This document shows positions 1 through 64,000 of a stretch of 64,000 bases of DNA, piece after piece. The stretch comes from an uncultured Chloroflexia bacterium (lineage in GTDB: Bacteria; Chloroflexota; Anaerolineae; Anaerolineales; Anaerolineaceae). Made by a program: the position numbers and the translations under genes. The first letter of the stretch is position 1. Every line of letters starts with the position of its first letter. Below the pieces are notes generated by a model. It had not been told where the DNA came from. It saw only the letters and a list, made by a program, of their open reading frames with translations, and did not search any database. Location: contig CAVUJS010000009.1 of NCBI GenBank assembly GCA_963741885.1, positions 54,636 to 118,635 on the forward strand. The letters are read 5' to 3'.

Positions 1-612
1 GCCGCCCATCATGCCCGTATCCGCGCTAACCGCCACTGACGGCAGCGCGCAGCGGTTGAAGATGTTGAAGTAAGCCTGATAGTGCTTGCGGTACTGCTGG
101 TCCAGGCCCGCCCAATCCTTATCCAGCGAGTAGGAGTCCTTCATGGTGAACTCGCGCACGCGGATCAGCCCGGCGCGCGGGCGGGGATCGTCACGCCATT
201 TGGTCTGGATCTGGTAGAGCAGCGCGGGCAGCTGGCGGTAAGAGTGGATCTCTTTTCGCACCAGGTCGGCTACGACTTCTTCGTGAGTCATGCCCAGCAC
301 CATATCCCGACCCGAGCGGTCCTTAAAACGGCCCATCTCGGCGTCGATGCTGTACCAGCGGCCCGTCTCCTGCCACAGTTCAGCCGGGTGCACTACCGGC
401 ATGCTGATCTCCTGCCCGCCGATGGCGTCCATCTCGGCGCGAATGATGGCTTCGATGCGGTTCAAGGCGCGGCGCGCCAGCGGCAGGTAGCTGAACACGC
501 CCGCTGCCAGCTGGCGGATAAACCCGGCGCGCAGCAGCAGCTGGTGACTGGCAATCTCAGCCTCGCTGGGCGCTTCGCGCAGGGTCTGACTGAACAGGCG
601 CGACATTCTCAT
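1..612 (-). CDS. proS: Proline--tRNA ligase, N-terminal part (gene runs off the window start)
   Basis: Minus frame is open from the window edge to ATG at 612-610, with GGAGG 7 nt upstream. Translation MRMSRLFSQTLREAPSEAEIASHQLLLRAGFIRQLAAGVFSYLPLARRALNRIEAIIR... matches the conserved class II ProRS N-terminus. Track ORF 82..639(+) is its antisense shadow. Confidence 0.9.
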   Translation of the reverse strand, partial: MRMSRLFSQTLREAPSEAEIASHQLLLRAGFIRQLAAGVFSYLPLARRALNRIEAIIRAEMDAIGGQEISMPVVHPAELWQETGRWYSIDAEMGRFKDRSGRDMVLGMTHEEVVADLVRKEIHSYRQLPALLYQIQTKWRDDPRPRAGLIRVREFTMKDSYSLDKDWAGLDQQYRKHYQAYFNIFNRCALPSVAVSADTGMMGG

Positions 613-649
613 AGAACAACCTCCAAAATAGACGTTTGAATACTCGTAT

Positions 650-792
650 AAAAAAACATACCCTCCAGGCTTCAGGCCGGAGGGCAAAAAATACCAGGGA
701 ATTGTTTCCGCAGTCTACCCAAACAAGCCAAAAGCCCAACCCTCAGGTTGGCTGGCTGGCAATGGGCGTGGCAGGCGGAAGCGCAAGTTCAT
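650..792 (-). promoter_or_regulatory. Candidate proS leader: 25-codon Pro-enriched sORF (792..715) followed by a terminator-like hairpin (684..661) and U-run (656..650)
   Basis: Minus strand reads ATG AAC TTG CGC TTC CGC CTG CCA CGC CCA TTG CCA GCC AGC CAA CCT ... TAG (MNLRFRLPRPLPASQPEGWAFGLFG). The hairpin CCCTCCGGCCTGAAGCCTGGAGGG plus TATGTTTTTTT lies ~38 nt before the proS ATG. Confidence 0.3.
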
Positions 793-796
793 GGGC

Positions 797-909
797 CTAG
801 TACCCGGCGGCGTAAATAGCTCTATGGTTATCGTCACGCGCCGGGTCCTTTAAACAGTCGGGCGGACAAGTTAAGCAACTACAGAGGTATTTACGCCCGA
901 CTGTACTAG
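797..909. repeat. Double-hairpin intergenic repeat (family A), copy 1
   Basis: CTAGTACCCGGCGGCGTAAATA...CGCGCCGGGTCC...AAACAGTCGGGCGG...TATTTACGCCCGACTGTACTAG. It is near-identical in layout to 13917..14028, and 11405..11472 is a truncated inverted copy. Two ~10-bp GC stems enclose AT-rich loops. Confidence 0.8.
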
Positions 910-1111
910 TATAACAAAAAATGGGTGAAATTCAAGGGGAAGCTGGGGTGGGGTGTTCTTTCTCCCAAAGTACGCCCTAAAACGCAAAAACGAGCACATT
1001 GCTTGAGGCTGCAAGCTAACTGTAAAATCGTTTACTGCATTCTTTCATTACAATTAAATTACCGCGTTAATTATCCTGTCATTACTGCTGCATGGAAAAG
1101 GGGTCGGGGAA

Positions 1112-2623
1112 ATGAAAATTTTTGGGCGAATCGCTTCTGGGGTCCTGGCGCTGCTGCTTTCGGCATGTGCTTTTCCAACACTACCACTCGGGCGGGTGGC
1201 CGAAGCGCCAACCGCCGCGCCGCAGGCCGCGGCCGTGGCGGGGGCAGCCACGGGAGCGGGCCCGCTGTTCCTGGACAGCACGCCCACTGCCGGTACGACC
1301 GGTACGCCAGCGGCTGGGACGTTCAACCCGGGGGCGGAGGGGCTGCATCAGGTGGTCCTCTTTACCAGCACGGCCACGCAGCCCCTGGCACAGCCAGAAA
1401 GCGAAGCTTTGCAGCTGCCCTACGCCGAGCGGCATGTGTGGGCTATTGCGTTAGACGGCCAGCAGGGCGGGCGGCTGAGCCCTGCCGGGTTTGGCGCGGC
1501 AATTGGGCTGCCGGGGCGGGCCGGGGCCAAGCCGCGCCTGCTGGACTATGGCCTGACGGCCAAGCCGAACTCGCTGGAAATCGTCGCGCCGCCAGAGGAA
1601 TGCGCCGCAGCCGAAAACTTGCCCTTCGACCCGGCTAACCCGCCCTGCGGCGGCTTCCAATTCTCCGCGGACGGGCGCTTCCTGGCCTACTACACCGGGC
1701 CTGAAGCCTGCGGGCGCACCCTGACCGTGTTCGACCTGGACAGCCGCCAGCCGCTGCGCAGCTTCCCGAACACGCACTGGGCTTACTTCCAGCAGGACAG
1801 CTCTCTCATGCTGGCGGCGGGCGCCTGCGACGCCGCCAAAGCCGGGCTGTATATTCCCCACAAGGATACCTACGCCGGAACGGGCCTGGATGGCGTGCCG
1901 TCCTGGAACCTGACCGGCACCGCCGTGCTGTTCCAGGTGCAGGCCATCCCGGCGGTGCGCGCGGCGCTGTGGGGCTTCAACCTGCAGACCAGTAAGATCT
2001 TTATGTGGATGGATGATGCCAGCTTCATGGAAAACCAGCCCAACTGGACCCCAGACGGCGAGACTTTTCTGTTCCAACACCGCAAAGTGCGCTTTGACCA
2101 GAGCGCCAACCTGTTCACCCTGGACGGCCCGCAGCAGATCCTGCGCATGAGCGCCAAAACGCGCTCGCAGTCGCTGCTGGCCTATTCCGGCGGGTATGAC
2201 TATCACCTGTGCAGCCGGGATGGGCAGCCCTGTGACCAGTGGTACGGCGATTGGATCCAGGTGACGCGCACGCGCTTCCATCCGCAGACCTTCGCGGTTG
2301 ACCCGACCACGGGCCTGCCCAAGGATACGCCTGAAGCGCGCTGCGCCTTCCAGGGCCAGGACTGCCCCGAACCCGCCGCGGAATTCGCGCTCAACTGGCG
2401 CACCGGCGAGCTGCGTCCCTGGGCTGAGGCGGGCATCGGGGATGCCCCCACCTCAGCAGTCCCCGCCGGGCCTGACCGCGCCGCCGTCCCGGTCTACAGC
2501 GACCCGGCTGGCCTGTTCGCCCTCTACCCCGGCCTGGACGGTCACAGCCTGTGGTCCATCACGCTCGATCAGGAGCCGGTGCAGCTGGTGAAGGACGGGG
2601 AGAATTTTGTGTATGTGCCGTGA
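1112..2623 (+). CDS. Lipoprotein, Pro/Ala/Thr-rich linker plus TolB/PD40-like beta-propeller region (function unknown)
   Basis: Lipobox LLLSAC after a basic N-terminus. WTPDGETFLF-type PD40-like motif. Long clean ORF with high-GC third positions. Confidence 0.75.
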   Translation: MKIFGRIASGVLALLLSACAFPTLPLGRVAEAPTAAPQAAAVAGAATGAGPLFLDSTPTAGTTGTPAAGTFNPGAEGLHQVVLFTSTATQPLAQPESEALQLPYAERHVWAIALDGQQGGRLSPAGFGAAIGLPGRAGAKPRLLDYGLTAKPNSLEIVAPPEECAAAENLPFDPANPPCGGFQFSADGRFLAYYTGPEACGRTLTVFDLDSRQPLRSFPNTHWAYFQQDSSLMLAAGACDAAKAGLYIPHKDTYAGTGLDGVPSWNLTGTAVLFQVQAIPAVRAALWGFNLQTSKIFMWMDDASFMENQPNWTPDGETFLFQHRKVRFDQSANLFTLDGPQQILRMSAKTRSQSLLAYSGGYDYHLCSRDGQPCDQWYGDWIQVTRTRFHPQTFAVDPTTGLPKDTPEARCAFQGQDCPEPAAEFALNWRTGELRPWAEAGIGDAPTSAVPAGPDRAAVPVYSDPAGLFALYPGLDGHSLWSITLDQEPVQLVKDGENFVYVP

Positions 2624-2754
2624 ACGCTAGCCACAAACGGAGGCTTGGATTGCTGCTCCGCTGTATCCCTGGCGGGTAAGAGCTGCCTTTCCCCCTGGGT
2701 TTAGCCGTAAATTAAGCTCGGGCTGGGATAATCCAATACGGGATATCTTACCTG

Positions 2755-2865
2755 CCGCCCGGCGCTCAAGCGACCGGGCTAAGGGGGGGCGCCGGAACCA
2801 TCCGGCTTTAAAAGCCGCTTTCAAGCGGCGCTACCAGCTAGCCCGTCAGCTTGAGCTGCGGGCGG
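2755..2865. repeat. Cloverleaf-like structured repeat (family B), copy 1 (inverted relative to the other two)
   Basis: Closing stem CCGCCCGGCGCTCAAGCG.../...AGCTTGAGCTGCGGGCGG encloses hairpins GCCGGAACCATCCGGC and GCCGCTTTCAAGCGGC. Same modules occur at 11545..11645 and 19804..19896. Confidence 0.75.
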
Positions 2866-2924
2866 GCGTAATCCCGGATGCACGTTAAATTAAGCTCAGT
2901 ACGGGCGGGAAGAAAGAACACCTC

Positions 2925-3195
2925 ATCCCACGGTTCGCCGCCCTTGCTCCTTGCGCTGGGCAACCTATCTTTGCGGCAAACGCGGTTCGCCGCCCTTGCT
3001 CCTTGCGCTGGGCAACCTATCTTTGCGGCGAACCGTACCTTCTCCAAAATTTGCAAAGCCAAATTTTAGAGAAGGATGTCTTATTCTGCCAATCAAGTCC
3101 CATAGCCAGCACATTTTTACATACAAAAAGACACCCTTCTCCATCAAACGCCGCTTTTGCGTTTGATGGAGAAGGGCCGGGGATGAGGAGTTCTT
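2925..3195. repeat. Cluster of mosaic hairpin repeat modules (BOX/BIME-like)
   Basis: Two tandem copies of CGGTTCGCCGCCCTTGCTCCTTGCGCTGGGCAACCTATCTTTGCGGC (2931-2977, 2983-3029, closed by GAACCG). Then hairpins CCTTCTCCAAAATTTG...CAAATTTTAGAGAAGG and CCCTTCTCCATCAAACGC...GCGTTTGATGGAGAAGGG plus CCGGGGATGAGG. The same modules recur at 9.7, 11.2, 31.2, 51.9 and 56.8 kb. Confidence 0.85.
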
Positions 3196-3342
3196 CCCCC
3201 CCTATTTCCATATGAATTAAGCCCGAATTAAGCTCAAGGCAAAGGGGAGATAAGCTGGCGATCTTACAATGGGACTGTACCCGCTCAAACGGGGGACGGA
3301 TCACAAACAGACACATTGTGGACAAGGAAAGGATTGACCAAC

Positions 3343-3741
3343 ATGAAAGAGAATCAGCGCAATAAATCAAACGTGGGGCTGGGCATGGCCCTGGGATTGA
3401 TGTTTGGGGCAGCAGTCGGTGCGGCCTGGGGTAACTTCGGGGCGAGTATTTCAATCGGGCTGGCTCTGGGGGTGGCTTACGACCTGTCACGGAGCGGCCT
3501 GAAACGCGGGCGGATTTATTCCCTGGCGGGGCTTGCCGGAGGTTGGCTGCTGGGAGCGCTGTTTGGGCTGCTGCTGGGCCTGCTGCACGGCAGTTACGCG
3601 GCTGCTTTCCAACTGCCATTCAGCGCAACCCTGTTGGGGCTGCCTTATAAAAACGGTTACCTCTTCCTGACCGCCGCGATTCTGGCCGCGTTAGGGATGG
3701 TGTTCGGGACAATGCTCGCCGAGCGGAAGCGGAATGAATAG
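3343..3741 (+). CDS. Small Gly/Ala-rich integral membrane protein (glycine-zipper type), unknown function
   Basis: ATG at 3343 with AAGGAAAGGA ~9 nt upstream. Product has 4 predicted hydrophobic helices (GLGMALGLMFGAAVGAAWG...). Confidence 0.6.
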   Translation: MKENQRNKSNVGLGMALGLMFGAAVGAAWGNFGASISIGLALGVAYDLSRSGLKRGRIYSLAGLAGGWLLGALFGLLLGLLHGSYAAAFQLPFSATLLGLPYKNGYLFLTAAILAALGMVFGTMLAERKRNE

Positions 3742-3911
3742 CAGGCGCTCGAGCGAGGTGCGCCCGGGTGGTCATCGGAAAAATGAGGGGTGATCGCGTA
3801 TAATATTTCTGATACCATTTATCTTTAACGGAAAGTTTCGCGGGTGAACAGGGCCTGGAAGGTAGGGCCTGTTCACCCGCGCCGGACCGCATCCCTGAAG
3901 GAGCTTGCTGC

Positions 3912-4664
3912 ATGATTCAGTTAACCGGATTGGCAGAAAAGAAAATTCTGCTGATCGATGATGAACAGGAAATCCTCGACCTGCTGGAGGCTGTGCTGCG
4001 CAAGGAAGGCTTTCAGCACATCACGCAGGCGCAGACCGGGCAAGGTGGCATCGAGAAATGCCGCGCGTGGCAGCCAGATGCGCTGGTGCTGGATATCATG
4101 CTGCCCGATATCGACGGGTTTGAGGTGTGCCGGCAGGTGCGCGCCTTTAGTTATGCTTCGATCCTGTTCCTCTCCGCTCGTACGGATGACCTGGACAAGC
4201 TGTTAGGCCTGGGTATCGGCGGCGATGACTATGTGACCAAGCCTTTCAGCCCAAAGGAAGTGGCCTTTCGGCTCAAGGCCCAGTTCCGCCGCGGGCAGTA
4301 CCCGTCTGGCGCTGCTGAAGCTTCTCAAACCCACCAAGGCGCGGGCGAAATGCCCGAGGAAGTGTACCGCTTTGGCGAGGTGTGCATTGATGCCGCTCGC
4401 GCGGAAGTCACCCGCGGCGGGGAGCTGGTGACGCTGACCGCAAAAGAGTACCAGCTGCTGCTTTACCTGGCGCGCAACCCCAACCGCATCCTCTCCAGGC
4501 AGAAAATCTGCGAAGCGGTGTGGGGCGAAGCCTACATTGGGTTCGATAACACCATCATGGTCCATATCCGCCATTTGCGGGAGAAGATTGAGGCGGATCC
4601 GAGCAGCCCCAGCTACATCCAAACGGTGATTGGGTTGGGTTACAAACTGTCTACGCGAGGGTAA
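3912..4664 (+). CDS. OmpR-family response regulator
   Basis: Receiver motifs ILLIDDE and LVLDIMLPDIDG. C-terminal winged helix LTAKEYQLLLYLARNPNRILSR...YIQTVIGLGYKL. Confidence 0.92.
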   Translation: MIQLTGLAEKKILLIDDEQEILDLLEAVLRKEGFQHITQAQTGQGGIEKCRAWQPDALVLDIMLPDIDGFEVCRQVRAFSYASILFLSARTDDLDKLLGLGIGGDDYVTKPFSPKEVAFRLKAQFRRGQYPSGAAEASQTHQGAGEMPEEVYRFGEVCIDAARAEVTRGGELVTLTAKEYQLLLYLARNPNRILSRQKICEAVWGEAYIGFDNTIMVHIRHLREKIEADPSSPSYIQTVIGLGYKLSTRG

Positions 4665-4667
4665 GCC

Positions 4668-6086
4668 ATGCGCTGGAAGATTACCGGGCAAATCCTGGGA
4701 CTGCTGCTGATCATCCTGCCCGTGATGTACGCCAGTCTGCTGATTTTTTCGATCCTTTTCTTCAGCCGGGTGCGTTATCTGGGCGGCGACGCCGGCGAAC
4801 TGCACCTGCGCGCCGGACAGATGACGCTTGACTTCGAACAGGCGCTGCACTATCAGGCCGGCCAGTTTAGTGTGGATGCGGAGCGGTTGGCTGAGCTGCG
4901 CGACCTGGGGGTGTGGCTGCAGGTGCTGGATGAAAACGGCGCTGAAGTCTACCAGCAGTTTAAACCGGCCTCCGCGCCAGCCCACTATACCCCGGCTGAG
5001 TTGATCCTGGATTATAAATTTAGCGGCGCGATCAAGGATGAAAGCCAGGGTTATACCCTGTTCGTGGCGATGGCCAACCGCGGCGAGCGCCATTTCAGCT
5101 ATATCCTGGGCTTTCCGGACCGGGAAGTGGTAAAGGCGATTTTGTATGTCAACCCGCTCACCTTTTACTGGGACGTGCTGGCTGTTCTGGGTGGGGCGCT
5201 GCTGGTGGCGACCCTGGTGATCATCCTGCTGGCATATCTGTATGGGCGGCGTCTGGCCCGGCCCCTGGCGGAGATCATCGACGGTATCCAGCGCCTGGCC
5301 GCGGCCGATTATCCTCAGCGTTACCCGGAGGTTGGGCTGTATGCCACTGTTTACCGCAGCTTGAACGCCCTGGCCGGGGCGCTGCAAGGTCATGAACAGG
5401 AGCGCCGCAGCCTCGAGGCAGCCCGTGAGGAGTGGATCGCGAATATCTCGCACGATGTGAAGACGCCGCTGTCCTCGCTCAAGGGTTACGCCGAACTGCT
5501 CGCCGACCCCGATTACCAGTTCAGTGAGGCCGAGGTGCGCCAGTATGCGCGCATCATGCAGGATAAGTCGACCTACATGGACAGTTTGATTGAAGACCTG
5601 CGCCTGACTTACCAGTTGAAAAACGCGGCGCTGCCGCTGAAACAGCAGCCAGAAAACCTGGTGGCGCTGCTGCGCGAAGCGATTATTGATATCCTGAACG
5701 ACCCGCGCTACAGTGACGCCCCCTTGAGCTTTGAGCCAACCGCTGAGCAGGTGTCGTTCCGCGGCGACCGGCGCTTGCTTCAGCGTGCCTTCACCAACCT
5801 GATGCTTAATGCCCTGGTGCATAACCCGCCGGGCACGCCGATCCGTGTCACGATCGTTGGCGGCGAGACGATCTGCATCACCTTTGCAGACCAGGGCGCC
5901 GGCATCCCACCCGCGGAAGTGGAGCGCCTGTTCGAACGCTACTTCCGCGGCACCAACACCGGCGAAGCGCACCAGGGCTCTGGCCTGGGTATGGCCATTA
6001 CCCAACAGATCATCCAGGCTCACGGTGGGCGCTTGAAAGTCACCAGCCGCCTGGGCGCCGGCACGCGGATTGAGATCTATTTGTAG
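4668..6086 (+). CDS. Membrane sensor histidine kinase (HAMP-HisKA-HATPase)
   Basis: Begins 4 nt after the regulator stop. H-box ISHDVKTPLSSL, N-box NALVHNPPG, G-boxes DQGAGIP and GSGLGMAI. Two TM segments flank a periplasmic region. Confidence 0.92.
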   Translation: MRWKITGQILGLLLIILPVMYASLLIFSILFFSRVRYLGGDAGELHLRAGQMTLDFEQALHYQAGQFSVDAERLAELRDLGVWLQVLDENGAEVYQQFKPASAPAHYTPAELILDYKFSGAIKDESQGYTLFVAMANRGERHFSYILGFPDREVVKAILYVNPLTFYWDVLAVLGGALLVATLVIILLAYLYGRRLARPLAEIIDGIQRLAAADYPQRYPEVGLYATVYRSLNALAGALQGHEQERRSLEAAREEWIANISHDVKTPLSSLKGYAELLADPDYQFSEAEVRQYARIMQDKSTYMDSLIEDLRLTYQLKNAALPLKQQPENLVALLREAIIDILNDPRYSDAPLSFEPTAEQVSFRGDRRLLQRAFTNLMLNALVHNPPGTPIRVTIVGGETICITFADQGAGIPPAEVERLFERYFRGTNTGEAHQGSGLGMAITQQIIQAHGGRLKVTSRLGAGTRIEIYL

Positions 6087-6132
6087 GGTAACACATATCT
6101 TACGCCGCCCTTTGTGGCTGGCTGGCAGCGGC

Positions 6133-8493
6133 TTACTTCAACAGCCCCGCGTCCTTCAGGTTCTGCATGAACGTCTCGCCGTCGGGGATGCCTTCTTTGA
6201 CGAACAGGCCGGGCTGGCCCATGGGGGCGGGGACGGTCACCCACTGGCCCTGGTAGGGCGAGCGGTAGGCTTTGCCGCTCCACACGTGCAGCCAGTTTCC
6301 GGCGGGCAGGTAGACGCGCACCGTATTTTTGCCGGGGTCGAGCACCGGGGCGACTAAGATATCCGGGCCGACCAGGAACTCGCTGGTCAGGTTGTAGGTC
6401 TTGGGGTCATCCGGGTAGTTGAGGAACAGCGGGCGGTCGAGGGGCAGGCCGGTTTCGGCGGCGTTTTGCACCAGGCGCTTGCGCAGGAAGCCCCAGGCGG
6501 CGTAGACGCGCGCGAAGCGGTCGAACTGCGCCAGGGTCTGCTCATCCGAGTAGAACTGGGCGTTCTGGGCGGGGGTGTTGCCCTCGTGGGTGCGGTAGAG
6601 GGTGGTGAAGGCGGAAAGCTCCATCCAGCGCATGAGCAGTTCTTTGCTGCGCGAGATATGCAGCAGCGGGTTGTTGATGCCGGTGTAGCCGCCGATATCC
6701 GAGTGGTTGAGGCTGAAGCCCGACAGCCCGCCCGAAAGCAGCCCGGTCAGCGCCGAGCGCAGGCCGTCGTTGGCGTCCCAGGTGGTGAGCTGGTCGCCTT
6801 CCCACATCAAGGTGGTATAGGCGGGGGAGCGAGTGAAGGCTGCGCGGGTGAAAAAGACGTACTGATCGCCATCTGGCAGGGCATCGATCAGTTCGCGGTT
6901 GAGCTGGGCCCAGGCCACCGGGTATGCATTATGGAAATCCGCGCCAGTTTGGCCGTTGGCCAGCTGCGCGTCGTAGGGCAGGGCCTCGCCGAAGTCTGCC
7001 ATCCAGCCAGACGCGCCGATGCCGACGATTTCATCCTTCAGCACGCCTTCATACCAGGCGCGCGCGGCGGGGTTGGTCAGGTCGACCAGCCCCGCGGAGA
7101 AGTCCGTGTTCTGGATCAGGTAGGGCGAGCCGTCCGGGCGTTTGACCAGGTACCCGGCCGTGTTGGCCTCGGCGTACAGGTTGCGCTTGAGGTTGGGCTT
7201 CAGGCCAGCGAGGTCCGCCAGGAAGGGGCTGGCATACACCAGCAGGCGCACGTTGTCTTGCGCCAGGTCCGCGCGCAGCTGGTCCCAGCCAGGGTAGCGC
7301 GAATCGTCCAGCTGCCAGTTCCACCATAACTGCTTGCCAAAACTGGTGCTGCGCTGGCCGACCCAATCCTGCAGCCAGAAGGCGCTGAGCGGCGTGCCCA
7401 GCGCCTTGAGCTTCGCATAGACATCCCGCACGGACTGCGTGCCGCCCTGCATGCCCACCACTGCCCCAGAGAGGATCCAATCCGGCAGGGGCCGCATGCG
7501 CCCGGCATACCGGGTATACTCGCTGACCAGCGCTTCAGGGTCGCGCCCATAGAGGATGCGCCCGGCGAAGGTGGGCGCAAGCGCCGAGACCTGCACGCGG
7601 TCGGGCTGGCGCAGGTCGAAGACGCTGTAGGTGGTGCTGGTCAGGAACAGCGAGCGCAGGCGCGAGGTGAGGTAGTGCGGCACGCTGGCGTAGCTGGTAA
7701 AGGCGCTGCCGCCCGAATGCGCTGCCAGATCCACCAGCGCGGTCACCGGCTGCTGCCCGCGCCCGATGCCCTGCTCGGAGATCCAGACCGGCACGCGCTT
7801 GCCCTTCAGGTCAAAGTAGCTGAACTGCTCACCAAAGCCAAAAAAGTGTTCGTCAGCGTCGGAGGCGTAGGAGAGGTAGGCAGAAACGGTAGCTTTGCCC
7901 TGGTCGAGCACCTGATCCGGGGTGACGGTCAGGTCGAACCCGAGCTGGTTGTCGCTCACCGCCTGGAATTTCAGGGAATAGTCCATGCTGCGCCCGCCGC
8001 CGCAGTCGAGCGTGCCGCGCAGGGTGATCGCGCCGCCGGATACAGCCGCGCTGTCGAGGGTCTGGTTGGCGCAGGTTTGCTCGCGCCGGACGGCGAAATC
8101 GTACGAGCCGCGCGCTTCCTGCACCTGCACCTGGCTCTGGGTCGCGCCGACAAAGGCCTGCCCGTGCAGGGTGTACCACAGCCACTGCCCCGGCGCGGCG
8201 CGGTGGGTGATATACAGGCGCGGGCCGGGGTAGCCGCCCGGGGTGTCCTCGCCGATGGTCGAGAGGCTGAGGGTGAAGTTGCCGGTGGTGTAATTGCGCA
8301 GGTCATGCCCTGGGAAAGCGCTCTCAGAAACGCTCAGCTTCCCGTCCACCGGGCGCTGGTTAATCTGGCGCGCGATCGGCCCGCCCAACAGCGCCACCAA
8401 CCCGCCGATGAGCAGGATGAGGGGAAAGATTAGCAAGTAGCGTTTGCGGAAATGCATCATGAAAATGAGCCAGCCCGGAAGTGTTGCAGGCAT
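6133..8493 (-). CDS. Glycoside hydrolase family 31 (YihQ-like alpha-glycosidase), N-terminal membrane anchor
   Basis: WLQDWVGQRSTSFGKQLWWNW and GWMADFGEALPYD motifs are typical of the YihQ-like GH31 clade. Start is uncertain (8493 or ATG at 8460). Confidence 0.85.
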   Translation of the reverse strand: MPATLPGWLIFMMHFRKRYLLIFPLILLIGGLVALLGGPIARQINQRPVDGKLSVSESAFPGHDLRNYTTGNFTLSLSTIGEDTPGGYPGPRLYITHRAAPGQWLWYTLHGQAFVGATQSQVQVQEARGSYDFAVRREQTCANQTLDSAAVSGGAITLRGTLDCGGGRSMDYSLKFQAVSDNQLGFDLTVTPDQVLDQGKATVSAYLSYASDADEHFFGFGEQFSYFDLKGKRVPVWISEQGIGRGQQPVTALVDLAAHSGGSAFTSYASVPHYLTSRLRSLFLTSTTYSVFDLRQPDRVQVSALAPTFAGRILYGRDPEALVSEYTRYAGRMRPLPDWILSGAVVGMQGGTQSVRDVYAKLKALGTPLSAFWLQDWVGQRSTSFGKQLWWNWQLDDSRYPGWDQLRADLAQDNVRLLVYASPFLADLAGLKPNLKRNLYAEANTAGYLVKRPDGSPYLIQNTDFSAGLVDLTNPAARAWYEGVLKDEIVGIGASGWMADFGEALPYDAQLANGQTGADFHNAYPVAWAQLNRELIDALPDGDQYVFFTRAAFTRSPAYTTLMWEGDQLTTWDANDGLRSALTGLLSGGLSGFSLNHSDIGGYTGINNPLLHISRSKELLMRWMELSAFTTLYRTHEGNTPAQNAQFYSDEQTLAQFDRFARVYAAWGFLRKRLVQNAAETGLPLDRPLFLNYPDDPKTYNLTSEFLVGPDILVAPVLDPGKNTVRVYLPAGNWLHVWSGKAYRSPYQGQWVTVPAPMGQPGLFVKEGIPDGETFMQNLKDAGLLK

Positions 8494-8611
8494 TATAACA
8501 AGAAAATCAGGGCCTGGAAGGTAGGATCTGCAATCCTCCCAGCATTCACCGGCAGGCGCGCCTGCCGGTGAATGCTGGGAGGATTGATTTTATTCCGGAG
8601 CCAGCCGGTTT

Positions 8612-9481
8612 TCAGCTGGCGGAGGTCGGGGACTGCGAAAGCAGCGCGCCCAGGGTGGCTTCAATGGGCGTCAGGCGGATGTTGAAGGTTTCGGCCAGTT
8701 CATCCATGGGCACGATCCAGTCCGCGGTGGACATGCCAATCATCATGGGCAGGACCTGGTCGGGGACGCCGGGGATGGGTTCGCCGAGGTTCGCCGCGAC
8801 CACGGGGACGTCCCGCCCGATCAGGCGTGCCATGTGATTGGCAGCATCCGCGAAGGAGAACGGTTCCGGCCCGCCAATGACCAGGCGCTGGTTGAGGGCT
8901 GCCGGGTGATCGATAGCCGCCACGGTGAAATTCATCACGTCGACCATCGAGACGAAGGACTGTTTGCTGGGACCGTAGATGGTCACCGGCAAGCCGCGCT
9001 GGATTGGACCGGCAACGACCATGCCCATCCAGATTTCGGTGAATGGCCCAGGGGCAATGATGGTGTAAGTCAGCCCGCTGTTCTTGAGGTACTGTTCGGT
9101 GACCCCTTTCCCGGCCAGGAAGGGCGAAACTGCTCGGGGATCTGCGCCGGAGGCGGAGACAAAAATGAACTGTTTGACGCCCGCGGCCCTGGCGGCGGCG
9201 ATCAGGTTGCGGTTGCCGCTGACTTCGACGGTCTCCGGGTTATCCAGCCCGCCGCGCATGGCTGAGTTGGCCGTGGTGATGACGGTGTCGACCCCCTGGC
9301 AGGCCGCGTCCAGCGAGACCCGCTCCTTCAAGTCGCCTTGCACGGCTTGCGCGCCTGCCGCTGCCAGGGGTTGGTAGTTGGACTGCGGTCTGACCAGGAT
9401 GCGGACCGGGCTTCCAGTGGCAAGCAGGTGGCGGGTGATCATCCCGCCCAACAATCCGGTTGCGCCAACAACGAGAATCAT
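8612..9481 (-). CDS. NmrA-like / atypical SDR NAD(P)-binding protein
   Basis: Rossmann motif MILVVGATGLLGG directly after ATG 9481, with GGAGG upstream. The longer track ORF up to 9832 adds a non-protein-like extension that covers a repeat. Confidence 0.85.
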   Translation of the reverse strand: MILVVGATGLLGGMITRHLLATGSPVRILVRPQSNYQPLAAAGAQAVQGDLKERVSLDAACQGVDTVITTANSAMRGGLDNPETVEVSGNRNLIAAARAAGVKQFIFVSASGADPRAVSPFLAGKGVTEQYLKNSGLTYTIIAPGPFTEIWMGMVVAGPIQRGLPVTIYGPSKQSFVSMVDVMNFTVAAIDHPAALNQRLVIGGPEPFSFADAANHMARLIGRDVPVVAANLGEPIPGVPDQVLPMMIGMSTADWIVPMDELAETFNIRLTPIEATLGALLSQSPTSAS

Positions 9482-9817
9482 AACTGCCTCCTTCCGGTTA
9501 ATCCGTTCTTGGGGGGTGAAATGGGACCTTGAAACCGCGCTCGACCTTCCGTCGAGCGCGGGGTTTTTACTTGAATTGTTAACCCCGTTAGTAACCATTA
9601 TAGTGATTGTCCTTCTAATTGCAATGGGAACTGCCTGGTACAAGGTGAGGCTAGAATCACGCTGATCCAGCAGCACGGTCAGCCACCCGTAGTCACCCCG
9701 CTCTAAAATTGGGGTAGGGCCCCCAATTTCGGAGCGGGGCCGGGGGTGAGGATTTTTTGTAAAACCGTAAACTACTTTTCTAGCCCCATCTCCCTGGAAA
9801 AAAATTGTACATACGTC

Positions 9818-9845
9818 TTGAATATTTTTCATACCTGCCTATAAT
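9818..9845 (+). promoter_or_regulatory. Sigma70-like promoter candidate for the 9902 gene
   Basis: TTGAAT (9818-9823), 16-nt spacer, TATAAT (9840-9845). The ~50-nt leader contains hairpin GTGGATCATTGGGATCCAC. Confidence 0.45.
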
Positions 9846-9901
9846 AAATAAAGTGGATCATTGGGATCCACGTTTATCAACTTATTTTAGGAGGGTTATT
9901 G

Positions 9902-10093
9902 ATGAATGAATTAGTAAAGCTTGTGCAGGATAAAACCGGAATTTCTGAAGATCAGGCGCGGACCGCGGTCACCACGGTGGTGAATTATCTGAAAGGGAAG
10001 CTGCCTGCCCCTATCGCCTCACAGGTGGATGGAGCGTTGAACAGTTCGGGTGCGATGGGTGCTTTGGGGGGCATGTTGGGCGGCAAGAAGTAA
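9902..10093 (+). CDS. Small hypothetical protein (63 aa, helical N-terminus, Gly-rich tail)
   Basis: AGGAGG 7 nt before ATG 9902. A promoter candidate lies upstream and GC-rich hairpins lie downstream (10124-10195). Confidence 0.6.
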   Translation: MNELVKLVQDKTGISEDQARTAVTTVVNYLKGKLPAPIASQVDGALNSSGAMGALGGMLGGKK

Positions 10094-10199
10094 AGCTTGC
10101 CGGAAAGAAAATGCAATTTAGAGCGGGGCGCGGGGTAAGAAGAGAGAACGCGCCCCTGTGCAGCCTCCCCCTTTGGCTGGAAGGGGGGGGCGCATTTTT

Positions 10200-11114
10200 T
10201 TAATCTTCTTCCGCAGGGATCCAGTTCAATAATTCCTGGGTGACCTGCTCAGGCTCGTCATGCTGCAAGAAGTGCGAGGCGCGCGGGAAGTAAACCAGGC
10301 GGCCCCGCGGACAGTACTCCAGGCTCCACTGCGCCAGTTCGGGGATCAGCGCCACATCCCGCTTGCCCCACAGGATTAAAGTAGGCGCTTGCACCTGCTG
10401 CGCGTTTTGCGCCTGGCCGGGCTGGAATAGATTGCGCAAAGACGCCGGGCGCAGGGCGGCGCGGTACCAGTTGAGCATGCCGCTCAGGGCGGGGATGTGC
10501 GCGCCGGGTTGGGCCCAGGCGGCTGTATAGCGGCGCAGGTCGGCTTTGGAAAAGGTGCCGGGGTTGGCAGCCGCGCGCAGGGCGGCGCGCATGGGGGCAT
10601 AGTGACCCAGGCGCAGCAGGAATTCGGGCAGCGCGGGGATCTGGAAAAAGTAGATGTACCAGGATTTGACCACCTGCCGCCAGACCAGGTGGCTGAAGGC
10701 GCGGCGCAGCGCGCCGGGGTGCGGGACATTAAGGATCCCCAGGCGTTCCACGCGCTGCGGGTAGCTGATGCCCAGCTGCCAGGCCACCTCCGCGCCCCAA
10801 TCATGCCCGATGAGGATGGCTTTTTCACGCCCAAAGAAATCCAGCAGCCCCAGGATGTCGTGTGCCAGCGTATCCAGCCGGTAGGCAGCCACGCCGGCGG
10901 GCTTGTCGCTCAGGTTGTAACCGCGCTGGTCTGGCGCGACCACGCGCAGCCCCGCTTGCGCCAGCGGGCCGATCTGCGCCTGGAACCCCGCCCAATATTC
11001 GGGGAAGCCATGCAGCAGGATCACCAGCGGGCCGCCGGCAGGTCCGGCGGCTTCGACGTGCAGGCGGATGCCGTTGGTTGGCACGGAAAGGGTTTCCGTT
11101 TTAAATGGTTTCAT
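10200..11114 (-). CDS. Alpha/beta hydrolase (epoxide hydrolase / haloalkane dehalogenase-like)
   Basis: HGFPEYWAGF oxyanion region, nucleophile elbow IGHDWGAEVAW, C-terminal His in ASHFLQHDEP. Confidence 0.88.
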   Translation of the reverse strand: MKPFKTETLSVPTNGIRLHVEAAGPAGGPLVILLHGFPEYWAGFQAQIGPLAQAGLRVVAPDQRGYNLSDKPAGVAAYRLDTLAHDILGLLDFFGREKAILIGHDWGAEVAWQLGISYPQRVERLGILNVPHPGALRRAFSHLVWRQVVKSWYIYFFQIPALPEFLLRLGHYAPMRAALRAAANPGTFSKADLRRYTAAWAQPGAHIPALSGMLNWYRAALRPASLRNLFQPGQAQNAQQVQAPTLILWGKRDVALIPELAQWSLEYCPRGRLVYFPRASHFLQHDEPEQVTQELLNWIPAEED

Positions 11115-11164
11115 ACCAGCTCCTGGGAAAAGTTTATCACCAGTTACCCGACAGTTTATACTTT

Positions 11165-11400
11165 GCTGTAAAAATCCTCAACCCCTCCCGTCCCCTTCTC
11201 CAAAAAATGCAAAACCCGTGCATTTTTCGGAGAAGGGGAGGCCAGAATGACCTTCCGGAAGGCTGCCCCAAAAGGCACTCCCTCTCTGAATTCGACCAAT
11301 CTTGTCGAATTTGGAGAGGGAGCACGGTTCGCCGCAAGGATAAGAAGCTAGACGAATTTGTGTTGCGCGGCGAACCGCAGGGTGAGGATTTTCTCTAAGG
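11165..11400. repeat. Cluster of mosaic hairpin repeat modules
   Basis: CCCCTTCTCCAAAAAATGC...GCATTTTTCGGAGAAGGGG, CCCTCTCTGAATTCGAC...GTCGAATTTGGAGAGGG, CGGTTCGCCGC...GCGGCGAACCG and GGGTGAGGATTTT are modules shared with the other clusters. Confidence 0.8.
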
Positions 11401-11404
11401 ATAA

Positions 11405-11472
11405 ACTGTCCGGTAACGAGTACCCGGCGCTACCCGACAAACATAGGGTTACTTATGCCGCCGGGTACTAGG
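11405..11472. repeat. Family A repeat, truncated inverted copy
   Basis: The reverse complement reads CTAGTACCCGGCGGCATAAGTAACCCTATG...GCGCCGGGTAC, matching the first hairpin of 797..909 and 13917..14028. Confidence 0.65.
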
Positions 11473-11544
11473 TTTATCATTTTGATGGGAACAAAATCAA
11501 CATTTTCCGCGTTTTAACTACAATAACGCGCATTCGGAATTACA

Positions 11545-11645
11545 CCCGCCCGCAGACGGGCTAGCCGGAAGCGCCGCTTGAAAGCGGTTTTTCAAGCCGG
11601 ATTCATCCGGCGCAACCCCTGAGCCCGGTCGCTTGAGCCGGGCGG
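11545..11645. repeat. Cloverleaf-like structured repeat (family B), copy 2
   Basis: CCCGCCCGCAG...GCCGCTTGAAAGCGG...GCCGGATTCATCCGGC...GCTTGAGCCGGGCGG. Conserved tail GGCGGCAGGTGAG..TACCGAA as at 19.9 kb. Confidence 0.7.
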
Positions 11646-11702
11646 CAGGTGAGAGGTACCGAATTGAGCTTACCACATCCCTAATTTTCAGGAGAATGAA
11701 CC

Positions 11703-12521
11703 ATGCTGCGCATGAAACTTTTTATCACTGCGATACTGATCTTAATGCTGCTTTCGGCCTGCGCCCCGGCGCTGGCTACAGCTGTTCCCCAGGCAACCAT
11801 CCCTGCCACAGCGGTCCCGGCGGTCCCGGCGACAGCCGTCCCAACTGCGGCGGTAGAACCCCCGGCGCAGTCCGCCAGTGCGGGCGGCGTGAGCCTGGAC
11901 CTGAATGGTCTGGCGCAGGGGCTGACCAGTGAAACCGTCGCCGCCGTGCCGCCAACCGCCAACTCGCCTTATTGGGAGATGCTGCCCCAGCACACGCGTT
12001 TGACCTTGCAGGGCTACCCGATCAGCCAGCATTTGCTGAAACCGCAGATCTTTGTTTATCCGGTCAATGAACTGGGAAACTACAACGAAAACGCGGGAAA
12101 GATCGCTAGCAATTTGCAGGTGACGCTGCAAAACCAGGCACCGGTAGGCCCGGACATGCCCTTCCTGCCGCTGTTCAATGCAGCCCAGGTGCTGGTTGCC
12201 CAGCCGGATTACTTCGCCTTCCAGAACGGCGCGGGCGTGCGCTACCTGACCTTTTTCAGCCAGGGCATCGTGCCGGTGAACAATGCTGAGCTCATGTACA
12301 CCTACCAGGGCCTGACCCAGGACGGCAAGTATTATGTCTCGGCGGTCCTGCCCATCAACCACCCCGGGCTGCCCGCCGGGTCGAAGGCCCCAGAGCAAAT
12401 CGACGGCTTCAAGGCGTACCTGCAAAACATCACGGACTTGCTCAACCAGCAGCCCGCCGACAGCTTCACCCCTAGCCTGGACCAGCTGGACGCGATGCTG
12501 AAGTCGCTCAAAGTTGAATAG
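11703..12521 (+). CDS. Lipoprotein, unknown function
   Basis: Lipobox MLLSAC, Pro/Ala/Thr/Val linker, AGGAG-like RBS, followed by a perfect bidirectional terminator. Confidence 0.75.
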   Translation: MLRMKLFITAILILMLLSACAPALATAVPQATIPATAVPAVPATAVPTAAVEPPAQSASAGGVSLDLNGLAQGLTSETVAAVPPTANSPYWEMLPQHTRLTLQGYPISQHLLKPQIFVYPVNELGNYNENAGKIASNLQVTLQNQAPVGPDMPFLPLFNAAQVLVAQPDYFAFQNGAGVRYLTFFSQGIVPVNNAELMYTYQGLTQDGKYYVSAVLPINHPGLPAGSKAPEQIDGFKAYLQNITDLLNQQPADSFTPSLDQLDAMLKSLKVE

Positions 12522-12526
12522 CTTTT

Positions 12527-12568
12527 AAACACAAAACAGCCTGGCGCGCGCCAGGCTGTTTTGTGTTT
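12527..12568. terminator. Bidirectional intrinsic terminator between convergent genes
   Basis: Perfect 42-nt palindrome AAACACAAAACAGCCTGGCGC/GCGCCAGGCTGTTTTGTGTTT with A/T runs on both sides. Confidence 0.85.
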
Positions 12569-12572
12569 AAAA

Positions 12573-13823
12573 TTATTCTTCGAAGGAAGCCTGCCGGATG
12601 ATGCGGCGGATGGCTTCGGGGTTGGGCAGCAGCACGCGCGCGCCAAAGGGGTCGATCCAGTCGGCGGCTTCGGCGGGGGAGATGGCGTAGCGCTGCAAGC
12701 GGCTGGTATCTTTGGCGACCTGTACGGCGATGGGCATCATCGAGAGCACCTGGGTGGCTTTCATGTTGGTCTCCACATCCTGGCGGTACTGGGTGTAGAG
12801 TTCCGGCACGCGCTGGATGGCTTTCATCTCCATAAAGCGGGCGAAAATGCCCTCCATCACCTCCTGGGTGCGGCGCAGGCGGTCAAAGTCGCTGCTGGTG
12901 TGGCGCGAGCGAACGTACCACAGGGCCGTCGCGCCATCCATGCTGACCTTGCCCTGCAAGATGCTGCATGCCCCCTTTTTTTGCTGGGGCAGGTCGCAGG
13001 CATCTTCCAGCGGCTGTGCGGCGTCGATCTCGATGCCGCCGACGCTGTTGATCAGCCCGACAAAGCCCTGGAAATTGATCATAAAGTAGTAGTCGGGCGT
13101 CACGCCGTAGTTCTCGGTGAAGGCTTGCTGGAACAACTTGAAGCCGCCGTATTCCATGGTGGTATTGATGCGCGAATCGCCGTAGCCAGGCAGATTAAGC
13201 ACCAGGTCGCGCGGGAAGGAGACCACGCTGGCGCGGCCATTGCTGCCGTCGATGGTAAATAACATGATCACATCCGTGCGGAAGGTTTCATCCTGAGGGC
13301 GGTGATCGGTGCCCAGCACCAGGATGCGCGTCAGGCCATCCGGCGGTTTGACATTCGCCAGGGCATCTGGGGTGAGGGTGGGGGTGGGCAGTGCATCCGC
13401 GGCTTCCACCGGCTGGCGGTGCGGCAAGAATACCAGCACGCACACAGCCAGCACTACCAATCCCAACAGCAAAGGCGCCGCCCGGGCGAAGAATTGGGCT
13501 CTTTGTGCTTCGCGCACCTGGGCCAGCACGCCAGCGATGCCGGAATGCGCGCGCCGGCGGCGCACCGGGCGCGAGATGGACTGGATCAGGTGCGGGTCCA
13601 GGCTGGTTTGGGAGGGGTAGCGCCGGGCGACGGTGGGATAGCTGACTTTCGGCTCCGGGCGGCGCGGGCGGTTGAGCGGATCGCTCCACAGCAGCGCCCC
13701 CAGGTTCGCCAGGATTTGTCGAAAGGTCTGCCAGGCGTTTACACCGTTGACCGTTTTTTGCTTGCGGCTGCGGCGCGCCTCCACGCGCGCGCGCAGCGTG
13801 TCCGCCTGCCGCGGGGATTGCAT
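12573..13823 (-). CDS. LytR-CpsA-Psr (LCP) family cell-envelope phosphotransferase
   Basis: TM anchor then LVLGTDHRPQDETFRTDVIMLFTIDG...VSFPRDL...FMINFQGFVGLINSVGGIEID, the LCP core. Confidence 0.88.
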   Translation of the reverse strand: MQSPRQADTLRARVEARRSRKQKTVNGVNAWQTFRQILANLGALLWSDPLNRPRRPEPKVSYPTVARRYPSQTSLDPHLIQSISRPVRRRRAHSGIAGVLAQVREAQRAQFFARAAPLLLGLVVLAVCVLVFLPHRQPVEAADALPTPTLTPDALANVKPPDGLTRILVLGTDHRPQDETFRTDVIMLFTIDGSNGRASVVSFPRDLVLNLPGYGDSRINTTMEYGGFKLFQQAFTENYGVTPDYYFMINFQGFVGLINSVGGIEIDAAQPLEDACDLPQQKKGACSILQGKVSMDGATALWYVRSRHTSSDFDRLRRTQEVMEGIFARFMEMKAIQRVPELYTQYRQDVETNMKATQVLSMMPIAVQVAKDTSRLQRYAISPAEAADWIDPFGARVLLPNPEAIRRIIRQASFEE

Positions 13824-13916
13824 TGAATAGTTGAACTCGGGCCATACACGCTCCTTCCGGTCTGCCAGGCAGCCGGGGATGCCGCGGCTCGCCTGCCAGG
13901 GTTGATGTTCATCCAG

Positions 13917-14028
13917 CTAGTACCCGGCGGCATAAATCCCTCCATAGTTATCATGTCGCGCCGGGTACGTTAAACAGTCGGGCAGTACATTGAATAACTG
14001 TTGAGGTATTTATGCCCGACTGTACTAG
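13917..14028. repeat. Double-hairpin intergenic repeat (family A), copy 2
   Basis: CTAGTACCCGGCGGCATAAAT...CGCGCCGGGTAC...AACAGTCGGGCAG...TATTTATGCCCGACTGTACTAG. Same orientation relative to the downstream minus-strand gene as copy 1. Confidence 0.8.
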
Positions 14029-14277
14029 GTAGCAGGATTTATGCCAGCTGCCGCTTCGCTGAAAACCTGGTTTGAGATTTCTTTGCGGAACTGACAACTG
14101 CTGCGGCAGATCGCTGGTTGAAGAATCGGGCTGGGGAGGTTATAATATTGTTGTATAACAATTATGAATATATTATTATTTTGTTATGGCCCAGGTAATC
14201 GCTTCGGGGAATTGGGGCGCTTTTCCGGGCATCTTTGAACGAAAATGCTTCCCATTTCATAATCACAGGTTGAACGC

Positions 14278-16101
14278 ATGGGGAAACTGCCAGAACAGGT
14301 GAAGGCTGCCACTGAAACGGCGAAAGACAATCTACCCGCATTGGCTGACGCGGCAGACGTGGCTGCGCTTCAGGCGCAGCTGTTCTCGAAGATGCAGCTC
14401 CAGGCGCAAAGACTGCAGTTAATCAACGAGATCACCCAGCTGGCGCTGACCAGCAGCAACCTGAACCAGATGGTGACGCATATCTGCCAGCGCATCGTGG
14501 CTTTTTTAGCGGTGGCGGGCTGTTATGTGATGCGCTGGGATGTGGAGCAGGATATGCTCATCCCCCTGGCAGCGGCGGGTGAGGCGGCAGCCGATTTTAT
14601 GCGCCTGCCGCCCGCGCCCGGCGCGCCGACTTTAAGCCAGATGGTGCTGCACAGCGGGCGGGCGCTGTTCGCGGAGGACCTGTCTGGTATGCAGGCCTTG
14701 AACCCGCAGCTGCTGCATCCGTTGAGCAGCCCTTCGATCCTGGCGCTGCCCCTCAAAGTGGGGGAGCATCACCTGGGCGTGCTGCTGCTCGAGTTCGGCG
14801 AAGCGCACCCCGAAATGACGCAGACGGATATCTCGCGTTGGGAAGAGATTGCCGCGCAGATTTCGCTGGCCATTGCGCATGTGGCTTCCCTCGACCAGGA
14901 AAAGCAGCGCCGCAGCGAAGCCGAGATCCTGCGCCAGGCGATCGCGGTGATCAATTCCAGCCTGAACCTGGAGCGCGTGTTAAACAGCATCCTGGAACAC
15001 CTGGAAGAGGTGGTGCCCTTTGACAGCGCTTCGATCTTCCTCTCTGAAGGCGGCCAGCTGCGCGTGGCCGCTTTGAGCGGGCAGACGCGGCATTTGAAGT
15101 CCTTGGGCGAAAACATCAACAAGAAAGCGGGCCTGTTCGCGCTGCTGGAAGGCGCGTTTGCCCCGGTCATCCTGGCGGATGCCCAGGCGCACCCCTTATA
15201 CCAGCACTGGTCCTCGGATGGCCCCGATATGATTCACGGCTGGATGGGCGTGCCGCTGGTGGCCTATGAGCACGAGGTAGGCTGCCTGATGCTCAACAGC
15301 TGGGACCCAGACGTTTACACTGGCGACCACGCCCGCATGGCGCAGTCATTTGCCAGCCAGGCGGCGGTGGCGATTGAAAACGCGCGTTTATTCGAACAGG
15401 TGCGCGCCGGGCGCGAGCGGCTGCAAGGGTTGTCAAAGAAGCTGGTCGAAGTGCAGGAAGGCGAGCGGCGCTTTCTGGCGCACGAACTGCACGACGAAAT
15501 TGGCCAGATGCTGACGGGATTGCAGTTCACCCTGGAAATGGGCAAGCGCGTAGGTGAAGCCGAGCGCGTGCAGACCCTGAACGACGCGCAGGAACTGGTG
15601 CGCCAGCTGATGGCGCAGGTGCGCGAGCTTTCGCTCAACCTGCGCCCGGCCATGCTGGACGACCTGGGCCTGCTGCCCGCGCTCAAAGGGCACTTCCAGC
15701 GCTACCAGGAACTGACCGGCATCCAGGTTCAATTTGAGTATGAAAACCTGGAAATGCGCTTCCCAGGGGATATCGAAGTGACTGCTTTCCGGGTGGCGCA
15801 GGAGGCGCTGACCAACGTGGCGCGCTACGCCGGGACCCAAACGGCGCAGGTCAGGGTGCTCAACAACGGCGAGGAGTTATTGATCGAAGTCATCGACCAG
15901 GGCCGGGGCTTTGACACGTATATCACGCATAACAGCAGCCAGGCCTTTGGCATCACTGGTATGCGCGAGCGCGCCTACCTGGTGGGCGGCCGCTTTGAAA
16001 TTGAATCACAGCCCGGCGCGGGCACGCGCGTCTTTGCCGCTTTGCCGGTGGGTAACCGGTTGGAGAGGAGGAAATGTGAGCGTAAGAGTAATCCTGGTTG
16101 A
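14278..16101 (+). CDS. GAF-domain sensor histidine kinase (HisKA_3 / NarX-type)
   Basis: Two GAF-like regions. H-box HELHDEIGQMLTGL. HATPase boxes EALTNVARYA, DQGRGF and GITGMRERAYLVGG. Confidence 0.9.
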   Translation: MGKLPEQVKAATETAKDNLPALADAADVAALQAQLFSKMQLQAQRLQLINEITQLALTSSNLNQMVTHICQRIVAFLAVAGCYVMRWDVEQDMLIPLAAAGEAAADFMRLPPAPGAPTLSQMVLHSGRALFAEDLSGMQALNPQLLHPLSSPSILALPLKVGEHHLGVLLLEFGEAHPEMTQTDISRWEEIAAQISLAIAHVASLDQEKQRRSEAEILRQAIAVINSSLNLERVLNSILEHLEEVVPFDSASIFLSEGGQLRVAALSGQTRHLKSLGENINKKAGLFALLEGAFAPVILADAQAHPLYQHWSSDGPDMIHGWMGVPLVAYEHEVGCLMLNSWDPDVYTGDHARMAQSFASQAAVAIENARLFEQVRAGRERLQGLSKKLVEVQEGERRFLAHELHDEIGQMLTGLQFTLEMGKRVGEAERVQTLNDAQELVRQLMAQVRELSLNLRPAMLDDLGLLPALKGHFQRYQELTGIQVQFEYENLEMRFPGDIEVTAFRVAQEALTNVARYAGTQTAQVRVLNNGEELLIEVIDQGRGFDTYITHNSSQAFGITGMRERAYLVGGRFEIESQPGAGTRVFAALPVGNRLERRKCERKSNPG

Positions 16102-16729
16102 TGATCACCCGATTGTGCGGCAGGGGCTGCGCCGGCTGCTGGAATCCGAGCCGGAGCTGCAGGTAATCGCCGAATCTGGGGATGGATTAGAAGCCGTCCA
16201 GCTGGTGGAACGCTATAAACCGGACGTGCTGATTGTGGATTTAATGATGCCGGGCTTAAACGGGTTAGAAGTCACCCGCCAGGTGTGCCAGCGCCTGCCC
16301 TATATCCGCGTGGTGGTGCTTTCGATGCACAAGGACGATGATTATATCGTCCAGGCGCTGCGCAACGGCGCGATGGGCTATGTGATCAAGGATACCGGGC
16401 CGTCAGAGCTGGCCCAGGCCGTGCGCGAAGTGACCAGCGGACGGCGCTACCTCAGCCCGCAGATCGCGGAACGCCTGGTGGACCGCCTGCTGCTCCAGCC
16501 CAGCCAGTTGATGCAGGACCCTTACGAGCTGCTGACTTCCCGCGAGCGCGAGGTGCTGCAGCTGGTGGCCGAAGGCTTTACCAGCCCCGAGATCGCCCAG
16601 CGCCTGACGATCAGCCGGCGCACAGCCGAGCAGCACCGCGCCAACCTGATGCACAAACTGGGTTTGCAGAACCAGCGCGAGGTGCTGCGCTACGCCTTGC
16701 GCAAGGGTATTTTGCAGATGGATTTATAA
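16076..16729 (+). CDS. NarL/LuxR-family response regulator
   Basis: GTG 16076 with GGAGAGGAGGA upstream, overlapping the kinase stop. ILVDDHPIVRQGL, DLMMPGLNG, and HTH LTSREREVLQLVAEGFTSPEIAQRLTISRRTAEQHR. Confidence 0.9.
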   Translation: MSVRVILVDDHPIVRQGLRRLLESEPELQVIAESGDGLEAVQLVERYKPDVLIVDLMMPGLNGLEVTRQVCQRLPYIRVVVLSMHKDDDYIVQALRNGAMGYVIKDTGPSELAQAVREVTSGRRYLSPQIAERLVDRLLLQPSQLMQDPYELLTSREREVLQLVAEGFTSPEIAQRLTISRRTAEQHRANLMHKLGLQNQREVLRYALRKGILQMDL

Positions 16730-16742
16730 GCCGGGCAGTTAT

Positions 16743-16782
16743 AAACGCGCCACTCTGGCAGGCCAGGTGGCGCGTTTTTGTT
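16743..16782 (+). terminator. Intrinsic terminator after the two-component operon
   Basis: AAACGCGCCAC-loop-GTGGCGCGTTTTTGTTT. Confidence 0.75.
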
Positions 16783-17047
16783 TCTCCTCAGAGATACGTA
16801 AGGTTACGTATTTTCTTTCTTCTAAAAAATGCGATGATAGATGCAATCCTGGTAAACAACTAAATAAACTTCGAAACAACCTGTATTTGTGCTTACATGC
16901 TTAGGGGGTACGATGCTATCTATAATGTCCTTTTTCTCTTGGTTTTCAATCATTGTCCTTTTGGCGGCAGCGGCGAGGTTCCAACAAATCCACCTGGATT
17001 GCGTGGTCGTGCGAAGCATAACCTGGAACTGGTGAGTGAGGTGCAGG

Positions 17048-19765
17048 ATGAATAAAATTACCCTTTCGGCCCGCTTCTACATCCTCAGCACCATCCTTGC
17101 CGGATCCTTCTTCCTGGGCGAACGTATTTGGAATGCGAATGAAATCGATCACTGGCTGTTCACCCTGGTTCTGACCCTGCTTGGCGCGCTTTCGCTGCGC
17201 TTCGAGGTGGATGGTGCGACCAACCATACCCATTACAACATCAGCTTCCTGGTTTACGGGTTTACTCTGGTGCTGCTGGGCGCGCCGCAGGCCATCCTGG
17301 TGGTGCTGTTCTCGCACCTGGTTGAGCTGACCTGGCGCAAGGTCGCCTGGTTTATTCAGGCTTTCAATCTGATGTCGTTCATCATTATCATCACGGCCGT
17401 GGACCAGATGTACGGCCTGTTCAACCCGACCCGCCAGGTGAGCACCTGGCAGAACGCATTCAGCATGTTCCTCGCCATGGCCCTGTTCACCGGGCTCAAT
17501 CACCTGATGGTGGGTGTGTATGTCTGGCTGGCCCACGGCGAGACCTTTTCCAAGTCTGGCATTTTTTCCTTCTACCCCTTATTGATGGACTGCGTGCTGT
17601 TGAGCATGGGCGCGGGCGCGGCGGTGCTGTGGGTTTTCAATCCCGCCGCGACCTTCCTGGTGCTGCTGCCCCTGTTCCTGGTTTATAAAACCCTGCGCGT
17701 GCCCGCCCTGGAACGCCAGACGGAAACCGACCAGAAAACCGGGGTGTATAACCATCAGTTCTTTGAAACCAGCTTGCAAAATGAACTGCGCCGCGCGGAG
17801 CGCTTCAACCGACCTTTGACGATCGTCATGGCTGATTTGGACCTGCTGCGCAACATCAATAATACTTACGGTCACCTGGCGGGGGATGAGGTGCTGATCG
17901 GCGTGGCGCGCATCCTGCGTGAGAACGTGCGCGAGTATGATATTGTCTCTCGCTTTGGCGGTGAAGAATTCGCCATCTTGCTGCCCGAGACCACGCCCGA
18001 ACAGGCTTACCCGGTGGTCGAGCGCATCCGCGGCGCGATTGCAAAAGCCCAGTTCAACGTGCCCACCAGTCTCACCTCGATTGGCGCGACGATGAGCTTT
18101 GGCATCGCCGGGCGCGAGCCGGGCCTGAGCGGCAAGGAGATCATTCATAACGCGGACATGGCCTTATATCAAGCGAAATTGAAAGGCCGCAACCGGGCCT
18201 TCATCTTCAGCCGGGAGGGTTCAGACTGCCTTTTTTTGACCGCTCCGGAAACAGCGGAGCCCCTCCTCACCCCTGAACAAATTGGATCGTATACCTCATC
18301 CGTGGAACTGCCCGGGTTCACCGCAAATCCTGCTCAAAGCGCGCCGCCAACCGGCCAACCGCACCCTCACCTGCATGACACGGCCTGGACCCAAATTTAT
18401 ATCAGCTGTCTGGCTGGCTGTGCCTTAGGGCTCTTCTGGCTTACGCTGCCGCTGAACCAGCCCGTGGATTGGCTGGGGGTGGCGCTGTTTGCCTTGCTGG
18501 TGCTGGCGGTGGAATGGTCCGCGGTGGATATTTATGCCCGGAACAGTTCGGTATCTTCCTCGGCTGTGCCGCTGATTGCCGGAGTGCTGCTGTTTGGCCC
18601 GGCGGGCGTGATGGGCTTGAGCCTGGCGGTCGCGACCGCGGCCTTGATCAAACACAAAGGCCCCTTCAGCCGCTTTATCTTCAACACCAGTTCCCACCTG
18701 GCCGCCGGGGCGGTTTGCCTGCTGCTGCTGGAACCGGCTGGGCTGCTGTATGCCGCGCAGCCGCCCGCGCTGCAAGCCCTGGTCAGCGTGGTCAGCGCGC
18801 TGCTCATCTTCCTGGTGACCAGCCTGAATGTGGCGGTGGGCATGCACCTGAACCTGGCTACGCCGCTGCAAACGTTGTGGAAAGAACAGTTTTCCTGGCT
18901 GGCCCCCTATTACCTGGGCATGGGCCTGATCGCCTTTGTTCTGGGCTACAGCTATCAAGTTTCGGGGTGGTTGGGTGCGGCGGTGATCCTGGTGCCGCTG
19001 GTACTGCTGCGCATGGGCCAGAAGCAGTTTATCGACCGTACCAGCGCTGTGGTGAGCGAGCTGCGCCTGAAGAGCCGGCTGCTCGAGACGCATAACGGCG
19101 AGATCAAGCACATCAATGACAATCTGCTGGATATGCTGGCGGAAGTGATCGACCTGCGCGATCCCTATGTGATGGGGCATTCGCGCCAGGTCACTTACTA
19201 CGCGCTGCTGATCGCCCGCCAGATGGGGCTTGCTGGCCCGCAGCTGGAACTGCTGCGCAAAGCCAGCCTGATGCACGACGTGGGCAAGCTCGGCATCCAC
19301 GAGACGGTCTTGAGCAAGCCGACCAGCCTGACACCCCAGGAATTTGAGCAAGTGAAACGGCATGTCACGGTGGGCGCGAACCTGCTGCAAAAGTGTGAAG
19401 CGCTGCAGCCGTTGGTCCCCATCGTGCTGCATCATCACGAAGCTTACGATGGCACGGGCTACCCGGAAGGCTTGATGGGCGACGCGATCCCCTTAGAGGC
19501 GCGCATCATAGGCCTGGCAAATGCCATCGATGCGCTGGCCTGCGACCGGCCTTACCGCCGGGGCTGGGCCTTCGAAGCCATCCTGGAAGAAGTGCAGCGC
19601 TGTTCTGGCGCGCAGTTTGACCCGCAGGTGGTGAATGCCTTCCTGCAGGTGGCGGAAATAAAGGGCAGCGCCATACTGATTGGCAGCATCCCCGGCGAGT
19701 ACGTCAGCATCGACGAAAGCAACCTGCGCACCTTCCAGCCGGTGGTAATGCTGCACTATCAATAA
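17048..19765 (+). CDS. Bifunctional c-di-GMP protein: TM module - GGDEF - second TM module - HD-GYP
   Basis: RFGGEEFAILL (intact GGEEF). The C-terminus has HDVGK and HHHEAYDGTGYP (HD-GYP). About 6 TM helices precede GGDEF and about 7-8 sit between the two catalytic domains. An alternative GTG start is at 17036. Confidence 0.88.
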   Translation: MNKITLSARFYILSTILAGSFFLGERIWNANEIDHWLFTLVLTLLGALSLRFEVDGATNHTHYNISFLVYGFTLVLLGAPQAILVVLFSHLVELTWRKVAWFIQAFNLMSFIIIITAVDQMYGLFNPTRQVSTWQNAFSMFLAMALFTGLNHLMVGVYVWLAHGETFSKSGIFSFYPLLMDCVLLSMGAGAAVLWVFNPAATFLVLLPLFLVYKTLRVPALERQTETDQKTGVYNHQFFETSLQNELRRAERFNRPLTIVMADLDLLRNINNTYGHLAGDEVLIGVARILRENVREYDIVSRFGGEEFAILLPETTPEQAYPVVERIRGAIAKAQFNVPTSLTSIGATMSFGIAGREPGLSGKEIIHNADMALYQAKLKGRNRAFIFSREGSDCLFLTAPETAEPLLTPEQIGSYTSSVELPGFTANPAQSAPPTGQPHPHLHDTAWTQIYISCLAGCALGLFWLTLPLNQPVDWLGVALFALLVLAVEWSAVDIYARNSSVSSSAVPLIAGVLLFGPAGVMGLSLAVATAALIKHKGPFSRFIFNTSSHLAAGAVCLLLLEPAGLLYAAQPPALQALVSVVSALLIFLVTSLNVAVGMHLNLATPLQTLWKEQFSWLAPYYLGMGLIAFVLGYSYQVSGWLGAAVILVPLVLLRMGQKQFIDRTSAVVSELRLKSRLLETHNGEIKHINDNLLDMLAEVIDLRDPYVMGHSRQVTYYALLIARQMGLAGPQLELLRKASLMHDVGKLGIHETVLSKPTSLTPQEFEQVKRHVTVGANLLQKCEALQPLVPIVLHHHEAYDGTGYPEGLMGDAIPLEARIIGLANAIDALACDRPYRRGWAFEAILEEVQRCSGAQFDPQVVNAFLQVAEIKGSAILIGSIPGEYVSIDESNLRTFQPVVMLHYQ

Positions 19766-19803
19766 GCGCGTGAAAATGAATGAACGTAAATCTGGACTAA
19801 CCC

Positions 19804-19896
19804 CCGCCCGGCGCTCAAGCGACCGGGCTAGCTGGAAAACGCCGCTTGAAAGCGGCTTTTAAAGCCGGGTTCACCCGGCGCTTGAGCGCCGGGCGG
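19804..19896. repeat. Cloverleaf-like structured repeat (family B), copy 3
   Basis: The 18-bp closing stem CCGCCCGGCGCTCAAGCG / GCTTGAGCGCCGGGCGG encloses GCCGCTTGAAAGCGGC and GCCGGGTTCACCCGGC hairpins. Confidence 0.8.
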
Positions 19897-19935
19897 CAGG
19901 TGGGTTACACCGAACTGATTTATCCCGAACAGCTA

Positions 19936-21441
19936 TTAAATTGAATAGACTTCCCCGTACTTCTTACGCAGATAGCGCATCAGGGGTTGTACATCCAGGC
20001 CGCCGCCGGTGACGCGCTGAATCAGCTCGCTGGGCGTGTACTTGGACCCGGACTGGTAGATGTTCTGCTTCAGCCAGCGGTGCAGGATGTCGAAGCGGCC
20101 CTGGCTGATCTCCATGGGGATTTCCGGGTGCGCCTGGAGCGCCTTTTCATAGAACATGGCGGAAAGGATGTTACCCAGGGTGTAGCCCTGGAATACCCCC
20201 CCGATGGGTCCGCCGAACCAGTGCACATCTTGCAGCACGCCGTTGCGCGGCTCATCTGGGGTGACGCCCAGGTCTTGCGCGTAGCGAGCATTCCAGGCTT
20301 CGGGCAGGTCTTTCACCGCCAGGCGGCCTTCCAGCAGGGCCAGTTCCAGGTCAAAGCGGATCATGGGATGCAGGTTGTAGGTGACCTCGTCGGCATCCGT
20401 GCGGATGAGCGAGGGCTGCACTTTGTTGACCGCGCGGTAGAAGGTCTCCAGGTCGACTTTGTGGAGCTGGTCTGGGAAGAGCTCTTTCAACTGCGGGAAG
20501 TAGAACTGCCAGAATTCGCGGCTGCGCCCGACGATGTTCTCCCAGGTGCGCGACTGGCTCTCATGTACGCCCGCGCTAACGCCGCCTTGCAGCGGCGTGC
20601 CTTCGTAGGCCGGGTTGCAGCCCAACTCATACAGGGCGTGCCCGGCTTCGTGGAAGACGCTGAACAGGCAGTCGCCCAGGTCGTGTTCCTGAACCCGGGT
20701 GGTGATGCGCACATCATCGATGGCAAAGGTGGTGGTGAAGGGGTGGTGCGTCAGGTCGAGCCGCCCGCGCTCGAAATCATAGCCAAAATCGGCGGCCACT
20801 TTTTCACTGAACGACAGCTGATCTTCTTTCGGGTAGAAGGCGTGCAGGCTGGCGTCAGCCACCTGCGGCTGCTCTTTGATCTTCTGGATCAGCGGCACCA
20901 GCTCCGCGCGCAGCGCGCTAAAGACGCGCTGCACGTCGGCAGCCTTCATGCCGTAATCGGCAAAGTCGATTAATGGATCGGCGATGTGATCGTAGCCGGG
21001 AAAGAAGTTCGCCAGGCGGCGCGAGTAATCGAGCGTGCGCTCGAGCAGCGGCTGGACGCGCTTATAATCATTCTCCGGGCGCGCTGCGATCCACGCCTGA
21101 TAGATATTGGCAGTATGCTCGGCGAACTCGGCGGCGAAGGCTGGCGGCACGCGCACCTGGCGTTCGTACTCCCGCCGCGCCGCGCGGATCAAGGCGGCCT
21201 CGTCGCTGTCATATGGCAGGCCCTCGGCAGCGGGTTCTAATTCGTCCAGCAGCCGCCCAATCGCCGGGTCGGTGGCTTTTTCCTGCGCCAGGCCCGCCAG
21301 CAGCGCCATCTGCCGCCCGCGGGCAGCCGCGCCGAGTGGGGGCATGTAGGTGGACTGATCCCAGGAGAGAACGGCCTGCGCTGCGCCCAGGTCATGGGCT
21401 TCGCGGGTCAAACGCTTGAGTTCATCGAGTTTGCTTTGCAT
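19936..21441 (-). CDS. Carboxypeptidase Taq-type metallopeptidase (family M32)
   Basis: HEAGHALYE zinc site, HESQSRTWEN, GGPIGGVFQGYTLGN, and the conserved N-terminus LSWDQSTYMPP. Confidence 0.92.
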   Translation of the reverse strand: MQSKLDELKRLTREAHDLGAAQAVLSWDQSTYMPPLGAAARGRQMALLAGLAQEKATDPAIGRLLDELEPAAEGLPYDSDEAALIRAARREYERQVRVPPAFAAEFAEHTANIYQAWIAARPENDYKRVQPLLERTLDYSRRLANFFPGYDHIADPLIDFADYGMKAADVQRVFSALRAELVPLIQKIKEQPQVADASLHAFYPKEDQLSFSEKVAADFGYDFERGRLDLTHHPFTTTFAIDDVRITTRVQEHDLGDCLFSVFHEAGHALYELGCNPAYEGTPLQGGVSAGVHESQSRTWENIVGRSREFWQFYFPQLKELFPDQLHKVDLETFYRAVNKVQPSLIRTDADEVTYNLHPMIRFDLELALLEGRLAVKDLPEAWNARYAQDLGVTPDEPRNGVLQDVHWFGGPIGGVFQGYTLGNILSAMFYEKALQAHPEIPMEISQGRFDILHRWLKQNIYQSGSKYTPSELIQRVTGGGLDVQPLMRYLRKKYGEVYSI

Positions 21442-21464
21442 GGTTGACCTCGTTGGTAGGCGCG

Positions 21465-22955
21465 TTACTCGCGCGCCATTTCGACTTTAACGGCACTGCT
21501 CTTCTTTGGCCGGTTGGCTTCGACCAGACCGGAAAAACCCACGAACCCGTAACTGAGCATCCCCAGCACGGTCAGCGGGATCAGCTCTGCGGCCTGGCGG
21601 ATGGCCAGGCTGAGGCCGATGGCGCAGTAAATGGATAAGCCAATCTCGGCCCACACGCTGATGGGGACGACCGGCGCGGCGTTGGATGTTTTGTCCGCCC
21701 CGGCCCGGTCGCTCTTGGGGGTGACGTTCCAGACCATCTTCTTCCCGGCAAACACGCGCGCGATGGCGACGCTGTTCGAAACCGTCAGGCCAATCGCCAA
21801 CAGCACCAGGATCGGCAGGTGCAGCAGGCGGCCGAGCATGCGCCGGAAACCGTCGCGGTAGCCGAAGATTTGCGACACGGCGAATAACAGCGTCGGCCCG
21901 GCGGAAGCCAGCGAGATGATGCTCAGCGAGTGCGGCTGGGCGGGATGCAGAACTGCCAGCGGCACGGAGATCAGGAACATCAACAGCGCCACCGGCTGGG
22001 CCAGGTTGGTCGCCAGGTGGAATGTGCCTGCCAGGCGCTGCACCAGGCTGACCTGCGGCGAGGTCCACAGCCGGGGGAGGATCTTGCGTAAGACCTGGAT
22101 GTGTCCAAACACCCAGCGGTTCTGCTGTTTCTTAAAGACCAACAGCGACGGCGGCAGCTGCCCAGGCACAATCAGGTCTGGCAGGAAGGCCATTTTCCAG
22201 CCCTTCATTTGCACGCGGTACGACAGGTCCACGTCTTCGGCCAGGTTATCCCACTGCCAGCCCCCGCCATCGCGGATGCAGCCGGCGCGCCAGACGCCGC
22301 CGGTGCCGTTGAAGTTGAGGAACAGGTTCGAGCGGCTGCGCGCCACCTGTTCCACCACCTGATGCCCGTCCAGCAGCAGGGCCTGGGTGCGGGTGAGCAG
22401 GTTGGCATCCCGATTCAGGTGGCCCCAGCGCGCCTGTACCATGCCTACTTCGGGATGATCGTAAAAATAGGGCACCGTGCGGCGCAGAAAATCGGCCGGG
22501 GGCAGGAAATCGGCGTCAAACACGGCGATAAACTCGGCGTTGGTCCGTTCGAGGCCTTCCTTGAGCGCGCTGGCTTTGTAACCATCGCGTTTGGTGCGGT
22601 GCAATAGTTCCATGCGGTAGCCGAGCGAGCAGTAATACTCCACGCGCTGGCGGGCCATTTCGGTAGTCTGGTCGGTCGAATCATCCAAGATCTGGATGAT
22701 CAGCCGCTCTTTGGGGTAATCCAGGGTGAGCACTTTGTCGATCATGCGCTCGGCGACCGCCTGTTCGTTATACAGCGGCAGCTGCACGGTCACCAGCGGC
22801 CATTCCTCGGGCACATGCGGGGAAAGGTTTGGCTTGCGAAAGTGCAGCAGATACAACACGGTAATCACAATCCCGTGCAATCCATAAATGGAGATGATGA
22901 TTACTAAGCCAATATATAAATCATTCAGCAACTTTGCCCAATTCATAGGGGCCAA
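21465..22955 (-). CDS. Processive family-2 glycosyltransferase (cellulose-synthase-like / glucosyl-diacylglycerol synthase-like)
   Basis: ILDDSTD, VFDADF (DxD), QQNRWVFG (QxxRW), with N- and C-terminal TM helices. Start is TTG 22955 or ATG 22946. Confidence 0.88.
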   Translation of the reverse strand: MAPMNWAKLLNDLYIGLVIIISIYGLHGIVITVLYLLHFRKPNLSPHVPEEWPLVTVQLPLYNEQAVAERMIDKVLTLDYPKERLIIQILDDSTDQTTEMARQRVEYYCSLGYRMELLHRTKRDGYKASALKEGLERTNAEFIAVFDADFLPPADFLRRTVPYFYDHPEVGMVQARWGHLNRDANLLTRTQALLLDGHQVVEQVARSRSNLFLNFNGTGGVWRAGCIRDGGGWQWDNLAEDVDLSYRVQMKGWKMAFLPDLIVPGQLPPSLLVFKKQQNRWVFGHIQVLRKILPRLWTSPQVSLVQRLAGTFHLATNLAQPVALLMFLISVPLAVLHPAQPHSLSIISLASAGPTLLFAVSQIFGYRDGFRRMLGRLLHLPILVLLAIGLTVSNSVAIARVFAGKKMVWNVTPKSDRAGADKTSNAAPVVPISVWAEIGLSIYCAIGLSLAIRQAAELIPLTVLGMLSYGFVGFSGLVEANRPKKSSAVKVEMARE

Positions 22956-23073
22956 TCATCCTCTTGGTCAGCAAGATAACTGCAACGAAAAACATTCCAA
23001 TCATTCGCCACAACTTTTCTCCCACACTTCCTGCCAGTTCTTATTTTAAACCCTCTTGACCTTTCTTGCACGT

Positions 23074-24198
23074 TCAAGATTTGGGGGGAATGCCGGGCTG
23101 GAGGGCTGACCTACCGTCCGAACCGGCGTGATTTTCCTGAATCAGCTGGCGCAGCGCGTTGATTTCGCCCCGCAGGGCCTGGACTTCGCCCGTCAGGGCC
23201 AGGATGGTGCGCGCGGTTGCCATTTCGCGGGTCTGGATCATGCCGGCTGGGTTAGCTGGCAATTGGCGAGCGCTGGCTGGGGCTTTCACCGGGGCAGGCG
23301 GTGCGCCTTGCTGCGTCAGCTGCCCGGGTGCCGCGGCAGGTGGAGCTTCTGCGGCTGGTTCACCTGCCGCGGCTGTTTCACTTGCCGGGGCAGCTTCACT
23401 TGCAGCCGCGATTTCACCTGCTGCGGCAGTTTCGCTTGCCGCCGCTTGCGCTGAAGCCTCCTCGACCACTGCTTCACTCTCGCGCCCGATAAAAAAGGTG
23501 GCCAGGGTGGCGGTGACATAGCCAAATACGCCAAAGGAGTACAGCGCCAGCAGCAGGGTGAGCAAGCGCCCGGCCCCGGTCTGCGGCCAGTAATCCGAGC
23601 CCATGGTGGTCATAATCATCGCCGTCCACCACAGGGCTTCGCCATACGAGTTGATACCGCTTTGCGTGGTGGGGGTGACGCCGGGCCGGTTGGGGGTGCC
23701 TTCGAAGGCATAGATCCCGGCGGAACCGACCAGCAGCACGATCAGGGTGAGCAGCAGCACGTAGCGAAAACCACGCCGGTGCAGCGTGCCGCGTAGGGCG
23801 CGCATGCCCCGGTTGGCCGTGCCCACAATGCTGACCAGGCTGGTGCCTGGCGCGGCGGCCAGCACCTGCGCGATGCGCACAATCCGAAAAACGCGCAGCG
23901 CCGGGACGGCCAGCGAGAGCGCGGTCAGCCAGTTGGATTTGAGATATTCGATTTTCTTGGGCGCGAGAATGAAACGCAGGCCGAAATCTACTACGAAGAT
24001 GCCCCAGATTAAGTACACCAGGGTGTTGAGGAATGGGGACAGGCCGTGCACCAGGTCGATGACCAGGAGGATGAGCCAGATAAACCCGAGAATAATGACG
24101 GGTGTTTCCAGCCATTCCTCAACTTCCGCGAGCATATCATAGCGTTCTTGTTCAATATCTGCATCCGCCACCAATGGGCGGTTGGGCTGATTTGCCAT
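23074..24198 (-). CDS. 6-TM voltage-gated-like ion channel with degenerate K-channel filter and repetitive acidic tail
   Basis: S4-like LRVFRIVRIAQVL. Pore WWTAMIMTTMGSDYWP instead of TVGYGD. Five 18-nt tandem repeats (~23350-23445) encode xAAA(S/G)E hexapeptides. C-terminal coiled coil LTGEVQALRGEINALRQLI. Confidence 0.8.
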   Translation of the reverse strand: MANQPNRPLVADADIEQERYDMLAEVEEWLETPVIILGFIWLILLVIDLVHGLSPFLNTLVYLIWGIFVVDFGLRFILAPKKIEYLKSNWLTALSLAVPALRVFRIVRIAQVLAAAPGTSLVSIVGTANRGMRALRGTLHRRGFRYVLLLTLIVLLVGSAGIYAFEGTPNRPGVTPTTQSGINSYGEALWWTAMIMTTMGSDYWPQTGAGRLLTLLLALYSFGVFGYVTATLATFFIGRESEAVVEEASAQAAASETAAAGEIAAASEAAPASETAAAGEPAAEAPPAAAPGQLTQQGAPPAPVKAPASARQLPANPAGMIQTREMATARTILALTGEVQALRGEINALRQLIQENHAGSDGRSALQPGIPPKS

Positions 24199-24363
24199 GC
24201 CAATCCTTACCTTGCCTTACGATCCGAAACGAATAAATGCCAATCCGCGCAGGTAAGGGCTGCGCGGTGGGTTGGGACGTCTCAGTATACCTGAAATGGA
24301 AGCCAAGAAAAATGGGAGTTTCCCCCTCAACTGCATGGGATATAATGGGGGTACGCATAGGTA

Positions 24364-24605
24364 TGAACCCACCAACAGGGACCTTATTCCTGGTGTTCGG
24401 TGCGCTGTTGGGCGCGTTTGGCACCGCCTGGGGCCTTTATTTTTGGGATAAATCCATCCGCACCGGCATCCCGGCCTCGACCGGCACGGTGATGGTGGCA
24501 GTGCTGCCGGTGATCCTGGGCTTTCAACTGCTGCTGCAAGCGCTGGCCTATGACATCCAGAAAGTGCCTAAAACCGGGCTGCTGCGGCGCAAACGGATCG
24601 AATAA
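24364..24605 (+). CDS. Small 2-TM membrane protein, unknown function (start uncertain)
   Basis: Only the C-terminal 80 aa of track ORF 24237..24605 look protein-like (two hydrophobic helices, basic tail). TATAAT at 24340-24345. Followed by a strong terminator. Confidence 0.4.
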
Positions 24606-24610
24606 AAAAA

Positions 24611-24660
24611 GAGGTCCCGCACAGGCAGAGGTCCTCCGCTCATGCGGAGGACCTCTTTTT
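24611..24660. terminator. Bidirectional intrinsic terminator
   Basis: AGAGGTCCTCCGC-TCAT-GCGGAGGACCTCT with a T-run downstream and an A-run upstream, between convergent small genes. Confidence 0.8.
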
Positions 24661-24664
24661 CAGC

Positions 24665-24946
24665 CTAATGATCGTCGTCGCCGTAAATTTGGGCGCCGCC
24701 CGAGGGTGCTTCCGAGGGGGGCAGGTCATTCTCGCGGGGCGCGCCGGTGGTCGGTACGCCGCCAAAGCCGCCCGGGTTCTCGTTGCTCAGGTAATCGCTG
24801 CGCGGGCCTTCCGCGTTATGATTTATTGGGGTCGCCTTGGGGCGGGTAAAAGCCCGGAATAAAATAGCGACCACCGCCACCAGGATGATCGCGCCGATGC
24901 AGGCCAGCAGGCCAATGCCGCCGACTAAACTGTTTATATTTGTCAT
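24665..24946 (-). CDS. Small single-pass membrane protein with Pro/Gly-rich acidic tail
   Basis: ATG 24946 is preceded by AAGGAAGGAAAGGGA. One TM helix (LVGGIGLLACIGAIILVAVVAILF). Confidence 0.55.
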   Translation of the reverse strand: MTNINSLVGGIGLLACIGAIILVAVVAILFRAFTRPKATPINHNAEGPRSDYLSNENPGGFGGVPTTGAPRENDLPPSEAPSGGAQIYGDDDH

Positions 24947-25161
24947 TCCCTTTCCTTCCTTTTCCATCGTCCCGCGAACAGGACGGAGCTGTTTTATCCC
25001 CCTGGAAAAGCCGGCCCGGTTATTTTTTAACCAAACCGACCAACTTTATTAACAATATTATCCAACCGCAGCCGGTGAGTCAATCGATTCGCCGAAATCT
25101 TGATGAATTGTAAACGTGGGTAGGGGGAGGTTGTGCCAGGCTGCGCAGCCTGGCTCAGCCG

Positions 25162-25923
25162 CTATTGGACTGGTTTGAGCCCGACGAACAAATCGGCGGG
25201 TTCGCTGAACTCGGAATGTTGGTAGGGCAGCGCGCGGGGTTGGAAACCCGCCTGGGCGATCAGGTGCAGCCAGGTGGCGCGGGGGAAAAGGCCGTTGACG
25301 TGGCGGTCGTAGACACAGCGCACCGCCTGAGCGCCTTCGCGCAGCAGGAAGGTGTAATCAACCAGGTAAGTGCTGTCCTGGGGATCGGGGTCATAGGTCC
25401 ATTCCAGGTAGCGCAGGGCGCGCTTTGGCTGGGGCGGGGTGACGTCCGCGCCATCATGCCCGCCCCAGCTGGATTCAGCGTGGAAGGTCTCGCGCACGCA
25501 GTCCGGCACGAACAGGGCCATGCCGCCCGGGCGCGTATGCGCGAAGGCAGTCTCAAAGGCTTGCAGCAGGTCGGCCTCGCTGGTCAGGTACATGATGGCA
25601 TCGTGGATGAAGACGGCGTCGAAGGTCTGCCCCAGGCGCACATCGCGCATGTCGCCGGGCAGGTGCGGCAGTTCCGGGTTGAGCCGCTGGGAGACCGCCA
25701 GCATGTGCGGCGAGCGGTCGACCAGGGTCACCTGGAAATGCTGTTTGAGAAAAGAGGCGTTATTGCCGCCGCCTGAACCCAACTCCAGCAAGGTGTGCGC
25801 CTCCGGCAGCATTTGCTGGATCGTGCGGGTAAAGATCCCCGCCTCTTCTTCATAATCCGCTGGGCGTGACAGCACCGGCCACCAATCGGCCAGTTCGGTA
25901 TACATCAGGGGTTGCGCTTCCAT
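25162..25923 (-). CDS. Class I SAM-dependent methyltransferase
   Basis: Motif I LLELGSGGGNNASFL and motif post-I VTLVDRS. AGGAG 8 nt before ATG 25923. The track start 25959 is an alternative. Confidence 0.85.
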   Translation of the reverse strand: MEAQPLMYTELADWWPVLSRPADYEEEAGIFTRTIQQMLPEAHTLLELGSGGGNNASFLKQHFQVTLVDRSPHMLAVSQRLNPELPHLPGDMRDVRLGQTFDAVFIHDAIMYLTSEADLLQAFETAFAHTRPGGMALFVPDCVRETFHAESSWGGHDGADVTPPQPKRALRYLEWTYDPDPQDSTYLVDYTFLLREGAQAVRCVYDRHVNGLFPRATWLHLIAQAGFQPRALPYQHSEFSEPADLFVGLKPVQ

Positions 25924-26047
25924 CGGAAAATCTCCTGTTTTTTTCGGTGTTTGCTTCAAGAATACGCTGCTTCTATGGTGAGAGAACGGATAACCATTTG
26001 GATTATGTCATCCATGATAGCGCAAGTCAGCTGTATTTAATAGATGA

Positions 26048-26076
26048 TTGACAAATTCTAAAATTTCGCCATAATT
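26048..26076 (+). promoter_or_regulatory. Sigma70-like promoter candidate for the 26110-31106 operon
   Basis: TTGACA (26048-26053), 17-nt spacer, ATAATT (26071-26076), within a ~150-bp strongly AT-rich divergent intergenic region. Confidence 0.4.
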
Positions 26077-26109
26077 TATAGTATAAATATCTAATTAATG
26101 TCCTGAACG

Positions 26110-28368
26110 TTGACGATAGGAGTATCGGTACCCGTGGACGCGGCGATTTTTTGCCCTAACTGCCAGCGCTATCTTGGGCTCCAAATGGAGTGCGAGACGT
26201 GTCATTGGGTGCGCCCAGCCCGGCCGGCTGCACCGGTGAGCCACGTGCATTGGAAAGTCCATCTCAGCGAGGCCGGCAGTTTTACCGATTCTACCATTTA
26301 CCTGACGCAGATCACTTCCAACGGCAAGCTATTATTTGTTCCCACCGCTGGCGGGGAGCTTGCGGCTTTAAACCCGGCGGATGGCCTGGAAAAATGGCGG
26401 CGCGCGCTGCACCCTGAGCATCTGCTGCGCGTGCAGTCCGCGGCGCTGTGGGGGGATGTGCTGCTGCTGGGCGCAGAGAACCTGGCCAGCCTGCCAGCGA
26501 ACGAGCGCTGCCTGCTGGCCTGGGATGCTGAAACAGGCGCGGAACTGTGGTCCTGGTCCGCACCGGGGGATAATCTATCGGTGCCGGTTGTGGCAGGCGA
26601 TGTGGCCTATTTCACCTCTTCGGAACCGATCTTGTTCGCGCTGGATTTGCCCTCCCGCAGCCTGCGCTGGCAGGTCCCAGCGGTGACCTGGTCGCCGGAT
26701 GCCCCGGTAGTGGGCAGCGGGGTGGTGGTCGTACCGGCGCGCGGGTCCAGCGTGGCGGCTTTTGCCGAGGGCGATGGTCACCGGCTGTGGTCGTTTACCG
26801 CGGACGAACCCGAAAGCGAGGTGCTGCACCTGCACCCGGCGCTTTCCGCGGACACGGCTTTTCTGGCCGGGTGGGATAAGCGCCTCTATGCGGTAGATTT
26901 AACCAGCGGGAAACTGCGCTGGCGCTTCACCGCGCCGCGCGGGATTACCGCGCCGCCGGTGCTGGCCGGTGAGCGGCTGCTGGTGGCGGTCAAAGACTTG
27001 CGCGAAAAGAAGAATGCCAACAAACCTGGTTACAGCCTGTGCGCGCTGGACCAGGCGACGGGTGACCTGCTGTGGAAGTTCTCGACCGAGCGCCATATTT
27101 ATACCCGGCCGCAGGTGGTTGGCGATACGGTGCTGTTCGGCGCGGATGACCGCCGGCTGCATATCCTGGACCTGGCCAGCGGGGAGGAGTTGTGGCAGTT
27201 TCCGGCGGCGGGCAAGGTGCAGGTCAGCCCGTGCGTGTTGGATGGCAAGATTTTCTTTGGCCAGCAGGACTACACGATCTACGCTTTGCAGTGGCAGGAG
27301 GAAGCCCAGCAGCCGCTGGAACGCAAGGACCTGCTGGCGCTGGAAGAAGGCGCGCAGCTGGCATTAGATGGGCAGTTCGCCGCGGCCGGGCAGTGGTACC
27401 GCGCGCAGGGTGATTACCAGCACGCGGCGGCGTTGTTTATGCAAGCTAACCAGCCCCAGGAGGCCGCCGAGGACTATCTGCACCTGGGCGACCTGGAGCG
27501 CCTGCTGGAGGTGCGCCGCCAGGTGGGCGACCGGACCGGCGAAGCGGAGGCCCTGGCGCTGCTGGGCAAACACGCCGAGGCGGCCCGCTTATTTGAGGCC
27601 AGCGGGCAGCTGGACCGGGCGGTGCGCGAATACAGCCAGGCCGGGCGCACGGGCTACGCCGCCATGCTGCTGTGGCAGAACGGCCGCCGGAAAGAGGCGG
27701 CAGATTTGTATCATTCGATCAACCAGGATGATAAGGCTGCTGAGGTATTGGTCGAGGACGGGCGTTTTGCCGAAGCGGCAGAAATCTACCTGCGCATTCA
27801 AAAGCCCGAGGTGGCAGCCGGGGTGCTGGCCCAGGGCGGGCTGCTCGAGCGCGCCGCGGACCTGTACGCGCAAACCGAACACACCCGGCTGGCGGCGGAG
27901 CTTTACACAAAGGCTGGTCTGAGCGACCCCGCGCTGCGCCTGTATGAGTCACTGGCAGACTGGAGCAAAGTGGCGGAAGTGGCTGAACAAAGCGGTGATC
28001 TGCTGCGCCTGGCCAAGGCCCTGACCCAGCTGGGCCAGTTGGAGCGCGCCGCGCAGGTGTATCAGCGCGCCGGGCAGCTGGATACCAGCATCGAGCTGTA
28101 CCTGCAGTTGGGCAAGTGGGAACGGGTGGCGGCGCTGGCGGGTGAGTTGGGGGATGGCGAGCGGCAGGGTTTCGCTTTCAGCCAATTGGGTTTGATGACC
28201 CAGGCCGGGGAGGCTTACGAACAGGCCGCGCGCCAGGCGCAGCAGGAGCACCCCGAAGACACGGAGCGCATCGCCAGTCTGTATGAGGCGGCGGCGAAGT
28301 ATTACGGCGAAGACGATGACTGGCTGCGCCAGAGCGCCTGTTACAACAAAGTTTGTCAGATTCTGTAA
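26110..28368 (+). CDS. Zn-ribbon + PQQ/BamB-type beta-propeller + alpha-helical repeat (TPR-like solenoid) protein
   Basis: CPNCQ...CETCHW ribbon. Repeated LxAxDxxTGxxxWxF propeller blades (LLAWDAETGAELWSW, LYAVDLTSGKLRWRF, LCALDQATGDLLWKF, LHILDLASGEELWQF). The C-terminal ~330 aa are paired-helix repeats (G..EAA.LY...). Start is uncertain (TTG 26110 or GTG 26134 after AGGAG). Confidence 0.8.
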   Translation: MTIGVSVPVDAAIFCPNCQRYLGLQMECETCHWVRPARPAAPVSHVHWKVHLSEAGSFTDSTIYLTQITSNGKLLFVPTAGGELAALNPADGLEKWRRALHPEHLLRVQSAALWGDVLLLGAENLASLPANERCLLAWDAETGAELWSWSAPGDNLSVPVVAGDVAYFTSSEPILFALDLPSRSLRWQVPAVTWSPDAPVVGSGVVVVPARGSSVAAFAEGDGHRLWSFTADEPESEVLHLHPALSADTAFLAGWDKRLYAVDLTSGKLRWRFTAPRGITAPPVLAGERLLVAVKDLREKKNANKPGYSLCALDQATGDLLWKFSTERHIYTRPQVVGDTVLFGADDRRLHILDLASGEELWQFPAAGKVQVSPCVLDGKIFFGQQDYTIYALQWQEEAQQPLERKDLLALEEGAQLALDGQFAAAGQWYRAQGDYQHAAALFMQANQPQEAAEDYLHLGDLERLLEVRRQVGDRTGEAEALALLGKHAEAARLFEASGQLDRAVREYSQAGRTGYAAMLLWQNGRRKEAADLYHSINQDDKAAEVLVEDGRFAEAAEIYLRIQKPEVAAGVLAQGGLLERAADLYAQTEHTRLAAELYTKAGLSDPALRLYESLADWSKVAEVAEQSGDLLRLAKALTQLGQLERAAQVYQRAGQLDTSIELYLQLGKWERVAALAGELGDGERQGFAFSQLGLMTQAGEAYEQAARQAQQEHPEDTERIASLYEAAAKYYGEDDDWLRQSACYNKVCQIL

Positions 28369-28984
28369 ATGGCCTAACCTAAAACTGCGCTTTGAACTGG
28401 AAACGCAGTTCTTCGAGGGCGAGTACAACTTGATGAACCTGGTGGTGCTAAATACCGGTTTCAGCCCGGCGCAAAACATCCGCGTGAACAGCATCAGCCC
28501 GAAATTCCGCCTGGATGAAGGCGAATCGCAGATCTCGCAGCGCTTGCTGGGCGTGCAGCAGGATAAATCGCTGCGCTTGCTGCTGCTGCCGCGGCCAGAT
28601 GTATTGGGCATGGTGCTGCTGCAGGTCAACGTGCTGTACGAAGATCCGCAGGGCGGCGAACACCAGTCCATCTTTGAGCAAACTGTGAAAGTGTTTGGCC
28701 GGGATGAAAAACTGCGCGCGGCGGAAGGGCTGCCAGATGAAGCGACCCCGCTCACCGGCGCGGAGGCCATGAATATCTCGCGGCTGCGGCGCGGGTTGAT
28801 CGAATATTTTAATGAAGATGAGCTGGAATCGCTGTGCTTTGACCTGCAGGTGGACCATGAATCGCTGCCGGGCGAGACGAAAGCGGGAAAAGCACGCGAG
28901 TTAATTCGTTACCTGGGGCGGCGCGGGCGGCTGCGCGAGCTGGAAGATATGGTTCACCAGCTGCGCCCCAATGTGAACTGGTAG
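28283..28984 (+). CDS. Beta-sandwich-like region + C-terminal effector-associated-domain (EAD)-like helical module
   Basis: C-terminal LIEYFNEDELESLCFDLQVDHESLPGETKAGKARELIRYLGRRGRLRELEDMVHQLRPNVNW is homologous to the CHAT protein C-terminus. Start unresolved: ATG 28283 overlaps the upstream gene by 86 nt, ATG 28433 truncates the fold, and the frame is open and protein-like from 28370. Confidence 0.7.
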   Translation: MRRRRSITAKTMTGCARAPVTTKFVRFCKWPNLKLRFELETQFFEGEYNLMNLVVLNTGFSPAQNIRVNSISPKFRLDEGESQISQRLLGVQQDKSLRLLLLPRPDVLGMVLLQVNVLYEDPQGGEHQSIFEQTVKVFGRDEKLRAAEGLPDEATPLTGAEAMNISRLRRGLIEYFNEDELESLCFDLQVDHESLPGETKAGKARELIRYLGRRGRLRELEDMVHQLRPNVNW

Positions 28985-29027
28985 TGGGGAGTTTCCCTGA
29001 ACCGGTTCAGGAGGAAGGAAGGTAATT

Positions 29028-31106
29028 ATGGCTGAACAAGAAATCAAGACCCTGGGGCGCTATGTGATCCAGGCGGAGCTGGGCAAAGGTGGCTTCGCAG
29101 TGGTCTACCAGGCCCTGGATCCGAACCTGGAGCGGGTGGTCGCCCTCAAAGTGATGCACCCCATGCTGCTCAGCGATCCTTCCTTCGCGCAGCGTTTTCG
29201 GCGCGAGGCCCGGGCGCTGGCGGCGCTGCGGCACCCCAATATCATCACTGTCTATGAGGTGAGCGAGGCGGATGGCCGCCTGTTTATCGCCATGGAAATG
29301 GCCAGCGGGCCAAGCCTGGCGGGGTATATCACCGAACACGGGCGCGTATCCTGGAATGAGACGCTGCGCCTGATGCAGCCGGTATGTTCGGCGCTGGCCT
29401 ACGCGCACGAGCAGGGCATCGTGCACCGCGACCTGAAACCGGCTAACATCATGCTGGACCAGGAGCGCGGCCCGCTGCTGACCGACTTTGGCCTGGCGCG
29501 TTTAATCAGCGCGAGCAGCGCCAGCACCAGTCTGACCTCCACCGGCGGAATTCTGGGCACCCCGGCCTACATCGCCCCCGAGGTGTGGGAGTTTGACACA
29601 GCCGGACCGGCGGCGGATATTTACGCGCTGGGCTGCATCCTGTACGAAATGCTCACCGGGCAGCTGCTCTTCGCCGGGCAGACGCCCATGCAGATTCTGC
29701 GCGCGCATGATCGCGGCCCGCAGTTCCCCGCAGCCTGGCCGGAAGATGTGCCGCAGGGTATTGGGGCAGTGCTGGGGCGCGCCCTGGCTCGCAAACCGGA
29801 AGAACGCTATGCCAATCCCGGCGAGCTGTGGCGCGCGCTGGATGACCTGGACGCGGAGGACCGCCTGGAGCGCGAACGGGCCGAAAAGGCTGCCGTGGTG
29901 CAGCCCTGGCGGGAGGAGTTTGAGGCGGCGCTAAAGGGCGGCGAATGGCGGCTGGCGCGCATGGCCTTAGGCCGCTGGCAGGCGGTTTACGCCGAGGACC
30001 CCGACCTGCTGGCAGCGCGCAACCGCCTGGATAAGCTACAGCATGAAACGGAGGAACAGCAGCAGCGCCAACAGGCGGAACTGGAGCACCAGGAACAGGC
30101 GCAGCTGGAACAAGAACGCCAGGCGGCCCTGCGGATGCAGGAGACAGAGCGCCAGGCGCGGGAGGCTGCCGCGCAGCACGATCGAGAGGTTGAACGCCTC
30201 CGGCAACCGGCGAAAAGCGATAAGCCTGCTCAACCCCAGCCCCGGCCTGCCCGGTCGGGCGCTGCGCCGGTCACTGGGCCAACCGTTGTCCCGATCCAAC
30301 CGGAAGGGTTCCAGCCACCAGCCCCATTCGGCATCGTGCAGGCGGGGATCATTCTGCTGTCGTTGATTTCGGCAGCATTTACACTTTCGGCAAGCAGCGG
30401 CAGCGGGCTGGAGACGGCGATTGTGCTCTCCTACCCGGTGCTGGCGCTGCTGCTGTTCCTCCCGCGCGGGGTGCGCCGGGTGGTACGGGTCATTTATCTG
30501 TTGTATGCTTTACTGGGAAGCGGGGTCTTAATTATTACACTGCTGCAAGATCCTTCGAGCAGTTATGCCGGGCAGTACCTGGTGTTGGCATTTCTATTGG
30601 CAGGCCTGGTGGTACTTTTATGGCTCGATCGGGCACGTGAGCGCGGGCCAGCCCTGCTGAAAGAGGCCGTGGAAAAACCGGTCCAAAGCGCAGCTCAACC
30701 TGCCGGAGTGAACTGGGCCGCTACGGGCGAACCAATGAACCGCATCAGCTCAGCGAATGTTTTGAACATCGCGCAAATATTAATGATCCTGACCAGCCTG
30801 GCGATGTTTTATAATCCTGTTTCCAAAGTATTCGAAAGCTACTACAACTACTGGAGTTGGCCAATTCTCGGTCATCTAATTTTATTTTTCCTGGTGCTTT
30901 CGCTGACCTACAAAATTCCCAACCGCCAGCTGGTTCGCAGCCTGACAATCGCTTACCTGATATTCCTTGAATTCACTTTATACATCAATTACGATTACTT
31001 ATTCAACTTTTGGTTACCGGTTATCTTGCTCGCCTTGCTGTGGGTCGACCGCCGACGCGACCAGGTGTTGGCCCGCACGGACGTCTACCCTCCAAAGGCC
31101 GGGTAG
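29028..31106 (+). CDS. Hanks-type Ser/Thr protein kinase with Gln/Glu coiled coil and C-terminal 8-TM (2 x 4 TM) module
   Basis: GGAGGAAGGAAGG RBS. LGKGGFAVVY, VALK, HRDLKPANIM, DFGLAR, GTPAYIAPE. Then QQQRQQAELEHQEQAQLEQERQ. Two 4-TM units end in LLWLDRARER and LLWVDRRRDQ. Confidence 0.9.
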   Translation: MAEQEIKTLGRYVIQAELGKGGFAVVYQALDPNLERVVALKVMHPMLLSDPSFAQRFRREARALAALRHPNIITVYEVSEADGRLFIAMEMASGPSLAGYITEHGRVSWNETLRLMQPVCSALAYAHEQGIVHRDLKPANIMLDQERGPLLTDFGLARLISASSASTSLTSTGGILGTPAYIAPEVWEFDTAGPAADIYALGCILYEMLTGQLLFAGQTPMQILRAHDRGPQFPAAWPEDVPQGIGAVLGRALARKPEERYANPGELWRALDDLDAEDRLERERAEKAAVVQPWREEFEAALKGGEWRLARMALGRWQAVYAEDPDLLAARNRLDKLQHETEEQQQRQQAELEHQEQAQLEQERQAALRMQETERQAREAAAQHDREVERLRQPAKSDKPAQPQPRPARSGAAPVTGPTVVPIQPEGFQPPAPFGIVQAGIILLSLISAAFTLSASSGSGLETAIVLSYPVLALLLFLPRGVRRVVRVIYLLYALLGSGVLIITLLQDPSSSYAGQYLVLAFLLAGLVVLLWLDRARERGPALLKEAVEKPVQSAAQPAGVNWAATGEPMNRISSANVLNIAQILMILTSLAMFYNPVSKVFESYYNYWSWPILGHLILFFLVLSLTYKIPNRQLVRSLTIAYLIFLEFTLYINYDYLFNFWLPVILLALLWVDRRRDQVLARTDVYPPKAG

Positions 31107-31178
31107 AGCCGGCGGCATAAGAAAGCCGGCGGCATAAGAAAGCCGGCGGCATAAGAAAGCCGGCGGCATAAGAAAGCC
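31107..31178. repeat. Perfect 17-bp tandem repeat x4.2 (AGCCGGCGGCATAAGAA)
   Basis: Starts immediately after the kinase stop codon. The unit shares CCGGCGGCATAA with the 5' arm of the family A repeat. Confidence 0.95.
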
Positions 31179-31445
31179 TCATCCCGCGGTTCGCCGCTCT
31201 TGCTCCTTGCGTTGGGCAACCTATCCTTGCGGTGAACCGTCCCTTCTCCATCAAACGCAAGAGCGGCGTTTGATAGAGAAGGGTGTCTTTTTGCAAATCA
31301 GCATAGGCTGGCCAGGGAACTTTTTTTGCAATAAGTCACCCTTCTCTAAAATTTGGCTTTGCAAATTTTGGAGAAGGGCCGGGGATGAGGTATTCTTGTT
31401 TTGCGTTTGATGGAGCAAGAGCGGCGAACCGCGGGATGAGGTGGT
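31177..31445. repeat. Cluster of mosaic hairpin repeat modules between the convergent operons
   Basis: CGGTTCGCCGCTCTTGCTCCTTGCGTTGGGCAACCTATCCTTGCGG, CCCTTCTCCATCAAACGC.../...GTTTGATAGAGAAGGG, CCCTTCTCTAAAATTTGG...CAAATTTTGGAGAAGGGCCGGGGATGAGG, and an inverted GCGGCGAACCGCGGGATGAGG. Confidence 0.85.
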
Positions 31446-31523
31446 GTTCTTTCCCCGCCATTTCCACAGAAAATCCCTTTGTTGCCTTTGCTATAGAAGT
31501 CCGGCAGCTGGGGTGGGAGCGGA

Positions 31524-32864
31524 TTAAAATTCCAGGTTGGGACGCTCGGCGCGCACTGCGGCGGCCAGTTCCGCCAGGCGGCCGCGGCTGGTGAAGTACT
31601 GGAGCATGGCGCGGGCTTTGGCCGGTTTGACCTGCCCGCGCAGCAGTTCCCAATCCACACCCAGGGTAAAGCACAGGGCTTCCAGGTCCTCCAGGGTGAA
31701 GGCTTCGCCGCTGAGCACATGATACAGGCGCACGGGGTCGATGGGCGCGGCTGAATTGGGGGGCCGGTTACTGGCTGCGGAGGGGCCGGGTTGCGCCTGC
31801 GGGCTGGCGGGAGCCCATAACTGCCCGCTTTTCAAGCTCATGAACAGCACCGGCGCGGCTTCATCGGGCTGGCCCTGGATGGCGCGCCGGGCGATGGAGA
31901 CGGCCCGATCGATACAGCCGTCCTGGCGCAGGGCCTGGAACAGCGGCGGCAGGAACAATTCAGCGGAGGGGAAGCTCAATGCGCCGTGCATGGCCAGCAC
32001 CGCCGGGATGCCTGCCGCGACCAGGCGCGGGCCTAATGCGCCCAACATCTCCGGGCTGCCCTGCCCGGCGCTCTCGCACACCACCAGGATCGCCAGGCGG
32101 GGCAGGTTGAGCGTGCCGGTCAGGCGGTGGGCCAGGTCGGCGGCGGAAACGCGCGCGGCGCTGCCCTGCTCGTCCTCCAGCAGCAGCCAGGCGCTGCCGG
32201 CGATCAGCTTGCCGTGACATACCAGGTAGAGCACCTCCTTTCCGGGGATGCTGGCGGCCAGCCGGTTGAGCGTGCAGTGCTCTGATGCGCTGCCGGGCAG
32301 GAAATCCAGGCTTATGCCAGCCAGGCCCGCCCGGGCGCGCGCCTGTTCGGCGGTTGGATCAATGGCAGCCAGGCCGTACTCGCGAGCATTGCGCGGCGCG
32401 GCGACCGCCGCGAGGGCGGTCAGGGCTGTTTTGGGCGCGGGCAGGGCGGCGCTGGCCGCGCCGGGCAGGAAGCGCGAGAATAGGATGTCCTCGCGCGTGG
32501 TCAATCGCTCTGCCTGGCCGGGAAGGCAGAGCAGTTCCCAACGCAGGCTGTGCAGGGGTTCCGCACCTGGGCCGAGCAGCAGGCGCAGCCGCACAGGACC
32601 CGGCTGCGGGCGGCCCTGGGCTATGCCGCGCGCAGCTGCCAGGGTCTCGCGCAGGGCTGGGTCCGCAAACAGCATCTTACTGAGCGCATCCCCGTATGCA
32701 GCGGGGCTGCCCGCCTCGCCATTCAACAACAGCGGGTCAATATTCACCGGGAACGGCCCGCGGTAGAGGATACTGTCCGCGCCGTAATCCAGGCGCACTT
32801 CCGCCTGGTAGGCATCCCCTGCACCGCGCAGAGCCAGTTCAAAATCCACATCTGCCAGCGCCAT
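31524..32864 (-). CDS. CHAT-domain (caspase-fold) protease with C-terminal EAD-like module
   Basis: His in VLYLVCHGKL (His217, 32216..32214) and Cys in LAILVVCESAG (Cys263, 32078..32076) form the caspase/CHAT dyad context. The last ~70 aa (31739..31527) match the C-terminus of the 28984 gene product. AGGAG RBS before ATG 32864. Confidence 0.85.
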   Translation of the reverse strand: MALADVDFELALRGAGDAYQAEVRLDYGADSILYRGPFPVNIDPLLLNGEAGSPAAYGDALSKMLFADPALRETLAAARGIAQGRPQPGPVRLRLLLGPGAEPLHSLRWELLCLPGQAERLTTREDILFSRFLPGAASAALPAPKTALTALAAVAAPRNAREYGLAAIDPTAEQARARAGLAGISLDFLPGSASEHCTLNRLAASIPGKEVLYLVCHGKLIAGSAWLLLEDEQGSAARVSAADLAHRLTGTLNLPRLAILVVCESAGQGSPEMLGALGPRLVAAGIPAVLAMHGALSFPSAELFLPPLFQALRQDGCIDRAVSIARRAIQGQPDEAAPVLFMSLKSGQLWAPASPQAQPGPSAASNRPPNSAAPIDPVRLYHVLSGEAFTLEDLEALCFTLGVDWELLRGQVKPAKARAMLQYFTSRGRLAELAAAVRAERPNLEF

Positions 32865-32881
32865 CGCACCGCTCCTGATTC

Positions 32882-32920
32882 AAAAAGGAGCTGGTCAAAA
32901 CGCGCGTTTTGGCCAGCTCC
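32882..32920 (-). terminator. Intercistronic terminator/attenuator-like hairpin between the trypco2-like gene and the CHAT gene
   Basis: Minus strand GGAGCTGGCCAAAACGCG/CGCGTTTTGACCAGCTCC (17-bp stem, one mismatch) starts right after the stop codon and is followed by TTTTT, then the AGGAG RBS of the CHAT gene. Confidence 0.6.
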
Positions 32921-33331
32921 TTAGATTATTCTTTGCCGGTCTGCTTTTTTCCAGCCGGGCTGGTTTTTTTCTTTTTCTTCCTCTTCCTCTTTGTCTTTGT
33001 CTTCATGCCAGCGCAGCATCACGTTGAAGTTGGCTTCGACCCCGCCGCGCGAGATCACCAACCCGCCCACTTCCGCGGAAGCTTTCAGGCCAAAGTTAAC
33101 TTGCAGTTCCTGAGGCGCGGGCTCGCCGCTTTCGCGCATGTGATTGACCAGGCTGGTCGCCAGCTTGCGAATCGTCCCGACCGATTCGGCAAAGTTAATC
33201 CCGGGCTGTTCCGCCGGATGCCCGCCGGGCTTGCCAGGCGGAATCAGGCCGCTTGCGCCGCGCGGAACCTCGGTGGTCTCCAGGTAGACGGCTGTGCCGT
33301 CCTCGAGTTCAAATTTGACATAGGTTGCCAT
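32921..33331 (-). CDS. Trypco2-like (CU044_2847-family-like) small protein with acidic/Lys-rich tail
   Basis: GGGAGG 7 nt before ATG 33331. MATYVKFELEDGTAVYLETTE ... LQVNFGLKASAEVGGLVISRGGVEANFNVMLRW fits my recollection of the trypsin-co-occurring domain 2 pattern. Tail is DKDKEEEEEKEK. Confidence 0.65.
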   Translation of the reverse strand: MATYVKFELEDGTAVYLETTEVPRGASGLIPPGKPGGHPAEQPGINFAESVGTIRKLATSLVNHMRESGEPAPQELQVNFGLKASAEVGGLVISRGGVEANFNVMLRWHEDKDKEEEEEKEKNQPGWKKADRQRII

Positions 33332-33439
33332 GTTGTAACCTCCCTTGTTGGTTATGCGGGCAGCGCCAGCGCCCCCCGCGAAATTCACACAGATATTCCT
33401 GTGGATTTGTTGACTGAATTCTAAGTGAGAAGGGGGGTG

Positions 33440-34435
33440 TTAGTCAACCTCTTCCAGACCCTCGAACCCACTGATTGCGTTTAAGGCATTGCCAGTCTCG
33501 AATTTGCTCCACAGGTCATTGGCCAGGGCCTGCGCGTTTTGCCTGATTTTGTACCGCATGAAATACTGGCATAAGCGCTCGACATCCCGCATAAAGAGCG
33601 CGGGCGCGTCTGGGTTGCGCCGCGGATCGACCGCTTGCGGGAAATCAATGATTTTAAAGGTATTTTCCCAATACAGGATGTTATAGGCCGAAAAGTCGGC
33701 ATGGACACAGTGACAGGCCAGCATAATGGCCAGGTTATCGACCAGTTTCTCAAAGATGAGCCGCGCTTCACCTGCCTCCAGGGTGACCTGGTTGAGGGTG
33801 GGCGCGGGGACGGTGGCCTCTCCGAGGTATTCCATCAAAATCACATTGCTGCCATGCGCCAGGGGTTTGGGCACATCGGCCCCGGCCTGATGCAGCTTTT
33901 GCAGCGTCTGATACTCTGCCTCGAGCCAGGTGTTATGGCGCAGTTCCTGCCCATAGCGCGTGTTTTTCTGCATGGCCAGCGCCTCGCGCCGGCTGCGGAC
34001 GGCCTTGCCATGTTCATCGATCATATCGCGGCCCTGGCGGTAGCGTGCGTCATTGCGCAGGTTGCGGAACATGCGCGGGCGGTACACTTTCGCGGCGATC
34101 AAATCCAGCCCGGTGGAGGGGTGCGCCGCGCAGCAGTAGACGTTGGCCTCTTTGCCGCCTTTTGCTTTCCATAGGATATCCGTAATGAGCTGGTTGTTGT
34201 AGAACTCTTCCAGGTTGCTGATCAGCCAGAAATGTTCATGCTCGGCGGGTTGAAAAGAGGGGCTAAAGTTTTGCTGAACATCAACCGGGGCTTTATCCGC
34301 ATGTTCCACCAGATCGGCCAGGAAGCGGGCTTGTTTTTCGCGCTGACCCAGGCGGCGGTTTTTGCGCTGAATGCGCTTGGCAGGGGTCGGGTCAAAATCA
34401 GCGTTCAGATAGTTATCAAGATCGTTCTTTCGCAT
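33440..34435 (-). CDS. RIO-type atypical serine protein kinase/ATPase
   Basis: GGKEANVYCC (flexible-loop region), LIAAKVYR (Lys), HCVHADFSAYNILY (catalytic loop) and KIIDFPQAV (metal-binding Asp) follow the RIO1/RIO2 order. Confidence 0.8.
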   Translation of the reverse strand: MRKNDLDNYLNADFDPTPAKRIQRKNRRLGQREKQARFLADLVEHADKAPVDVQQNFSPSFQPAEHEHFWLISNLEEFYNNQLITDILWKAKGGKEANVYCCAAHPSTGLDLIAAKVYRPRMFRNLRNDARYRQGRDMIDEHGKAVRSRREALAMQKNTRYGQELRHNTWLEAEYQTLQKLHQAGADVPKPLAHGSNVILMEYLGEATVPAPTLNQVTLEAGEARLIFEKLVDNLAIMLACHCVHADFSAYNILYWENTFKIIDFPQAVDPRRNPDAPALFMRDVERLCQYFMRYKIRQNAQALANDLWSKFETGNALNAISGFEGLEEVD

Positions 34436-34574
34436 CGTCTCTCTTGGTAAATTAACAGGTCATCAAAATTTATGCATCAATTGAGGAAGGACAGGCACAC
34501 CTCCTCATCGAATCAGGCGTGCGCGGAGCAGAATACAGGATTGCCTCTGGCTTGTGGTTTTGAAAAGGGGAATC

Positions 34575-34609
34575 AAAAAGCCACGGGAAGATTGAGCACG
34601 CCCGTGGCC
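34575..34609 (-). terminator. Intrinsic terminator downstream of the prenyltransferase-like gene/sORF and upstream of the RIO kinase gene
   Basis: Minus strand GCCACGGG-CGTGCTCAATCTT-CCCGTGGC followed by TTTTT. Confidence 0.65.
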
Positions 34610-34637
34610 ATTTACAGGTCAAAAAACGGGGGCACAC

Positions 34638-34703
34638 TCAATCAAGGCAAAGCTGCGCGAACCGCTGGGAACCGGTTTGGGCAATACTGTATACCTTGTG
34701 CAT
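34638..34703 (-). CDS. Candidate 21-aa sORF (MHKVYSIAQTGSQRFAQLCLD)
   Basis: Near-consensus AGGAGG 5 nt before the ATG. A terminator lies 30 nt after the stop. No homology support. Confidence 0.25.
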   Translation of the reverse strand: MHKVYSIAQTGSQRFAQLCLD

Positions 34704-34778
34704 TGGTGCCTCCTTTCAAGTTCGATTTTTAATCCAGGCCAATCGTAGCACGGAGAAAAACAAATGTCAACTACGAAA

Positions 34779-35615
34779 TTAATCCAACTCTCCTACCAAC
34801 CCGTAGTGCTTCAGCACCTTAATCGCCCCAACTGTGGCAGAGGCAGCGAAGGCGGGGCCATCTTCGGAGGCCCACGAGCCATCCGGGGCCTGGCGGCGCT
34901 GCAGCTCGGCCAGGGCGCTGGCGATAAAAGGCTGCTGCGCGTTCAGGCCCAGGCGGGAGAGGCAGTCGATGGCCCAGGCCACCTGCGAATCCGCCCATTC
35001 GCTGAAGGGGTGCGCCTGCAAGAAGGCCAGTCCCTGGGCGTAGGGATGCGCATAGCCTGATAGACCGGCCAGCTCTGCCAGGCCAAAGGCGGCGGCTGCC
35101 AGCCAGTTGGTGTGCAGGTAGCCGGGCATCTGCCCGTTTTCGGCCTGGTGCGCGGCCAGGAAATCCAGCGCGCCAGGGAAGCCGGGATGCTGCGCGCGCC
35201 CGGTGAGCGCCAGCCAGTAGGCGGCGTAGGCGGTCAGGTACAGGCGCGTGTTCAGGCTGCCGGGGACGATCCAGGGCGGCAGGTCGTGCTGGGGCAGGTC
35301 GGGGTTCTCGTCCAGCCCGCCGTCGGGGCGCTGCATGGCTTCCAGGAAGTCGAGCGCGCGCCGGGCGGATGCACCTTCCAGCAGGCCCAGTTCGTCAAAC
35401 TGCCACAGGGCGGTCAGGGTGCTGTCGACGGCGCTCTGACTGCCCGGGCGCGGGCGCGAAGGGAAGCCGCCGTCCGGGTTCTGGCTGTTGATCAGCTTCT
35501 GGTAGGCCTCGGGTGAAGGCGGCATGTCCATCAACAGGTACAGCAGGCGCGCCTTTTCGAGGATCGTGCCGTGGTCGGTGACGAACAGGATGGATCGGGT
35601 CGGGTCGAGCGTCAT
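34779..35615 (-). CDS. Prenyltransferase/squalene-oxidase-repeat (alpha/alpha-toroid) protein
   Basis: Repeated QxxDGGF/W motifs: QNPDGGF, QRPDGGL, QAENGQM, QAPDGSW. Confidence 0.75.
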   Translation of the reverse strand: MTLDPTRSILFVTDHGTILEKARLLYLLMDMPPSPEAYQKLINSQNPDGGFPSRPRPGSQSAVDSTLTALWQFDELGLLEGASARRALDFLEAMQRPDGGLDENPDLPQHDLPPWIVPGSLNTRLYLTAYAAYWLALTGRAQHPGFPGALDFLAAHQAENGQMPGYLHTNWLAAAAFGLAELAGLSGYAHPYAQGLAFLQAHPFSEWADSQVAWAIDCLSRLGLNAQQPFIASALAELQRRQAPDGSWASEDGPAFAASATVGAIKVLKHYGLVGELD

Positions 35616-35628
35616 ACCGCGGGCTGCC

Positions 35629-38169
35629 TCAAGCGGCCTGGTCGAGATTGTTCTCGGCTTCCACGTTATGCGCTTCGCCCATGTCGAGCACTTCGCGCAC
35701 CTGAGAAGTGGCCTGGGCCGGGCCGATGATCCCGGCGGCTTCCAGCGCGTCCACCATGCGGGCAGAGCGGGTGTAGCCGATGCGCAGGCGGCGCTGCAGC
35801 ATGGAAATGCTAGCTTTACCTTCTTCGCGCACCACCTTAATCGCGTCCGCGATCATGGGGTCGTCGGAGATGCTGCCGTTTGGGTCACCGAACAGTGGGG
35901 TTTGCTTGAGCGGCGTGCTGAGCGGGATATCCATATTGACCGGCGTGGCGGTGGGCGTTTGCAGGTTGACGTTGCGCAGATCATAGGCCTGCTGCCGCCA
36001 GTACTCCACCAGGTTCTGGATCTCGCCATCTGAGACGTAAACGCCTTGCAGGCGGACCGGCGCGGCGGCGTCTGGGGCTTGAAAGAGCATATCTCCGCGC
36101 CCCAGCAGGCGTTCCGCGCCGGGCTGGTCGAGGATCACGCGGCTGTCGATGCCCGAGGCGACGGCAAAGGCCACCCGGGCGGGGAAGTTGGCCTTGATCA
36201 AGCCGGTGACCACGTCCACCGAGGGGCGCTGGGTCGCCAGCACCAGGTGGATGCCCGTGGCGCGCGCCAGCTGAGCCAGGCGGGTCAGGCTGCGTTCGGT
36301 TTCATCGGGGGCCAGCATCATCAGGTCGGCCAGTTCGTCGATCAGCACCAGCATGTAAGGCAGGGGCGGGTTGTTGCGCGCGTTGTAATCCACGATGTTG
36401 CGCGCTCCGGTTTGCGAGAAGCGATGATAGCGTGCGTCCATTTCGCGCTGCACCCACTGCAAAGCGCCTACCACCTGCTCGGCTTCTACGATCACCGGCG
36501 AGAGCAGGTGCGGGATGCCGTTATAGCCGGTCAGTTCCACGCGCTTGGGGTCCACCAGGATCATGCGCAGCTCGTTGGGGGTATTGTTGAGCAGCAGGCA
36601 GCTGAGGATCGCGTTCACCAGCACCGATTTGCCCGAACCGGTCGTCCCGGCGATCAGCAGGTGGGGCATGGCGTCCAGCGCGTAGCACTTGGGGTGCCCG
36701 CCGACATCCTTGCCCAGTGCAAAGCGCAGGGGCGATTTGATTTTGCGGAAAGCTTCTGATTCCATCACATCGCGCAGCAGCACGCGGCTGACTTCCAGGT
36801 TGGGCACTTCGATGCCCACGTAATTGCGCCCGGGCACCGGGGCTTGAATGCGGATGCGCGCGGCTGCCAGCGCCAGGGCCAGATCATCCGCCAGGTTGAC
36901 GATCTTGGAAACGCGCACGCGCGTGCGCCCGCTGCGGTTCTCGACATACAACGGTTCTACGCCAAACTGCGTGACGGTGGGGCCAGTGTTCATCTTGACC
37001 ACTTTCACCGGGCTGCCAAAGGAGGCCAGCGTGTCTTCGATCAACTTGGCGCGGTGTTCCAGTTCTTCTTTGTTGTTTTGCCCGTTCTCGGGCGGGTTGG
37101 CTTCGAGGATGGCAGCGATATCGGGCTGCTTCCAGGGCGGCAGGGGCGCGCTGGGCGTGCTGACGCTGGGCGCGCGGGCCGCGCCGTTCGCGGCAGAGCC
37201 GTCTGCGCCGGGGCTGCCGGGCGCGGCGGCTGGCAGCCCGGCAGCGCTGCCTCTGCCAGAGCGGCTGCGCGGGTTGGTGGGCGTGGGCGCCGCGGCGGAC
37301 GGCCCATTTCCAGCAGCGGCGGCGGGACCGGCGGCGGAACCGGCGTGCATAGGCTGGAAGTCGCCGGGCAGTTCCGCTGAGGCTGGCTCCTGGCGCGGCT
37401 GGCCGTTCGCATCCAGTTCAGGGATGGAGCGCTGCGCGGACAGGGCCTGCCGTTGGGCGCGCGACTGCTGTTCGAGCGCCAGCTGGGTTTTGATGCGCCG
37501 CACCAGGCTGGCTAAAGCCTGCTGGAAGAAGGAAAATAATTCCGATACAGGGGTATCCAGGGTCAGCGCCACGGCGATCACCAGCCAGGCGGTGAAAGCC
37601 ACGTAAGCCGGGGCCTCGCCCAGGGCGGCCAGGGTCAGCTGTTGGAAGAATGCGCCTAACAAACCCCCGCCTTGCCCGGCGGCGGCGGTCTGCCAGTTGC
37701 CGCCGGAAAGCAGGTGCATCCAGGCCAGGATGTTGAGGTACAGCAGGATCAAGCCGCTCAAGCGCTCGGCGGAGAGCATGGGCAGGCGTTCCACGTTGCG
37801 CAGCACCAGCCAGATGCCGATCAGCACCAGCGCCGCCGGTAGGATGAAGGAACCCCACCCGCCTACCCGCCGCACGATCACCACCAGCAGGCCCGTCACC
37901 GCGCCGTTACTGGAGGAAAACAAGGCCAGCAGGGTCAGCATCCCGACCAGCGCCAGCAGCACACCGACGATATCGAGCTTGCGGTCGATGGACAGCTTGT
38001 TCCAACTCCACTCTCGCCGCGGGATTTTTGACAGCACGCCTCCGGTCGGTTTTTTGCTGCGGCTGCTGCCGGATTTGCCGCCAGCCGGCGCGCCTTTCCG
38101 GCTGCGCGCCATGCTGGGCGGTTTTTTCCCTGTTGTGGATTTGGTAGATCGGCTTTTCGAGCTGGGCAC
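35629..38169 (-). CDS. ftsK: DNA translocase FtsK
   Basis: N-terminal TM helices and a Pro/Ala-rich linker. Walker A IAGTTGSGKSV, Walker B LVLIDELADLM, gamma domain ISMLQRRLRIGYTRSARMVDALE. GTG start. Confidence 0.95.
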   Translation of the reverse strand: MPSSKSRSTKSTTGKKPPSMARSRKGAPAGGKSGSSRSKKPTGGVLSKIPRREWSWNKLSIDRKLDIVGVLLALVGMLTLLALFSSSNGAVTGLLVVIVRRVGGWGSFILPAALVLIGIWLVLRNVERLPMLSAERLSGLILLYLNILAWMHLLSGGNWQTAAAGQGGGLLGAFFQQLTLAALGEAPAYVAFTAWLVIAVALTLDTPVSELFSFFQQALASLVRRIKTQLALEQQSRAQRQALSAQRSIPELDANGQPRQEPASAELPGDFQPMHAGSAAGPAAAAGNGPSAAAPTPTNPRSRSGRGSAAGLPAAAPGSPGADGSAANGAARAPSVSTPSAPLPPWKQPDIAAILEANPPENGQNNKEELEHRAKLIEDTLASFGSPVKVVKMNTGPTVTQFGVEPLYVENRSGRTRVRVSKIVNLADDLALALAAARIRIQAPVPGRNYVGIEVPNLEVSRVLLRDVMESEAFRKIKSPLRFALGKDVGGHPKCYALDAMPHLLIAGTTGSGKSVLVNAILSCLLLNNTPNELRMILVDPKRVELTGYNGIPHLLSPVIVEAEQVVGALQWVQREMDARYHRFSQTGARNIVDYNARNNPPLPYMLVLIDELADLMMLAPDETERSLTRLAQLARATGIHLVLATQRPSVDVVTGLIKANFPARVAFAVASGIDSRVILDQPGAERLLGRGDMLFQAPDAAAPVRLQGVYVSDGEIQNLVEYWRQQAYDLRNVNLQTPTATPVNMDIPLSTPLKQTPLFGDPNGSISDDPMIADAIKVVREEGKASISMLQRRLRIGYTRSARMVDALEAAGIIGPAQATSQVREVLDMGEAHNVEAENNLDQAA

Positions 38170-38225
38170 GGGCAGACCTTTCTAGGAATAATTTTCTACA
38201 TTATAGCATGAGGATTGAATTTATT

Positions 38226-38270
38226 AAATAATGAACTCGTTTGCCAGTTCGGCAAACGAGTTCATTATTT
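38226..38270. terminator. Perfect 20-bp-stem palindrome (terminator of the 38284 gene)
   Basis: AAATAATGAACTCGTTTGCC-AGTTC-GGCAAACGAGTTCATTATTT. Confidence 0.75.
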
Positions 38271-38283
38271 AATCCGTTTTTCG

Positions 38284-39246
38284 TTACCACCAGATGCGGA
38301 ACCAGGTATAGGCGTTGGCCTTGGGTAGGCCGGGCACATCCGCGCTGACGGTGATGCGGACGATCTGGTTGGGCGGCAGGTTCTTGACTGGAAAGCTGGT
38401 CGTGGTGAGGCCGTCGCTGCTGCTCTGGTCGGTGCGGAAGTTCTCCACGCTGCCATCCGGGTAGGCGGCGGTGACCATTACGCTGATCCCGGGCAGGGGG
38501 GTATGATTCTGGTCACTGACCACCACGAACACCTGCTGGTTCTGCCCGGCGGCTTCCACCGGGTGGTTGACAAAGGCCGCCAGGTTTAACTGTACGGTGC
38601 GGGTGGCGTTGTTTTCGATCACCTGCTCGCCGATGCGCAGGTCCATATCAATGCGGCCCAGCTCCGTCAGCACCACGCGCTGCCCGGATGGGCGGTCGGT
38701 GCGCCATTCCAGGCGGGCGCGCTCAAAGTACTGCACCAGGCGGCCATCCAGCATCTCGGTGTCTGAGATGGGCTGGCCAAAGTAAACCGGCCCATTGTAG
38801 CGTTCGTAGAACTGCAAGAAGGCATAACATACCAGCTTGCGGTTCGCGAAGGTGCGGCACATGTTGCTGTTGGTGGAAAAATCAATCGCCTCTCCTGGAC
38901 GCGTTTCATCATGCAGCAGCTGCCCCAATTTTGCCAGCGTAATGCGGCTGCCGGGCGGGGCGGAAGGGTCCCGGTCCAGGCGCGCGCGCTCGAAGTATTG
39001 GATCTCGAGCCCCGGGCGGATGGGGTCGGGCAGCACATCACTGATGGGGTTGCCGAACAGGCGAGCCGGGTCTGGCGCGTTGTTATAGAAGGTGAGAAAA
39101 TCACCCCGCACCCAGAAACCGGTGTCGTTAAAAAACTGACCTTCGCTGCCTTGGGCGGGAAGACTGCCCAGAGCCGGGCGGGCCGAAACGCCGACGAGCA
39201 GGAAGGTCATTGCCAGGAAAGTGATGAATATGCGGTATCGGAGCAT
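38284..39246 (-). CDS. Secreted protein with repeated (Y/Q)FERARLE motifs and C-terminal Ig-like region
   Basis: Signal peptide. Two repeats FGNPISD...IQYFERARLDRD and YFGQPISD...VQYFERARLEWR. Beta-rich C-terminus. Confidence 0.7.
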   Translation of the reverse strand: MLRYRIFITFLAMTFLLVGVSARPALGSLPAQGSEGQFFNDTGFWVRGDFLTFYNNAPDPARLFGNPISDVLPDPIRPGLEIQYFERARLDRDPSAPPGSRITLAKLGQLLHDETRPGEAIDFSTNSNMCRTFANRKLVCYAFLQFYERYNGPVYFGQPISDTEMLDGRLVQYFERARLEWRTDRPSGQRVVLTELGRIDMDLRIGEQVIENNATRTVQLNLAAFVNHPVEAAGQNQQVFVVVSDQNHTPLPGISVMVTAAYPDGSVENFRTDQSSSDGLTTTSFPVKNLPPNQIVRITVSADVPGLPKANAYTWFRIWW

Positions 39247-39325
39247 ATTTCAATTATATATTGAACGCTGCACACATACAAGTATGATAACCGATCAATT
39301 TACCAGGAAATTACCATCCTCTTTG

Positions 39326-40114
39326 CTATTCGGTATAGCGGGATTCGTCCAATAATTTCTTGCGGCGTTCTGCTTCGGTTTCTTCCTTGGGGTTGATGCC
39401 TGGCAGGGAGCTTTCGCCGGTGCGCAGAGCGGCGCGCTCAGCTTTTTCGGCAGCCGCCAGTTCCGCCGGGGAATGGCGGTGAACGATCGCCCACTTGCCG
39501 CAGAAATCGCAGCGGTCTAACGCGCCGCCGATCAGGTTGATGGACCAGAAGTGGATCGGGTAAGCGCGCCCGCAGCGGGGGCAGATGGTGCCGCCTTTCA
39601 GGCCGTAGTGCCGCGCTGCGCCGGGCTGCATTTTCCCGCGACGCATCATCAGAAACTGGATGCCCACCCCGATCAGCGTGATCAGCAGGATGCCGCCGCC
39701 CAGCGGGATGAATATTTTGCCCATGTCGCTCGATTCCTGGCTGGCGCTGAGGAAGTTGTAGCCAATGGGCGGCGTGACGACGGTGCGCCCATCTTTGGTG
39801 GTGACTTCGGCGGTGAGCTGGTGCTGCCCGGAGGGATAGCTGCTGGTTTTGAACTGCAGTCCAAATGGCGGCTGGCTGACAGTACCCATCTCCTGCCCAT
39901 CGATCAGGTACTTGACCGACTGGATGTTGGTTTCAGTACCGTAGATGCTGAGCGAGAAGTTCCCGCGGATGTTGCTGCCCGCGCCATAGCCAAAATCACG
40001 CCGGACGTGCAGGCGATATTCCGGGTTTTGCGCCTGGGCCGCTGCTGGGCCAGCCAGTGGGAAAATTATTCCCAGGACAAAAACGAAAATAAAAATGCGC
40101 GAAAGGTGCTTCAT
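39326..40114 (-). CDS. Single-pass membrane protein: signal peptide, Ig-like ectodomain, cytoplasmic Zn-ribbon
   Basis: AAAQA signal cleavage context. TM IFIPLGGGILLITLIGVGIQFLMM. CPRCG...CDFCGKW. Confidence 0.7.
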   Translation of the reverse strand: MKHLSRIFIFVFVLGIIFPLAGPAAAQAQNPEYRLHVRRDFGYGAGSNIRGNFSLSIYGTETNIQSVKYLIDGQEMGTVSQPPFGLQFKTSSYPSGQHQLTAEVTTKDGRTVVTPPIGYNFLSASQESSDMGKIFIPLGGGILLITLIGVGIQFLMMRRGKMQPGAARHYGLKGGTICPRCGRAYPIHFWSINLIGGALDRCDFCGKWAIVHRHSPAELAAAEKAERAALRTGESSLPGINPKEETEAERRKKLLDESRYTE

Positions 40115-40177
40115 GAGATTACCTGTTGAGGATAAGCCTGACCGCGCAGTCAGCGCGGTCAGGCGCTGTAAAAATCT

Positions 40178-40987
40178 TTACTTCCAACGGGTGAGGATCG
40201 CCTCACGCTGGAACAAATTGACGCCAAAGTAGATCAGGGCGGCATCGACCACCAGCATGAAGATGATGCTCAGGCCCATCACCGTAGGGCTGAGGATAAT
40301 AATTCCAGCCAGCTGGGCAAACAGCAGCCCCAGCACCGGCACGATCATCACACCCGAAACTTGCTCGGCTACGCGCGGATCATTGACGCGCGAGGAGACG
40401 ATCACGGCGACGTTCACCGCGGCAATGGCCATCAGCGGGCCGATGATCAGCACAGCCATCAGCCAGGTGGCGCTGATCACGTTTTGCAGCAGCCCGGGGG
40501 TAGCCCCGACCAGCGGCAGCAGCAGCACGAAGATGCCAAACGACAGCCAGGTGAGGAACACCGCCGGCAGGGCCGCCGCCAGGGCTTTGCCGGTGAGCAG
40601 TTCTGCGGTGGTGATGGGCGTAGCCAGCAGGGGTTCCAGGCTGCGCGTGGTCTTTTCGCCGACGATGCTGTATGCGGCGATAGCGGTGGGGATGATCAGC
40701 GGCATCATCATGAACATCAACATAAATTCCTGCATGATGTAAACTTGCAGGCAGTCTTTGGCCGGCAGGTTGCCGCAGGTGTTCAAGAACTGCGGCGGGA
40801 CGTCTGCCAGGTCGCCGTTGTTCATTCCGCCGCCGCTGGTCCCCATCACGTACATGATGACCAGCGGGAGCAAGGTAAAAATGATGGGCAGGAAGCCAAT
40901 GGTAAAGAGCACCATGCGGTTCTTGAAGACTTCTTCCCATTCTTTATCGATAATTGTGCGAATGCGGTTCAGGTTCATTGGTTCCAT
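40178..40987 (-). CDS. ABC-2 type transporter permease
   Basis: Six hydrophobic helices and an N-terminal IIDKEWEEVFKNR motif typical of ABC-2 permeases. Lies downstream of the ATPase gene. Confidence 0.85.
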   Translation of the reverse strand: MEPMNLNRIRTIIDKEWEEVFKNRMVLFTIGFLPIIFTLLPLVIMYVMGTSGGGMNNGDLADVPPQFLNTCGNLPAKDCLQVYIMQEFMLMFMMMPLIIPTAIAAYSIVGEKTTRSLEPLLATPITTAELLTGKALAAALPAVFLTWLSFGIFVLLLPLVGATPGLLQNVISATWLMAVLIIGPLMAIAAVNVAVIVSSRVNDPRVAEQVSGVMIVPVLGLLFAQLAGIIILSPTVMGLSIIFMLVVDAALIYFGVNLFQREAILTRWK

Positions 40988-41009
40988 TCCATTCAGCGAG
41001 CCAGGCGGC

Positions 41010-41936
41010 TCAGCTTGTGTGGATCATTTGCATGTAGATATCTTCCAGTGAGTGGCGCAGCTCGCCCACGAACTGCACCTGCGCGCCGGCTTCGACCAGC
41101 TGGCGAATGATGATCGGGTTCTGCTCTTCGGGCTGGTCGAGCGAGATCACCAGCCGCCCGTCGACGGCCTGAGCATCTTTGACAAAGGGCAGTTCGCGCA
41201 CCATCTCGGCCCAGGCGGGCTGCAAGTTTTGCAGGTGGAACACCACCTTGCGCCCAAAGAGCGTCTTGCGCAGGTTTTCAGGGGTGTCTACGGCCACCAG
41301 GTGCGTTTTGAAGATGCCGATGCGCGTGCACAGCCGGTCGGCTTCGTCGAGGTTGTGCGTGCACAGGAAGATGGTGACGCCAGAATCTTTCAGCTGTTCA
41401 ATGAAGTCGCGTACCAGGTGCGAGGCTTCTGGGTCGAGGCCCGAGGTAGGCTCGTCGAGGAACAGCACGCGCGGCTCGTGGATCAGTGCGCGGGCGATGG
41501 CCAGCTTCTGGCGCATGCCTTTTGAGAAACTGCCCACCGGGTCGAAGCGCCGTTCCCATAAGCCTAACATGCGCAGGTACTTTTCCACCTGCCCGGCGGG
41601 GTTGCTCACCCCGTACAGGCGGGCGAAGATTTCCAGGTTTTTCCAGGCCGAAAGGCGCTCGTACATGCCTGGCGTTTCGGTAAGAATCCCCACCGTGCGA
41701 CGGATCTCCTGGTCATCTTGCCCGGTTTGATACGACCCAATCCAGGCGCAGCCGGCGGAGGGGCCGATCAGGCTGCATAACATGCGCACCGTAGTCGTCT
41801 TTCCCGCGCCGTTTGGACCCAGAAAACCAAAGACCTCGCCTTCCGCCACATCCAGCGACAGGCTATCTACGGCGGTAATAGGCGGCTGTTTTTTACCCTG
41901 TTGAAATACCTTCGTCAGGTTCTCGGTACGAATCAT
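41010..41936 (-). CDS. ABC transporter ATP-binding protein
   Basis: Walker A GPNGAGKTT, signature FSKGMRQKLAIA, Walker B LFLDEPTSGLD, H-loop CTHNLDE. ATG 41936 after AAGGA. Confidence 0.92.
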   Translation of the reverse strand: MIRTENLTKVFQQGKKQPPITAVDSLSLDVAEGEVFGFLGPNGAGKTTTVRMLCSLIGPSAGCAWIGSYQTGQDDQEIRRTVGILTETPGMYERLSAWKNLEIFARLYGVSNPAGQVEKYLRMLGLWERRFDPVGSFSKGMRQKLAIARALIHEPRVLFLDEPTSGLDPEASHLVRDFIEQLKDSGVTIFLCTHNLDEADRLCTRIGIFKTHLVAVDTPENLRKTLFGRKVVFHLQNLQPAWAEMVRELPFVKDAQAVDGRLVISLDQPEEQNPIIIRQLVEAGAQVQFVGELRHSLEDIYMQMIHTS

Positions 41937-42347
41937 GCGATTATCCTTTTTCTGACACAAATCCTTGCGGAAGTTTCAATAAAGATTTTAGCACGAATCT
42001 TAAAAAACATGATTAGACCTGAGATGAGATTCCTCGCTGGTCTTAAGCATAATTCGGGTCTAGGTGTTTTTTCCCCCGCTCTTTACCGAAGCGATGGGGA
42101 ATATCCTATGAAACCATTAGGGGATCCCATAGTTTACCCGCTTCGCAAAATAAACTTTAATATATACATCGCGTATGGTTTCCGCGATCCACAGGGGGCA
42201 GCGTTCGTAAAATTGACCGCCAAGGGGGTATGCCCAAGGCAAATTGAATAGAAATCACAATGACCAAACATCGAACAAGCATCACGGGCATTGGATTTAT
42301 TTCCTGCGGCAAAGAAAGGAGCTAAAGACTGACGAAGGGAGAAAAAG

Positions 42348-43064
42348 GTGTTTCAAGTACCTGAGAATGCAAAGAAAGTGAACGGCAGGGAAGGGCTTTT
42401 AGGGTGGATGGATACCCGCAGCCACCTGGCGAATGATAACGAGGTCGTAATTCAGACCATCAACGGAAACCGCCTGATTGTTCCGCGCGATTTGCTCCGC
42501 GAACAAGGTGATGGTAGTTTTTTTCTGCCATTAACCGCGGATCAGTTGCAAAAAATTGATGCGAAGGGTGCGCAGAAAGAAGCTCTGAAAGGCGACTTGA
42601 AAGCGCGCGCCGCGCAGAAACTCGCGGACCAACAGAAAGCGGCTGAAACCGCACCTGCCCCAGGCGATATTGACCAGGAAGAACTGCTGGTTATCCCTGT
42701 AGTGGTAGAGAAGTTGGACGTGAACAAGGACCTGGTGACCACCGGGCGGATTCGGGTCACGAAAACCGTGCAAGAGCACGAGGAGACCATCGACCAGCCG
42801 GCTTACCGGGAAACCGTTGACGTTAAACGCGTGCCCGTTGATCAGTTTGTCACGGAAGCGCCAGATGTACGCCAGGAAGGGGACACCTTAATTATTCCAG
42901 TCTTGGAAGAGGTCCTGGTGGTAGAAAAGCGACTGAGAGTCAAAGAAGAAATTCGAGTGACTCGCCAGCGCGAACAAATACAAAACCCGCAGAAGGTCAC
43001 CCTGCGTTCTGAAGAGGTCAAGGTAGACCGGATCAAAGCCGATCACGAGCACGATAACAGCTGA
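42348..43064 (+). CDS. DUF2382 (YsnF/AvaK-type) stress-response domain protein
   Basis: GTG start after GGGAGAAAAAG. Duplicated LVIPVVVEKLDVNK...RIRVTK and LIIPVLEEVLVVEKR...IRVTR units. Confidence 0.75.
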   Translation: MFQVPENAKKVNGREGLLGWMDTRSHLANDNEVVIQTINGNRLIVPRDLLREQGDGSFFLPLTADQLQKIDAKGAQKEALKGDLKARAAQKLADQQKAAETAPAPGDIDQEELLVIPVVVEKLDVNKDLVTTGRIRVTKTVQEHEETIDQPAYRETVDVKRVPVDQFVTEAPDVRQEGDTLIIPVLEEVLVVEKRLRVKEEIRVTRQREQIQNPQKVTLRSEEVKVDRIKADHEHDNS

Positions 43065-43231
43065 TCCGCTTTGGTTCTCAGACTGACCTGGATTGAAAAC
43101 GAGCCGCCCGCATTCATTGGCGGGCACCGCGCGCCGGGCTGCGAATACAGCCCGCCCAGTCGAACGTTCAAGTCTCGGCCGATTGGCTGGCTGCGCGGAC
43201 AAGACGAGACCCAAAAGGAGAATTTCTTTAT

Positions 43232-44566
43232 ATGAAGACCGTTGTAGGATTATTCAACAACTTTGATGACGCACAACAGACCGTACGAGCCTTGCGAGAT
43301 GCCGGGTTCCCCAAAGAAAACATCAGCATGATCGCTCGCGATACCAATGGCGACTATACGCGCTATATGGAAGGTACGCGCGCTGGCGATACCCGCAATA
43401 TTGCTCCTGGTACGGCCGATACCCGCGCCAATTATGACACCAACACCAACACCGATACCGGCACCAACGTCGGCGAAGGGACTGCCTGGGGCGCCGGGAT
43501 TGGCGCCGTATTAGGCGGCCTGGGCGGCTTGCTGCTCGGTTTGGGCACCCTGGCGATCCCGGGAATTGGCCCGGTGTTAGCGGCTGGCCCGCTGGCCGGG
43601 ACCCTGGTAGGTGCTGGCGCTGGCGCGGTAACCGGTGGCATCATCGGCGCGCTGGTCGGCCTCGGCATTCCTGAGGAACAGGCCCATGCTTACGCCGAAG
43701 GCATTCGCCGCGGCGGTACCCTGGTTGTCGTGCGCACTGCGGATGAAAACGCTGACAAAGCGTCTGATATCATGAACCGCTTCAACCCGGTAGATATCGA
43801 CCGCACGATGCAGGCCTGGAAGCAGGCGAATTGGAAGGGCTTCAATGAGAACGAGAAACCCTACACTGCGGACCAGATGGAATTCAACCGCGAAGCAGGC
43901 GTGCCGGTTACCGGCCGCGACCGTGACATGGACGTCGAAAAAGACGTTACCATTCCGGTAGTTGAAGAGCGCATGAACGTTGGAAAACGCGAAGTGCCCA
44001 CCGGCGGCGTGAAGGTACATACCTACGTCGAGCAGAAGCCGATTGAAAAAGAAGTCAACCTGCGCAAGGAAGAAGTTGATGTAGAGCGCCGCCCGGTGAA
44101 TCGCCCGGCGACCGAAGCTGACATCAACGCTTTCAAAGAAGGCACCATGGAATTCACCGAGAAGGAAGAGAAAGTTGTTTCTGAGAAGAAACCTTTCGTG
44201 GTGGAAGAAGTACACGTTGAAAAAGACGTGGAAAATGAACCCACAACCGTCCGGGATACGCTCCGTGAAGAGCACGTAGAAGTTGAACACTTCGACGAGG
44301 CTGCTTTCAACCGCGCAGAACCCATGTTCCGCCGCAACTTCCAGGACCGCTTTGCGAATTGGGGCGGGCGCTATGAGGACTTCCGTCCTGCGTACCGCTA
44401 CGGCTATGGCCTGGGCGCGAACCAGCAGTATAACAACTATGACTGGAACCGCCTGGAACCTGTTGCCCAGAAAGATTGGCAGCGCCGGGGAATGACCGGT
44501 AACTGGAACGACTATCGCGACGCTGTTCGCTACGGTTGGGAAACCTATCGCGGCAACCGCGGATAA
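43232..44566 (+). CDS. General-stress-protein-17M-like N-domain + glycine-zipper membrane segment + DUF2382 domain
   Basis: MKTVVGLFNNFDDAQQTVRALRDAGFPKENISMIARD. GAGIGAVLGGLGGLLLGLG...GIPEEQAHAYAEGIRRGGTLVVV. IPVVEERMNVGKREV. Tail is YRYGYGLG... Confidence 0.8.
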   Translation: MKTVVGLFNNFDDAQQTVRALRDAGFPKENISMIARDTNGDYTRYMEGTRAGDTRNIAPGTADTRANYDTNTNTDTGTNVGEGTAWGAGIGAVLGGLGGLLLGLGTLAIPGIGPVLAAGPLAGTLVGAGAGAVTGGIIGALVGLGIPEEQAHAYAEGIRRGGTLVVVRTADENADKASDIMNRFNPVDIDRTMQAWKQANWKGFNENEKPYTADQMEFNREAGVPVTGRDRDMDVEKDVTIPVVEERMNVGKREVPTGGVKVHTYVEQKPIEKEVNLRKEEVDVERRPVNRPATEADINAFKEGTMEFTEKEEKVVSEKKPFVVEEVHVEKDVENEPTTVRDTLREEHVEVEHFDEAAFNRAEPMFRRNFQDRFANWGGRYEDFRPAYRYGYGLGANQQYNNYDWNRLEPVAQKDWQRRGMTGNWNDYRDAVRYGWETYRGNRG

Positions 44567-44779
44567 AATAGTCAGCGAGGGTTGTCCAAACCTCGGGTTT
44601 GGGCGACCCTTTTCGTAAACTTTCACGATATCAAAATGCGGAACGGCACTGCCTGCCGTTCCGCATTTTGATCTAAAAGGCTGCATTTGTGGGAATGTCC
44701 TACTGCGATAAAGGGTGACTCCGCATTGAACCGGGCAGTGCTTAACGGTTTAATAGATGATATATACAGGAGGTAAGAA

Positions 44780-45790
44780 ATGCGAACTGTAGTAGCTCTG
44801 TTTGATCGATTTGAAGATGCACAAATGGCAGTTCAAGCCCTGCGCGATGCAGGCTTTAACCGCACAAACATTAACTTAATTGCCCGCGATGCGACGGGCG
44901 AGTATGGCCGTTTCTTGAAAACCACCCCAGGCGCGACGGACCAGGGCACGGCTGTCGATGAAGGCACAGCCGTCGGTGAAGGAACCGCGGCGGGCGCTGG
45001 CATCGGCGCGGTGTTGGGCGGGCTGGGCGGTTTCTTGCTCGGCCTGGGCGCGCTGGCGATCCCGGGGATTGGCCCGGTGATTGCGGCTGGACCGATTGTG
45101 GCCGGGCTGGCTGGCGCTGGCGTAGGCGCAGTGACCGGCGGGCTGATCGGCGCGCTGGTTGGTCTGGGCATTCCCGAAGAACACGCCAATTACTATGCCG
45201 AGGGCATTCGCCGCGGCGGTACGCTGGTGACCATCAGCGCGCCGGATGAGCGGGCCGATGAGGCGCGCGACATCCTCAATAACTTCAACCCGGTGGATAT
45301 TGAAACGCGGGCCAAGGCCTGGCAAAATAACAACTGGGGCGGCTTTAATGAAACCGCCGGACCCCTCCCGGCAGACCAGATGGAATTCAACCGGGTCAAG
45401 ACCTTTGACGCGGGCAGGGGCGCCCCGGAACATGCCCGGACCCCGATGCATGAAGATATCCCGGTGACTGGTCCGGTTACCGGCGCGCCGACGGTGGGCA
45501 ATGCGCGGGTGAATGCGCCCGGCTCCGCCATGGATTGGAACTACTATGACCAGGATTTCCGCACGCACTACCAGAACAGCTTTGCCACCAGCGGCCGGGA
45601 CTACACCTATTACCAGCCGGCTTACCGCTATGGCTACGACCTGGCCAACAACCCGCAGTACCGCGGATATGACTGGAACCGCATCGAACCGATTGCGCGC
45701 CAGAACTATCAGCAGCAGGGCATTCAGGGCGCCTGGGACGACGTAAAAGACGCCGTCCGCCACGCCTGGAACTCAGTCACCAATTCGTAA
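44780..45790 (+). CDS. Paralogous GSP17M-like + glycine-zipper stress protein (no DUF2382)
   Basis: MRTVVALFDRFEDAQMAVQALRDAGFNRTNINLIARD, the same glycine-zipper block and the same C-terminal YRYGYDLANNPQYRGYDWNRIEP motif as the upstream gene. Confidence 0.8.
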   Translation: MRTVVALFDRFEDAQMAVQALRDAGFNRTNINLIARDATGEYGRFLKTTPGATDQGTAVDEGTAVGEGTAAGAGIGAVLGGLGGFLLGLGALAIPGIGPVIAAGPIVAGLAGAGVGAVTGGLIGALVGLGIPEEHANYYAEGIRRGGTLVTISAPDERADEARDILNNFNPVDIETRAKAWQNNNWGGFNETAGPLPADQMEFNRVKTFDAGRGAPEHARTPMHEDIPVTGPVTGAPTVGNARVNAPGSAMDWNYYDQDFRTHYQNSFATSGRDYTYYQPAYRYGYDLANNPQYRGYDWNRIEPIARQNYQQQGIQGAWDDVKDAVRHAWNSVTNS

Positions 45791-45808
45791 CCGTTTTAGA
45801 TTAAAAAT

Positions 45809-45836
45809 AAAGGCCGGCTAATCAGCCGGCCTTTTA
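45809..45836 (+). terminator. Intrinsic terminator
   Basis: AAAGGCCGGC-TAATCA-GCCGGCCTTTT. Confidence 0.8.
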
Positions 45837-46024
45837 ATTTGTAAACAAATATTGGGTAATTCACCCCTGAATGTGGCAAAAGCGCGTAGACGCGCTGGTA
45901 CATTCCATGCAACTGGGTTAATCCTGCGGTTGATAGGAATCTGAAAGGTATTTCTGGAATTCTTTGGCGTTATTTCCGTTATAAAATGTAGATTACTCTG
46001 CGGGGTTAGAGAATAGAGAAACCA

Positions 46025-48469
46025 ATGCTGCTGCGACGAAGTTCATTTTGGTGGGGCTGGGCACTGGCGGCTGGCTCGTTACTGCTGGCGTACCTGGGTT
46101 TCGTGCTGCTGATTACCCAACCCTTCCAGCGCATGGTTTTGGCCGATATCGCTGCACCTTTGATTGATTTACTGGCTGTGGGCGGGCTGCTGCGCGCGGC
46201 ATGGGTGCTGCACAACCGGGATAATCCCTTCGAGCGGCGCATGGCGATGGTCTGGATGGTGCTGGGGTTGGCCCAGTTGTACACCGCGCTGGGTGACCTG
46301 GTCTGGATGTTGTACGAGAGCATCTTCCATATTCCTGCCAGCCCCTCCATCGCCGATGTCCTTTATCTCCTCTTTTACCCGACCTTCCTGCTCGGCCTGA
46401 TTCTGATCCCCACCCGGCAGCGCTCTAAGCACGAGTGGATCAAGGTCGGCATTGATATGGGGATTGTGGTGCTGGTGGCGCTGCTGGTAGGCGGGAACTA
46501 CATCCTCGGCGCTCAAGCGCAAGGCCAGCAGGTTTCTCCATTATTAATGATGATCAACCTCTCCTACCCGGTCGGCGACCTGGCCCTGCTGGTGGCGCTG
46601 CTGTTTGCGCTGTCCTACCTGAGCGGCATCCGCTGGCGCGCGCCAATGCTGATCCTGGCGGTTGGGCTGCTGTTCATCGTGATTTTCGACCTGCTCTACG
46701 GCATGGATTGGACCCGCAATCCTTACCAGACTGGCAACCTGGTTGACCTGCCCTATGTCTTCGGTAATTTCCTGATCGGTTTAGGCGGCATTGTGCAGGC
46801 GGAGTGGAAATTAAAGGATAAAGCTGAACCAGCAGAGGATGCGGAGAGCAAGGAGCCCATCTGGCTGAGTTACCTGCCGTACTTTTGGGTACTGGCAGCC
46901 TATATCCTGCTGGTTTCCGGCGATATGCGCTTTTTGCCGATGCAGCCGATCATGGTGGAGATGATCGTGGGGCTGGTCATGTGCCTGGTGGTGCTGCGCC
47001 AGGTGCTGGAGATGTATGAGAATCGCGAACTTTCCAGTCATTTGCAGCGTGCCCTGACGCAGCTGGGCGACCAGGCGGTGACCCTGGAGCAAACCAACCA
47101 GGAAATGCAGGCGGAAATCCTGGAGCGGCGGCGGGTGGAAGAACGCCTGATGCACGATGCCCTGCATGACGCCCTGACAGGCCTGCCGAACCGCACCTTG
47201 TTTCTCGACCGCCTGGGCCAGGCAGCGCGCAAGAAAAAACGCAGCCCCGCCTTTACCTATGTGGTGCTGTTCCTCGACCTGGACAGCTTTAAAGTAGTCA
47301 ATGACAGCCTGGGGCATATCACCGGTGACCGTCTGCTGATGCGCATCGCCAACATCTTGAGCGCCTGCGTGCGGGGCAGCGACACCGTGGCCCGCCTGGG
47401 CGGGGATGAGTTTGTCATCCTGCTGGAAGATTTGAGCAGCCCCGAAGTGGCGACCAATACCGCCGACCGCATGCAGCGCGAATTAAACAAACCCATGCAG
47501 TTGGAAGGGGTGCGCGTGTTTGTTTCCGTCAGTATTGGCATCGTCGAAAACGTGGACTCCTACGAGCACCCCGAAGATGTGCTGCGCGACGCCGACCTGG
47601 CGATGTATCAGGCCAAGTCGCGCGGCAAGGCGCGTTATGAAATCTTCAACTCGAGCATGCGCGCCAGCGCGATTTCACGCATGCTGTTGGAAAACGATAT
47701 GCGCCGCGCGTTAGAGAGTCATGAGTTTGTGCTGCATTACCAGCCTATCCTGACCCTGCCCGAAAAGCGCCTGGATGGGTTTGAGGCGTTGGTGCGCTGG
47801 CAGCACCCCGACCGCGGCCTGATCCAGCCGCTGGAGTTTATCCCGCTGGCGGAGGAGACCGGGTTGATCCTGCCCCTGGGGAAGTGGATTCTTTCGGCGG
47901 CCTGTCACCAGGCCTATGAATGGCAGATGCGCTTCCCGGAAGCGCCGGGCATGAAGGTGAACGTTAATATCTCTGGGCGGCAGATCAAGCAGCCGGACTT
48001 CGTCCTGATGGTGGCGCAGGTGCTGCAAGATTCGCACCTCGACCCGCGCCGCCTGGTGCTGGAGGTGACCGAAACCGTCTGCCTGGACAACCTGGCGACG
48101 GTGGTGGCGACGCTGGAAGCGCTGCAAAGGCTGGGCGTGGAAACGCAGATCGATGACTTTGGTACGGGGTATTCTTCCTTAAGCTACTTGCAGCGCCTGC
48201 CGATCCATTCGATCAAAATCGACCGCTCTTTCATTCACACCATCGACAGTAAAACTGGCAGCGCACCCGATATGGTGCGGGCGATCTTTTCGATGGTCAA
48301 TAACCTGGGCATTAAAGCCGTGGCAGAAGGCATCGAAACCCTGCCGCAGCTGGAAGAACTCACCCGCCTGCACTGTGATTATGTACAGGGCTATTTACTG
48401 GCGCACCCCATGGACTCTTTGAACCTTGAGAAATGGCTGCTCGACAACCCGGCTTCCCCTTGCAGCTGA
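46025..48469 (+). CDS. Membrane sensor GGDEF-EAL protein
   Basis: About 9 TM helices and a coiled coil. RLGGDEFVILL (GGDEF). EAL domain with EALVRW, DDFGTGYSSL and EGIE. Confidence 0.9.
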   Translation: MLLRRSSFWWGWALAAGSLLLAYLGFVLLITQPFQRMVLADIAAPLIDLLAVGGLLRAAWVLHNRDNPFERRMAMVWMVLGLAQLYTALGDLVWMLYESIFHIPASPSIADVLYLLFYPTFLLGLILIPTRQRSKHEWIKVGIDMGIVVLVALLVGGNYILGAQAQGQQVSPLLMMINLSYPVGDLALLVALLFALSYLSGIRWRAPMLILAVGLLFIVIFDLLYGMDWTRNPYQTGNLVDLPYVFGNFLIGLGGIVQAEWKLKDKAEPAEDAESKEPIWLSYLPYFWVLAAYILLVSGDMRFLPMQPIMVEMIVGLVMCLVVLRQVLEMYENRELSSHLQRALTQLGDQAVTLEQTNQEMQAEILERRRVEERLMHDALHDALTGLPNRTLFLDRLGQAARKKKRSPAFTYVVLFLDLDSFKVVNDSLGHITGDRLLMRIANILSACVRGSDTVARLGGDEFVILLEDLSSPEVATNTADRMQRELNKPMQLEGVRVFVSVSIGIVENVDSYEHPEDVLRDADLAMYQAKSRGKARYEIFNSSMRASAISRMLLENDMRRALESHEFVLHYQPILTLPEKRLDGFEALVRWQHPDRGLIQPLEFIPLAEETGLILPLGKWILSAACHQAYEWQMRFPEAPGMKVNVNISGRQIKQPDFVLMVAQVLQDSHLDPRRLVLEVTETVCLDNLATVVATLEALQRLGVETQIDDFGTGYSSLSYLQRLPIHSIKIDRSFIHTIDSKTGSAPDMVRAIFSMVNNLGIKAVAEGIETLPQLEELTRLHCDYVQGYLLAHPMDSLNLEKWLLDNPASPCS

Positions 48470-48705
48470 ATTGGATAAATGGTGATTAATTTCACAAGGA
48501 TCAAGGATAAAAATAGTTGCTTCCCCAGATTAGAAAAGGTACAATAATTTCTTAGGAGCTATGATCCTGGCTGGAGGCATGGCTGCCTGATTGATTTACC
48601 TTAGCGTTGATCAAAACCTTCGAAACCCCCGCCTGATCCAAACAGCGCGACCAGCAAATCGGTACGCGCTGAATGTGGCAGCAAAATTTGAAATGAGAAA
48701 ATCCA

Positions 48706-50112
48706 ATGAACGAGCGTAAAAAACCCGTTTTTTCGCACGACGCAGGCAGCAGTCCGAACCGTACCGAGGCCCGCGAACCTTATCGAGTAGGTGTCTTTTT
48801 CTCCCGTTTACTATCGGCGCATGTGCTCACCCCTTATTTGCAGAAGATGACGGATCGCTACCTGCGGCTTGAACCGGCCAAATTAAAGTCCCTGCCTGGG
48901 CCGCAGCCAGGGAAGGGCTATACCTTATACATCCATATCCCCTTTTGCGAGAGCCTGTGCCCTTACTGCTCCTTCAACCGCTTCCTTTTTGACAGGGAAC
49001 AGGCGCTGGACTATTTCAAGCATCTGCGGGAAGAACTGCGCATGGCGCAGCGCCTGGGTTACCACTTCACCTCGCTGTACATTGGCGGCGGCACGCCCAC
49101 CATTTTGATTGATGAGCTGTGCGAGACGATCGACCTGGCCCGCGCGCTCTTTCCCATCGGCGAAGTCTCCTGTGAGACCAACCCCAACCACCTGATTCCA
49201 GCCTATATTGAGAAACTGTCCGGGCGCGTGCAGCGCCTGTCGGTGGGCGTGCAGTCTTTTGAGGATGATCTGCTGAAAGAGATGGGCCGCTTCCAGAAGT
49301 TTGGCTCGGGCAGCGAGATTGTCGAGAAGATCCGCGCGGCAGCGCCCTACTTCCCTTCGCTGAACGTGGATATGATCTATAACTTCCCCAACCAGAGCGA
49401 GGAAATCTTGCGCCGCGATGTGCAAATGGTGATCGATTCGGGCGCGCAGCAGGTGACCTTCTACCCGTTGATGACTTCCCCGTCTGTAGCGAAACTGTTG
49501 GACCGTTCGGTGGGGCGCGTGGATTACCGGCGCGAGGCGCGTTATTATGAGATCGTGCTGGAGGCGCTGGGCGGGGAGTTCAAGCCTATGTCGGCCTGGA
49601 CCTTCCTGCGCAAGGGCACCGGTATGCTGGACGAATATATCGTGGAGAGCGAGGAGTACGTGGGGCTGGGCTCGGGCGCGTTTAGCTTCCTGGACGGCAC
49701 GCTGTACGTCAATACCTTCTCCCTGCGGGAATACCGCCGCGCAATCGAAGCCGGGTCCATGTCCGTCTCGGCCTGCCAGGTCTACGGCAAGCGCGAGCAG
49801 ATGCGCTACCGCTTTATGATGGAATTGTTCAGCCTGCGCTTTGACCGGGCGCGCTTCCAGCGCAGTTTTAAGACCCCGGCGGAGTGGGGCCTGTTCTTCG
49901 AGATGCTCTTTATGGGCCTGGCGGGTTCGTTCGCGCGCATCACGCGCGATGCGCTGTTTCTGACCCCGCGCGGCAAGTACCTGGCAGTGGTGATGATGCG
50001 CGAATTCTTCTCTGGCGTGAATAATGTGCGCGACGAAGCGCGCAAAGCCCTCTCTGAGGACGAGCGTATGTGCGCCTTCCCGCTCAAAGGCAAGCAGGTG
50101 ACGGTGCATTAA
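48706..50112 (+). CDS. Radical SAM enzyme, HemN/HemZ-like coproporphyrinogen-III-oxidase family
   Basis: CESLCPYCSF (CxxxCxxC), GGGTPT, and a HemN_C-like tail. Confidence 0.88.
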   Translation: MNERKKPVFSHDAGSSPNRTEAREPYRVGVFFSRLLSAHVLTPYLQKMTDRYLRLEPAKLKSLPGPQPGKGYTLYIHIPFCESLCPYCSFNRFLFDREQALDYFKHLREELRMAQRLGYHFTSLYIGGGTPTILIDELCETIDLARALFPIGEVSCETNPNHLIPAYIEKLSGRVQRLSVGVQSFEDDLLKEMGRFQKFGSGSEIVEKIRAAAPYFPSLNVDMIYNFPNQSEEILRRDVQMVIDSGAQQVTFYPLMTSPSVAKLLDRSVGRVDYRREARYYEIVLEALGGEFKPMSAWTFLRKGTGMLDEYIVESEEYVGLGSGAFSFLDGTLYVNTFSLREYRRAIEAGSMSVSACQVYGKREQMRYRFMMELFSLRFDRARFQRSFKTPAEWGLFFEMLFMGLAGSFARITRDALFLTPRGKYLAVVMMREFFSGVNNVRDEARKALSEDERMCAFPLKGKQVTVH

Positions 50113-50327
50113 GCAAAAGCCCGGTTCCATTCTGGAACGACTCACGCCCCTGCTGAACTCCGGGGCGGGAAAGGCCGTCCCCGAATGCGGTTGTGCCGCA
50201 AAACGAATAAGCGCATCAAACAGGGCGAGGGGAGGTTCCTTTCGAAAGCCAATGATCATTCGCGGATGAACCCAAGCCATCCTCGGCCTATTTTATTCGT
50301 TTATTCGCTTCTGCCATTCGTGGACGG
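50074..50327. repeat. Direct repeat, copy 1 (last 39 bp of the radical SAM gene + spacer + MITE-like element 50175..50327)
   Basis: About 94% identical by hand alignment to 54593..54845. The two copies bracket the AT-rich island. Confidence 0.9.
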
Positions 50328-50403
50328 TTTTGCCACACCCCGCAGGGCGCTTGCGTTATAAAAATAGCTTCCGGTTTTACAAAAAATCCTCACCCCCGGC
50401 CCC

Positions 50404-51884
50404 CATAGGCGCTAACTTATGGTTGTCCATTAAGCTGCACAAAGCATTGCCAATTGAGAGCGAGCCACCGCAAGCTGCTGACGGCGTTTTCTGGGAGAGC
50501 CACACAGGTACCTTTCGAGCAGGGCGAGCTTCCCCAAAACCTGTTGCCAACTGGGCAGTTCGCCAATGACCCAAGACAGGAGGGTGTGGATCAAGTAGGT
50601 GTCCAGGCGCCAAATGCTGATCGGGCGATCCAGGTCGTCAAACAAATCCGGTACCTGTTGGGCGATTTCCGAGCGCAAACCATCGACCAAAATGGCGGCC
50701 AGGAGTTTGGTCAGCAAGTAGGTTTGCGCCAGGTCATTATTCTGAGCGCGCAGGTGATCCAGGTCCAACAAGCTTTTCATGCGTTTGAAATACAGCTCAA
50801 TTTGCCAGCGCCAGCGATACAGCGCCAAGACTTGTTCGCTAGACCAGCCTTGGGCCGGTAAGTTAGTGAGGAGGATGACAAACCCGACGGCGTACAGGTT
50901 CTTCTCCATCGGTTGATGTTTTTTCTTGCGGCTGTTCTTGCGCGCGCGTTCACGGGCTTTTTCCGCTTTTTCGGGTGGCAAGGGACAGGCCACCAGGCGC
51001 ACCGGCTGCAGCCCTTGCGCGCCAGGCAGCCACACCTGCGTTTCCGCCGGGTCAGTCGCTCCTTGCGGAAAGGTAGCTTTGAGCCAGGCGATGATGTCGA
51101 ACTTCTCTCCCGCTTGGCTATAGACCGGCATGGTATTCCACTGCTCGCGCGTGACAAACTTGGCCCCGGCCTGCAAGGCCTTTTCCAGGCCACGGGTGCG
51201 GGTATAACCGCTATCCGCCAGATAGATGTCCTGGTCGCTCAGCGAAAAGTTGCCAAAGCCTTCGCCGCCATGTTCATCGGTGAGGATCACTTGATCAATG
51301 CGCATCTGGTCGAGATCCATCGACACATGCAGCCGCCAATCGGTGCCCTGGCTCTTGGGTTTGGAGATCACGCTGGCATCCAGGATTTTGAGATGCAGCG
51401 CCGCTTGGGACGGGAATTGGATGCCGTTCTGCTGTAGCAGTTGCACCGCCAGTGCGCCCAGCCAGGCTGGCATGCCTTGTAGGCGTCGCATCAGATCCAC
51501 ATCCGAGATATTGCAGATCTCTAACAGGGTCGCCATCAGCGCGGTTTGCCGTAATGACCAATCCGGCAAGCTATACAGAAACGCCAATTGTAAGAGCGCT
51601 TCCGCGCTGCGGATCTCACGGCAGCGCAGCAAGGCCGCATGTTGCTTGGCGCTTTGATCTAGATCGTCTGGCAGTCTTTGTTTCACCCTTTCCCATTTCT
51701 CATTCAGCAACGGATGACTGCTCGTGGCTGTTGCCGCTACGGGTTGATCGAAGATTTGAACTGTGCTACACTCCACCTTGACCTCCTGGGTTTGATTTTG
51801 GTTTTGAGCAGCTTAATCTTACCCTAGAGGTCATTTTTGTCGTATCTGTTTGTTTCCGTTCAGAACCATAAGTTAGCGCCTATG
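50404..51884 (-). mobile_element. IS4-family insertion sequence (1481 bp) with 21-bp perfect TIRs and an 11-bp target-site duplication
   Basis: TIR CATAGGCGCTAACTTATGGTT at 50404-50424, with its reverse complement at 51864-51884. Flanking CCCCCGGCCCC at 50393-50403 and 51885-51895. Confidence 0.9.
50430..51776 (-). CDS. IS4-family DDE transposase
   Basis: 448 aa. YRWRWQIELYFKRMK (Y-2-R-3-E-6-K signature of the IS4 family). Fills the IS between the TIRs. Confidence 0.9.
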   Translation of the reverse strand: MECSTVQIFDQPVAATATSSHPLLNEKWERVKQRLPDDLDQSAKQHAALLRCREIRSAEALLQLAFLYSLPDWSLRQTALMATLLEICNISDVDLMRRLQGMPAWLGALAVQLLQQNGIQFPSQAALHLKILDASVISKPKSQGTDWRLHVSMDLDQMRIDQVILTDEHGGEGFGNFSLSDQDIYLADSGYTRTRGLEKALQAGAKFVTREQWNTMPVYSQAGEKFDIIAWLKATFPQGATDPAETQVWLPGAQGLQPVRLVACPLPPEKAEKARERARKNSRKKKHQPMEKNLYAVGFVILLTNLPAQGWSSEQVLALYRWRWQIELYFKRMKSLLDLDHLRAQNNDLAQTYLLTKLLAAILVDGLRSEIAQQVPDLFDDLDRPISIWRLDTYLIHTLLSWVIGELPSWQQVLGKLALLERYLCGSPRKRRQQLAVARSQLAMLCAA

Positions 51885-52140
51885 CCCCCGGCCCCTCTCC
51901 ATTTTCGCCAAAGCTCGAAAACGGAGGGGTGCCTTTTAATGGTGCGAAAATTCGCCCGATTTCTGCCTCCCCTCTCCGAAACCTGCCGGTTTTGCAGGTT
52001 TTGGAGAGGGGATCGAGAGGTGAGGATTTTGTTTGTTACGCTGAGCATAACCTCCATACGGCGAACGCGGTTCGCCGCAAGGAACGGTTGCCCAACGCAA
52101 GGAGAAAGGGCGGCGAACCGTGGGGTGAGGATTTTATGCG
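51885..52140. repeat. Mosaic hairpin repeat cluster (right half of the element interrupted by the IS)
   Basis: CTCTCCATTTTCGCCAAAGCTCGAAAACGGAGGGG, CCCCTCTCCGAAACCTGCCGGTTTTGCAGGTTTTGGAGAGGGG, CGGTTCGCCGCAAGGAACGGTTGCCCAACGCAAGGAGAAAGGGCGGCGAACCG, GGGTGAGGATTTT. Collinear with the uninterrupted copy at 56715..56955. Confidence 0.85.
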
Positions 52141-52292
52141 CATTCGCCCTGGTTACCCCGGCTGCGGGATTGATTTTTGAGTGTGGTATATAATCATATG
52201 ATCAATTGGTTTGGAAAATGCTTTTATATTCCAGCCCGGCTGGTAATCGATTATTGAATATCGGAGATATTGAGTCCAGGACTTGAGGTTCT

Positions 52293-53393
52293 ATGGCGAA
52301 TAATGAGAGTTTGAATAAGGCAAATATAGCAAAGAAAGACGAGTTTTATACGCAGCTGTCGGATATTGAGGCAGAAATGCGCCATTACAAAGAACAGTTT
52401 CGCGGCAAGGTCATTTTCTGCAACTGCGACGACCCATATGAGAGCAACTTTTTCAAATATTTTGCGATGAACTTTAATTTTTTGGGTCTAAAAAAACTGA
52501 TCGCTACCAGTTATTCCGGGTCTCCGGTCGCGACCCAACAACTGTCCTTGTTTGATGTTAAGGATTTGGCGGTGGAAAGCACCGATGACAGGCACCCGTA
52601 TAAAGTCGAGATTACTGAAGTAAATGACGAAAACGCGGACGGCGCGGTTGGCCTGGCGGACGTGGCGTATTTGCTCAAAAACAAAAAAAATGCTTTAGCG
52701 TTACTGGAAGATGGCGGCGATTTCCGCTCGGCTGAATGTATCGCACTTGCTGAAAGAAGCGGATATCGTAGTCGACTAATCCACCATTTTCACTGTTCCG
52801 GGAATATGTGGCGCAGTTAGATGGAATACGAAAAAGCAGTTTATCATTATTGGTAATACAAATGCTTTAACATATAAAGAAATATTTAAACTAATAAAGA
52901 GGACAATAAGATTTGGCTATGGCAAATTTCCATAGTGGGAATGTATTTTTATGTTCCAGATTATTACCCGATAAATAGCGATAAGATTGAAGAGTGGACG
53001 AAAGATGGTTAGGGTTTCGTACATCTTGTTGGTTTACTAACCTATGAGTTTGAAGAACGACACGAAAATTATTACATCTATATAAGCATTACACATCCGA
53101 AGAATACCCTCGCTATATTAATTACGACGCAATTGAAGTGCTCAAAAACCGCCGAAATACCCTGCGACTATGATGGTGAAATGGGCGTTCCCATTACATT
53201 CCTTGATAAATACAATCCGGAACAATTTGAAATTATAGGTTCAAGTATCTTTCTCGGAAAACCGATGTCTGAAATTGCCCCGAAAGGAACCTATATGGCG
53301 GGGGGCGTAAGGTTCTATCTTCCAAATGGGGATGGCACTTACAAACGTCTTTATGATCGGATTGTGATTAAGCGGAAAGGCGCTCGACAATGA
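52293..53393 (+). pseudogene. Decayed N6-adenine DNA methyltransferase (EcoRI-methylase-like family), multiple frameshifts and stops
   Basis: The N-terminal 150 aa are intact (KKDEFYTQ, VIFCNCDDPYESNFFKYF). NPPFSLFREYVAQL, IIIGNTNALTYKEIFKLIK, YFYVPDYYPINSDKIEEW, WFTNL, YPRYINYDAIEVLKN and GVPITFLDKYNPEQFEIIG are all present but spread over all three frames, with at least 6 frame changes. Confidence 0.8.
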
Positions 53394-54478
53394 AAATCGA
53401 ATTGCAAGAAATCACCGTCCGCGAAGTCGCGGAAAAGTACGTAGATAACGCCGAAGAGGGCGTGGTGGGCTACCACAGCAAACTGAATATCCGCCCGAAA
53501 TACCAGCGCGAGTTCGTCTATGACGAGAAAAAGCGTAACGCGGTGATGGATACCATCCGCAACGGTTTTCCCCTCAATGTCATCTACTGGGCGAAAAATG
53601 AAGATGGCACGTTTGAAGTGTTAGACGGTCAGCAAAGGACGATCAGTTTTTGCCAGTACGTTTGCGGCGATTTCTCCATCGACAACCGCGCTTTCCACAA
53701 CCTGACGAACACCGAAAAAGAACAGATCCTCAACTATCCGCTGATGGTCTATTTCTGCGAGGGCAACGACAAGGAAAAGTTAGACTGGTTCAAGATCATC
53801 AATATTGCTGGCGAAAAACTCACCGACCAGGAACTGCGCAACGCGGTATATACCGGACCCTGGCTGACACACGCAAAATCGATCTTCAGTAAAAGCAACT
53901 GCGCGGCTTATCTTTTATCCAAAGACTATGTGAGTGGCTCTCCGATCCGGCAAGAAATTCTCGAAACAGCATTAAGTTGGATCTCAAATGGCGAAATAGA
54001 GAAGTACATGTCTATGCACCAGCACGACCCGAACGCGAATGAGTTGTGGATGTATTACCGGAGCGTCATAGATTGGGTGCAATTAACCTTCCCTGAGTAC
54101 CGTAAAGAAATGAAAGGCATCGAATGGGGCGGTTTGTACGATCAATTCAAAGATGAATTGTTTGACACCCACAAGTTGGAGCAGGAAATACAGTCCCTGA
54201 TGCTGGATGATGACGTCACAAAAAAACGGGGAATTTATCCTTATGTATTAAACCGCGACGAGAAATATCTCAATCTTCGCGCCTTTACCCCGAATCAAAA
54301 GCGGGAAGCGTATGAAAGGCAAAAAGGCATCTGTCCAAGATGCGGACCTGAGAAACACTACGCACTGGAAGAAATGGAAGCTGACCACATTACTCCGTGG
54401 CATGAAGGCGGGAAAACCATCGCGGAGAACTGCCAGTTTCTTTGCAAGAGACACAATCGGGAAAAATCTGGAAAATAA
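53390..54478 (+). CDS. DUF262 (ParB/Srx-fold, GmrSD N-domain-like) + C-terminal HNH nuclease
   Basis: RPKYQREFVY and LDGQQRT (DUF262 motifs). C-terminal CPRCG...ADHITPWHEGGKTIAENCQFLCKRHNREK (HNH). ATGA overlap with the end of the methylase pseudogene. AT-rich codon usage. Confidence 0.85.
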   Translation: MKIELQEITVREVAEKYVDNAEEGVVGYHSKLNIRPKYQREFVYDEKKRNAVMDTIRNGFPLNVIYWAKNEDGTFEVLDGQQRTISFCQYVCGDFSIDNRAFHNLTNTEKEQILNYPLMVYFCEGNDKEKLDWFKIINIAGEKLTDQELRNAVYTGPWLTHAKSIFSKSNCAAYLLSKDYVSGSPIRQEILETALSWISNGEIEKYMSMHQHDPNANELWMYYRSVIDWVQLTFPEYRKEMKGIEWGGLYDQFKDELFDTHKLEQEIQSLMLDDDVTKKRGIYPYVLNRDEKYLNLRAFTPNQKREAYERQKGICPRCGPEKHYALEEMEADHITPWHEGGKTIAENCQFLCKRHNREKSGK

Positions 54479-54592
54479 AAATTGGTAAGAACAATAAACG
54501 CTCCTTCTTTTGCGAATTGAAGGAGCGTTTAGATTGTTGGAGGGGTTTTGTGTTTATTTTTTGAGCACTTCATTTAAGCTGCCACTGCTGAA

Positions 54593-54845
54593 GCCTTCCC
54601 GCTCAAGGGCAAGCAGGTGACGGCGCATTAAGCAAAAGCCCGGTTCCATCCTGGAACAACTCACGCCCCTGGTGAATTACGGGGCGGGTAAGGCCGTCCC
54701 CGAATGCGGCTGCGCCGCAAAACGAATAAACGCATCAAACAGGGTGAGCGGAGGTTCCTTTCGAAAGCCAATGATCATTCGCGGATGAACCCAAGCCATC
54801 CTCGGCCTATTTATTCGTTTATTCGCTTCTGCCATTCGTGGACGG
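54593..54845. repeat. Direct repeat, copy 2 (pseudo 3' end of the radical SAM gene + spacer + MITE-like element 54694..54845)
   Basis: GCCTTCCCGCTCAAGGGCAAGCAGGTGACGGCGCATTAAGC... is collinear with 50074..50327. Preceded by a ~45-bp segment homologous to the larE 3' end. Confidence 0.9.
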
Positions 54846-54973
54846 CATTCCCATCCATGACTACGGAAAAGGCGTCCGAATGGCAAGCCGGCGCCAGATG
54901 GGCAGAGCAATCCCGGTTAGGAGCGCGATCCCGTGGCTCTCAGGTAGGGGATAGTTGCTCCAATTCAACCTGC

Positions 54974-55756
54974 TCAGACGCTTAAGACCCATACGTCAGT
55001 CTGCTTGTTCTGGCCTTTAATCTCGAGCTGCCTGGATTCCAGGCTGCCCAAATCGAGCCCAGAGGCTGTATAGGCCGCGTCGCTGATGAGAATCTCACCC
55101 GTCCCAGCCTGCGTGGCCAGGTGCGCGGTGATATTGACATTCGTGCCTAAAGCAGTGAAATCGGTTGGTTGGCCGTGCGAACCCCCAACCACGCCAACAA
55201 ATGCTGTGCCTGTATGAATCCCAATGCCCACCGGAACCCAGGGACCTTCCGTTTCTCCATGCCCGGTCAGCTTCAACAGGTTTTGAGCTGCTTTAATCGC
55301 CTTACCTGGATGATCCTGCCCGGCGAGCCCGGGGATAAACAAACCGACCACCTCATCGCCGATTAACCGGTCTACCATCGCATCCGTCTTGATCAGAACA
55401 TCGGTAGCGGTGACATAGAAACGGTTGATCAGCTTGCTAAATTCCAGAGCGCTCATTTTTTCGGCCAGAACAGATGAACCCCGCACGTCAGCAAAGAGCA
55501 TGGTCAGCACGACTTCTGCCCCGCCAGGATGTTCATAGCGCTCGCATTGCTCACAGTAGCGAGGGTTGAACCGTGACTGGTCCTTACCGATCAAATGCAT
55601 CAGAAATCCCCCCAAGCCTTTGAAGGGCGCGTTACACAACTTGCAACGAGGGCTGGAAGGTAACAGGCCCATTAAGTGACGGAGATGGACCGGCACGTTT
55701 TCCCCTGTGGTAAGCGACCGATACCATTCCTCTTCAAGGGTCTGTTTGTCTGGCAT
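54974..55756 (-). CDS. Class III adenylate/guanylate cyclase with N-terminal Zn-ribbon
   Basis: CKLCN...CEQCE ribbon. LFADVRGSSVLAEK, GDEVVGLF, GIHTGTAFVGVVG and GTNVNITAHL cyclase core. Confidence 0.85.
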   Translation of the reverse strand: MPDKQTLEEEWYRSLTTGENVPVHLRHLMGLLPSSPRCKLCNAPFKGLGGFLMHLIGKDQSRFNPRYCEQCERYEHPGGAEVVLTMLFADVRGSSVLAEKMSALEFSKLINRFYVTATDVLIKTDAMVDRLIGDEVVGLFIPGLAGQDHPGKAIKAAQNLLKLTGHGETEGPWVPVGIGIHTGTAFVGVVGGSHGQPTDFTALGTNVNITAHLATQAGTGEILISDAAYTASGLDLGSLESRQLEIKGQNKQTDVWVLSV

Positions 55757-55764
55757 ACTTCCCT

Positions 55765-56607
55765 CTAATCTTTATTCAGCACTTCATTTAAACTGCCACT
55801 GCGGAAGCCTTCCAGGTCTACGGTGACGTACTGGAAGCCAATTTGCTTGAAATAGGCGCTGACTTCTTCGCGCAGCCCGACCAGGCGGGCGATTTCGCTG
55901 GCCTGGACTTCGATGCGCGCTAAAGGGCCAGTATTGCGCACGCGCACCACGTCGAAGTTGAGCGCGCGCAGGTAGGCTTCGCCAGAGGCCACCTGCTGTA
56001 ACTTCTCGCGGGTGACTTTATTGCCGTAGGGGATGCGGGAGGCCAGGCAGGGCGAAGAGGGGTGGTTCCAGTTACCTAACCCCAAGGCTTTGGCCATAGC
56101 GCGCACTTCCTGCTTGGTGATGCCCAGTTCGGCCAGCGGAGAGGTGACCTGACGTTCCTTTGCCGCGCGCAAGCCGGGGCGGTAATCGCCCAGGTCGTCG
56201 GCGTTGGCGCCCATCAGCACGTGCCGGATGCCCGCTTTCTGGGCAATCTCACTGATGATGCCCAGGTCGACCGATTTGCACACATAGCAGCGGTTCGGAG
56301 AGTTTTCCACGTATTCTTCATCTTGCAGCTTGTCATAATCAATGACCTGGTGGGGAAAACCAAACTGGGCTGCCAGGGCAGCGGCTGTTTCCATGATGCC
56401 CGCGGTCTCTACCTGCGAGCGGATGGTGACCGCCAGCATGTGCGGCTCGAGCGCCTGGTGGGCGACCACCGCCAGCAGCGAACTATCCACGCCGCCTGAA
56501 AATGCCACGACTGCCGCATCCATCTCCGTCAGGCGCTGCACCAGCGCCTGGTATTTTTGATCTATTTGGGGGTTATGGGTAAGGGTTGGGAGGGTTTTTG
56601 TCGTCAT
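55765..56607 (-). CDS. larE: ATP-dependent sacrificial sulfur transferase LarE (PP-loop ATPase)
   Basis: PP-loop VAFSGGVDSS, CYVCK, and the sacrificial-Cys motif SSPCLASRIPYG. No larA/B/C adjacent. Confidence 0.85.
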   Translation of the reverse strand: MTTKTLPTLTHNPQIDQKYQALVQRLTEMDAAVVAFSGGVDSSLLAVVAHQALEPHMLAVTIRSQVETAGIMETAAALAAQFGFPHQVIDYDKLQDEEYVENSPNRCYVCKSVDLGIISEIAQKAGIRHVLMGANADDLGDYRPGLRAAKERQVTSPLAELGITKQEVRAMAKALGLGNWNHPSSPCLASRIPYGNKVTREKLQQVASGEAYLRALNFDVVRVRNTGPLARIEVQASEIARLVGLREEVSAYFKQIGFQYVTVDLEGFRSGSLNEVLNKD

Positions 56608-56714
56608 AGGATACCTTATAAACTGATTATCGAAGCGCAGCGCAGGTTATATATTAGCCGAAAACGGGGGATTTTGTCAAATAATCGAGCAGTGGCAGTG
56701 CCGGGGCGATGGCA

Positions 56715-56955
56715 CTCCGAAAATAGTTTCCGGTTTTACAAAAAATCCTCACCCCGCGGTTCGCCGCAAGGATAGGTTGCCCGACGCAAGAAGAAAGAGC
56801 GGCGAACCGTGTCCTCTCCATTTTCGCCAAAGCCCGAAAACGGAGAGGGGTGTCTTTTTAATGGCGCGAAAATTTGACCGATTTCTGCCTCCCCTCTCCG
56901 AAAACGGGCGATTTTTCCGTTTTTGGAGAGGGGAACGAGGGGTGAGGACTTTATG
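56715..56955. repeat. Mosaic hairpin repeat cluster (uninterrupted reference copy)
   Basis: TCCGGTTTTACAAAAAATCCTCACCCC + CGGTTCGCCGC...GCGGCGAACCG + CTCTCCATTTTCGCC...AAAACGGAGAGGGG + CCCCTCTCCGAAAACGGGCG...CGTTTTTGGAGAGGGG + GGGTGAGGAC. Confidence 0.85.
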
Positions 56956-56984
56956 TGTCGCATCGCGCACTGCCACCAGGGCGA

Positions 56985-58760
56985 TTATTTTTGGTTTAAG
57001 GCACCCAGATCCAGTCGATACGCTGCGGGTTGCGCATCCGATCGTCGATGAGGAAGGGTTTCCAGTCGCGCGAGCGCAGGCCGTAGAGCAGGGTGGCGGG
57101 GCCGCCGTTCGGGTCTGGCGAGAAGAAGAAGTACAGGCCAGTCTGGGTGGAGGAACTCGGTAAAGCTGCTTATGGGCGGTTGGAAGATCACCTGCGGGTC
57201 GCTGCCGGGCTTCACCAGGGTCAGGCCGGCGCTGCGGCTGGTGAACAGCCAGGAACCATCCGGCAGCATGCGCAGCGGGTTGGGCGGCTGGCCCATCGAG
57301 CCGTCAAAGGGTGAGCCGGTCAGGACGGGCCGGAGATCCCCATTGCGTTGGATGGAGAACATGCCTTCGCCCGGGTTGTAACCATACCAGGCAGCGTAGT
57401 AGTTGCCGGTGTAGAGCTTCTGAAAACCGGTGTTGGAAATGGCGCGGGGTTGGGGATTGTAGAGCGAAACGAGGTAGATGCCGGGTTCGCTGCTTTTCTC
57501 ACTGGCGTTTGCCACCTGGGGCGTCACGCTGACGACCACCTGGTTGTGTGCCTTGTCGAAGATAAAGTCCGCGTAACAGCCGGGCCATAACTGGGTGACC
57601 TCAGCCGTGTGCAGGTTCACCACGCGCAGGTCCTGGCTGCCGCAGTTGGGCCGGGAAGAGGACAGCATCACATTGACACCCGTCAGCCACTGCACCAGCC
57701 GTTCGCCCCCCGACTGGTTGCCCGGCGCAACCTGGATAGAGTTGCCGCCGTAGACTTCGTACACCCAGGCGCCCGCTAACCAGACGCCCGCGCCGGTGCC
57801 GAAGCTGTACGCGGCGGTATAAAACAGGCGCTGCCCAGAAAGGGACCAGTCCAGGTTGAAGGCGTGGGCCGGGCCTTCGCTCAACTGCAGCTGAGTCACC
57901 CGGCGCATATCACCAGTGGAGGGGGTGTAGATGTAGATATCCCCGGAATTCCCCTCATGCCCCGAGACAAACGCCAGCATATGCCCGCCCGGCGACCAGA
58001 CCATGCCGCCCTGATCATAGGCGCTCAGGGTTTGGAAAGCCGCGTCCAGGTCCGCCTGCGAGCTGGAGGCGTTGAGGCTGGGGTTGGTGATGGAGGTGAT
58101 GGTGTAGCTTTTATCATTATACAGCGTCATGATTTTGAGGCTGTAGCCGTAGGGGTGGTCGTAAGGGGTGGTGTTCGGGACGGCATGGGTGACGTAAGCG
58201 GCCATCGTGCCGCCGGGGGAAACCAGCAGGTGATCAATGGGGTCGCTGGTCAGCAGCGTCAGCTGGGTGCCGTTAGGGCGCAGCGCCCACAGGCCTTGCG
58301 GCGATGGAATCAGGCCCATCACGCCCTGGGTCAGCGTGCCGGTGGGGATGACCTGCGGGGTCGGGGTGGCGAGGAGCGGCGGCTGGTTGGTGGGGGTCGG
58401 CTGTTTCGCTTCAGCCGTGAGAGTGGGCCCGAACATATCCCCGATGGTGGGGACCGGCAAAGGCGTGCCGATCGGCGGGGGGTTGATATCCAGGGGCGGG
58501 GTGATGGGCTGGTCGCCAGCCTGGGCCAGCGGCGGCAGCAGCGTGCTTAACGGACTGCCGGTGATGGGCAGCCCGCTGCTTTGCGTTTGCAGCGTCAGCG
58601 GGAAGGGCGTGACGGTGGGAATGTGGGTGGGGCTGGGGATTAAGGTAATGGTCGGAAAGGTATCCCCGCCGGCAGGCTGGGCTGGCCCGCAGGCGGTTAA
58701 GATAAGCAGGAGCAGGGCCAGTGCGCTCAGGCCCCGGTAGAGGAAAGCTTTCGATTGCAT
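56985..58760 (-). CDS. Lipoprotein with Pro/Thr-rich linker and TolB-like beta-propeller; 3' end apparently frameshifted
   Basis: Lipobox LILTAC. VWSPGGHMLAF and DWSLSGQRLFY motifs. The last ~45 codons of the annotated frame are Arg/Pro junk. An alternative frame reads GLYFFFSPDPNGGPATLLYGLRSRDWKPFLIDDRMRNPQRIDWIWVP and stops at 56996. Confidence 0.75.
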   Translation of the reverse strand: MQSKAFLYRGLSALALLLLILTACGPAQPAGGDTFPTITLIPSPTHIPTVTPFPLTLQTQSSGLPITGSPLSTLLPPLAQAGDQPITPPLDINPPPIGTPLPVPTIGDMFGPTLTAEAKQPTPTNQPPLLATPTPQVIPTGTLTQGVMGLIPSPQGLWALRPNGTQLTLLTSDPIDHLLVSPGGTMAAYVTHAVPNTTPYDHPYGYSLKIMTLYNDKSYTITSITNPSLNASSSQADLDAAFQTLSAYDQGGMVWSPGGHMLAFVSGHEGNSGDIYIYTPSTGDMRRVTQLQLSEGPAHAFNLDWSLSGQRLFYTAAYSFGTGAGVWLAGAWVYEVYGGNSIQVAPGNQSGGERLVQWLTGVNVMLSSSRPNCGSQDLRVVNLHTAEVTQLWPGCYADFIFDKAHNQVVVSVTPQVANASEKSSEPGIYLVSLYNPQPRAISNTGFQKLYTGNYYAAWYGYNPGEGMFSIQRNGDLRPVLTGSPFDGSMGQPPNPLRMLPDGSWLFTSRSAGLTLVKPGSDPQVIFQPPISSFTEFLHPDWPVLLLLARPERRPRHPALRPALARLETLPHRRSDAQPAAYRLDLGALNQK

Positions 58761-58826
58761 ACTAAAATGGTATACGTTGCGGGCGCTTACGTCAAGTCGT
58801 AGAAGGCTAAAAAGGGCAGAAAATTG

Positions 58827-60593
58827 TCAAGAAATGGGCGTTTCAGATTTCTTCGTCACCTCGACGCAGGTGCCCTGGCCCGGTTTCGATTCCAGCTCAA
58901 AATTCGCGCCGATCAGGTCGGCGCGTTCGCGCATGCCCAGCAGCCCGTAATGGCCCAGGTGAGCATACGCCCCGGGGTCTGCCGGGATGCTAAACCCGCT
59001 CCCGTCATCCTGCACCGAAAGGCACACCCGCTGATCTTCAAAAGCCAGCTCCATGCGCACCTGCCGCGCGCCGGAATGGTGCATGGCGTTATTTAAGGCC
59101 TCTTGCGCAATGCGGTAGAAAGACAGCTCCACTTCTGGGCTCAGGCGGCGTTCAGCGCCGCTGACCTTAAACTTGAGCGCCGGGCGGCTGGCGGAGGGTT
59201 CTTCGGTCGGGTCTGCCTGCGCCAGCATCCCCAGGGCGGCCACCAGGCCGAGGTCTTCCAGGTAGATGGGGCGCAGCCCGCCAATGGCGCGGCGCAGGTT
59301 GGCGATGGTTTCGGTGACGCGTGCTTGCAGGTCGAGCAAGGACTGGCGCTGCTGGGGATCGGCTTGCAGCAGCGCCATCTGGACGTGCTGGTTGAGGGCG
59401 ATCAGGGACTGCAGGGTATCATCGTGCAGCTCGCGGGCCAGCGAGCGGCGTTCCGTCTCCAGCCCGGCGGTCAATGCGCCGATGTAAGCGTGCAGCGCCT
59501 GCTGCGCCGACTGTAATGCCGCGGCCATATTGACCAGTTCATCTTGCAAGTTGCGGATTTCACTGATCCCGCCGGCGGGCTGGCGCAGGGCAGAGAAATC
59601 CCCGGCAGCCAGGCGGCGCGCGCGGGTTTCCAGGGCTTGCAGCGGCTGGACGATCTGCCGCGCGCCAAACCACAGCGCCAGCAAAGCCAGCAGCAGCACC
59701 GGGATCAGCACCAGCGGCGCGGATTGGGTGAGGTTGAACAGCGGCCCGGCACTGGCTTCCCAGGGCTCTTCCAACACTAACCCCCAGCCGAAGGGCGGCA
59801 CCGGGCTGAAGGCAATCACATGTTCCCCGGAATGCCCGGCTGCCATGCCCGTTTGCGCCGGGCTGTAATTGACCCCGCTCTCCCCGCGCAGGACGTCCAC
59901 CACGCCCGAGTTCTGGTTGATGGGGTTGCTCGCGTTGTACGCGCCCAGCTGATAAAGCACCGCGCCCTGCTTGGAAAGCAGTAAAACCGTGGTCTGGGCA
60001 GAGGTCACGCCGTCTAAGGCTTCGCGGGCCAGGCTGGCCGGGCTAAACGCGCCTACCAGCAGGCCGCCCTGGGGAATATCCACCAGCCCAGGCACCCACC
60101 AGTGCCCATCCTCCGTCTGCACGGGGTTCGCCAGGTGGGCGATATATCCTGCGCCTACCGGCTGCGGGTTGGTCTTTTGTAACGCAGTCAGGTTGAGCAG
60201 AAAGGGCACGGCAGAGGTCGATTTGGCTAACAGCTGTCCATTCTCGCCGTACCAGGCCAGGCCCCCATCGAAACCGTTGCTCACCGCGGCCTGGTCCAGC
60301 CAGCCCTGCGGTTTGGCCACGGCCGGGCTGCCAGCGCGGTAGGCCAGCATCTCCAGGGCGGTGGCGCGGCTGGTGATTTCATGCGCCAGGTCGCTGGCGG
60401 TCGCACGCACCGCGCGCAGGTCGCGCTCGCCGATCAGCGTGCGCATTTCCTGATGGTGCAGCCCCTGGCTGGCCAGTACAATCGCCAGCAGCAGGGCGGT
60501 CAGCGGTACGACCAGGAACAGGAACAGCTGCAAGGTCAGGCCGCGCCAGCGGATTAACGGCAGCGGCAGCCCGCGGGGGTCTGGATCGTTCAT
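58827..60593 (-). CDS. Sensor histidine kinase (periplasmic Cache-like domain, HAMP, HisKA_3, HATPase)
   Basis: H-box RELHDDTLQSLIAL. EALNNAMHHS, DDGSGF and GLLGMRERADLIG. Confidence 0.9.
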   Translation of the reverse strand: MNDPDPRGLPLPLIRWRGLTLQLFLFLVVPLTALLLAIVLASQGLHHQEMRTLIGERDLRAVRATASDLAHEITSRATALEMLAYRAGSPAVAKPQGWLDQAAVSNGFDGGLAWYGENGQLLAKSTSAVPFLLNLTALQKTNPQPVGAGYIAHLANPVQTEDGHWWVPGLVDIPQGGLLVGAFSPASLAREALDGVTSAQTTVLLLSKQGAVLYQLGAYNASNPINQNSGVVDVLRGESGVNYSPAQTGMAAGHSGEHVIAFSPVPPFGWGLVLEEPWEASAGPLFNLTQSAPLVLIPVLLLALLALWFGARQIVQPLQALETRARRLAAGDFSALRQPAGGISEIRNLQDELVNMAAALQSAQQALHAYIGALTAGLETERRSLARELHDDTLQSLIALNQHVQMALLQADPQQRQSLLDLQARVTETIANLRRAIGGLRPIYLEDLGLVAALGMLAQADPTEEPSASRPALKFKVSGAERRLSPEVELSFYRIAQEALNNAMHHSGARQVRMELAFEDQRVCLSVQDDGSGFSIPADPGAYAHLGHYGLLGMRERADLIGANFELESKPGQGTCVEVTKKSETPIS

Positions 60594-61276
60594 CGAGTTT
60601 CGACGGGGGGTTCGATCAGCCCCAATGAGACGGCGCGCATGACGGCCTCGGTGCGCGAGGCGGCAGAGAGCTTGCCAAAGATGTGCGCCAGGTGGTTCTG
60701 CACGGTGCGGTCTGAGATGGTCAGCTGCGCGCCAATGGCTTTATTGGTCAGGCCGCGCGCCACCAGGGAGAGGATTTCCAGCTCGCGCTCGGTGAGCGGC
60801 TCCACCTGCACTAGCGGCTCGGGCTCCGGTTGAGACTCCTTACGGATCAGGCGCATGGCCAGGGCGGCATCTAACACCGATTTCCCCGCGTATACATCCC
60901 GCACGGCCTGGGCAATCTCCAGCGGTTCGGCGGTCTTGAGCACGTAGCCGTTGGCGCCCGCGCGCAGGACGGCCTGCACATATGGTTCATCGTCATAGGC
61001 CGTCAGGATGAGGATGCCGCCGTCCGGCCCCTGGGCGCGCATCCAGCGGGTGACCTCGATGCCGGTCATCCCAGGCATTTGCACATCCAGCACGGCCACA
61101 TCTGGGTGATGTTCGGCGATCAGGCGGCAGGCCTCATTGCCATCACTGGCCTCGGCGACTACCTCGATTCCGCCGGCGAATTCAAGGAACTGGCGGATGC
61201 CAGCGCGCACCACGGCATGGTCATCGGCCAGTAAAACACGGATGGGAGCATTGTTTTGTTGAGTGTTCTGGTTCAT
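60590..61276 (-). CDS. NarL/LuxR-family response regulator
   Basis: VLLADDHAVVRAGI, LDVQMPGMTG, and HTH LTERELEILSLVARGLTNKAIGAQLTISDRTVQNH. 4-nt overlap with the kinase gene. Confidence 0.92.
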   Translation of the reverse strand: MNQNTQQNNAPIRVLLADDHAVVRAGIRQFLEFAGGIEVVAEASDGNEACRLIAEHHPDVAVLDVQMPGMTGIEVTRWMRAQGPDGGILILTAYDDEPYVQAVLRAGANGYVLKTAEPLEIAQAVRDVYAGKSVLDAALAMRLIRKESQPEPEPLVQVEPLTERELEILSLVARGLTNKAIGAQLTISDRTVQNHLAHIFGKLSAASRTEAVMRAVSLGLIEPPVETR

Positions 61277-61482
61277 TTAGGCGCAATTATAGCAGAGGAT
61301 GCGTGGATGCTCAAATTATTGATACAACGGTATTGCCCAAGCCGGTCCGGCTTGGGCAATACCGTTTGAACACTTTGGTTTATATTTTTTGCCTGTGCGG
61401 TGGGTTGTCACGCAAACGGAGCTGTCCGCCGAGTATGACCGGCAGATTTGCGAACCCTGCTGGGACCCCTGCGCAGGCTGGA

Positions 61483-61728
61483 TTAAAGCCTGCCGGGCAG
61501 CGGGCGGCACCAGCCGGTGAAACCGTCGATGATCTCCAGGATCAGGTCGGCTTCTTCGCTGCGGTTCTGCCGGGCGAGGTGGGCGTGAAAAGCTTCCAGC
61601 GCGGGGAGCAGATCACTGCGCTCGTAGCCGCGCTCCAGCAATTCGTTCATCAGTTTTTGCAGCCCGGCGCGCGGCGTTGGGGTTTGCAGCGCCGTCTCCA
61701 GGCGCGGTTCAAGCGAAGTGAAATCCAT
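61483..61728 (-). CDS. Small hypothetical protein (81 aa), probably leaderless
   Basis: TTGCCT-18 nt-TAGAAT ends 6 nt before the ATG (61728) and there is no SD. Protein-like helical sequence. No homology recognised. Confidence 0.45.
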   Translation of the reverse strand: MDFTSLEPRLETALQTPTPRAGLQKLMNELLERGYERSDLLPALEAFHAHLARQNRSEEADLILEIIDGFTGWCRPLPGRL

Positions 61729-61813
61729 AAGACTATTCTACACAAAATTTGGATCAGCAGGCAATTTTATGTGCCACGGGATGAGAAAGTAGCCTTTTCT
61801 TGCCGGCAAGCTG

Positions 61814-61978
61814 CCGTCCACGAATGCGCTTCGCGCGAACGAATAATCGAATGGTACGCGGTAGGCTTTTTCCGATCCGTGAAGGGTACACTCATGCTCG
61901 TTTGCTTTATAAAGGAACCCCTCCGAGCCTGGTAATATTCGCTTATTCGTTTTGCGGCGCAGCCGCATTCGTGGACGG
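61814..61978. repeat. MITE-like element with terminal inverted repeats CCGTCCACGAATG / CATTCGTGGACGG (third, inverted copy)
   Basis: Its reverse complement aligns with 50175..50327 and 54694..54845 at the ends (CCGTCCACGAATGCGGCTGCGCCGCAAAACGAATAAGCG ... CATTCGTGGACGG). The centre is divergent. Confidence 0.75.
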
Positions 61979-62003
61979 CTTCTCCCTGCTTCAAAAACTT
62001 AAT

Positions 62004-62204
62004 TTGACTTTTCTCCCCAATCTGATTATCATTCCCTCTATGAACGCATATTCTGCTTCTTCCTTAATGCGCATGGCCATGCGCCGCGCCGGGCTGGCAT
62101 CCTGGATGCCGCGCGGCTGTTTGCGTTTGGGGAGGAAGACCGGGTAATCTGTGCGCCGGTTTTTAGCTGTTTTTACCCTCCCTGCACGGGAGGGTTTATT
62201 TTTT
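62004..62204 (+). promoter_or_regulatory. Candidate metG leader: promoter, leaderless 35-codon Met-rich sORF (62040..62147), intrinsic terminator (62176..62204)
   Basis: TTGACT(62004)-17 nt-TATCAT(62027-62032), with ATG 62040 at the expected +1. sORF MNAYSASSLMRMAMRRAGLASWMPRGCLRLGRKTG. CCCTCCC-TGCAC-GGGAGGG + TTTATTTTTT abuts the metG AAGGAG RBS. Confidence 0.4.
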
Positions 62205-62216
62205 AAGGAGTTTTCG

Positions 62217-63761
62217 ATGTTTTACGTGACGACGCCGATTTATTATGTGAACGATGAGCCGCATTTGGGCCATGCCTACACCACCATCCTGGCGGATGCT
62301 CTGGCGCGTTATCACCGGTTGCGCGGCGAGGAGGTGTTCTTTCTGACCGGCGTGGATGAGCACGGGCAAAAGGTGGCAAATGCGGTCAAGAAAAACAACT
62401 TGAGCGACCCGCAAGGTTATGTTGACGCGATGGCGCTGCGTTTTCAGGATACCTGGGCCAGCCTGGAGATTGCTTACGACGATTTTATCCGCACCACTCA
62501 GCCGCGCCATATCCAGGTGGTTCGGGATATTTTGCAGCAGCTGTGGGACGCCGGTGAGATTTACCGCGGCGCTTACGAGGGCTGGTACTGCGTGCCGGAT
62601 GAGCGTTTCTGGACGGAAAAAGACCTGCGCCTGGGCCCGGACGGCGCGCCGTTATGCCCGGACTGCGGCCGGCCGGTGGAGAAGATCACCGAGACGAATT
62701 ATTTCTTCCGCATGAGCGCCTACCAGGACTGGCTGATCGATTACATTCAAACCCACCCCGCCTTTATCCAGCCCGGGTACCGGCGCAACGAGGTGCTGGG
62801 GTTCCTGCGCCAGCCATTGAGCGACCTGTGCATTTCGCGCCCGGCGGCTCGCCTCAATTGGGGCATTCCCCTGCCGTTTGACGCGGACTACGTGACCTAT
62901 GTGTGGTTCGACGCGCTGCTGAATTACGTCACCGCGGCGGGTTATGGCGCGGACGCGGAGCGCTTTGCCGGGCAGTGGCCGGAGGCGCTGCACCTGATTG
63001 GCAAGGATATCCTCACCACCCATTCGGTTTACTGGCCGACCATGCTCAAAGCCGCCGGGCTGCCCCAACCGAAAACCATCTTTGCGCATGGCTGGTGGGT
63101 GATTGGCGGGACGAAGATGGGCAAGTCACTGGGGAACGCCGTGCGCCCGCTGGATCTGGTGGAGCAATATGGGGTGGACGCTTTCCGCTACTTCCTGCTG
63201 CGCGATATGACCCCCGGGCAGGATGCCGAGTTTTCCGCCGAGCGCCTGGACACGCGCTATGCCAGCGACCTTGCCAATAACCTGGGCAACCTGCTTCAGC
63301 GCGTGCTCAGCATGCTCGGGCGCTACTGTCAGGGGCGCGTTCCTCAGCCGGGCGAGCCAACTGAGGCAGAGGCCGCGCTGCGCGCGCAGCTGGAAGCGCT
63401 GCCAGGGCAGGTCTTTGCCCAGGTAGATGAACTGGCGCTGAACAACGCACTGGGGCTGGTGCTGGAGGCGCTTAGCGCGGTCAACGCTTACCTGGAGCGC
63501 AGCGCGCCGTGGCGGGCTGCCAAAGCCGGCGCACAGGCGCGGGTGGAGACGATCCTGTATACCGCCGGGGAAGCGCTGCGCTTTGCCTCTGTGCTGCTAG
63601 CCCCCGCGCTGCCGCAACAGACAGTGGAAATTTGGCGGCGTTTGGGCTGGCTGGCCCCTGAACCGCTGGCGCAGGGGCTGGCCTGGGGCAGCTGGCAGCC
63701 GGGAACCCCGGTGGTGCAGGGTGAGCCGTTGTTTCCTAAGCAGGAAGGCGGGTTGGGGTAA
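62217..63761 (+). CDS. metG: Methionine--tRNA ligase
   Basis: AAGGAG 6 nt before ATG 62217. TTPIYYVNDEPHLGHAYT (HIGH region), Zn knuckle CPDCGRP, KMGKSLGN (KMSKS). Confidence 0.95.
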   Translation: MFYVTTPIYYVNDEPHLGHAYTTILADALARYHRLRGEEVFFLTGVDEHGQKVANAVKKNNLSDPQGYVDAMALRFQDTWASLEIAYDDFIRTTQPRHIQVVRDILQQLWDAGEIYRGAYEGWYCVPDERFWTEKDLRLGPDGAPLCPDCGRPVEKITETNYFFRMSAYQDWLIDYIQTHPAFIQPGYRRNEVLGFLRQPLSDLCISRPAARLNWGIPLPFDADYVTYVWFDALLNYVTAAGYGADAERFAGQWPEALHLIGKDILTTHSVYWPTMLKAAGLPQPKTIFAHGWWVIGGTKMGKSLGNAVRPLDLVEQYGVDAFRYFLLRDMTPGQDAEFSAERLDTRYASDLANNLGNLLQRVLSMLGRYCQGRVPQPGEPTEAEAALRAQLEALPGQVFAQVDELALNNALGLVLEALSAVNAYLERSAPWRAAKAGAQARVETILYTAGEALRFASVLLAPALPQQTVEIWRRLGWLAPEPLAQGLAWGSWQPGTPVVQGEPLFPKQEGGLG

Positions 63762-63770
63762 CCTGGCAGG

Positions 63771-63820
63771 CTGCGGCCGGGCGGTCAACCCCTGCGGCCG
63801 GGCGGTCAATCCCTGCGGGC
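63771..63820. repeat. 21-bp tandem repeat x2.3 (CTGCGGCCGGGCGGTCAAYCC)
   Basis: Direct reading, between the convergent metG and cytochrome c genes. Confidence 0.85.
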
Positions 63821-63844
63821 TACAGAAGGCTGGCAATTCAGGGT

Positions 63845-64000
63845 CTACTGTGTGGGAAAGGGCTGCCCGAGTGCAAAAGTGTACAGATAACTCACCAGCG
63901 CATCCAGCTGATCCTGGGTGAAGATCGCGCCCCAGGCGGGCATGCCGGTGCCCATGCCTCCGCGCAGCAGTTTGCCTTCCAGCAGGGCCGGGCTGGCCCC
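63845..64000 (-). CDS. c-type cytochrome, C-terminal fragment (gene continues beyond window end)
   Basis: Minus frame reads ...LLEGKLLRGGMGTGMPAWGAIFTQDQLDALVSYLYTFALGQPFPTQ then stop. MPAWG...LDALVSYL is the typical class I cytochrome c C-terminus (Met ligand region). Confidence 0.6.
   Translation of the reverse strand, partial: GASPALLEGKLLRGGMGTGMPAWGAIFTQDQLDALVSYLYTFALGQPFPTQ

What the first reader, a model, noticed from the sequence alone, without database searches (positions are those of the whole stretch)
52293..54478. Intact DUF262-HNH nuclease retained next to a heavily decayed cognate-looking N6A methyltransferase
SEEN: all conserved blocks of an EcoRI-methylase-like enzyme, including the catalytic NPPF (NPPFSLFREYVAQL), are present between 52293 and 53393. 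They are distributed over three frames with at least 6 frameshifts or stops. The downstream 362-aa DUF262 (QREF, DGQQRT) + HNH ORF is uninterrupted and still overlaps the pseudogene stop by ATGA, a former translational coupling.

ESTABLISHED: DUF262 is the NTP-binding/ParB-like N-domain of GmrSD-type modification-dependent (Type IV) restriction enzymes.

INFERENCE: the nuclease does not need this methylase for self-protection. It may be modification-dependent or otherwise licensed, so the pair is not a classical Type II R-M. Alternatively, decay of the methylase may have switched the specificity logic of the module.
Basis: partly seen in the sequence, partly recalled or inferred. Interest (0 to 1): 0.6.

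Follow-up and report, generated by a model that had tools for sequence, protein, structure and literature searches.

The report
Methylase-nuclease cassette with suspiciously broken methylase
This is one more copy of a very common mobile methylase-plus-nuclease defence cassette; its methylase gene is broken by a dozen tiny insertions and deletions packed into 400 bases, a pattern that looks more like a local sequencing or assembly fault than real gene decay.

Summary
The sequence is as described. An EcoRI-family adenine methylase (52293-53393) is broken. It overlaps by ATGA an uninterrupted 362-aa DUF262-HNH nuclease (53390-54478).

The pair belongs to a very common mobile cassette. About 140 of 160 related loci carry an intact methylase directly upstream. 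PADLOC matches the nuclease end to end as a Type II restriction enzyme. This scan has already noted the family in more than 250 genomes.

The methylase is not broadly decayed. Twelve frame-breaking indels, ten of them insertions, all lie within 52744-53141. None lies in a homopolymer of four or more bases, and there are no extra substitutions. The other 700 bases of the gene and the whole nuclease gene are clean. That pattern does not fit neutral decay. It fits a local long-read consensus error (about 0.55). A real, recent methylase-off copy remains possible (about 0.35).

The Type IV, modification-dependent reading is not supported. Relatives do show methylase-off, nuclease-intact states: poly-G tracts out of frame, single frameshifts, and one lone nuclease. 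The methylase swaps variable segments while the nuclease stays constant. This hints that the nuclease needs the methylase to act, as in Type III systems.

Interest is low to moderate.

The parts
52293..52820 (+). 5' fragment of the EcoRI-family N6-adenine methylase gene. The native frame runs to about 52743, followed by a 25-aa out-of-frame tail.
   Evidence: PF13651 positions 2-138, E 1e-52. It is 76-78% identical to intact relatives, with no indel.
52744..53141 (+). Zone holding all 12 frame-breaking indels (+1 x8, +2 x2, -1, -2) and one +3. It covers the NPPF motif (52778-52789) and methylase variable segment V2.
   Evidence: Frameshift-aware protein-to-DNA alignment. MAFFT DNA alignment to intact L097 and L098. 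Every relative needs at least 16 gap positions here and 0-3 elsewhere.
53133..53393 (+). 3' fragment of the methylase gene, in the same frame as the 5' fragment. It carries the Shine-Dalgarno-like GGAAAGG ahead of the nuclease start.
   Evidence: PF13651 positions 266-345, E 3e-18. It is 82-86% nt identical to relatives with no gaps.
53390..54478 (+). Intact DUF262 (ParB/Srx-like, QREF and DGQQRT) plus zinc-HNH nuclease, 362 aa.
   Evidence: PF03235 and PF01844. PADLOC PDLC03418 REase_II, profile positions 1-372 of 372, E 2e-137. It keeps 133 of 134 columns that are at least 97% conserved in 201 relatives. Weak fold matches to ParB/Noc/Srx and to Gme-HNH/McrA.
54495..54531 (+). Terminator-like hairpin closing the cassette.
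   Evidence: 13-bp stem, -20.1 kcal/mol, followed by a T-rich tract. Homology to relatives ends at the nuclease stop codon.
50074..50335 (+). Left copy of a direct repeat of about 260 bp, including the 3' end of the radical-SAM gene. It brackets the 4.5-kb inserted segment.
   Evidence: the repeat finder families D1 and D6, 93-94% identical to 54593-54853.
54593..54853 (+). Right copy of the bracketing direct repeat.
50430..51776 (-). IS4-type transposase gene inside the bracketed segment.
   Evidence: 448-aa ORF. The genome holds six copies, five of them 100% identical.

Best explanation
The locus is an ordinary copy of a widespread mobile two-gene restriction-modification cassette. An EcoRI-family m6A methylase comes first, and a ParB-like (DUF262) NTPase plus HNH nuclease follows, translationally coupled. 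The cassette sits in a repeat- and IS-rich insertion in an Anaerolineae-type chromosome. The nuclease gene is intact.

The methylase reading frame is interrupted only by 12 very small indels confined to 400 bases. The changes are indel-only, biased towards insertion, outside homopolymer runs of four or more bases, tightly clustered, and not accompanied by extra substitutions or in-frame stops. This is what a local consensus or polishing fault of a long-read metagenome assembly looks like. It is not what neutral pseudogene decay looks like.

So the methylase is most likely intact, or at most very recently broken, in the organism. The 'orphan nuclease' is probably not real.

Shown: the cassette's identity, the anatomy of the breaks, and the intact state of the nuclease. 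Inferred: the technical origin of the breaks.
For: 1. Clustering. All 12 frame-breaking indels fall within 405 of the gene's 1101 bases (P about 6e-6 if placed uniformly). None falls in the 1089-base nuclease gene.

2. No excess substitutions. Nucleotide identity to intact relatives is 77-79% in the centre and 76-84% in the flanks. Frame-corrected amino-acid identity is 75-77% against 77-78%.

3. Type of change. There are ten insertions and two deletions. Most are single bases in mixed sequence and none lies in a homopolymer of four or more bases, while the A7 and A8 runs nearby are in frame. Natural indels are mostly slippage events and deletions.

4. Long reads were involved. Identical 1.5-kb IS copies are resolved inside contigs of up to 966 kb. 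This rests on my own knowledge that short-read assemblers do not span such repeats.

5. Other indel-type breaks in the same assembly. A Type I island at C21:489-499 kb has two hsdM copies with 8-9 frameshifts but only one in-frame stop each, plus split hsdS, hsdR and integrase genes. A neighbouring 591-aa gene is frameshifted at about 57140.

6. The low GC of the centre is normal for the family: 0.30-0.36 in intact genes.

7. The cassette is otherwise pristine. The nuclease keeps 133 of 134 near-invariant residues.
Against: - No reads could be examined, and two metagenome scans found no independent assembly of this copy.
- I cannot name the technical mechanism that would spoil 400 bases and spare the 700 + 1089 bases around them.
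- Five IS copies are 100% identical, so base accuracy is high elsewhere.
- The changes are not the homopolymer errors typical of nanopore data.
- Methylase-off, nuclease-intact states do occur in relatives from short-read assemblies: L019, L054 and L160. A real broken methylase is therefore biologically tolerable.
- The Type I island may simply be an old dead island.
Confidence: 0.55

Rival explanations
1. The breaks are real and recent. The methylase was switched off and the nuclease is tolerated because, in this family, it cannot restrict without its methylase partner. This is Type III-like logic: the methylase supplies target recognition and the ParB-like/HNH protein is a generic effector. 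The nuclease is pristine only because too little time has passed for it to decay.
For: - Relatives have the methylase out of frame and the nuclease intact. L019 has a G12 tract inside methylase segment V1, L160 has a G11 tract in the same segment, and L054 has a single -1 frameshift. L066 has an intact nuclease with no methylase nearby.
- Further simple-sequence repeats lie in methylase genes but not in nuclease genes, apart from one short (TA)5 in L018: L010 (CAGA)22, L083 (CA)37, L143 (AG)12, L155 (AG)9.
- Methylase variable segments do not track nuclease identity. Correlation is 0.10-0.16 for V2 and V3. V3 has at least 26 types among 69 pairs. Nuclease mean pairwise identity is 71.5% against 59% for the methylase.
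- BanLI is a possible characterised relative. It methylates one strand of an asymmetric site and restricts only weakly (PMC3990576).
Against: - The same pattern that argues against neutral decay applies here. One frameshift is enough to switch the gene off, so 12 non-templated indels in 400 bases with no substitutions need an unknown mutational burst.
- The relatives that are off carry one change each, not twelve.
- Dependence of the nuclease on the methylase is inferred from comparative data only.
- Homology of BanLI to this family was not verified here.
Confidence: 0.33
2. One reading: the DUF262-HNH protein is a modification-dependent (Type IV, GmrSD-like) or otherwise self-sufficient nuclease that never needed this methylase. 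The pair is then a chance or regulatory neighbourhood.
For: The DUF262 domain is shared with GmrSD, BrxU and SspE (PF03235 hit; literature PMC4619093 and PMC12065111). A lone intact nuclease exists in L066.
Against: - The methylase lies directly upstream, on the same strand and mostly overlapping, in about 140 of 160 loci across many phyla, plasmids and viral contigs.
- There is no DUF1524 domain.
- The full-length match is to a Type II REase profile. The PADLOC Type IV profile matches only the HNH end, at E 2e-3.
- Where the methylase has been lost for longer (L070), the nuclease is broken too.
Confidence: 0.04
3. This is a classical Type II system whose methylase really died. The cell survives because another methylase in the genome protects the same sites, or because the nuclease is no longer expressed.
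For: The genome holds other intact adenine or N4 methylase genes: four of the N6_N4 type and one HsdM. No convincing promoter for the nuclease was found inside the dead gene.
Against: - There is no second PF13651 methylase in the genome.
- The specificities of the other methylases are unknown.
- The nuclease keeps its own Shine-Dalgarno-like sequence and shows no relaxed constraint.
- The unnatural pattern of the breaks remains unexplained.
Confidence: 0.06

Closest known systems
Type II R-M cassettes catalogued in REBASE-derived profile sets (PADLOC PDLC03418 REase_II with PDLC03297 MTase_II)
   Same: Separate methylase and nuclease genes with the methylase first, translationally coupled. The cassette is mobile, occurs on small plasmids, and has lower GC than its host. 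The nuclease matches the profile end to end (E 2e-137), and an intact relative of the methylase matches MTase_II (E 5e-112).
   Different: The nuclease is more conserved than the methylase and does not co-vary with the methylase's variable segments. Some relatives carry phase-variation-type repeats in the methylase. Neither feature is expected of a classical Type IIP pair.
BanLI system of Bifidobacterium animalis subsp. lactis (PMC3990576). This lead came from earlier scan notes.
   Same: According to the paper, M.BanLI is an EcoRI-like adenine methylase of 41.7 kDa and is followed by a 43.5-kDa restriction gene. It lies in a lower-GC island next to an integrase. It methylates one strand of RTCAGG and restricts weakly (EOP about 0.1). 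Sizes and gene order match this cassette.
   Different: Sequence homology of R.BanLI and M.BanLI to this family was not verified here. Only the primer ends were available and they are not informative.
GmrSD / BrxU / SspE (DUF262 + DUF1524 Type IV or PT-sensing nucleases)
   Same: An N-terminal ParB/Srx-like DUF262 domain with the DGQQR motif, and a C-terminal His-Me finger nuclease.
   Different: This protein is about half their size. It has a canonical zinc-HNH (PF01844) instead of DUF1524. It is almost always coupled to its own methylase, whereas GmrSD-type enzymes are solitary and attack modified DNA.
Type III R-M systems (Mod/Res, e.g. EcoP15I) and their phase-variable mod genes
   Same: The logic suggested by the comparative data is similar: a variable methylase, a constant NTPase-nuclease partner, simple-sequence repeats in the methylase gene, and tolerated methylase-off states.
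   Different: There is no SF2 helicase or PD-(D/E)XK Res protein, and the methylase is EcoRI-family rather than Mod-type. This is a resemblance in logic only and is untested.
EcoRI system (M.EcoRI / R.EcoRI)
   Same: The methylase belongs to the same Pfam family, PF13651.
   Different: The partner nuclease is unrelated to R.EcoRI: ParB-like + HNH rather than PD-(D/E)XK.

Membership tests
EcoRI_methylase family (PF13651) | Profile match above the gathering score over the whole domain | tested here: met
   The two clean fragments match positions 2-138 and 266-345. The six-frame genome search matches positions 2-345 at 251.6 bits with stops inside.
EcoRI_methylase family (PF13651) | Catalytic NPPF tetrapeptide present | tested here: met
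   NPPF lies at 52778-52789, but in a frame shifted relative to the start of the gene.
EcoRI_methylase family (PF13651) | One continuous open reading frame, i.e. a functional gene | tested here: not met
   In the assembly, 12 frame-breaking indels lie between 52744 and 53141. Whether they exist in the DNA is untested.
Type II R-M system (separate M and R; methylation protects) | Adjacent methylase and nuclease genes conserved as a pair | tested here: met
   About 72 of 84 genome and Logan loci and 69 of 80 viral-contig loci have an intact methylase upstream on the same strand.
Type II R-M system (separate M and R; methylation protects) | Nuclease matches a profile built from REBASE Type II enzymes | tested here: met
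   PADLOC PDLC03418, residues 1-362 against profile positions 1-372, E 2e-137.
Type II R-M system (separate M and R; methylation protects) | Nuclease recognises the target by itself, so nuclease and methylase specificity elements co-vary | tested here: not met
   Methylase variable segments V2 and V3 correlate only 0.10-0.16 with nuclease identity. Pairs with nucleases at least 90% identical can have V3 only 7% identical.
Type II R-M system (separate M and R; methylation protects) | Site-specific cleavage blocked by the cognate methylation | not testable with these tools
   This needs biochemistry.
GmrSD-type Type IV enzymes | DUF262 N-domain with the DGQQR motif | tested here: met
   PF03235, E 6e-21. 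DGQQRT at residues 79-84.
GmrSD-type Type IV enzymes | DUF1524 (PF07510) C-terminal nuclease domain | tested here: not met
   Only PF01844 and PF14279 HNH matches were found, with no PF07510.
GmrSD-type Type IV enzymes | Solitary gene without a cognate methylase | tested here: not met
   The methylase is coupled in the great majority of loci.
GmrSD-type Type IV enzymes | Cleaves modified DNA only | not testable with these tools
   This needs biochemistry.
Type III R-M systems | Res subunit with SF2 helicase motifs and a PD-(D/E)XK nuclease | tested here: not met
   The nuclease has ParB-like and HNH domains only.
Type III R-M systems | Phase-variable methylase gene with the restriction gene left intact | tested here: met
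   This holds in relatives, not in this window. L019 (G12) and L160 (G11) are out of frame; L010 has (CAGA)22, L083 (CA)37 and L143 (AG)12.
Type III R-M systems | Nuclease subunit inactive without the methylase subunit | not testable with these tools
   This is inferred only from tolerated methylase-off states.

The most novel reading that the evidence does not exclude
The methylase is truly off in this population while the nuclease stays pristine. Together with the poly-G out-of-frame methylases of L019 and L160, the single frameshift of L054 and the lone nuclease of L066, this would show that the DUF262-HNH nuclease is harmless without its methylase. The family would then be a methylase-guided, phase-variable restriction system with Type III-like logic, built from an EcoRI-type methylase and a ParB-like NTPase/HNH effector. 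It would be wrongly filed as classical Type II.
Probability: 0.3. Interest if true: 0.6.

Novelty: new member of a known kind. Interest (0 to 1): 0.28.

Why it matters
For this locus it matters little. It is one more copy of a catalogued cassette, and its one unusual trait may be an assembly fault. That is a caution against reading dense frameshift clusters in long-read MAGs as biology.

For the family the stakes are higher. If methylase-off, nuclease-intact states are real and harmless, the nuclease does not find targets on its own. A very abundant group of 'Type II' systems would then work by a methylase-guided mechanism with a ParB-type NTPase, which nobody has tested biochemically. That would affect how R-M systems are typed, how phase-variable methylomes are predicted, and how this nuclease might be used.

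Tried and rejected
- **Independent assembly.** Two exact-pattern scans of metagenome contigs, one in the methylase and one in the nuclease, found nothing. In the 5.8-billion-protein search the nearest intact methylase is only 76% identical and the nearest nuclease 89%.
- **Synteny with same-genus genomes, to estimate the assembly's indel rate.** Relatives are only 65-77% identical at the DNA level and not syntenic. Their copies of the cassette are 72-80% identical, which indicates independent acquisitions.
- **A common motif at the 13 indel sites** (a methylation or restriction site, or duplication of a neighbouring base). None was seen.
- **Low GC as the cause.** Intact relatives have the same low-GC centre.
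- **A mosaic or recombinant centre.** The nearest relatives of the centre and of the flanks are the same loci, L097-L099.
- **Genome-wide ORF-poor scan.** The fraction is normal at 5-12%, so the assembly is not globally noisy.
- **Literature on this exact pair.** Nothing was found under DUF262 + EcoRI, DGQQR, or DUF262 + Type II + REBASE.
- **The BanLI link, taken from earlier notes.** It could not be verified from the primer sequences.
- **Structure.** The AlphaFold model is of moderate quality (pLDDT 73, pTM 0.47). Foldseek gave only weak domain-level hits with E at least 0.013.
- **Promoter scan.** There were fewer hits than in shuffled sequence, so it is uninformative.
- **Conserved flanks of a mobile unit.** None exist; homology starts at the methylase ATG and ends at the nuclease stop.
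Full report
**Observation**

Two clean ORF fragments match the EcoRI methylase family. Fragment 52293-52820 matches PF13651 positions 2-138 (E 1e-52). Fragment 53133-53393 matches positions 266-345 (E 3e-18). The catalytic NPPF (52778-52789...TNPPFSLFREYVAQL) lies between them in another frame.

The next gene, 53390-54478, is an uninterrupted 362-aa protein with PF03235 (GmrSD_N/DUF262) and PF01844 (HNH). It carries QREF at residues 39-42 and DGQQRT at 79-84. Its ATG overlaps the methylase TGA as ATGA. The whole 2.2-kb unit has 41-47% GC in a 59.5% GC window.

**How the methylase is broken**

A frameshift-aware protein-to-DNA alignment against four intact homologues and a DNA alignment against two intact genes, L097 and L098, agree. 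There are 12 frame-breaking indels: eight +1, two +2, one -1 and one -2. There is also one in-frame +3. All lie between 52744 and 53141.

The first 450 and last 250 bases of the gene have none, and the 1089-base nuclease gene has none. Every relative tested needs at least 16 gap positions in the centre and 0-3 elsewhere. Uniform placement would give this clustering with P of about 6e-6.

Nucleotide identity to the intact relatives is the same in the centre (77-79%) as in the flanks (76-84%). Once the frame is corrected, amino-acid identity is also the same, 75-77% against 77-78%. The low GC of the centre (0.31-0.35) is normal for the family, since intact genes show 0.30-0.36. Most insertions are single bases in mixed sequence and none of the indels lies in a homopolymer of four or more bases, while the A7 and A8 runs nearby are in frame.

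**What the pair is**

The nuclease has thousands of relatives at 66-89% identity. These occur in Chloroflexota, Clostridia, Patescibacteria, Lentisphaerae, Planctomycetota and even archaeal MAGs. They are also on plasmids as small as 7.5 kb and on viral contigs.

About 72 of 84 genome and Logan loci, and 69 of 80 viral-contig loci, have an intact EcoRI-family methylase ORF directly upstream on the same strand. It usually overlaps the nuclease gene by 4 or 11 nt. Some lineages have an extra gene inserted between the two. Homology between copies starts at the methylase ATG and stops at the nuclease stop codon.

PADLOC matches the nuclease end to end with its REase_II profile PDLC03418 (E 2e-137). 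It matches an intact relative of the methylase with MTase_II (E 5e-112). There is no DUF1524 domain. An AlphaFold model (pLDDT 73) gives only weak, domain-level fold matches: ParB/Noc/sulfiredoxin for the N-terminal domain, and Gme-HNH and EcoKMcrA for the C-terminal end.

So this is a catalogued, mobile R-M cassette. Earlier notes of this scan record the same family in more than 250 genomes.

**State of the nuclease**

Against 201 relatives, the window's protein keeps 133 of the 134 columns that are at least 97% conserved. The only departure is G30S. All ParB-like and HNH motif residues are present.

**Are the breaks real?**

Two metagenome scans found no second assembly of this copy.

The indirect evidence leans towards an artefact. 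Neutral decay long enough to collect 12 indels in 400 bases should have three consequences. It should hit the other 700 bases too. It should add many substitutions and several in-frame stops. It should favour deletions and slippage at repeats. None of these is seen.

An indel-only, insertion-biased, non-templated pattern is what errors in a long-read consensus look like. The assembly must involve long reads, because identical 1.5-kb IS copies are resolved inside contigs of up to 966 kb. That inference rests on my own knowledge of assemblers.

The assembly also holds other indel-type breaks:
- A Type I island at C21:489-499 kb has two hsdM copies with 8-9 frameshifts but only one in-frame stop each, plus split hsdS, hsdR and integrase genes.
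- The neighbouring 591-aa gene is frameshifted near 57140.

Several points count against the artefact reading:
- Five IS copies are 100% identical.
- The genome-wide share of ORF-poor sequence is normal.
- I cannot name a mechanism that would spoil exactly 400 bases.
- Methylase-off states do exist in relatives (see below).

I put the artefact at about 0.55 and a real, recent methylase-off copy at about 0.35.

**How the family seems to work**

Three comparative results depart from the classical Type II picture.

1. The nuclease is more conserved than the methylase. Mean pairwise identity is 71.5% against 59%.
2. The methylase has three variable segments: V1 (about residues 81-100), V2 (201-260) and the tail V3 (from 319). 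They do not follow nuclease identity. Correlation is 0.10-0.16 for V2 and V3, and V3 has at least 26 types in 69 pairs. Pairs whose nucleases are at least 90% identical can differ almost completely in V3. The window itself shows this. Its nuclease is 89% identical to that of L085, yet the two methylases have different V2 and V3 types.
3. Several relatives carry simple-sequence repeats in the methylase gene but not in the nuclease gene, apart from one short (TA)5 in L018:
   - G12 in L019 and G11 in L160, both in V1 and both leaving the methylase out of frame with the nuclease intact;
   - (CAGA)22 in L010, (CA)37 in L083, (AG)12 in L143 and (AG)9 in L155.

L054 has a single -1 frameshift in its methylase and L066 has an intact nuclease with no methylase. 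In L070 the methylase is gone and the nuclease is broken too.

This is the behaviour of phase-variable Type III mod genes, whose Res partner is harmless alone. It suggests, but does not show, that the nuclease needs the methylase in order to act.

Earlier scan notes gave two leads: the 'methylase-guided' reading and the BanLI system. The BanLI paper describes an EcoRI-like methylase that marks one strand of RTCAGG, followed by a weakly restricting 43.5-kDa nuclease (PMC3990576). I could not verify that BanLI belongs to this family.

The Type IV, modification-dependent idea is not supported. The evidence against it is the coupling to a methylase in about 140 of 160 loci, the absence of DUF1524, and the full-length Type II profile match.

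The weaker claims have some comparative support. These are that the nuclease may not need the methylase for self-protection and that the pair is not classical Type II. Verdict: partly supported.

**Setting**

The cassette lies in a 4.5-kb segment bracketed by direct repeats of about 260 bp that include the 3' end of the radical-SAM gene (50074-50335 and 54593-54853). The segment also holds an IS4-type transposase gene (50430-51776, six copies in the genome) and host REP-like repeats. A hairpin at 54495-54531 closes the cassette.

**Verdict**

This is a real and ordinary member of a known cassette family. Its headline feature is probably technical, and reads would settle the question at once. 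Interest is low to moderate. The most novel reading still open is that methylase-off, nuclease-intact copies reveal a methylase-guided mechanism for this abundant family (probability about 0.3).

Noticed in passing
G000 contig C21:489000-499000 (locus L112): A lower-GC Type I R-M island with an integrase. It has two tandem hsdM copies, each with 8-9 frameshifts but only one in-frame stop, and split hsdS, hsdR and integrase genes. It is a second indel-riddled mobile island in this assembly. It is either an old dead island or a sign of poor local consensus.
   Followed up: partly
window 56985-57200 (minus strand): The 591-aa lipoprotein-like gene changes frame near 57140. After ...FTEFLHPD another frame reads well-formed protein (GLYFFFSPDPNGGPATLLYGL...WIWVP*).
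   Followed up: partly
window 50074-50335 and 54593-54853: Direct repeats of about 260 bp (93-94% identical), including the 3' end of the radical-SAM gene. They bracket a 4.5-kb segment holding the IS, REP-like repeats and the R-M cassette. This looks like an insertion or duplication scar.
   Followed up: partly
window 50430-51776 (minus strand): An IS4-type transposase gene. The genome has six copies, on C9, C4, C10 and C21 only, and five are 100% identical. Contig GC ranges from 0.517 to 0.623. The IS and the REP-like repeat occur only on the higher-GC contigs, so the bin may mix two organisms.
   Followed up: partly
window 51894-52138 and 56739-56958: REP-like host repeats, with about 70 partial copies on C9, C10, C21, C4, C5, C1 and C17. 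They flank the cassette on the left and recur 4.6-4.9 kb downstream.
   Followed up: no
window 54554-54664 (minus strand): A short remnant resembling the C-terminus of the 280-aa PP-loop protein encoded at 55765-56607 (...GFSSGSLNEVLKK against ...GFRSGSLNEVLNKD). It is a gene scrap at the right edge of the cassette.
   Followed up: no
L019:5159-5170; L160:1649-1659; L010:5820-5907; L083:33-106; L143:2256-2279: Simple-sequence repeats inside methylase genes of relatives: G12, G11, (CAGA)22, (CA)37 and (AG)12. The two poly-G tracts lie in the same variable segment, V1, and leave the methylase out of frame while the nuclease is intact. This fits phase variation.
   Followed up: partly
L043, L071, L072, L073, L079; L165-L190: In Patescibacteria, one Methanosarcinales MAG and many viral contigs, an extra gene of 134-560 aa is inserted between the methylase and the nuclease.
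   Followed up: no
window 52895-52990: Two reading frames of the same window DNA each resemble a different methylase V2 type: EDNKIWLWQ... is like the P0001 type, and TIRFGYGKFP... is like the P0007 type. The two V2 types in the family may themselves be related by old compensated frameshifts.
   Followed up: no

What the first reader, a model, noticed from the sequence alone, without database searches (positions are those of the whole stretch)
62004..62216. metG is preceded by a leaderless Met-rich sORF and an intrinsic terminator that abuts its RBS: candidate leader-peptide attenuator
SEEN: TTGACT-17 nt-TATCAT places +1 at or next to A62040, the A of an ATG. This opens a 35-codon ORF, MNAYSASSLMRMAMRRAGLASWMPRGCLRLGRKTG. 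It has Met at codons 10, 12, 14 and 23, in a genome where ATG is rare. The three clustered Met codons lie inside a perfect 16-nt palindrome, GCGCATGGCCATGCGC. Twenty-nine nt after the stop comes CCCTCCC-TGCAC-GGGAGGG followed by TTTATTTTTT, ending 1 nt before the metG AAGGAG. There is no room for a separate metG promoter, so metG transcription must read through this terminator. GGGAGG inside the end of the sORF (62129-62134) can pair with the terminator 5' arm CCTCCC as a possible antiterminator that a terminating ribosome would mask.

ESTABLISHED: leader-peptide attenuation with cognate codons controls pheST, trp, his, leu and thr operons.

INFERENCE: an analogous Met-sensing attenuator for metG, which I am not aware of having been described.
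Basis: partly seen in the sequence, partly recalled or inferred. Interest (0 to 1): 0.6.

Follow-up and report, generated by a model that had tools for sequence, protein, structure and literature searches.

The report
Methionine-codon leader attenuator before spare metG
A tiny methionine-rich reading frame followed by competing RNA hairpins and a transcription stop signal sits in front of a second, spare methionyl-tRNA synthetase gene, is conserved wherever that gene occurs, and most likely switches the gene on when charged methionine-tRNA runs short.

Summary

- **The gene is a spare copy.** The genome has two MetRS genes. The window's gene (514 aa) occurs in only 9 of 401 genomes of the family. 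The 596-aa housekeeping copy has no such leader.
- **The leader is conserved.** All 9 orthologues and 5 metagenome copies (14 leaders) share these parts:
  - a sigma-70-type promoter with its -10 box 6-7 nt before an ATG (one copy has a Shine-Dalgarno site instead);
  - a 22-43 codon frame with an in-frame M-x-M cluster;
  - a covarying inner hairpin;
  - a G-rich segment that can pair either with the stretch before the Met codons or with the terminator's 5' arm;
  - a stop codon at or near that segment;
  - an intrinsic terminator.
- **The same leader type precedes a methionine gene.** It precedes a cystathionine-gamma-synthase-family gene in 26 of 28 family genomes, as expected if the element senses methionine.
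- **Known RNA families do not match.** No Rfam family (T-box and SAM included) reached E <= 1, although both models find other sites in this genome.

This scan had already noted methionine-codon leaders before metG on other DNA (Anaerolineae, CPR). I found no published description for metG. The nearest published cases are the pheST, Streptomyces trpS/leuS and putative metL leaders.

The parts
62004..62032 (+). Sigma-70-type promoter: TTGACT, 17 nt, TATCAT. The predicted start of transcription is at or next to A62040, so the mRNA would be leaderless.
   Evidence: 10 of 12 consensus matches. In 13 of 14 homologous leaders the -10 hexamer ends 6-7 nt before the ATG. In G160 a 19-nt spacer with the Shine-Dalgarno-like AAGGTGA replaces this. 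Genome-wide, TANNNT ends 6-7 nt before candidate start codons more often than at other distances.
62040..62147 (+). Leader peptide ORF: 35 codons plus TAA (MNAYSASSLMRMAMRRAGLASWMPRGCLRLGRKTG).
   Evidence: The frame is open up to region 2 in 13 of 14 leaders, against 0 of 14 and 6 of 14 for the other two frames. 62 of 69 ATG triplets are in frame.
62067..62081 (+). Regulatory Met-codon cluster ATG CGC ATG GCC ATG (codons 10, 12, 14). A fourth Met codon lies at 62106-62108.
   Evidence: ATGNNNATG is conserved in 13 of 14 leaders (G014 has ATGGTGAGG). It is always in frame with the start although the spacer is 24, 27, 30, 33, 42 or 48 nt.
62056..62078 (+). Region 1: 5' strand of the long leader hairpin (CUUCUUCCUUAAUGCGCAUGGCC). 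It pairs with region 2 and carries the Met codons.
   Evidence: hairpin 62056-62138, 33 pairs, -44.6 kcal/mol. 1:2 duplex energies are -14 to -24 kcal/mol across the 14 leaders.
62081..62114 (+). Inner hairpin (P2) at the tip of the leader hairpin, starting just after the last Met codon of the cluster.
   Evidence: 8 consensus pairs. Four of them carry 3-7 sequences each in which both sides changed and the pair is kept.
62115..62138 (+). Region 2: 3' strand of the leader hairpin with the core GGGGAGG (62129-62135). It pairs either with region 1 or with the terminator's 5' arm (antiterminator).
   Evidence: antiterminator duplex -14.2 kcal/mol. Compensatory changes: GGGAAGG with CCTTCCC in G042, and GGAGGG with CCCTCC in G004.
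62139..62160 (+). Small hairpin P3 holding the sORF stop codon (TAA, 62145-62147), followed by a U-rich stretch. Its sequence varies among relatives.
   Evidence: -8.3 kcal/mol. Flagged as terminator-like.
62175..62204 (+). Intrinsic terminator: stem ACCCUCCC / GGGAGGGU, loop UGCAC, then UUAUUUUUU. The 5' arm is region 3 and the 3' arm is region 4.
   Evidence: -15.3 kcal/mol. A terminator with a CCTCCC-type 5' arm and a T run is present in all 14 leaders.
62205..63761 (+). Shine-Dalgarno AAGGAG (62205-62210) and the accessory methionyl-tRNA synthetase gene (ATG at 62217, 514 aa).
   Evidence: NF008900, 670 bits, cut-off 598. 28% identical to the genome's 596-aa housekeeping MetRS.

Best explanation
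This is a ribosome-mediated (trp/pheST-type) transcription attenuator that senses charged tRNA-Met. It controls an accessory, second MetRS gene.

Proposed mechanism:
1. Transcription starts at or next to the A of the sORF's ATG. The leaderless sORF is translated while RNA polymerase moves on.
2. **Met-tRNA plentiful.** The ribosome runs to the stop codon, which lies in or just after region 2 (GGGGAGG), and covers it. Region 3 (CCCUCCC) is then free to pair with region 4. The terminator forms and transcription ends 12 nt before metG.
3. **No translation at all.** Region 1 pairs with region 2 and the terminator also forms.
4. **Met-tRNA scarce.** The ribosome stalls on the M-x-M-x-M cluster inside region 1. 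Region 2 is freed and pairs with region 3 as an antiterminator. Polymerase reads through and the spare MetRS is made.

Shown here: the sequence elements, their conservation, the coding signature, the covariation and the predicted alternative folds. Inferred: the transcription start, translation of the sORF, stalling, and regulated read-through.
For: 1. **Conserved with the gene.** 9 of 9 family orthologues and 5 distinct metagenome copies carry the leader. In the metagenome pattern scan, the 6 of 80 listed loci that have a MetRS orthologue downstream are the ones with the leader architecture. None of the other 74 passed a check for an in-frame ATGA start plus a CCTCCC-type terminator. Nothing else in the flanks is shared between the genome loci, so the leader travels with the gene.
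2. **Coding signature.** The Met cluster is in frame in 14 of 14 leaders with six different spacer lengths, all multiples of three. The sORF frame is open in 13 of 14, against 0 and 6 for the other frames. 62 of 69 ATG triplets are in frame. Met is 11.1% against 2.0% (binomial p = 3e-21; the sequences are related, so this overstates). The one copy that is not leaderless has a Shine-Dalgarno site instead.
3. **RNA switch.** RNAalifold selects the inner hairpin, with many compensatory changes, and the region 2: region 3 antiterminator, with compensatory changes in G042 and G004. With a ribosome footprint at the first Met codon, the antiterminator forms in 12 of 14. With the footprint at the stop codon it is absent in 13 of 14.
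4. **Link to methionine metabolism.**
   - The covariance model of the leader finds one further true hit. It lies before a cystathionine-gamma-synthase-family gene followed by an aspartokinase-like ORF.
   - 26 of 28 orthologues of that gene in the family have Met-rich sORFs upstream. In the 7 read in full (L222 and six), a segment of the sORF also matches the terminator's 5' arm.
   - Housekeeping metG in 7 other families of the order also has Met-rich sORFs upstream (six followed by terminator-like hairpins); five have a -10-like hexamer 6-7 nt before the ATG.
5. **Controls.**
   - Only 3 of 75 MetRS genes of the same type from other phyla have any upstream sORF with M.M or MM.
   - The leader is unique in its own genome.
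   - No Rfam family matches any leader, although the T-box model finds 10 sites at 55-96 bits (plus one 30-bit partial hit) and the SAM model 2 elsewhere in this genome.
Against: - There is no transcript, 5'-end, Term-seq or ribosome data.
- The transcription start is only predicted. By a crude measure, leaderless starts are a small minority in this genome, about 2% of genes.
- One leader (G014) has a single internal Met codon.
- The stop codon lies 28 nt past region 2 in two metagenome copies and 8 nt before it in G096.
- In 5 of 14 leaders the untranslated nascent RNA already prefers the antiterminator in the minimum-energy fold. The model therefore relies on the order of folding during transcription.
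- In G005 and mgL128 the strict antiterminator count is 0 in the stalled state.
- In G004 about 350 nt lie between the terminator and metG, and could hold another promoter.
- Methionine shortage also limits initiator tRNA charging, which could blunt the response.
- Mononucleotide-shuffle z-scores for the 2:3 duplex are modest (+0.7 to -3.6), because G-rich and C-rich segments pair anyway.
Confidence: 0.8

Rival explanations
1. The leader is an RNA-only switch, such as a riboswitch, a tRNA-binding element like a T-box, or a protein-binding leader. Under this view the ATG triplets are conserved as RNA sequence and the reading frame is incidental.
For: The leader is strongly structured. The inner hairpin and the 2:3 pairing covary. 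T-boxes are used elsewhere in this genome.
Against: - No Rfam family at E <= 1 in any leader, while the same T-box and SAM models work in this genome.
- Frame conservation across six spacer lengths, an open frame in 13 of 14, and 62 of 69 ATG triplets in frame.
- A Shine-Dalgarno site replaces the leaderless start in G160.
- The 5' third of the leader varies in sequence but not in frame.
- The methionine-biosynthesis leaders of the same family reach 7-10 internal Met codons, which an RNA motif does not explain.
Confidence: 0.07
2. The sORF is a drug- or metabolite-dependent arrest peptide, like the leaders of erm or cat genes. The conserved M-x-M-P motif would stall the ribosome when a translation inhibitor is present, which induces a resistant spare MetRS.
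For: - The peptide motif M-[VL]-M-P-x-A-A is conserved in many copies.
- The gene is a patchily distributed accessory synthetase in different genomic contexts.
- Auxiliary, antibiotic-resistant synthetases under attenuation are known, such as Streptomyces trpRS1 (Vecchione and Sello 2010, as listed in PMC4787780).
Against: - The own copy (MRMAMRR) and G014 (MVRRR) lack the Pro.
- The same Met-rich design precedes methionine-biosynthesis genes and housekeeping metG, where codon sensing is the simpler explanation.
- A MetRS inhibitor would act through uncharged tRNA-Met in any case, which is the best explanation rather than a rival to it.
Confidence: 0.05
3. The terminator is not regulated. The leader is either a short independent transcript (small RNA or small protein gene) that ends at the terminator, or a constitutive leaky terminator that only sets a low level of metG expression.
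For: The terminator is strong (-15.3 kcal/mol plus a U run). No expression data exist.
Against: - metG has no room for its own promoter, only 12 nt.
- The upstream gene is divergent, so the terminator serves no other gene.
- The antiterminator is conserved and covaries.
- Stop-codon placement relative to region 2 is kept across frame changes.
- The peptide sequence outside the Met cluster is poorly conserved.
Confidence: 0.05

Closest known systems
pheM-pheST attenuator of Escherichia coli, and classical attenuators before trpS and leuS in Streptomyces (PMC1262725)
   Same: A leader peptide enriched in the cognate codons, alternative 1:2 / 2:3 / 3:4 helices and an intrinsic terminator in front of the gene for the matching aminoacyl-tRNA synthetase.
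   Different: The amino acid is methionine, the phylum is Chloroflexota, the start is leaderless, and the controlled gene is an accessory second copy. No sequence similarity; no Rfam leader family matches.
Attenuator of the auxiliary, indolmycin-resistant trpRS1 of Streptomyces coelicolor (Vecchione and Sello 2010, J Bacteriol 192:3565; seen only as a reference in PMC4787780; the paper itself is not held)
   Same: Ribosome-mediated attenuation controls a second, auxiliary synthetase, so that it is made when charging of the cognate tRNA fails.
   Different: Trp codons rather than Met codons. Whether this MetRS resists any inhibitor is unknown.
Leaderless leader peptides of Streptomyces lividans found by RNA-seq: leuL/leuS, trpL2/trpS, alaL/alaS, thrL/thrS, and a putative methionine-dependent metL before metNIQ (PMC8079986). 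Leader peptides of Corynebacterium glutamicum are reported in PMC3890552.
   Same: Leader peptides translated from leaderless transcripts, several before synthetase genes. metL is a published proposal of a Met-dependent leader peptide.
   Different: metL precedes a transporter, has two internal Met codons, and its termination was called unclear. No MetRS leader is reported there. The present element has a clear terminator, a covarying antiterminator and a methionine-biosynthesis counterpart.
T-box riboswitch (RF00230) with a Met specifier
   Same: The same regulatory logic: uncharged tRNA-Met leads to antitermination before a MetRS gene.
   Different: T-boxes bind the tRNA directly and need no translation. 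Membership was tested and not met (with a positive control).
SAM-I (S-box) riboswitch
   Same: Terminator/antiterminator control of methionine-related genes. Two copies exist in this genome.
   Different: It senses SAM through a ligand-binding fold. There is no match in this leader.

Membership tests
Ribosome-mediated (leader-peptide) transcription attenuator | A short ORF in the 5' leader with a credible translation start | tested here: met
   ATG lies 6-7 nt after the -10 box in 13 of 14 leaders, and a Shine-Dalgarno site precedes it in the 14th. The frame is open in 13 of 14. Translation itself is not shown.
Ribosome-mediated (leader-peptide) transcription attenuator | Clustered codons for the amino acid that matches the controlled gene | tested here: met
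   M-x-M or M-x-M-x-M cluster in 13 of 14 leaders. Met is 11.1% against 2.0% in the proteome. 62 of 69 ATG triplets are in frame.
Ribosome-mediated (leader-peptide) transcription attenuator | An intrinsic terminator between the sORF and the controlled gene, with no promoter after it | tested here: met
   Stem of 8 pairs plus a U run, ending 12 nt before the metG ATG. Present in all 14. Exception: G004 has about 350 nt after the terminator.
Ribosome-mediated (leader-peptide) transcription attenuator | An antiterminator (2:3) that excludes the terminator (3:4), and an anti-antiterminator (1:2) that overlaps the regulatory codons | tested here: met
   RNAalifold consensus with compensatory changes. 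1:2 and 2:3 duplex energies. Footprint-constrained folds.
Ribosome-mediated (leader-peptide) transcription attenuator | A stop codon placed so that a terminating ribosome covers region 2 | tested here: met
   The stop lies from 14 nt before to 12 nt after the end of region 2 in 12 of 14 leaders, and the antiterminator is abolished in 13 of 14 constrained folds. Two metagenome copies stop 28 nt later.
Ribosome-mediated (leader-peptide) transcription attenuator | Read-through rises when the cognate charged tRNA is limiting | not testable with these tools
T-box riboswitch (RF00230) | A match to the covariance model (Stem I with specifier loop, T-box sequence in the antiterminator bulge) | tested here: not met
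   No hit at E <= 1 in the window 60000-64000 or in five orthologous loci. The same model finds 10 sites at 55-96 bits (plus one 30-bit partial hit) elsewhere in this genome.
SAM-I riboswitch (RF00162) | A match to the covariance model | tested here: not met
   No hit in the leader. Two hits of 84-85 bits elsewhere in the genome.
Curated Rfam leader families (Phe, Trp, His, Leu, Thr leaders and others) | A match to any of the 4227 Rfam models | tested here: not met
   Only chance-level hits at E about 0.9.

The most novel reading that the evidence does not exclude
The leader plus the 514-aa MetRS is a self-contained, laterally moving 'emergency synthetase' cassette. The MetRS belongs to a lineage otherwise typical of PVC and FCB phyla. 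It is kept silent by the attenuator and induced only when the resident 596-aa MetRS fails to keep tRNA-Met charged, for example when a natural MetRS inhibitor is present. On this reading the cassette is an inducible resistance or self-protection device, the methionine counterpart of Streptomyces trpRS1. Its sensor would have been recruited from the lineage's own methionine-biosynthesis attenuators.
Probability: 0.2. Interest if true: 0.7.

Novelty: new variant of a known kind. Interest (0 to 1): 0.55.

Why it matters
- **A gap in known methionine control.** Methionine control in bacteria is known through SAM riboswitches, Met T-boxes and protein repressors. Textbook leader-peptide attenuators cover Trp, His, Phe, Leu, Thr and Ile/Val, but not Met.
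- **What this adds.** A well-conserved Met-codon attenuator group in Chloroflexota (spare MetRS, methionine biosynthesis and, in sister families, housekeeping MetRS) would extend that mechanism to an amino acid whose tRNA charging also feeds initiation.
- **Coexistence in one genome.** Attenuation, T-boxes and SAM riboswitches are all present in this single genome.
- **A testable question.** The finding gives a handle on why some Anaerolineae keep a second, foreign-type MetRS.
- **Practical use.** The element is short (about 165 nt) and self-contained, so reporter tests in laboratory strains or cell-free systems are straightforward.

Tried and rejected
- **T-box, SAM riboswitch or any Rfam family.** Searched at E <= 1 in the window and five orthologous loci; nothing real. 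Also nothing before the housekeeping metG.
- **Another copy of the leader in the same genome.** None by pattern or by architecture scan.
- **A Met leader on the genome's housekeeping metG.** There is none. That gene follows a sigma-factor gene and a long palindrome.
- **Weak hits of covariance model R1.** The 20-27 bit hits in 151 family and 151 order genomes were, except L222, coding-region or otherwise unsupported false positives. R1 therefore does not detect the housekeeping-metG leaders of other families. Homology between the leader types remains open.
- **Metagenome pattern scan.** 74 of the 80 listed loci were chance matches without the leader architecture.
- **Inheritance of the leader with the gene from other phyla.** Rejected: 3 of 75 outside MetRS genes have any M.M or MM sORF upstream, and none is convincing.
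- **Column-wise covariation counts for the terminator and for helix 1:2.** Abandoned, because MAFFT does not keep those arms in register. Per-sequence duplex and constrained folds were used instead.
- **Look-ups that failed.** The Vecchione and Sello paper is not held. The exact-protein look-up found no record.
- **Literature.** Searches for a Met or metG leader-peptide attenuator found nothing. The putative Streptomyces metL surfaced in a later full-text read.

Full report
**1. The observation**

  - TTGACT (62004), 17 nt, TATCAT (62027-62032), then 7 nt to the ATG at 62040.
  - A 35-codon sORF (62040-62147) with Met at codons 10, 12, 14 and 23.
  - The palindrome GCGCATGGCCATGCGC at 62069-62084.
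  - A terminator at 62175-62195 with a U run, directly followed by AAGGAG and the metG ATG at 62217.
- Corrections are minor. GGGGAGG lies at 62129-62135. The stop-to-terminator gap is 28 nt. Met is not rare in this genome (2.0% of residues in long ORFs).
- The leader folds well below shuffled controls (-73.1 kcal/mol, z = -3.1).
- The predicted structure has three parts:
  - A long hairpin 62056-62138 (33 pairs, -44.6 kcal/mol). Its 5' strand carries the Met cluster and its 3' strand carries GGGGAGG.
  - A small hairpin 62139-62160.
  - The terminator (-15.3 kcal/mol).

**2. The gene is a spare MetRS**

- The product is a MetRS (NF008900, 670 bits).
- The genome has a second MetRS of 596 aa on another contig (NF001100 type, 28% identical).
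- The 596-aa type had a match in all 41 genomes of the first sample, in some only fragments. The window's type was in 6 of those 41, and in 9 of 401 family genomes (5 of 74 genera).
- Five of the genomes with the spare copy were checked for the housekeeping copy, and all five have it.
- In a quick maximum-likelihood tree the spare copies form one clade (SH-aLRT 100). That clade is nested among MetRS of Lentisphaerota, Kiritimatiellota, Bacteroidota, Fibrobacterota and Omnitrophota. The sample was limited and the method quick, so the donor is not established.
- Apart from MetRS itself, no flanking ORF is shared between the nine genome loci.
- The housekeeping gene of this genome has neither a Met leader nor a T-box.

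**3. The leader goes with the gene**

- All nine orthologues carry it.
- A metagenome scan for a degenerate core pattern matched 100 stretches, of which 80 loci were listed and checked. Six of them (five distinct sequences) have a MetRS orthologue of 66-76% identity downstream.
- Those six are the ones with the leader architecture. None of the other 74 passed a check for an in-frame ATGA start plus a CCTCCC-type terminator.
- The leader is unique in its own genome, both by pattern and by an architecture scan.

**4. The sORF looks translated**

- In 13 of 14 leaders a -10 hexamer ends 6-7 nt before the ATG. In G160 there is instead a 19-nt spacer with AAGGTGA 5 nt before the ATG.
- The conserved nucleotide motif ATGNNNATG is in frame with the start in all 14 leaders. 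The spacer lengths are 24, 27, 30, 33, 42 and 48 nt, so at least five indel events were all multiples of three.
- The sORF frame is open up to region 2 in 13 of 14 leaders. The other two frames are open in 0 and 6 of 14.
- 62 of 69 ATG triplets are in frame, and internal Met is 48 of 431 residues.
- Leaderless starts appear to exist in this genome. TANNNT ends 6-7 nt before candidate ATG starts 146 and 86 times, against a background of about 65 at other distances. SD-led starts dominate.

**5. The RNA switch**

- On the 14-sequence alignment RNAalifold picks two elements:
  - The inner hairpin, where four pairs each have 3-7 sequences with both sides changed.
  - The pairing of GGGGAGG with the terminator's 5' arm. 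Compensatory changes are GGGAAGG with CCTTCCC in G042 and GGAGGG with CCCTCC in G004.
- I folded the nascent RNA, through the terminator loop, with a 28-nt footprint blocked:

| Ribosome position | Result |
|---|---|
| First Met of the cluster | Antiterminator (at least 4 pairs) in 12 of 14 |
| Stop codon | Antiterminator absent in 13 of 14 |
| No ribosome | Region 1 : region 2 in 9 of 14; antiterminator in the other 5 |

- Because 5 of 14 untranslated leaders already prefer the antiterminator, the order of folding during transcription has to matter.
- The end of region 2 lies within 14 nt of the stop codon in 12 of 14 leaders, even where the frame at GGGGAGG differs.

**6. Methionine logic beyond metG**

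- A covariance model of the 5' part (R1) scored the seven known family copies in the sample at 48-73 bits. It gave one further real hit, L222 at 27 bits.
- L222 has a leaderless sORF (MQSSNPGCPVSPAITMLMPCPMRSHGVKLLTAWQK) with its own 1:2 pairing, a 2:3 pairing (CGGCCUG: CAGGCCG) and a 3:4 terminator. It precedes a cystathionine-gamma-synthase-family gene (NF006097, 390 bits, below that model's 600-bit cut-off, so the exact enzyme is open) and an aspartokinase-like ORF.
- Of 28 family orthologues of that gene, 26 have Met-rich sORFs upstream. Examples are MSIQFASAASAVLLIAMGMMMAMVMRRFSRQAALAEGKVI and MKIIDSAYQLTYVNGLFNTMSMLMPCGHTRAAAMQVRAR.
- Six examples read in full show a segment in the sORF (GGGCAGC) that matches the terminator's 5' arm (GCUGCCC).
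- Housekeeping metG genes of seven other families of the order also have Met-rich sORFs upstream, six followed by terminator-like hairpins. Five have a -10-like hexamer 6-7 nt before the ATG. Examples are MFKFSSTFSMLMCGRP... and MNVLDTARSSMLMRGLP....
- Control: 3 of 75 same-type MetRS genes from other phyla have any sORF with M.M or MM upstream.

**7. Not a known RNA family**

- No Rfam model reaches E <= 1 with a plausible match in any leader.
- The T-box model finds 10 sites at 55-96 bits (plus one 30-bit partial hit) and the SAM-I model two sites elsewhere in this genome. The negative result is therefore meaningful.

**8. Comparison with what is known**

- Attenuators before synthetase genes are established or predicted for pheST, and for trpS and leuS in Streptomyces (PMC1262725).
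- An auxiliary trpRS1 is reported to be controlled by ribosome-mediated attenuation (Vecchione and Sello 2010, seen as a reference only).
- Leaderless leader peptides before leuS, trpS, alaS and thrS, and a putative methionine-dependent metL before metNIQ, were reported from RNA-seq of Streptomyces lividans (PMC8079986).
- Six searches for a Met or metG leader-peptide attenuator found none for metG.
- Earlier notes of this scan report Met-codon leaders before metG in other Anaerolineae and in CPR bacteria. I confirmed the Anaerolineae pattern on my own loci.
- New here: the controlled gene is an accessory MetRS of a different type, and there is a link to methionine-biosynthesis leaders in the same family.

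**9. Verdict**

- The mechanism is a classical attenuator with a new amino-acid specificity and an unusual target.
- Confidence is 0.8. The missing piece is any direct evidence of transcription start, termination or regulation.

Noticed in passing
window 61813-61979: A MITE-like element lies directly upstream of the leader's -35 box. It has perfect 16-nt terminal inverted repeats (GCCGTCCACGAATGCG / CGCATTCGTGGACGGC) and a second inner 20-nt inverted repeat.
   Followed up: partly
window 61483-61728 (- strand): A divergent 81-aa ORF has no NCBIfam match. Its promoter-like site, TTGCCT-18-TAGAAT, ends 6 nt before its ATG, so it is also predicted to be leaderless.
   Followed up: no
L214 (G000 contig C20:262300-265300), locus coordinates 2113-2189: The housekeeping 596-aa metG follows a sigma-70-like gene and a long near-perfect palindrome of about 77 nt. 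It has no Met leader and no T-box.
   Followed up: partly
L007, L008, L012, L018, L019, L020, L028 (upstream of housekeeping metG in other families of the order): Met-rich sORFs, six followed by terminator-like hairpins, precede the housekeeping metG in seven other families of the order; five have a -10-like hexamer 6-7 nt before the ATG. Housekeeping copies in the window's own family lacked them by the same criterion.
   Followed up: partly
L222 (G108:C12:122488-122586) and L248-L274: Very Met-rich leader peptides (up to 7-10 internal Met) precede a cystathionine-gamma-synthase-family gene in 26 of 28 family genomes. In L222 an aspartokinase-like ORF follows that gene. Terminators and matching antiterminator segments were seen in the seven leaders read in full.
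   Followed up: partly
L003 1244-1500 (G004): About 350 nt of extra, repeat-like sequence lie between the leader's terminator and metG in this one genome. It could carry another promoter.
   Followed up: no
window 63771-63826: Just after the metG stop codon there is a direct repeat of about 22 nt: GCGGCCGGGCGGTCAACCCCT / GCGGCCGGGCGGTCAATCCCT. It lies before a convergent cytochrome-c-like ORF end.
   Followed up: no
G000, whole genome: The T-box model gives ten hits of 55-96 bits plus one 30-bit partial hit (two over the 93-bit cut-off), and the SAM-I model gives two hits (84-85 bits, over its cut-off). One SAM-I site is at C9:49593-49718, about 5 kb before the window. Three RNA-based amino-acid sensing systems therefore coexist with the attenuator.
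   Followed up: partly
window 62139-62173: The small hairpin ACCGGGUAAUCUGUGCGCCGGU is followed by UUUUUAGCUGUUUUU and was flagged as terminator-like. It may act as a first, weaker stop signal in this copy only.
   Followed up: no
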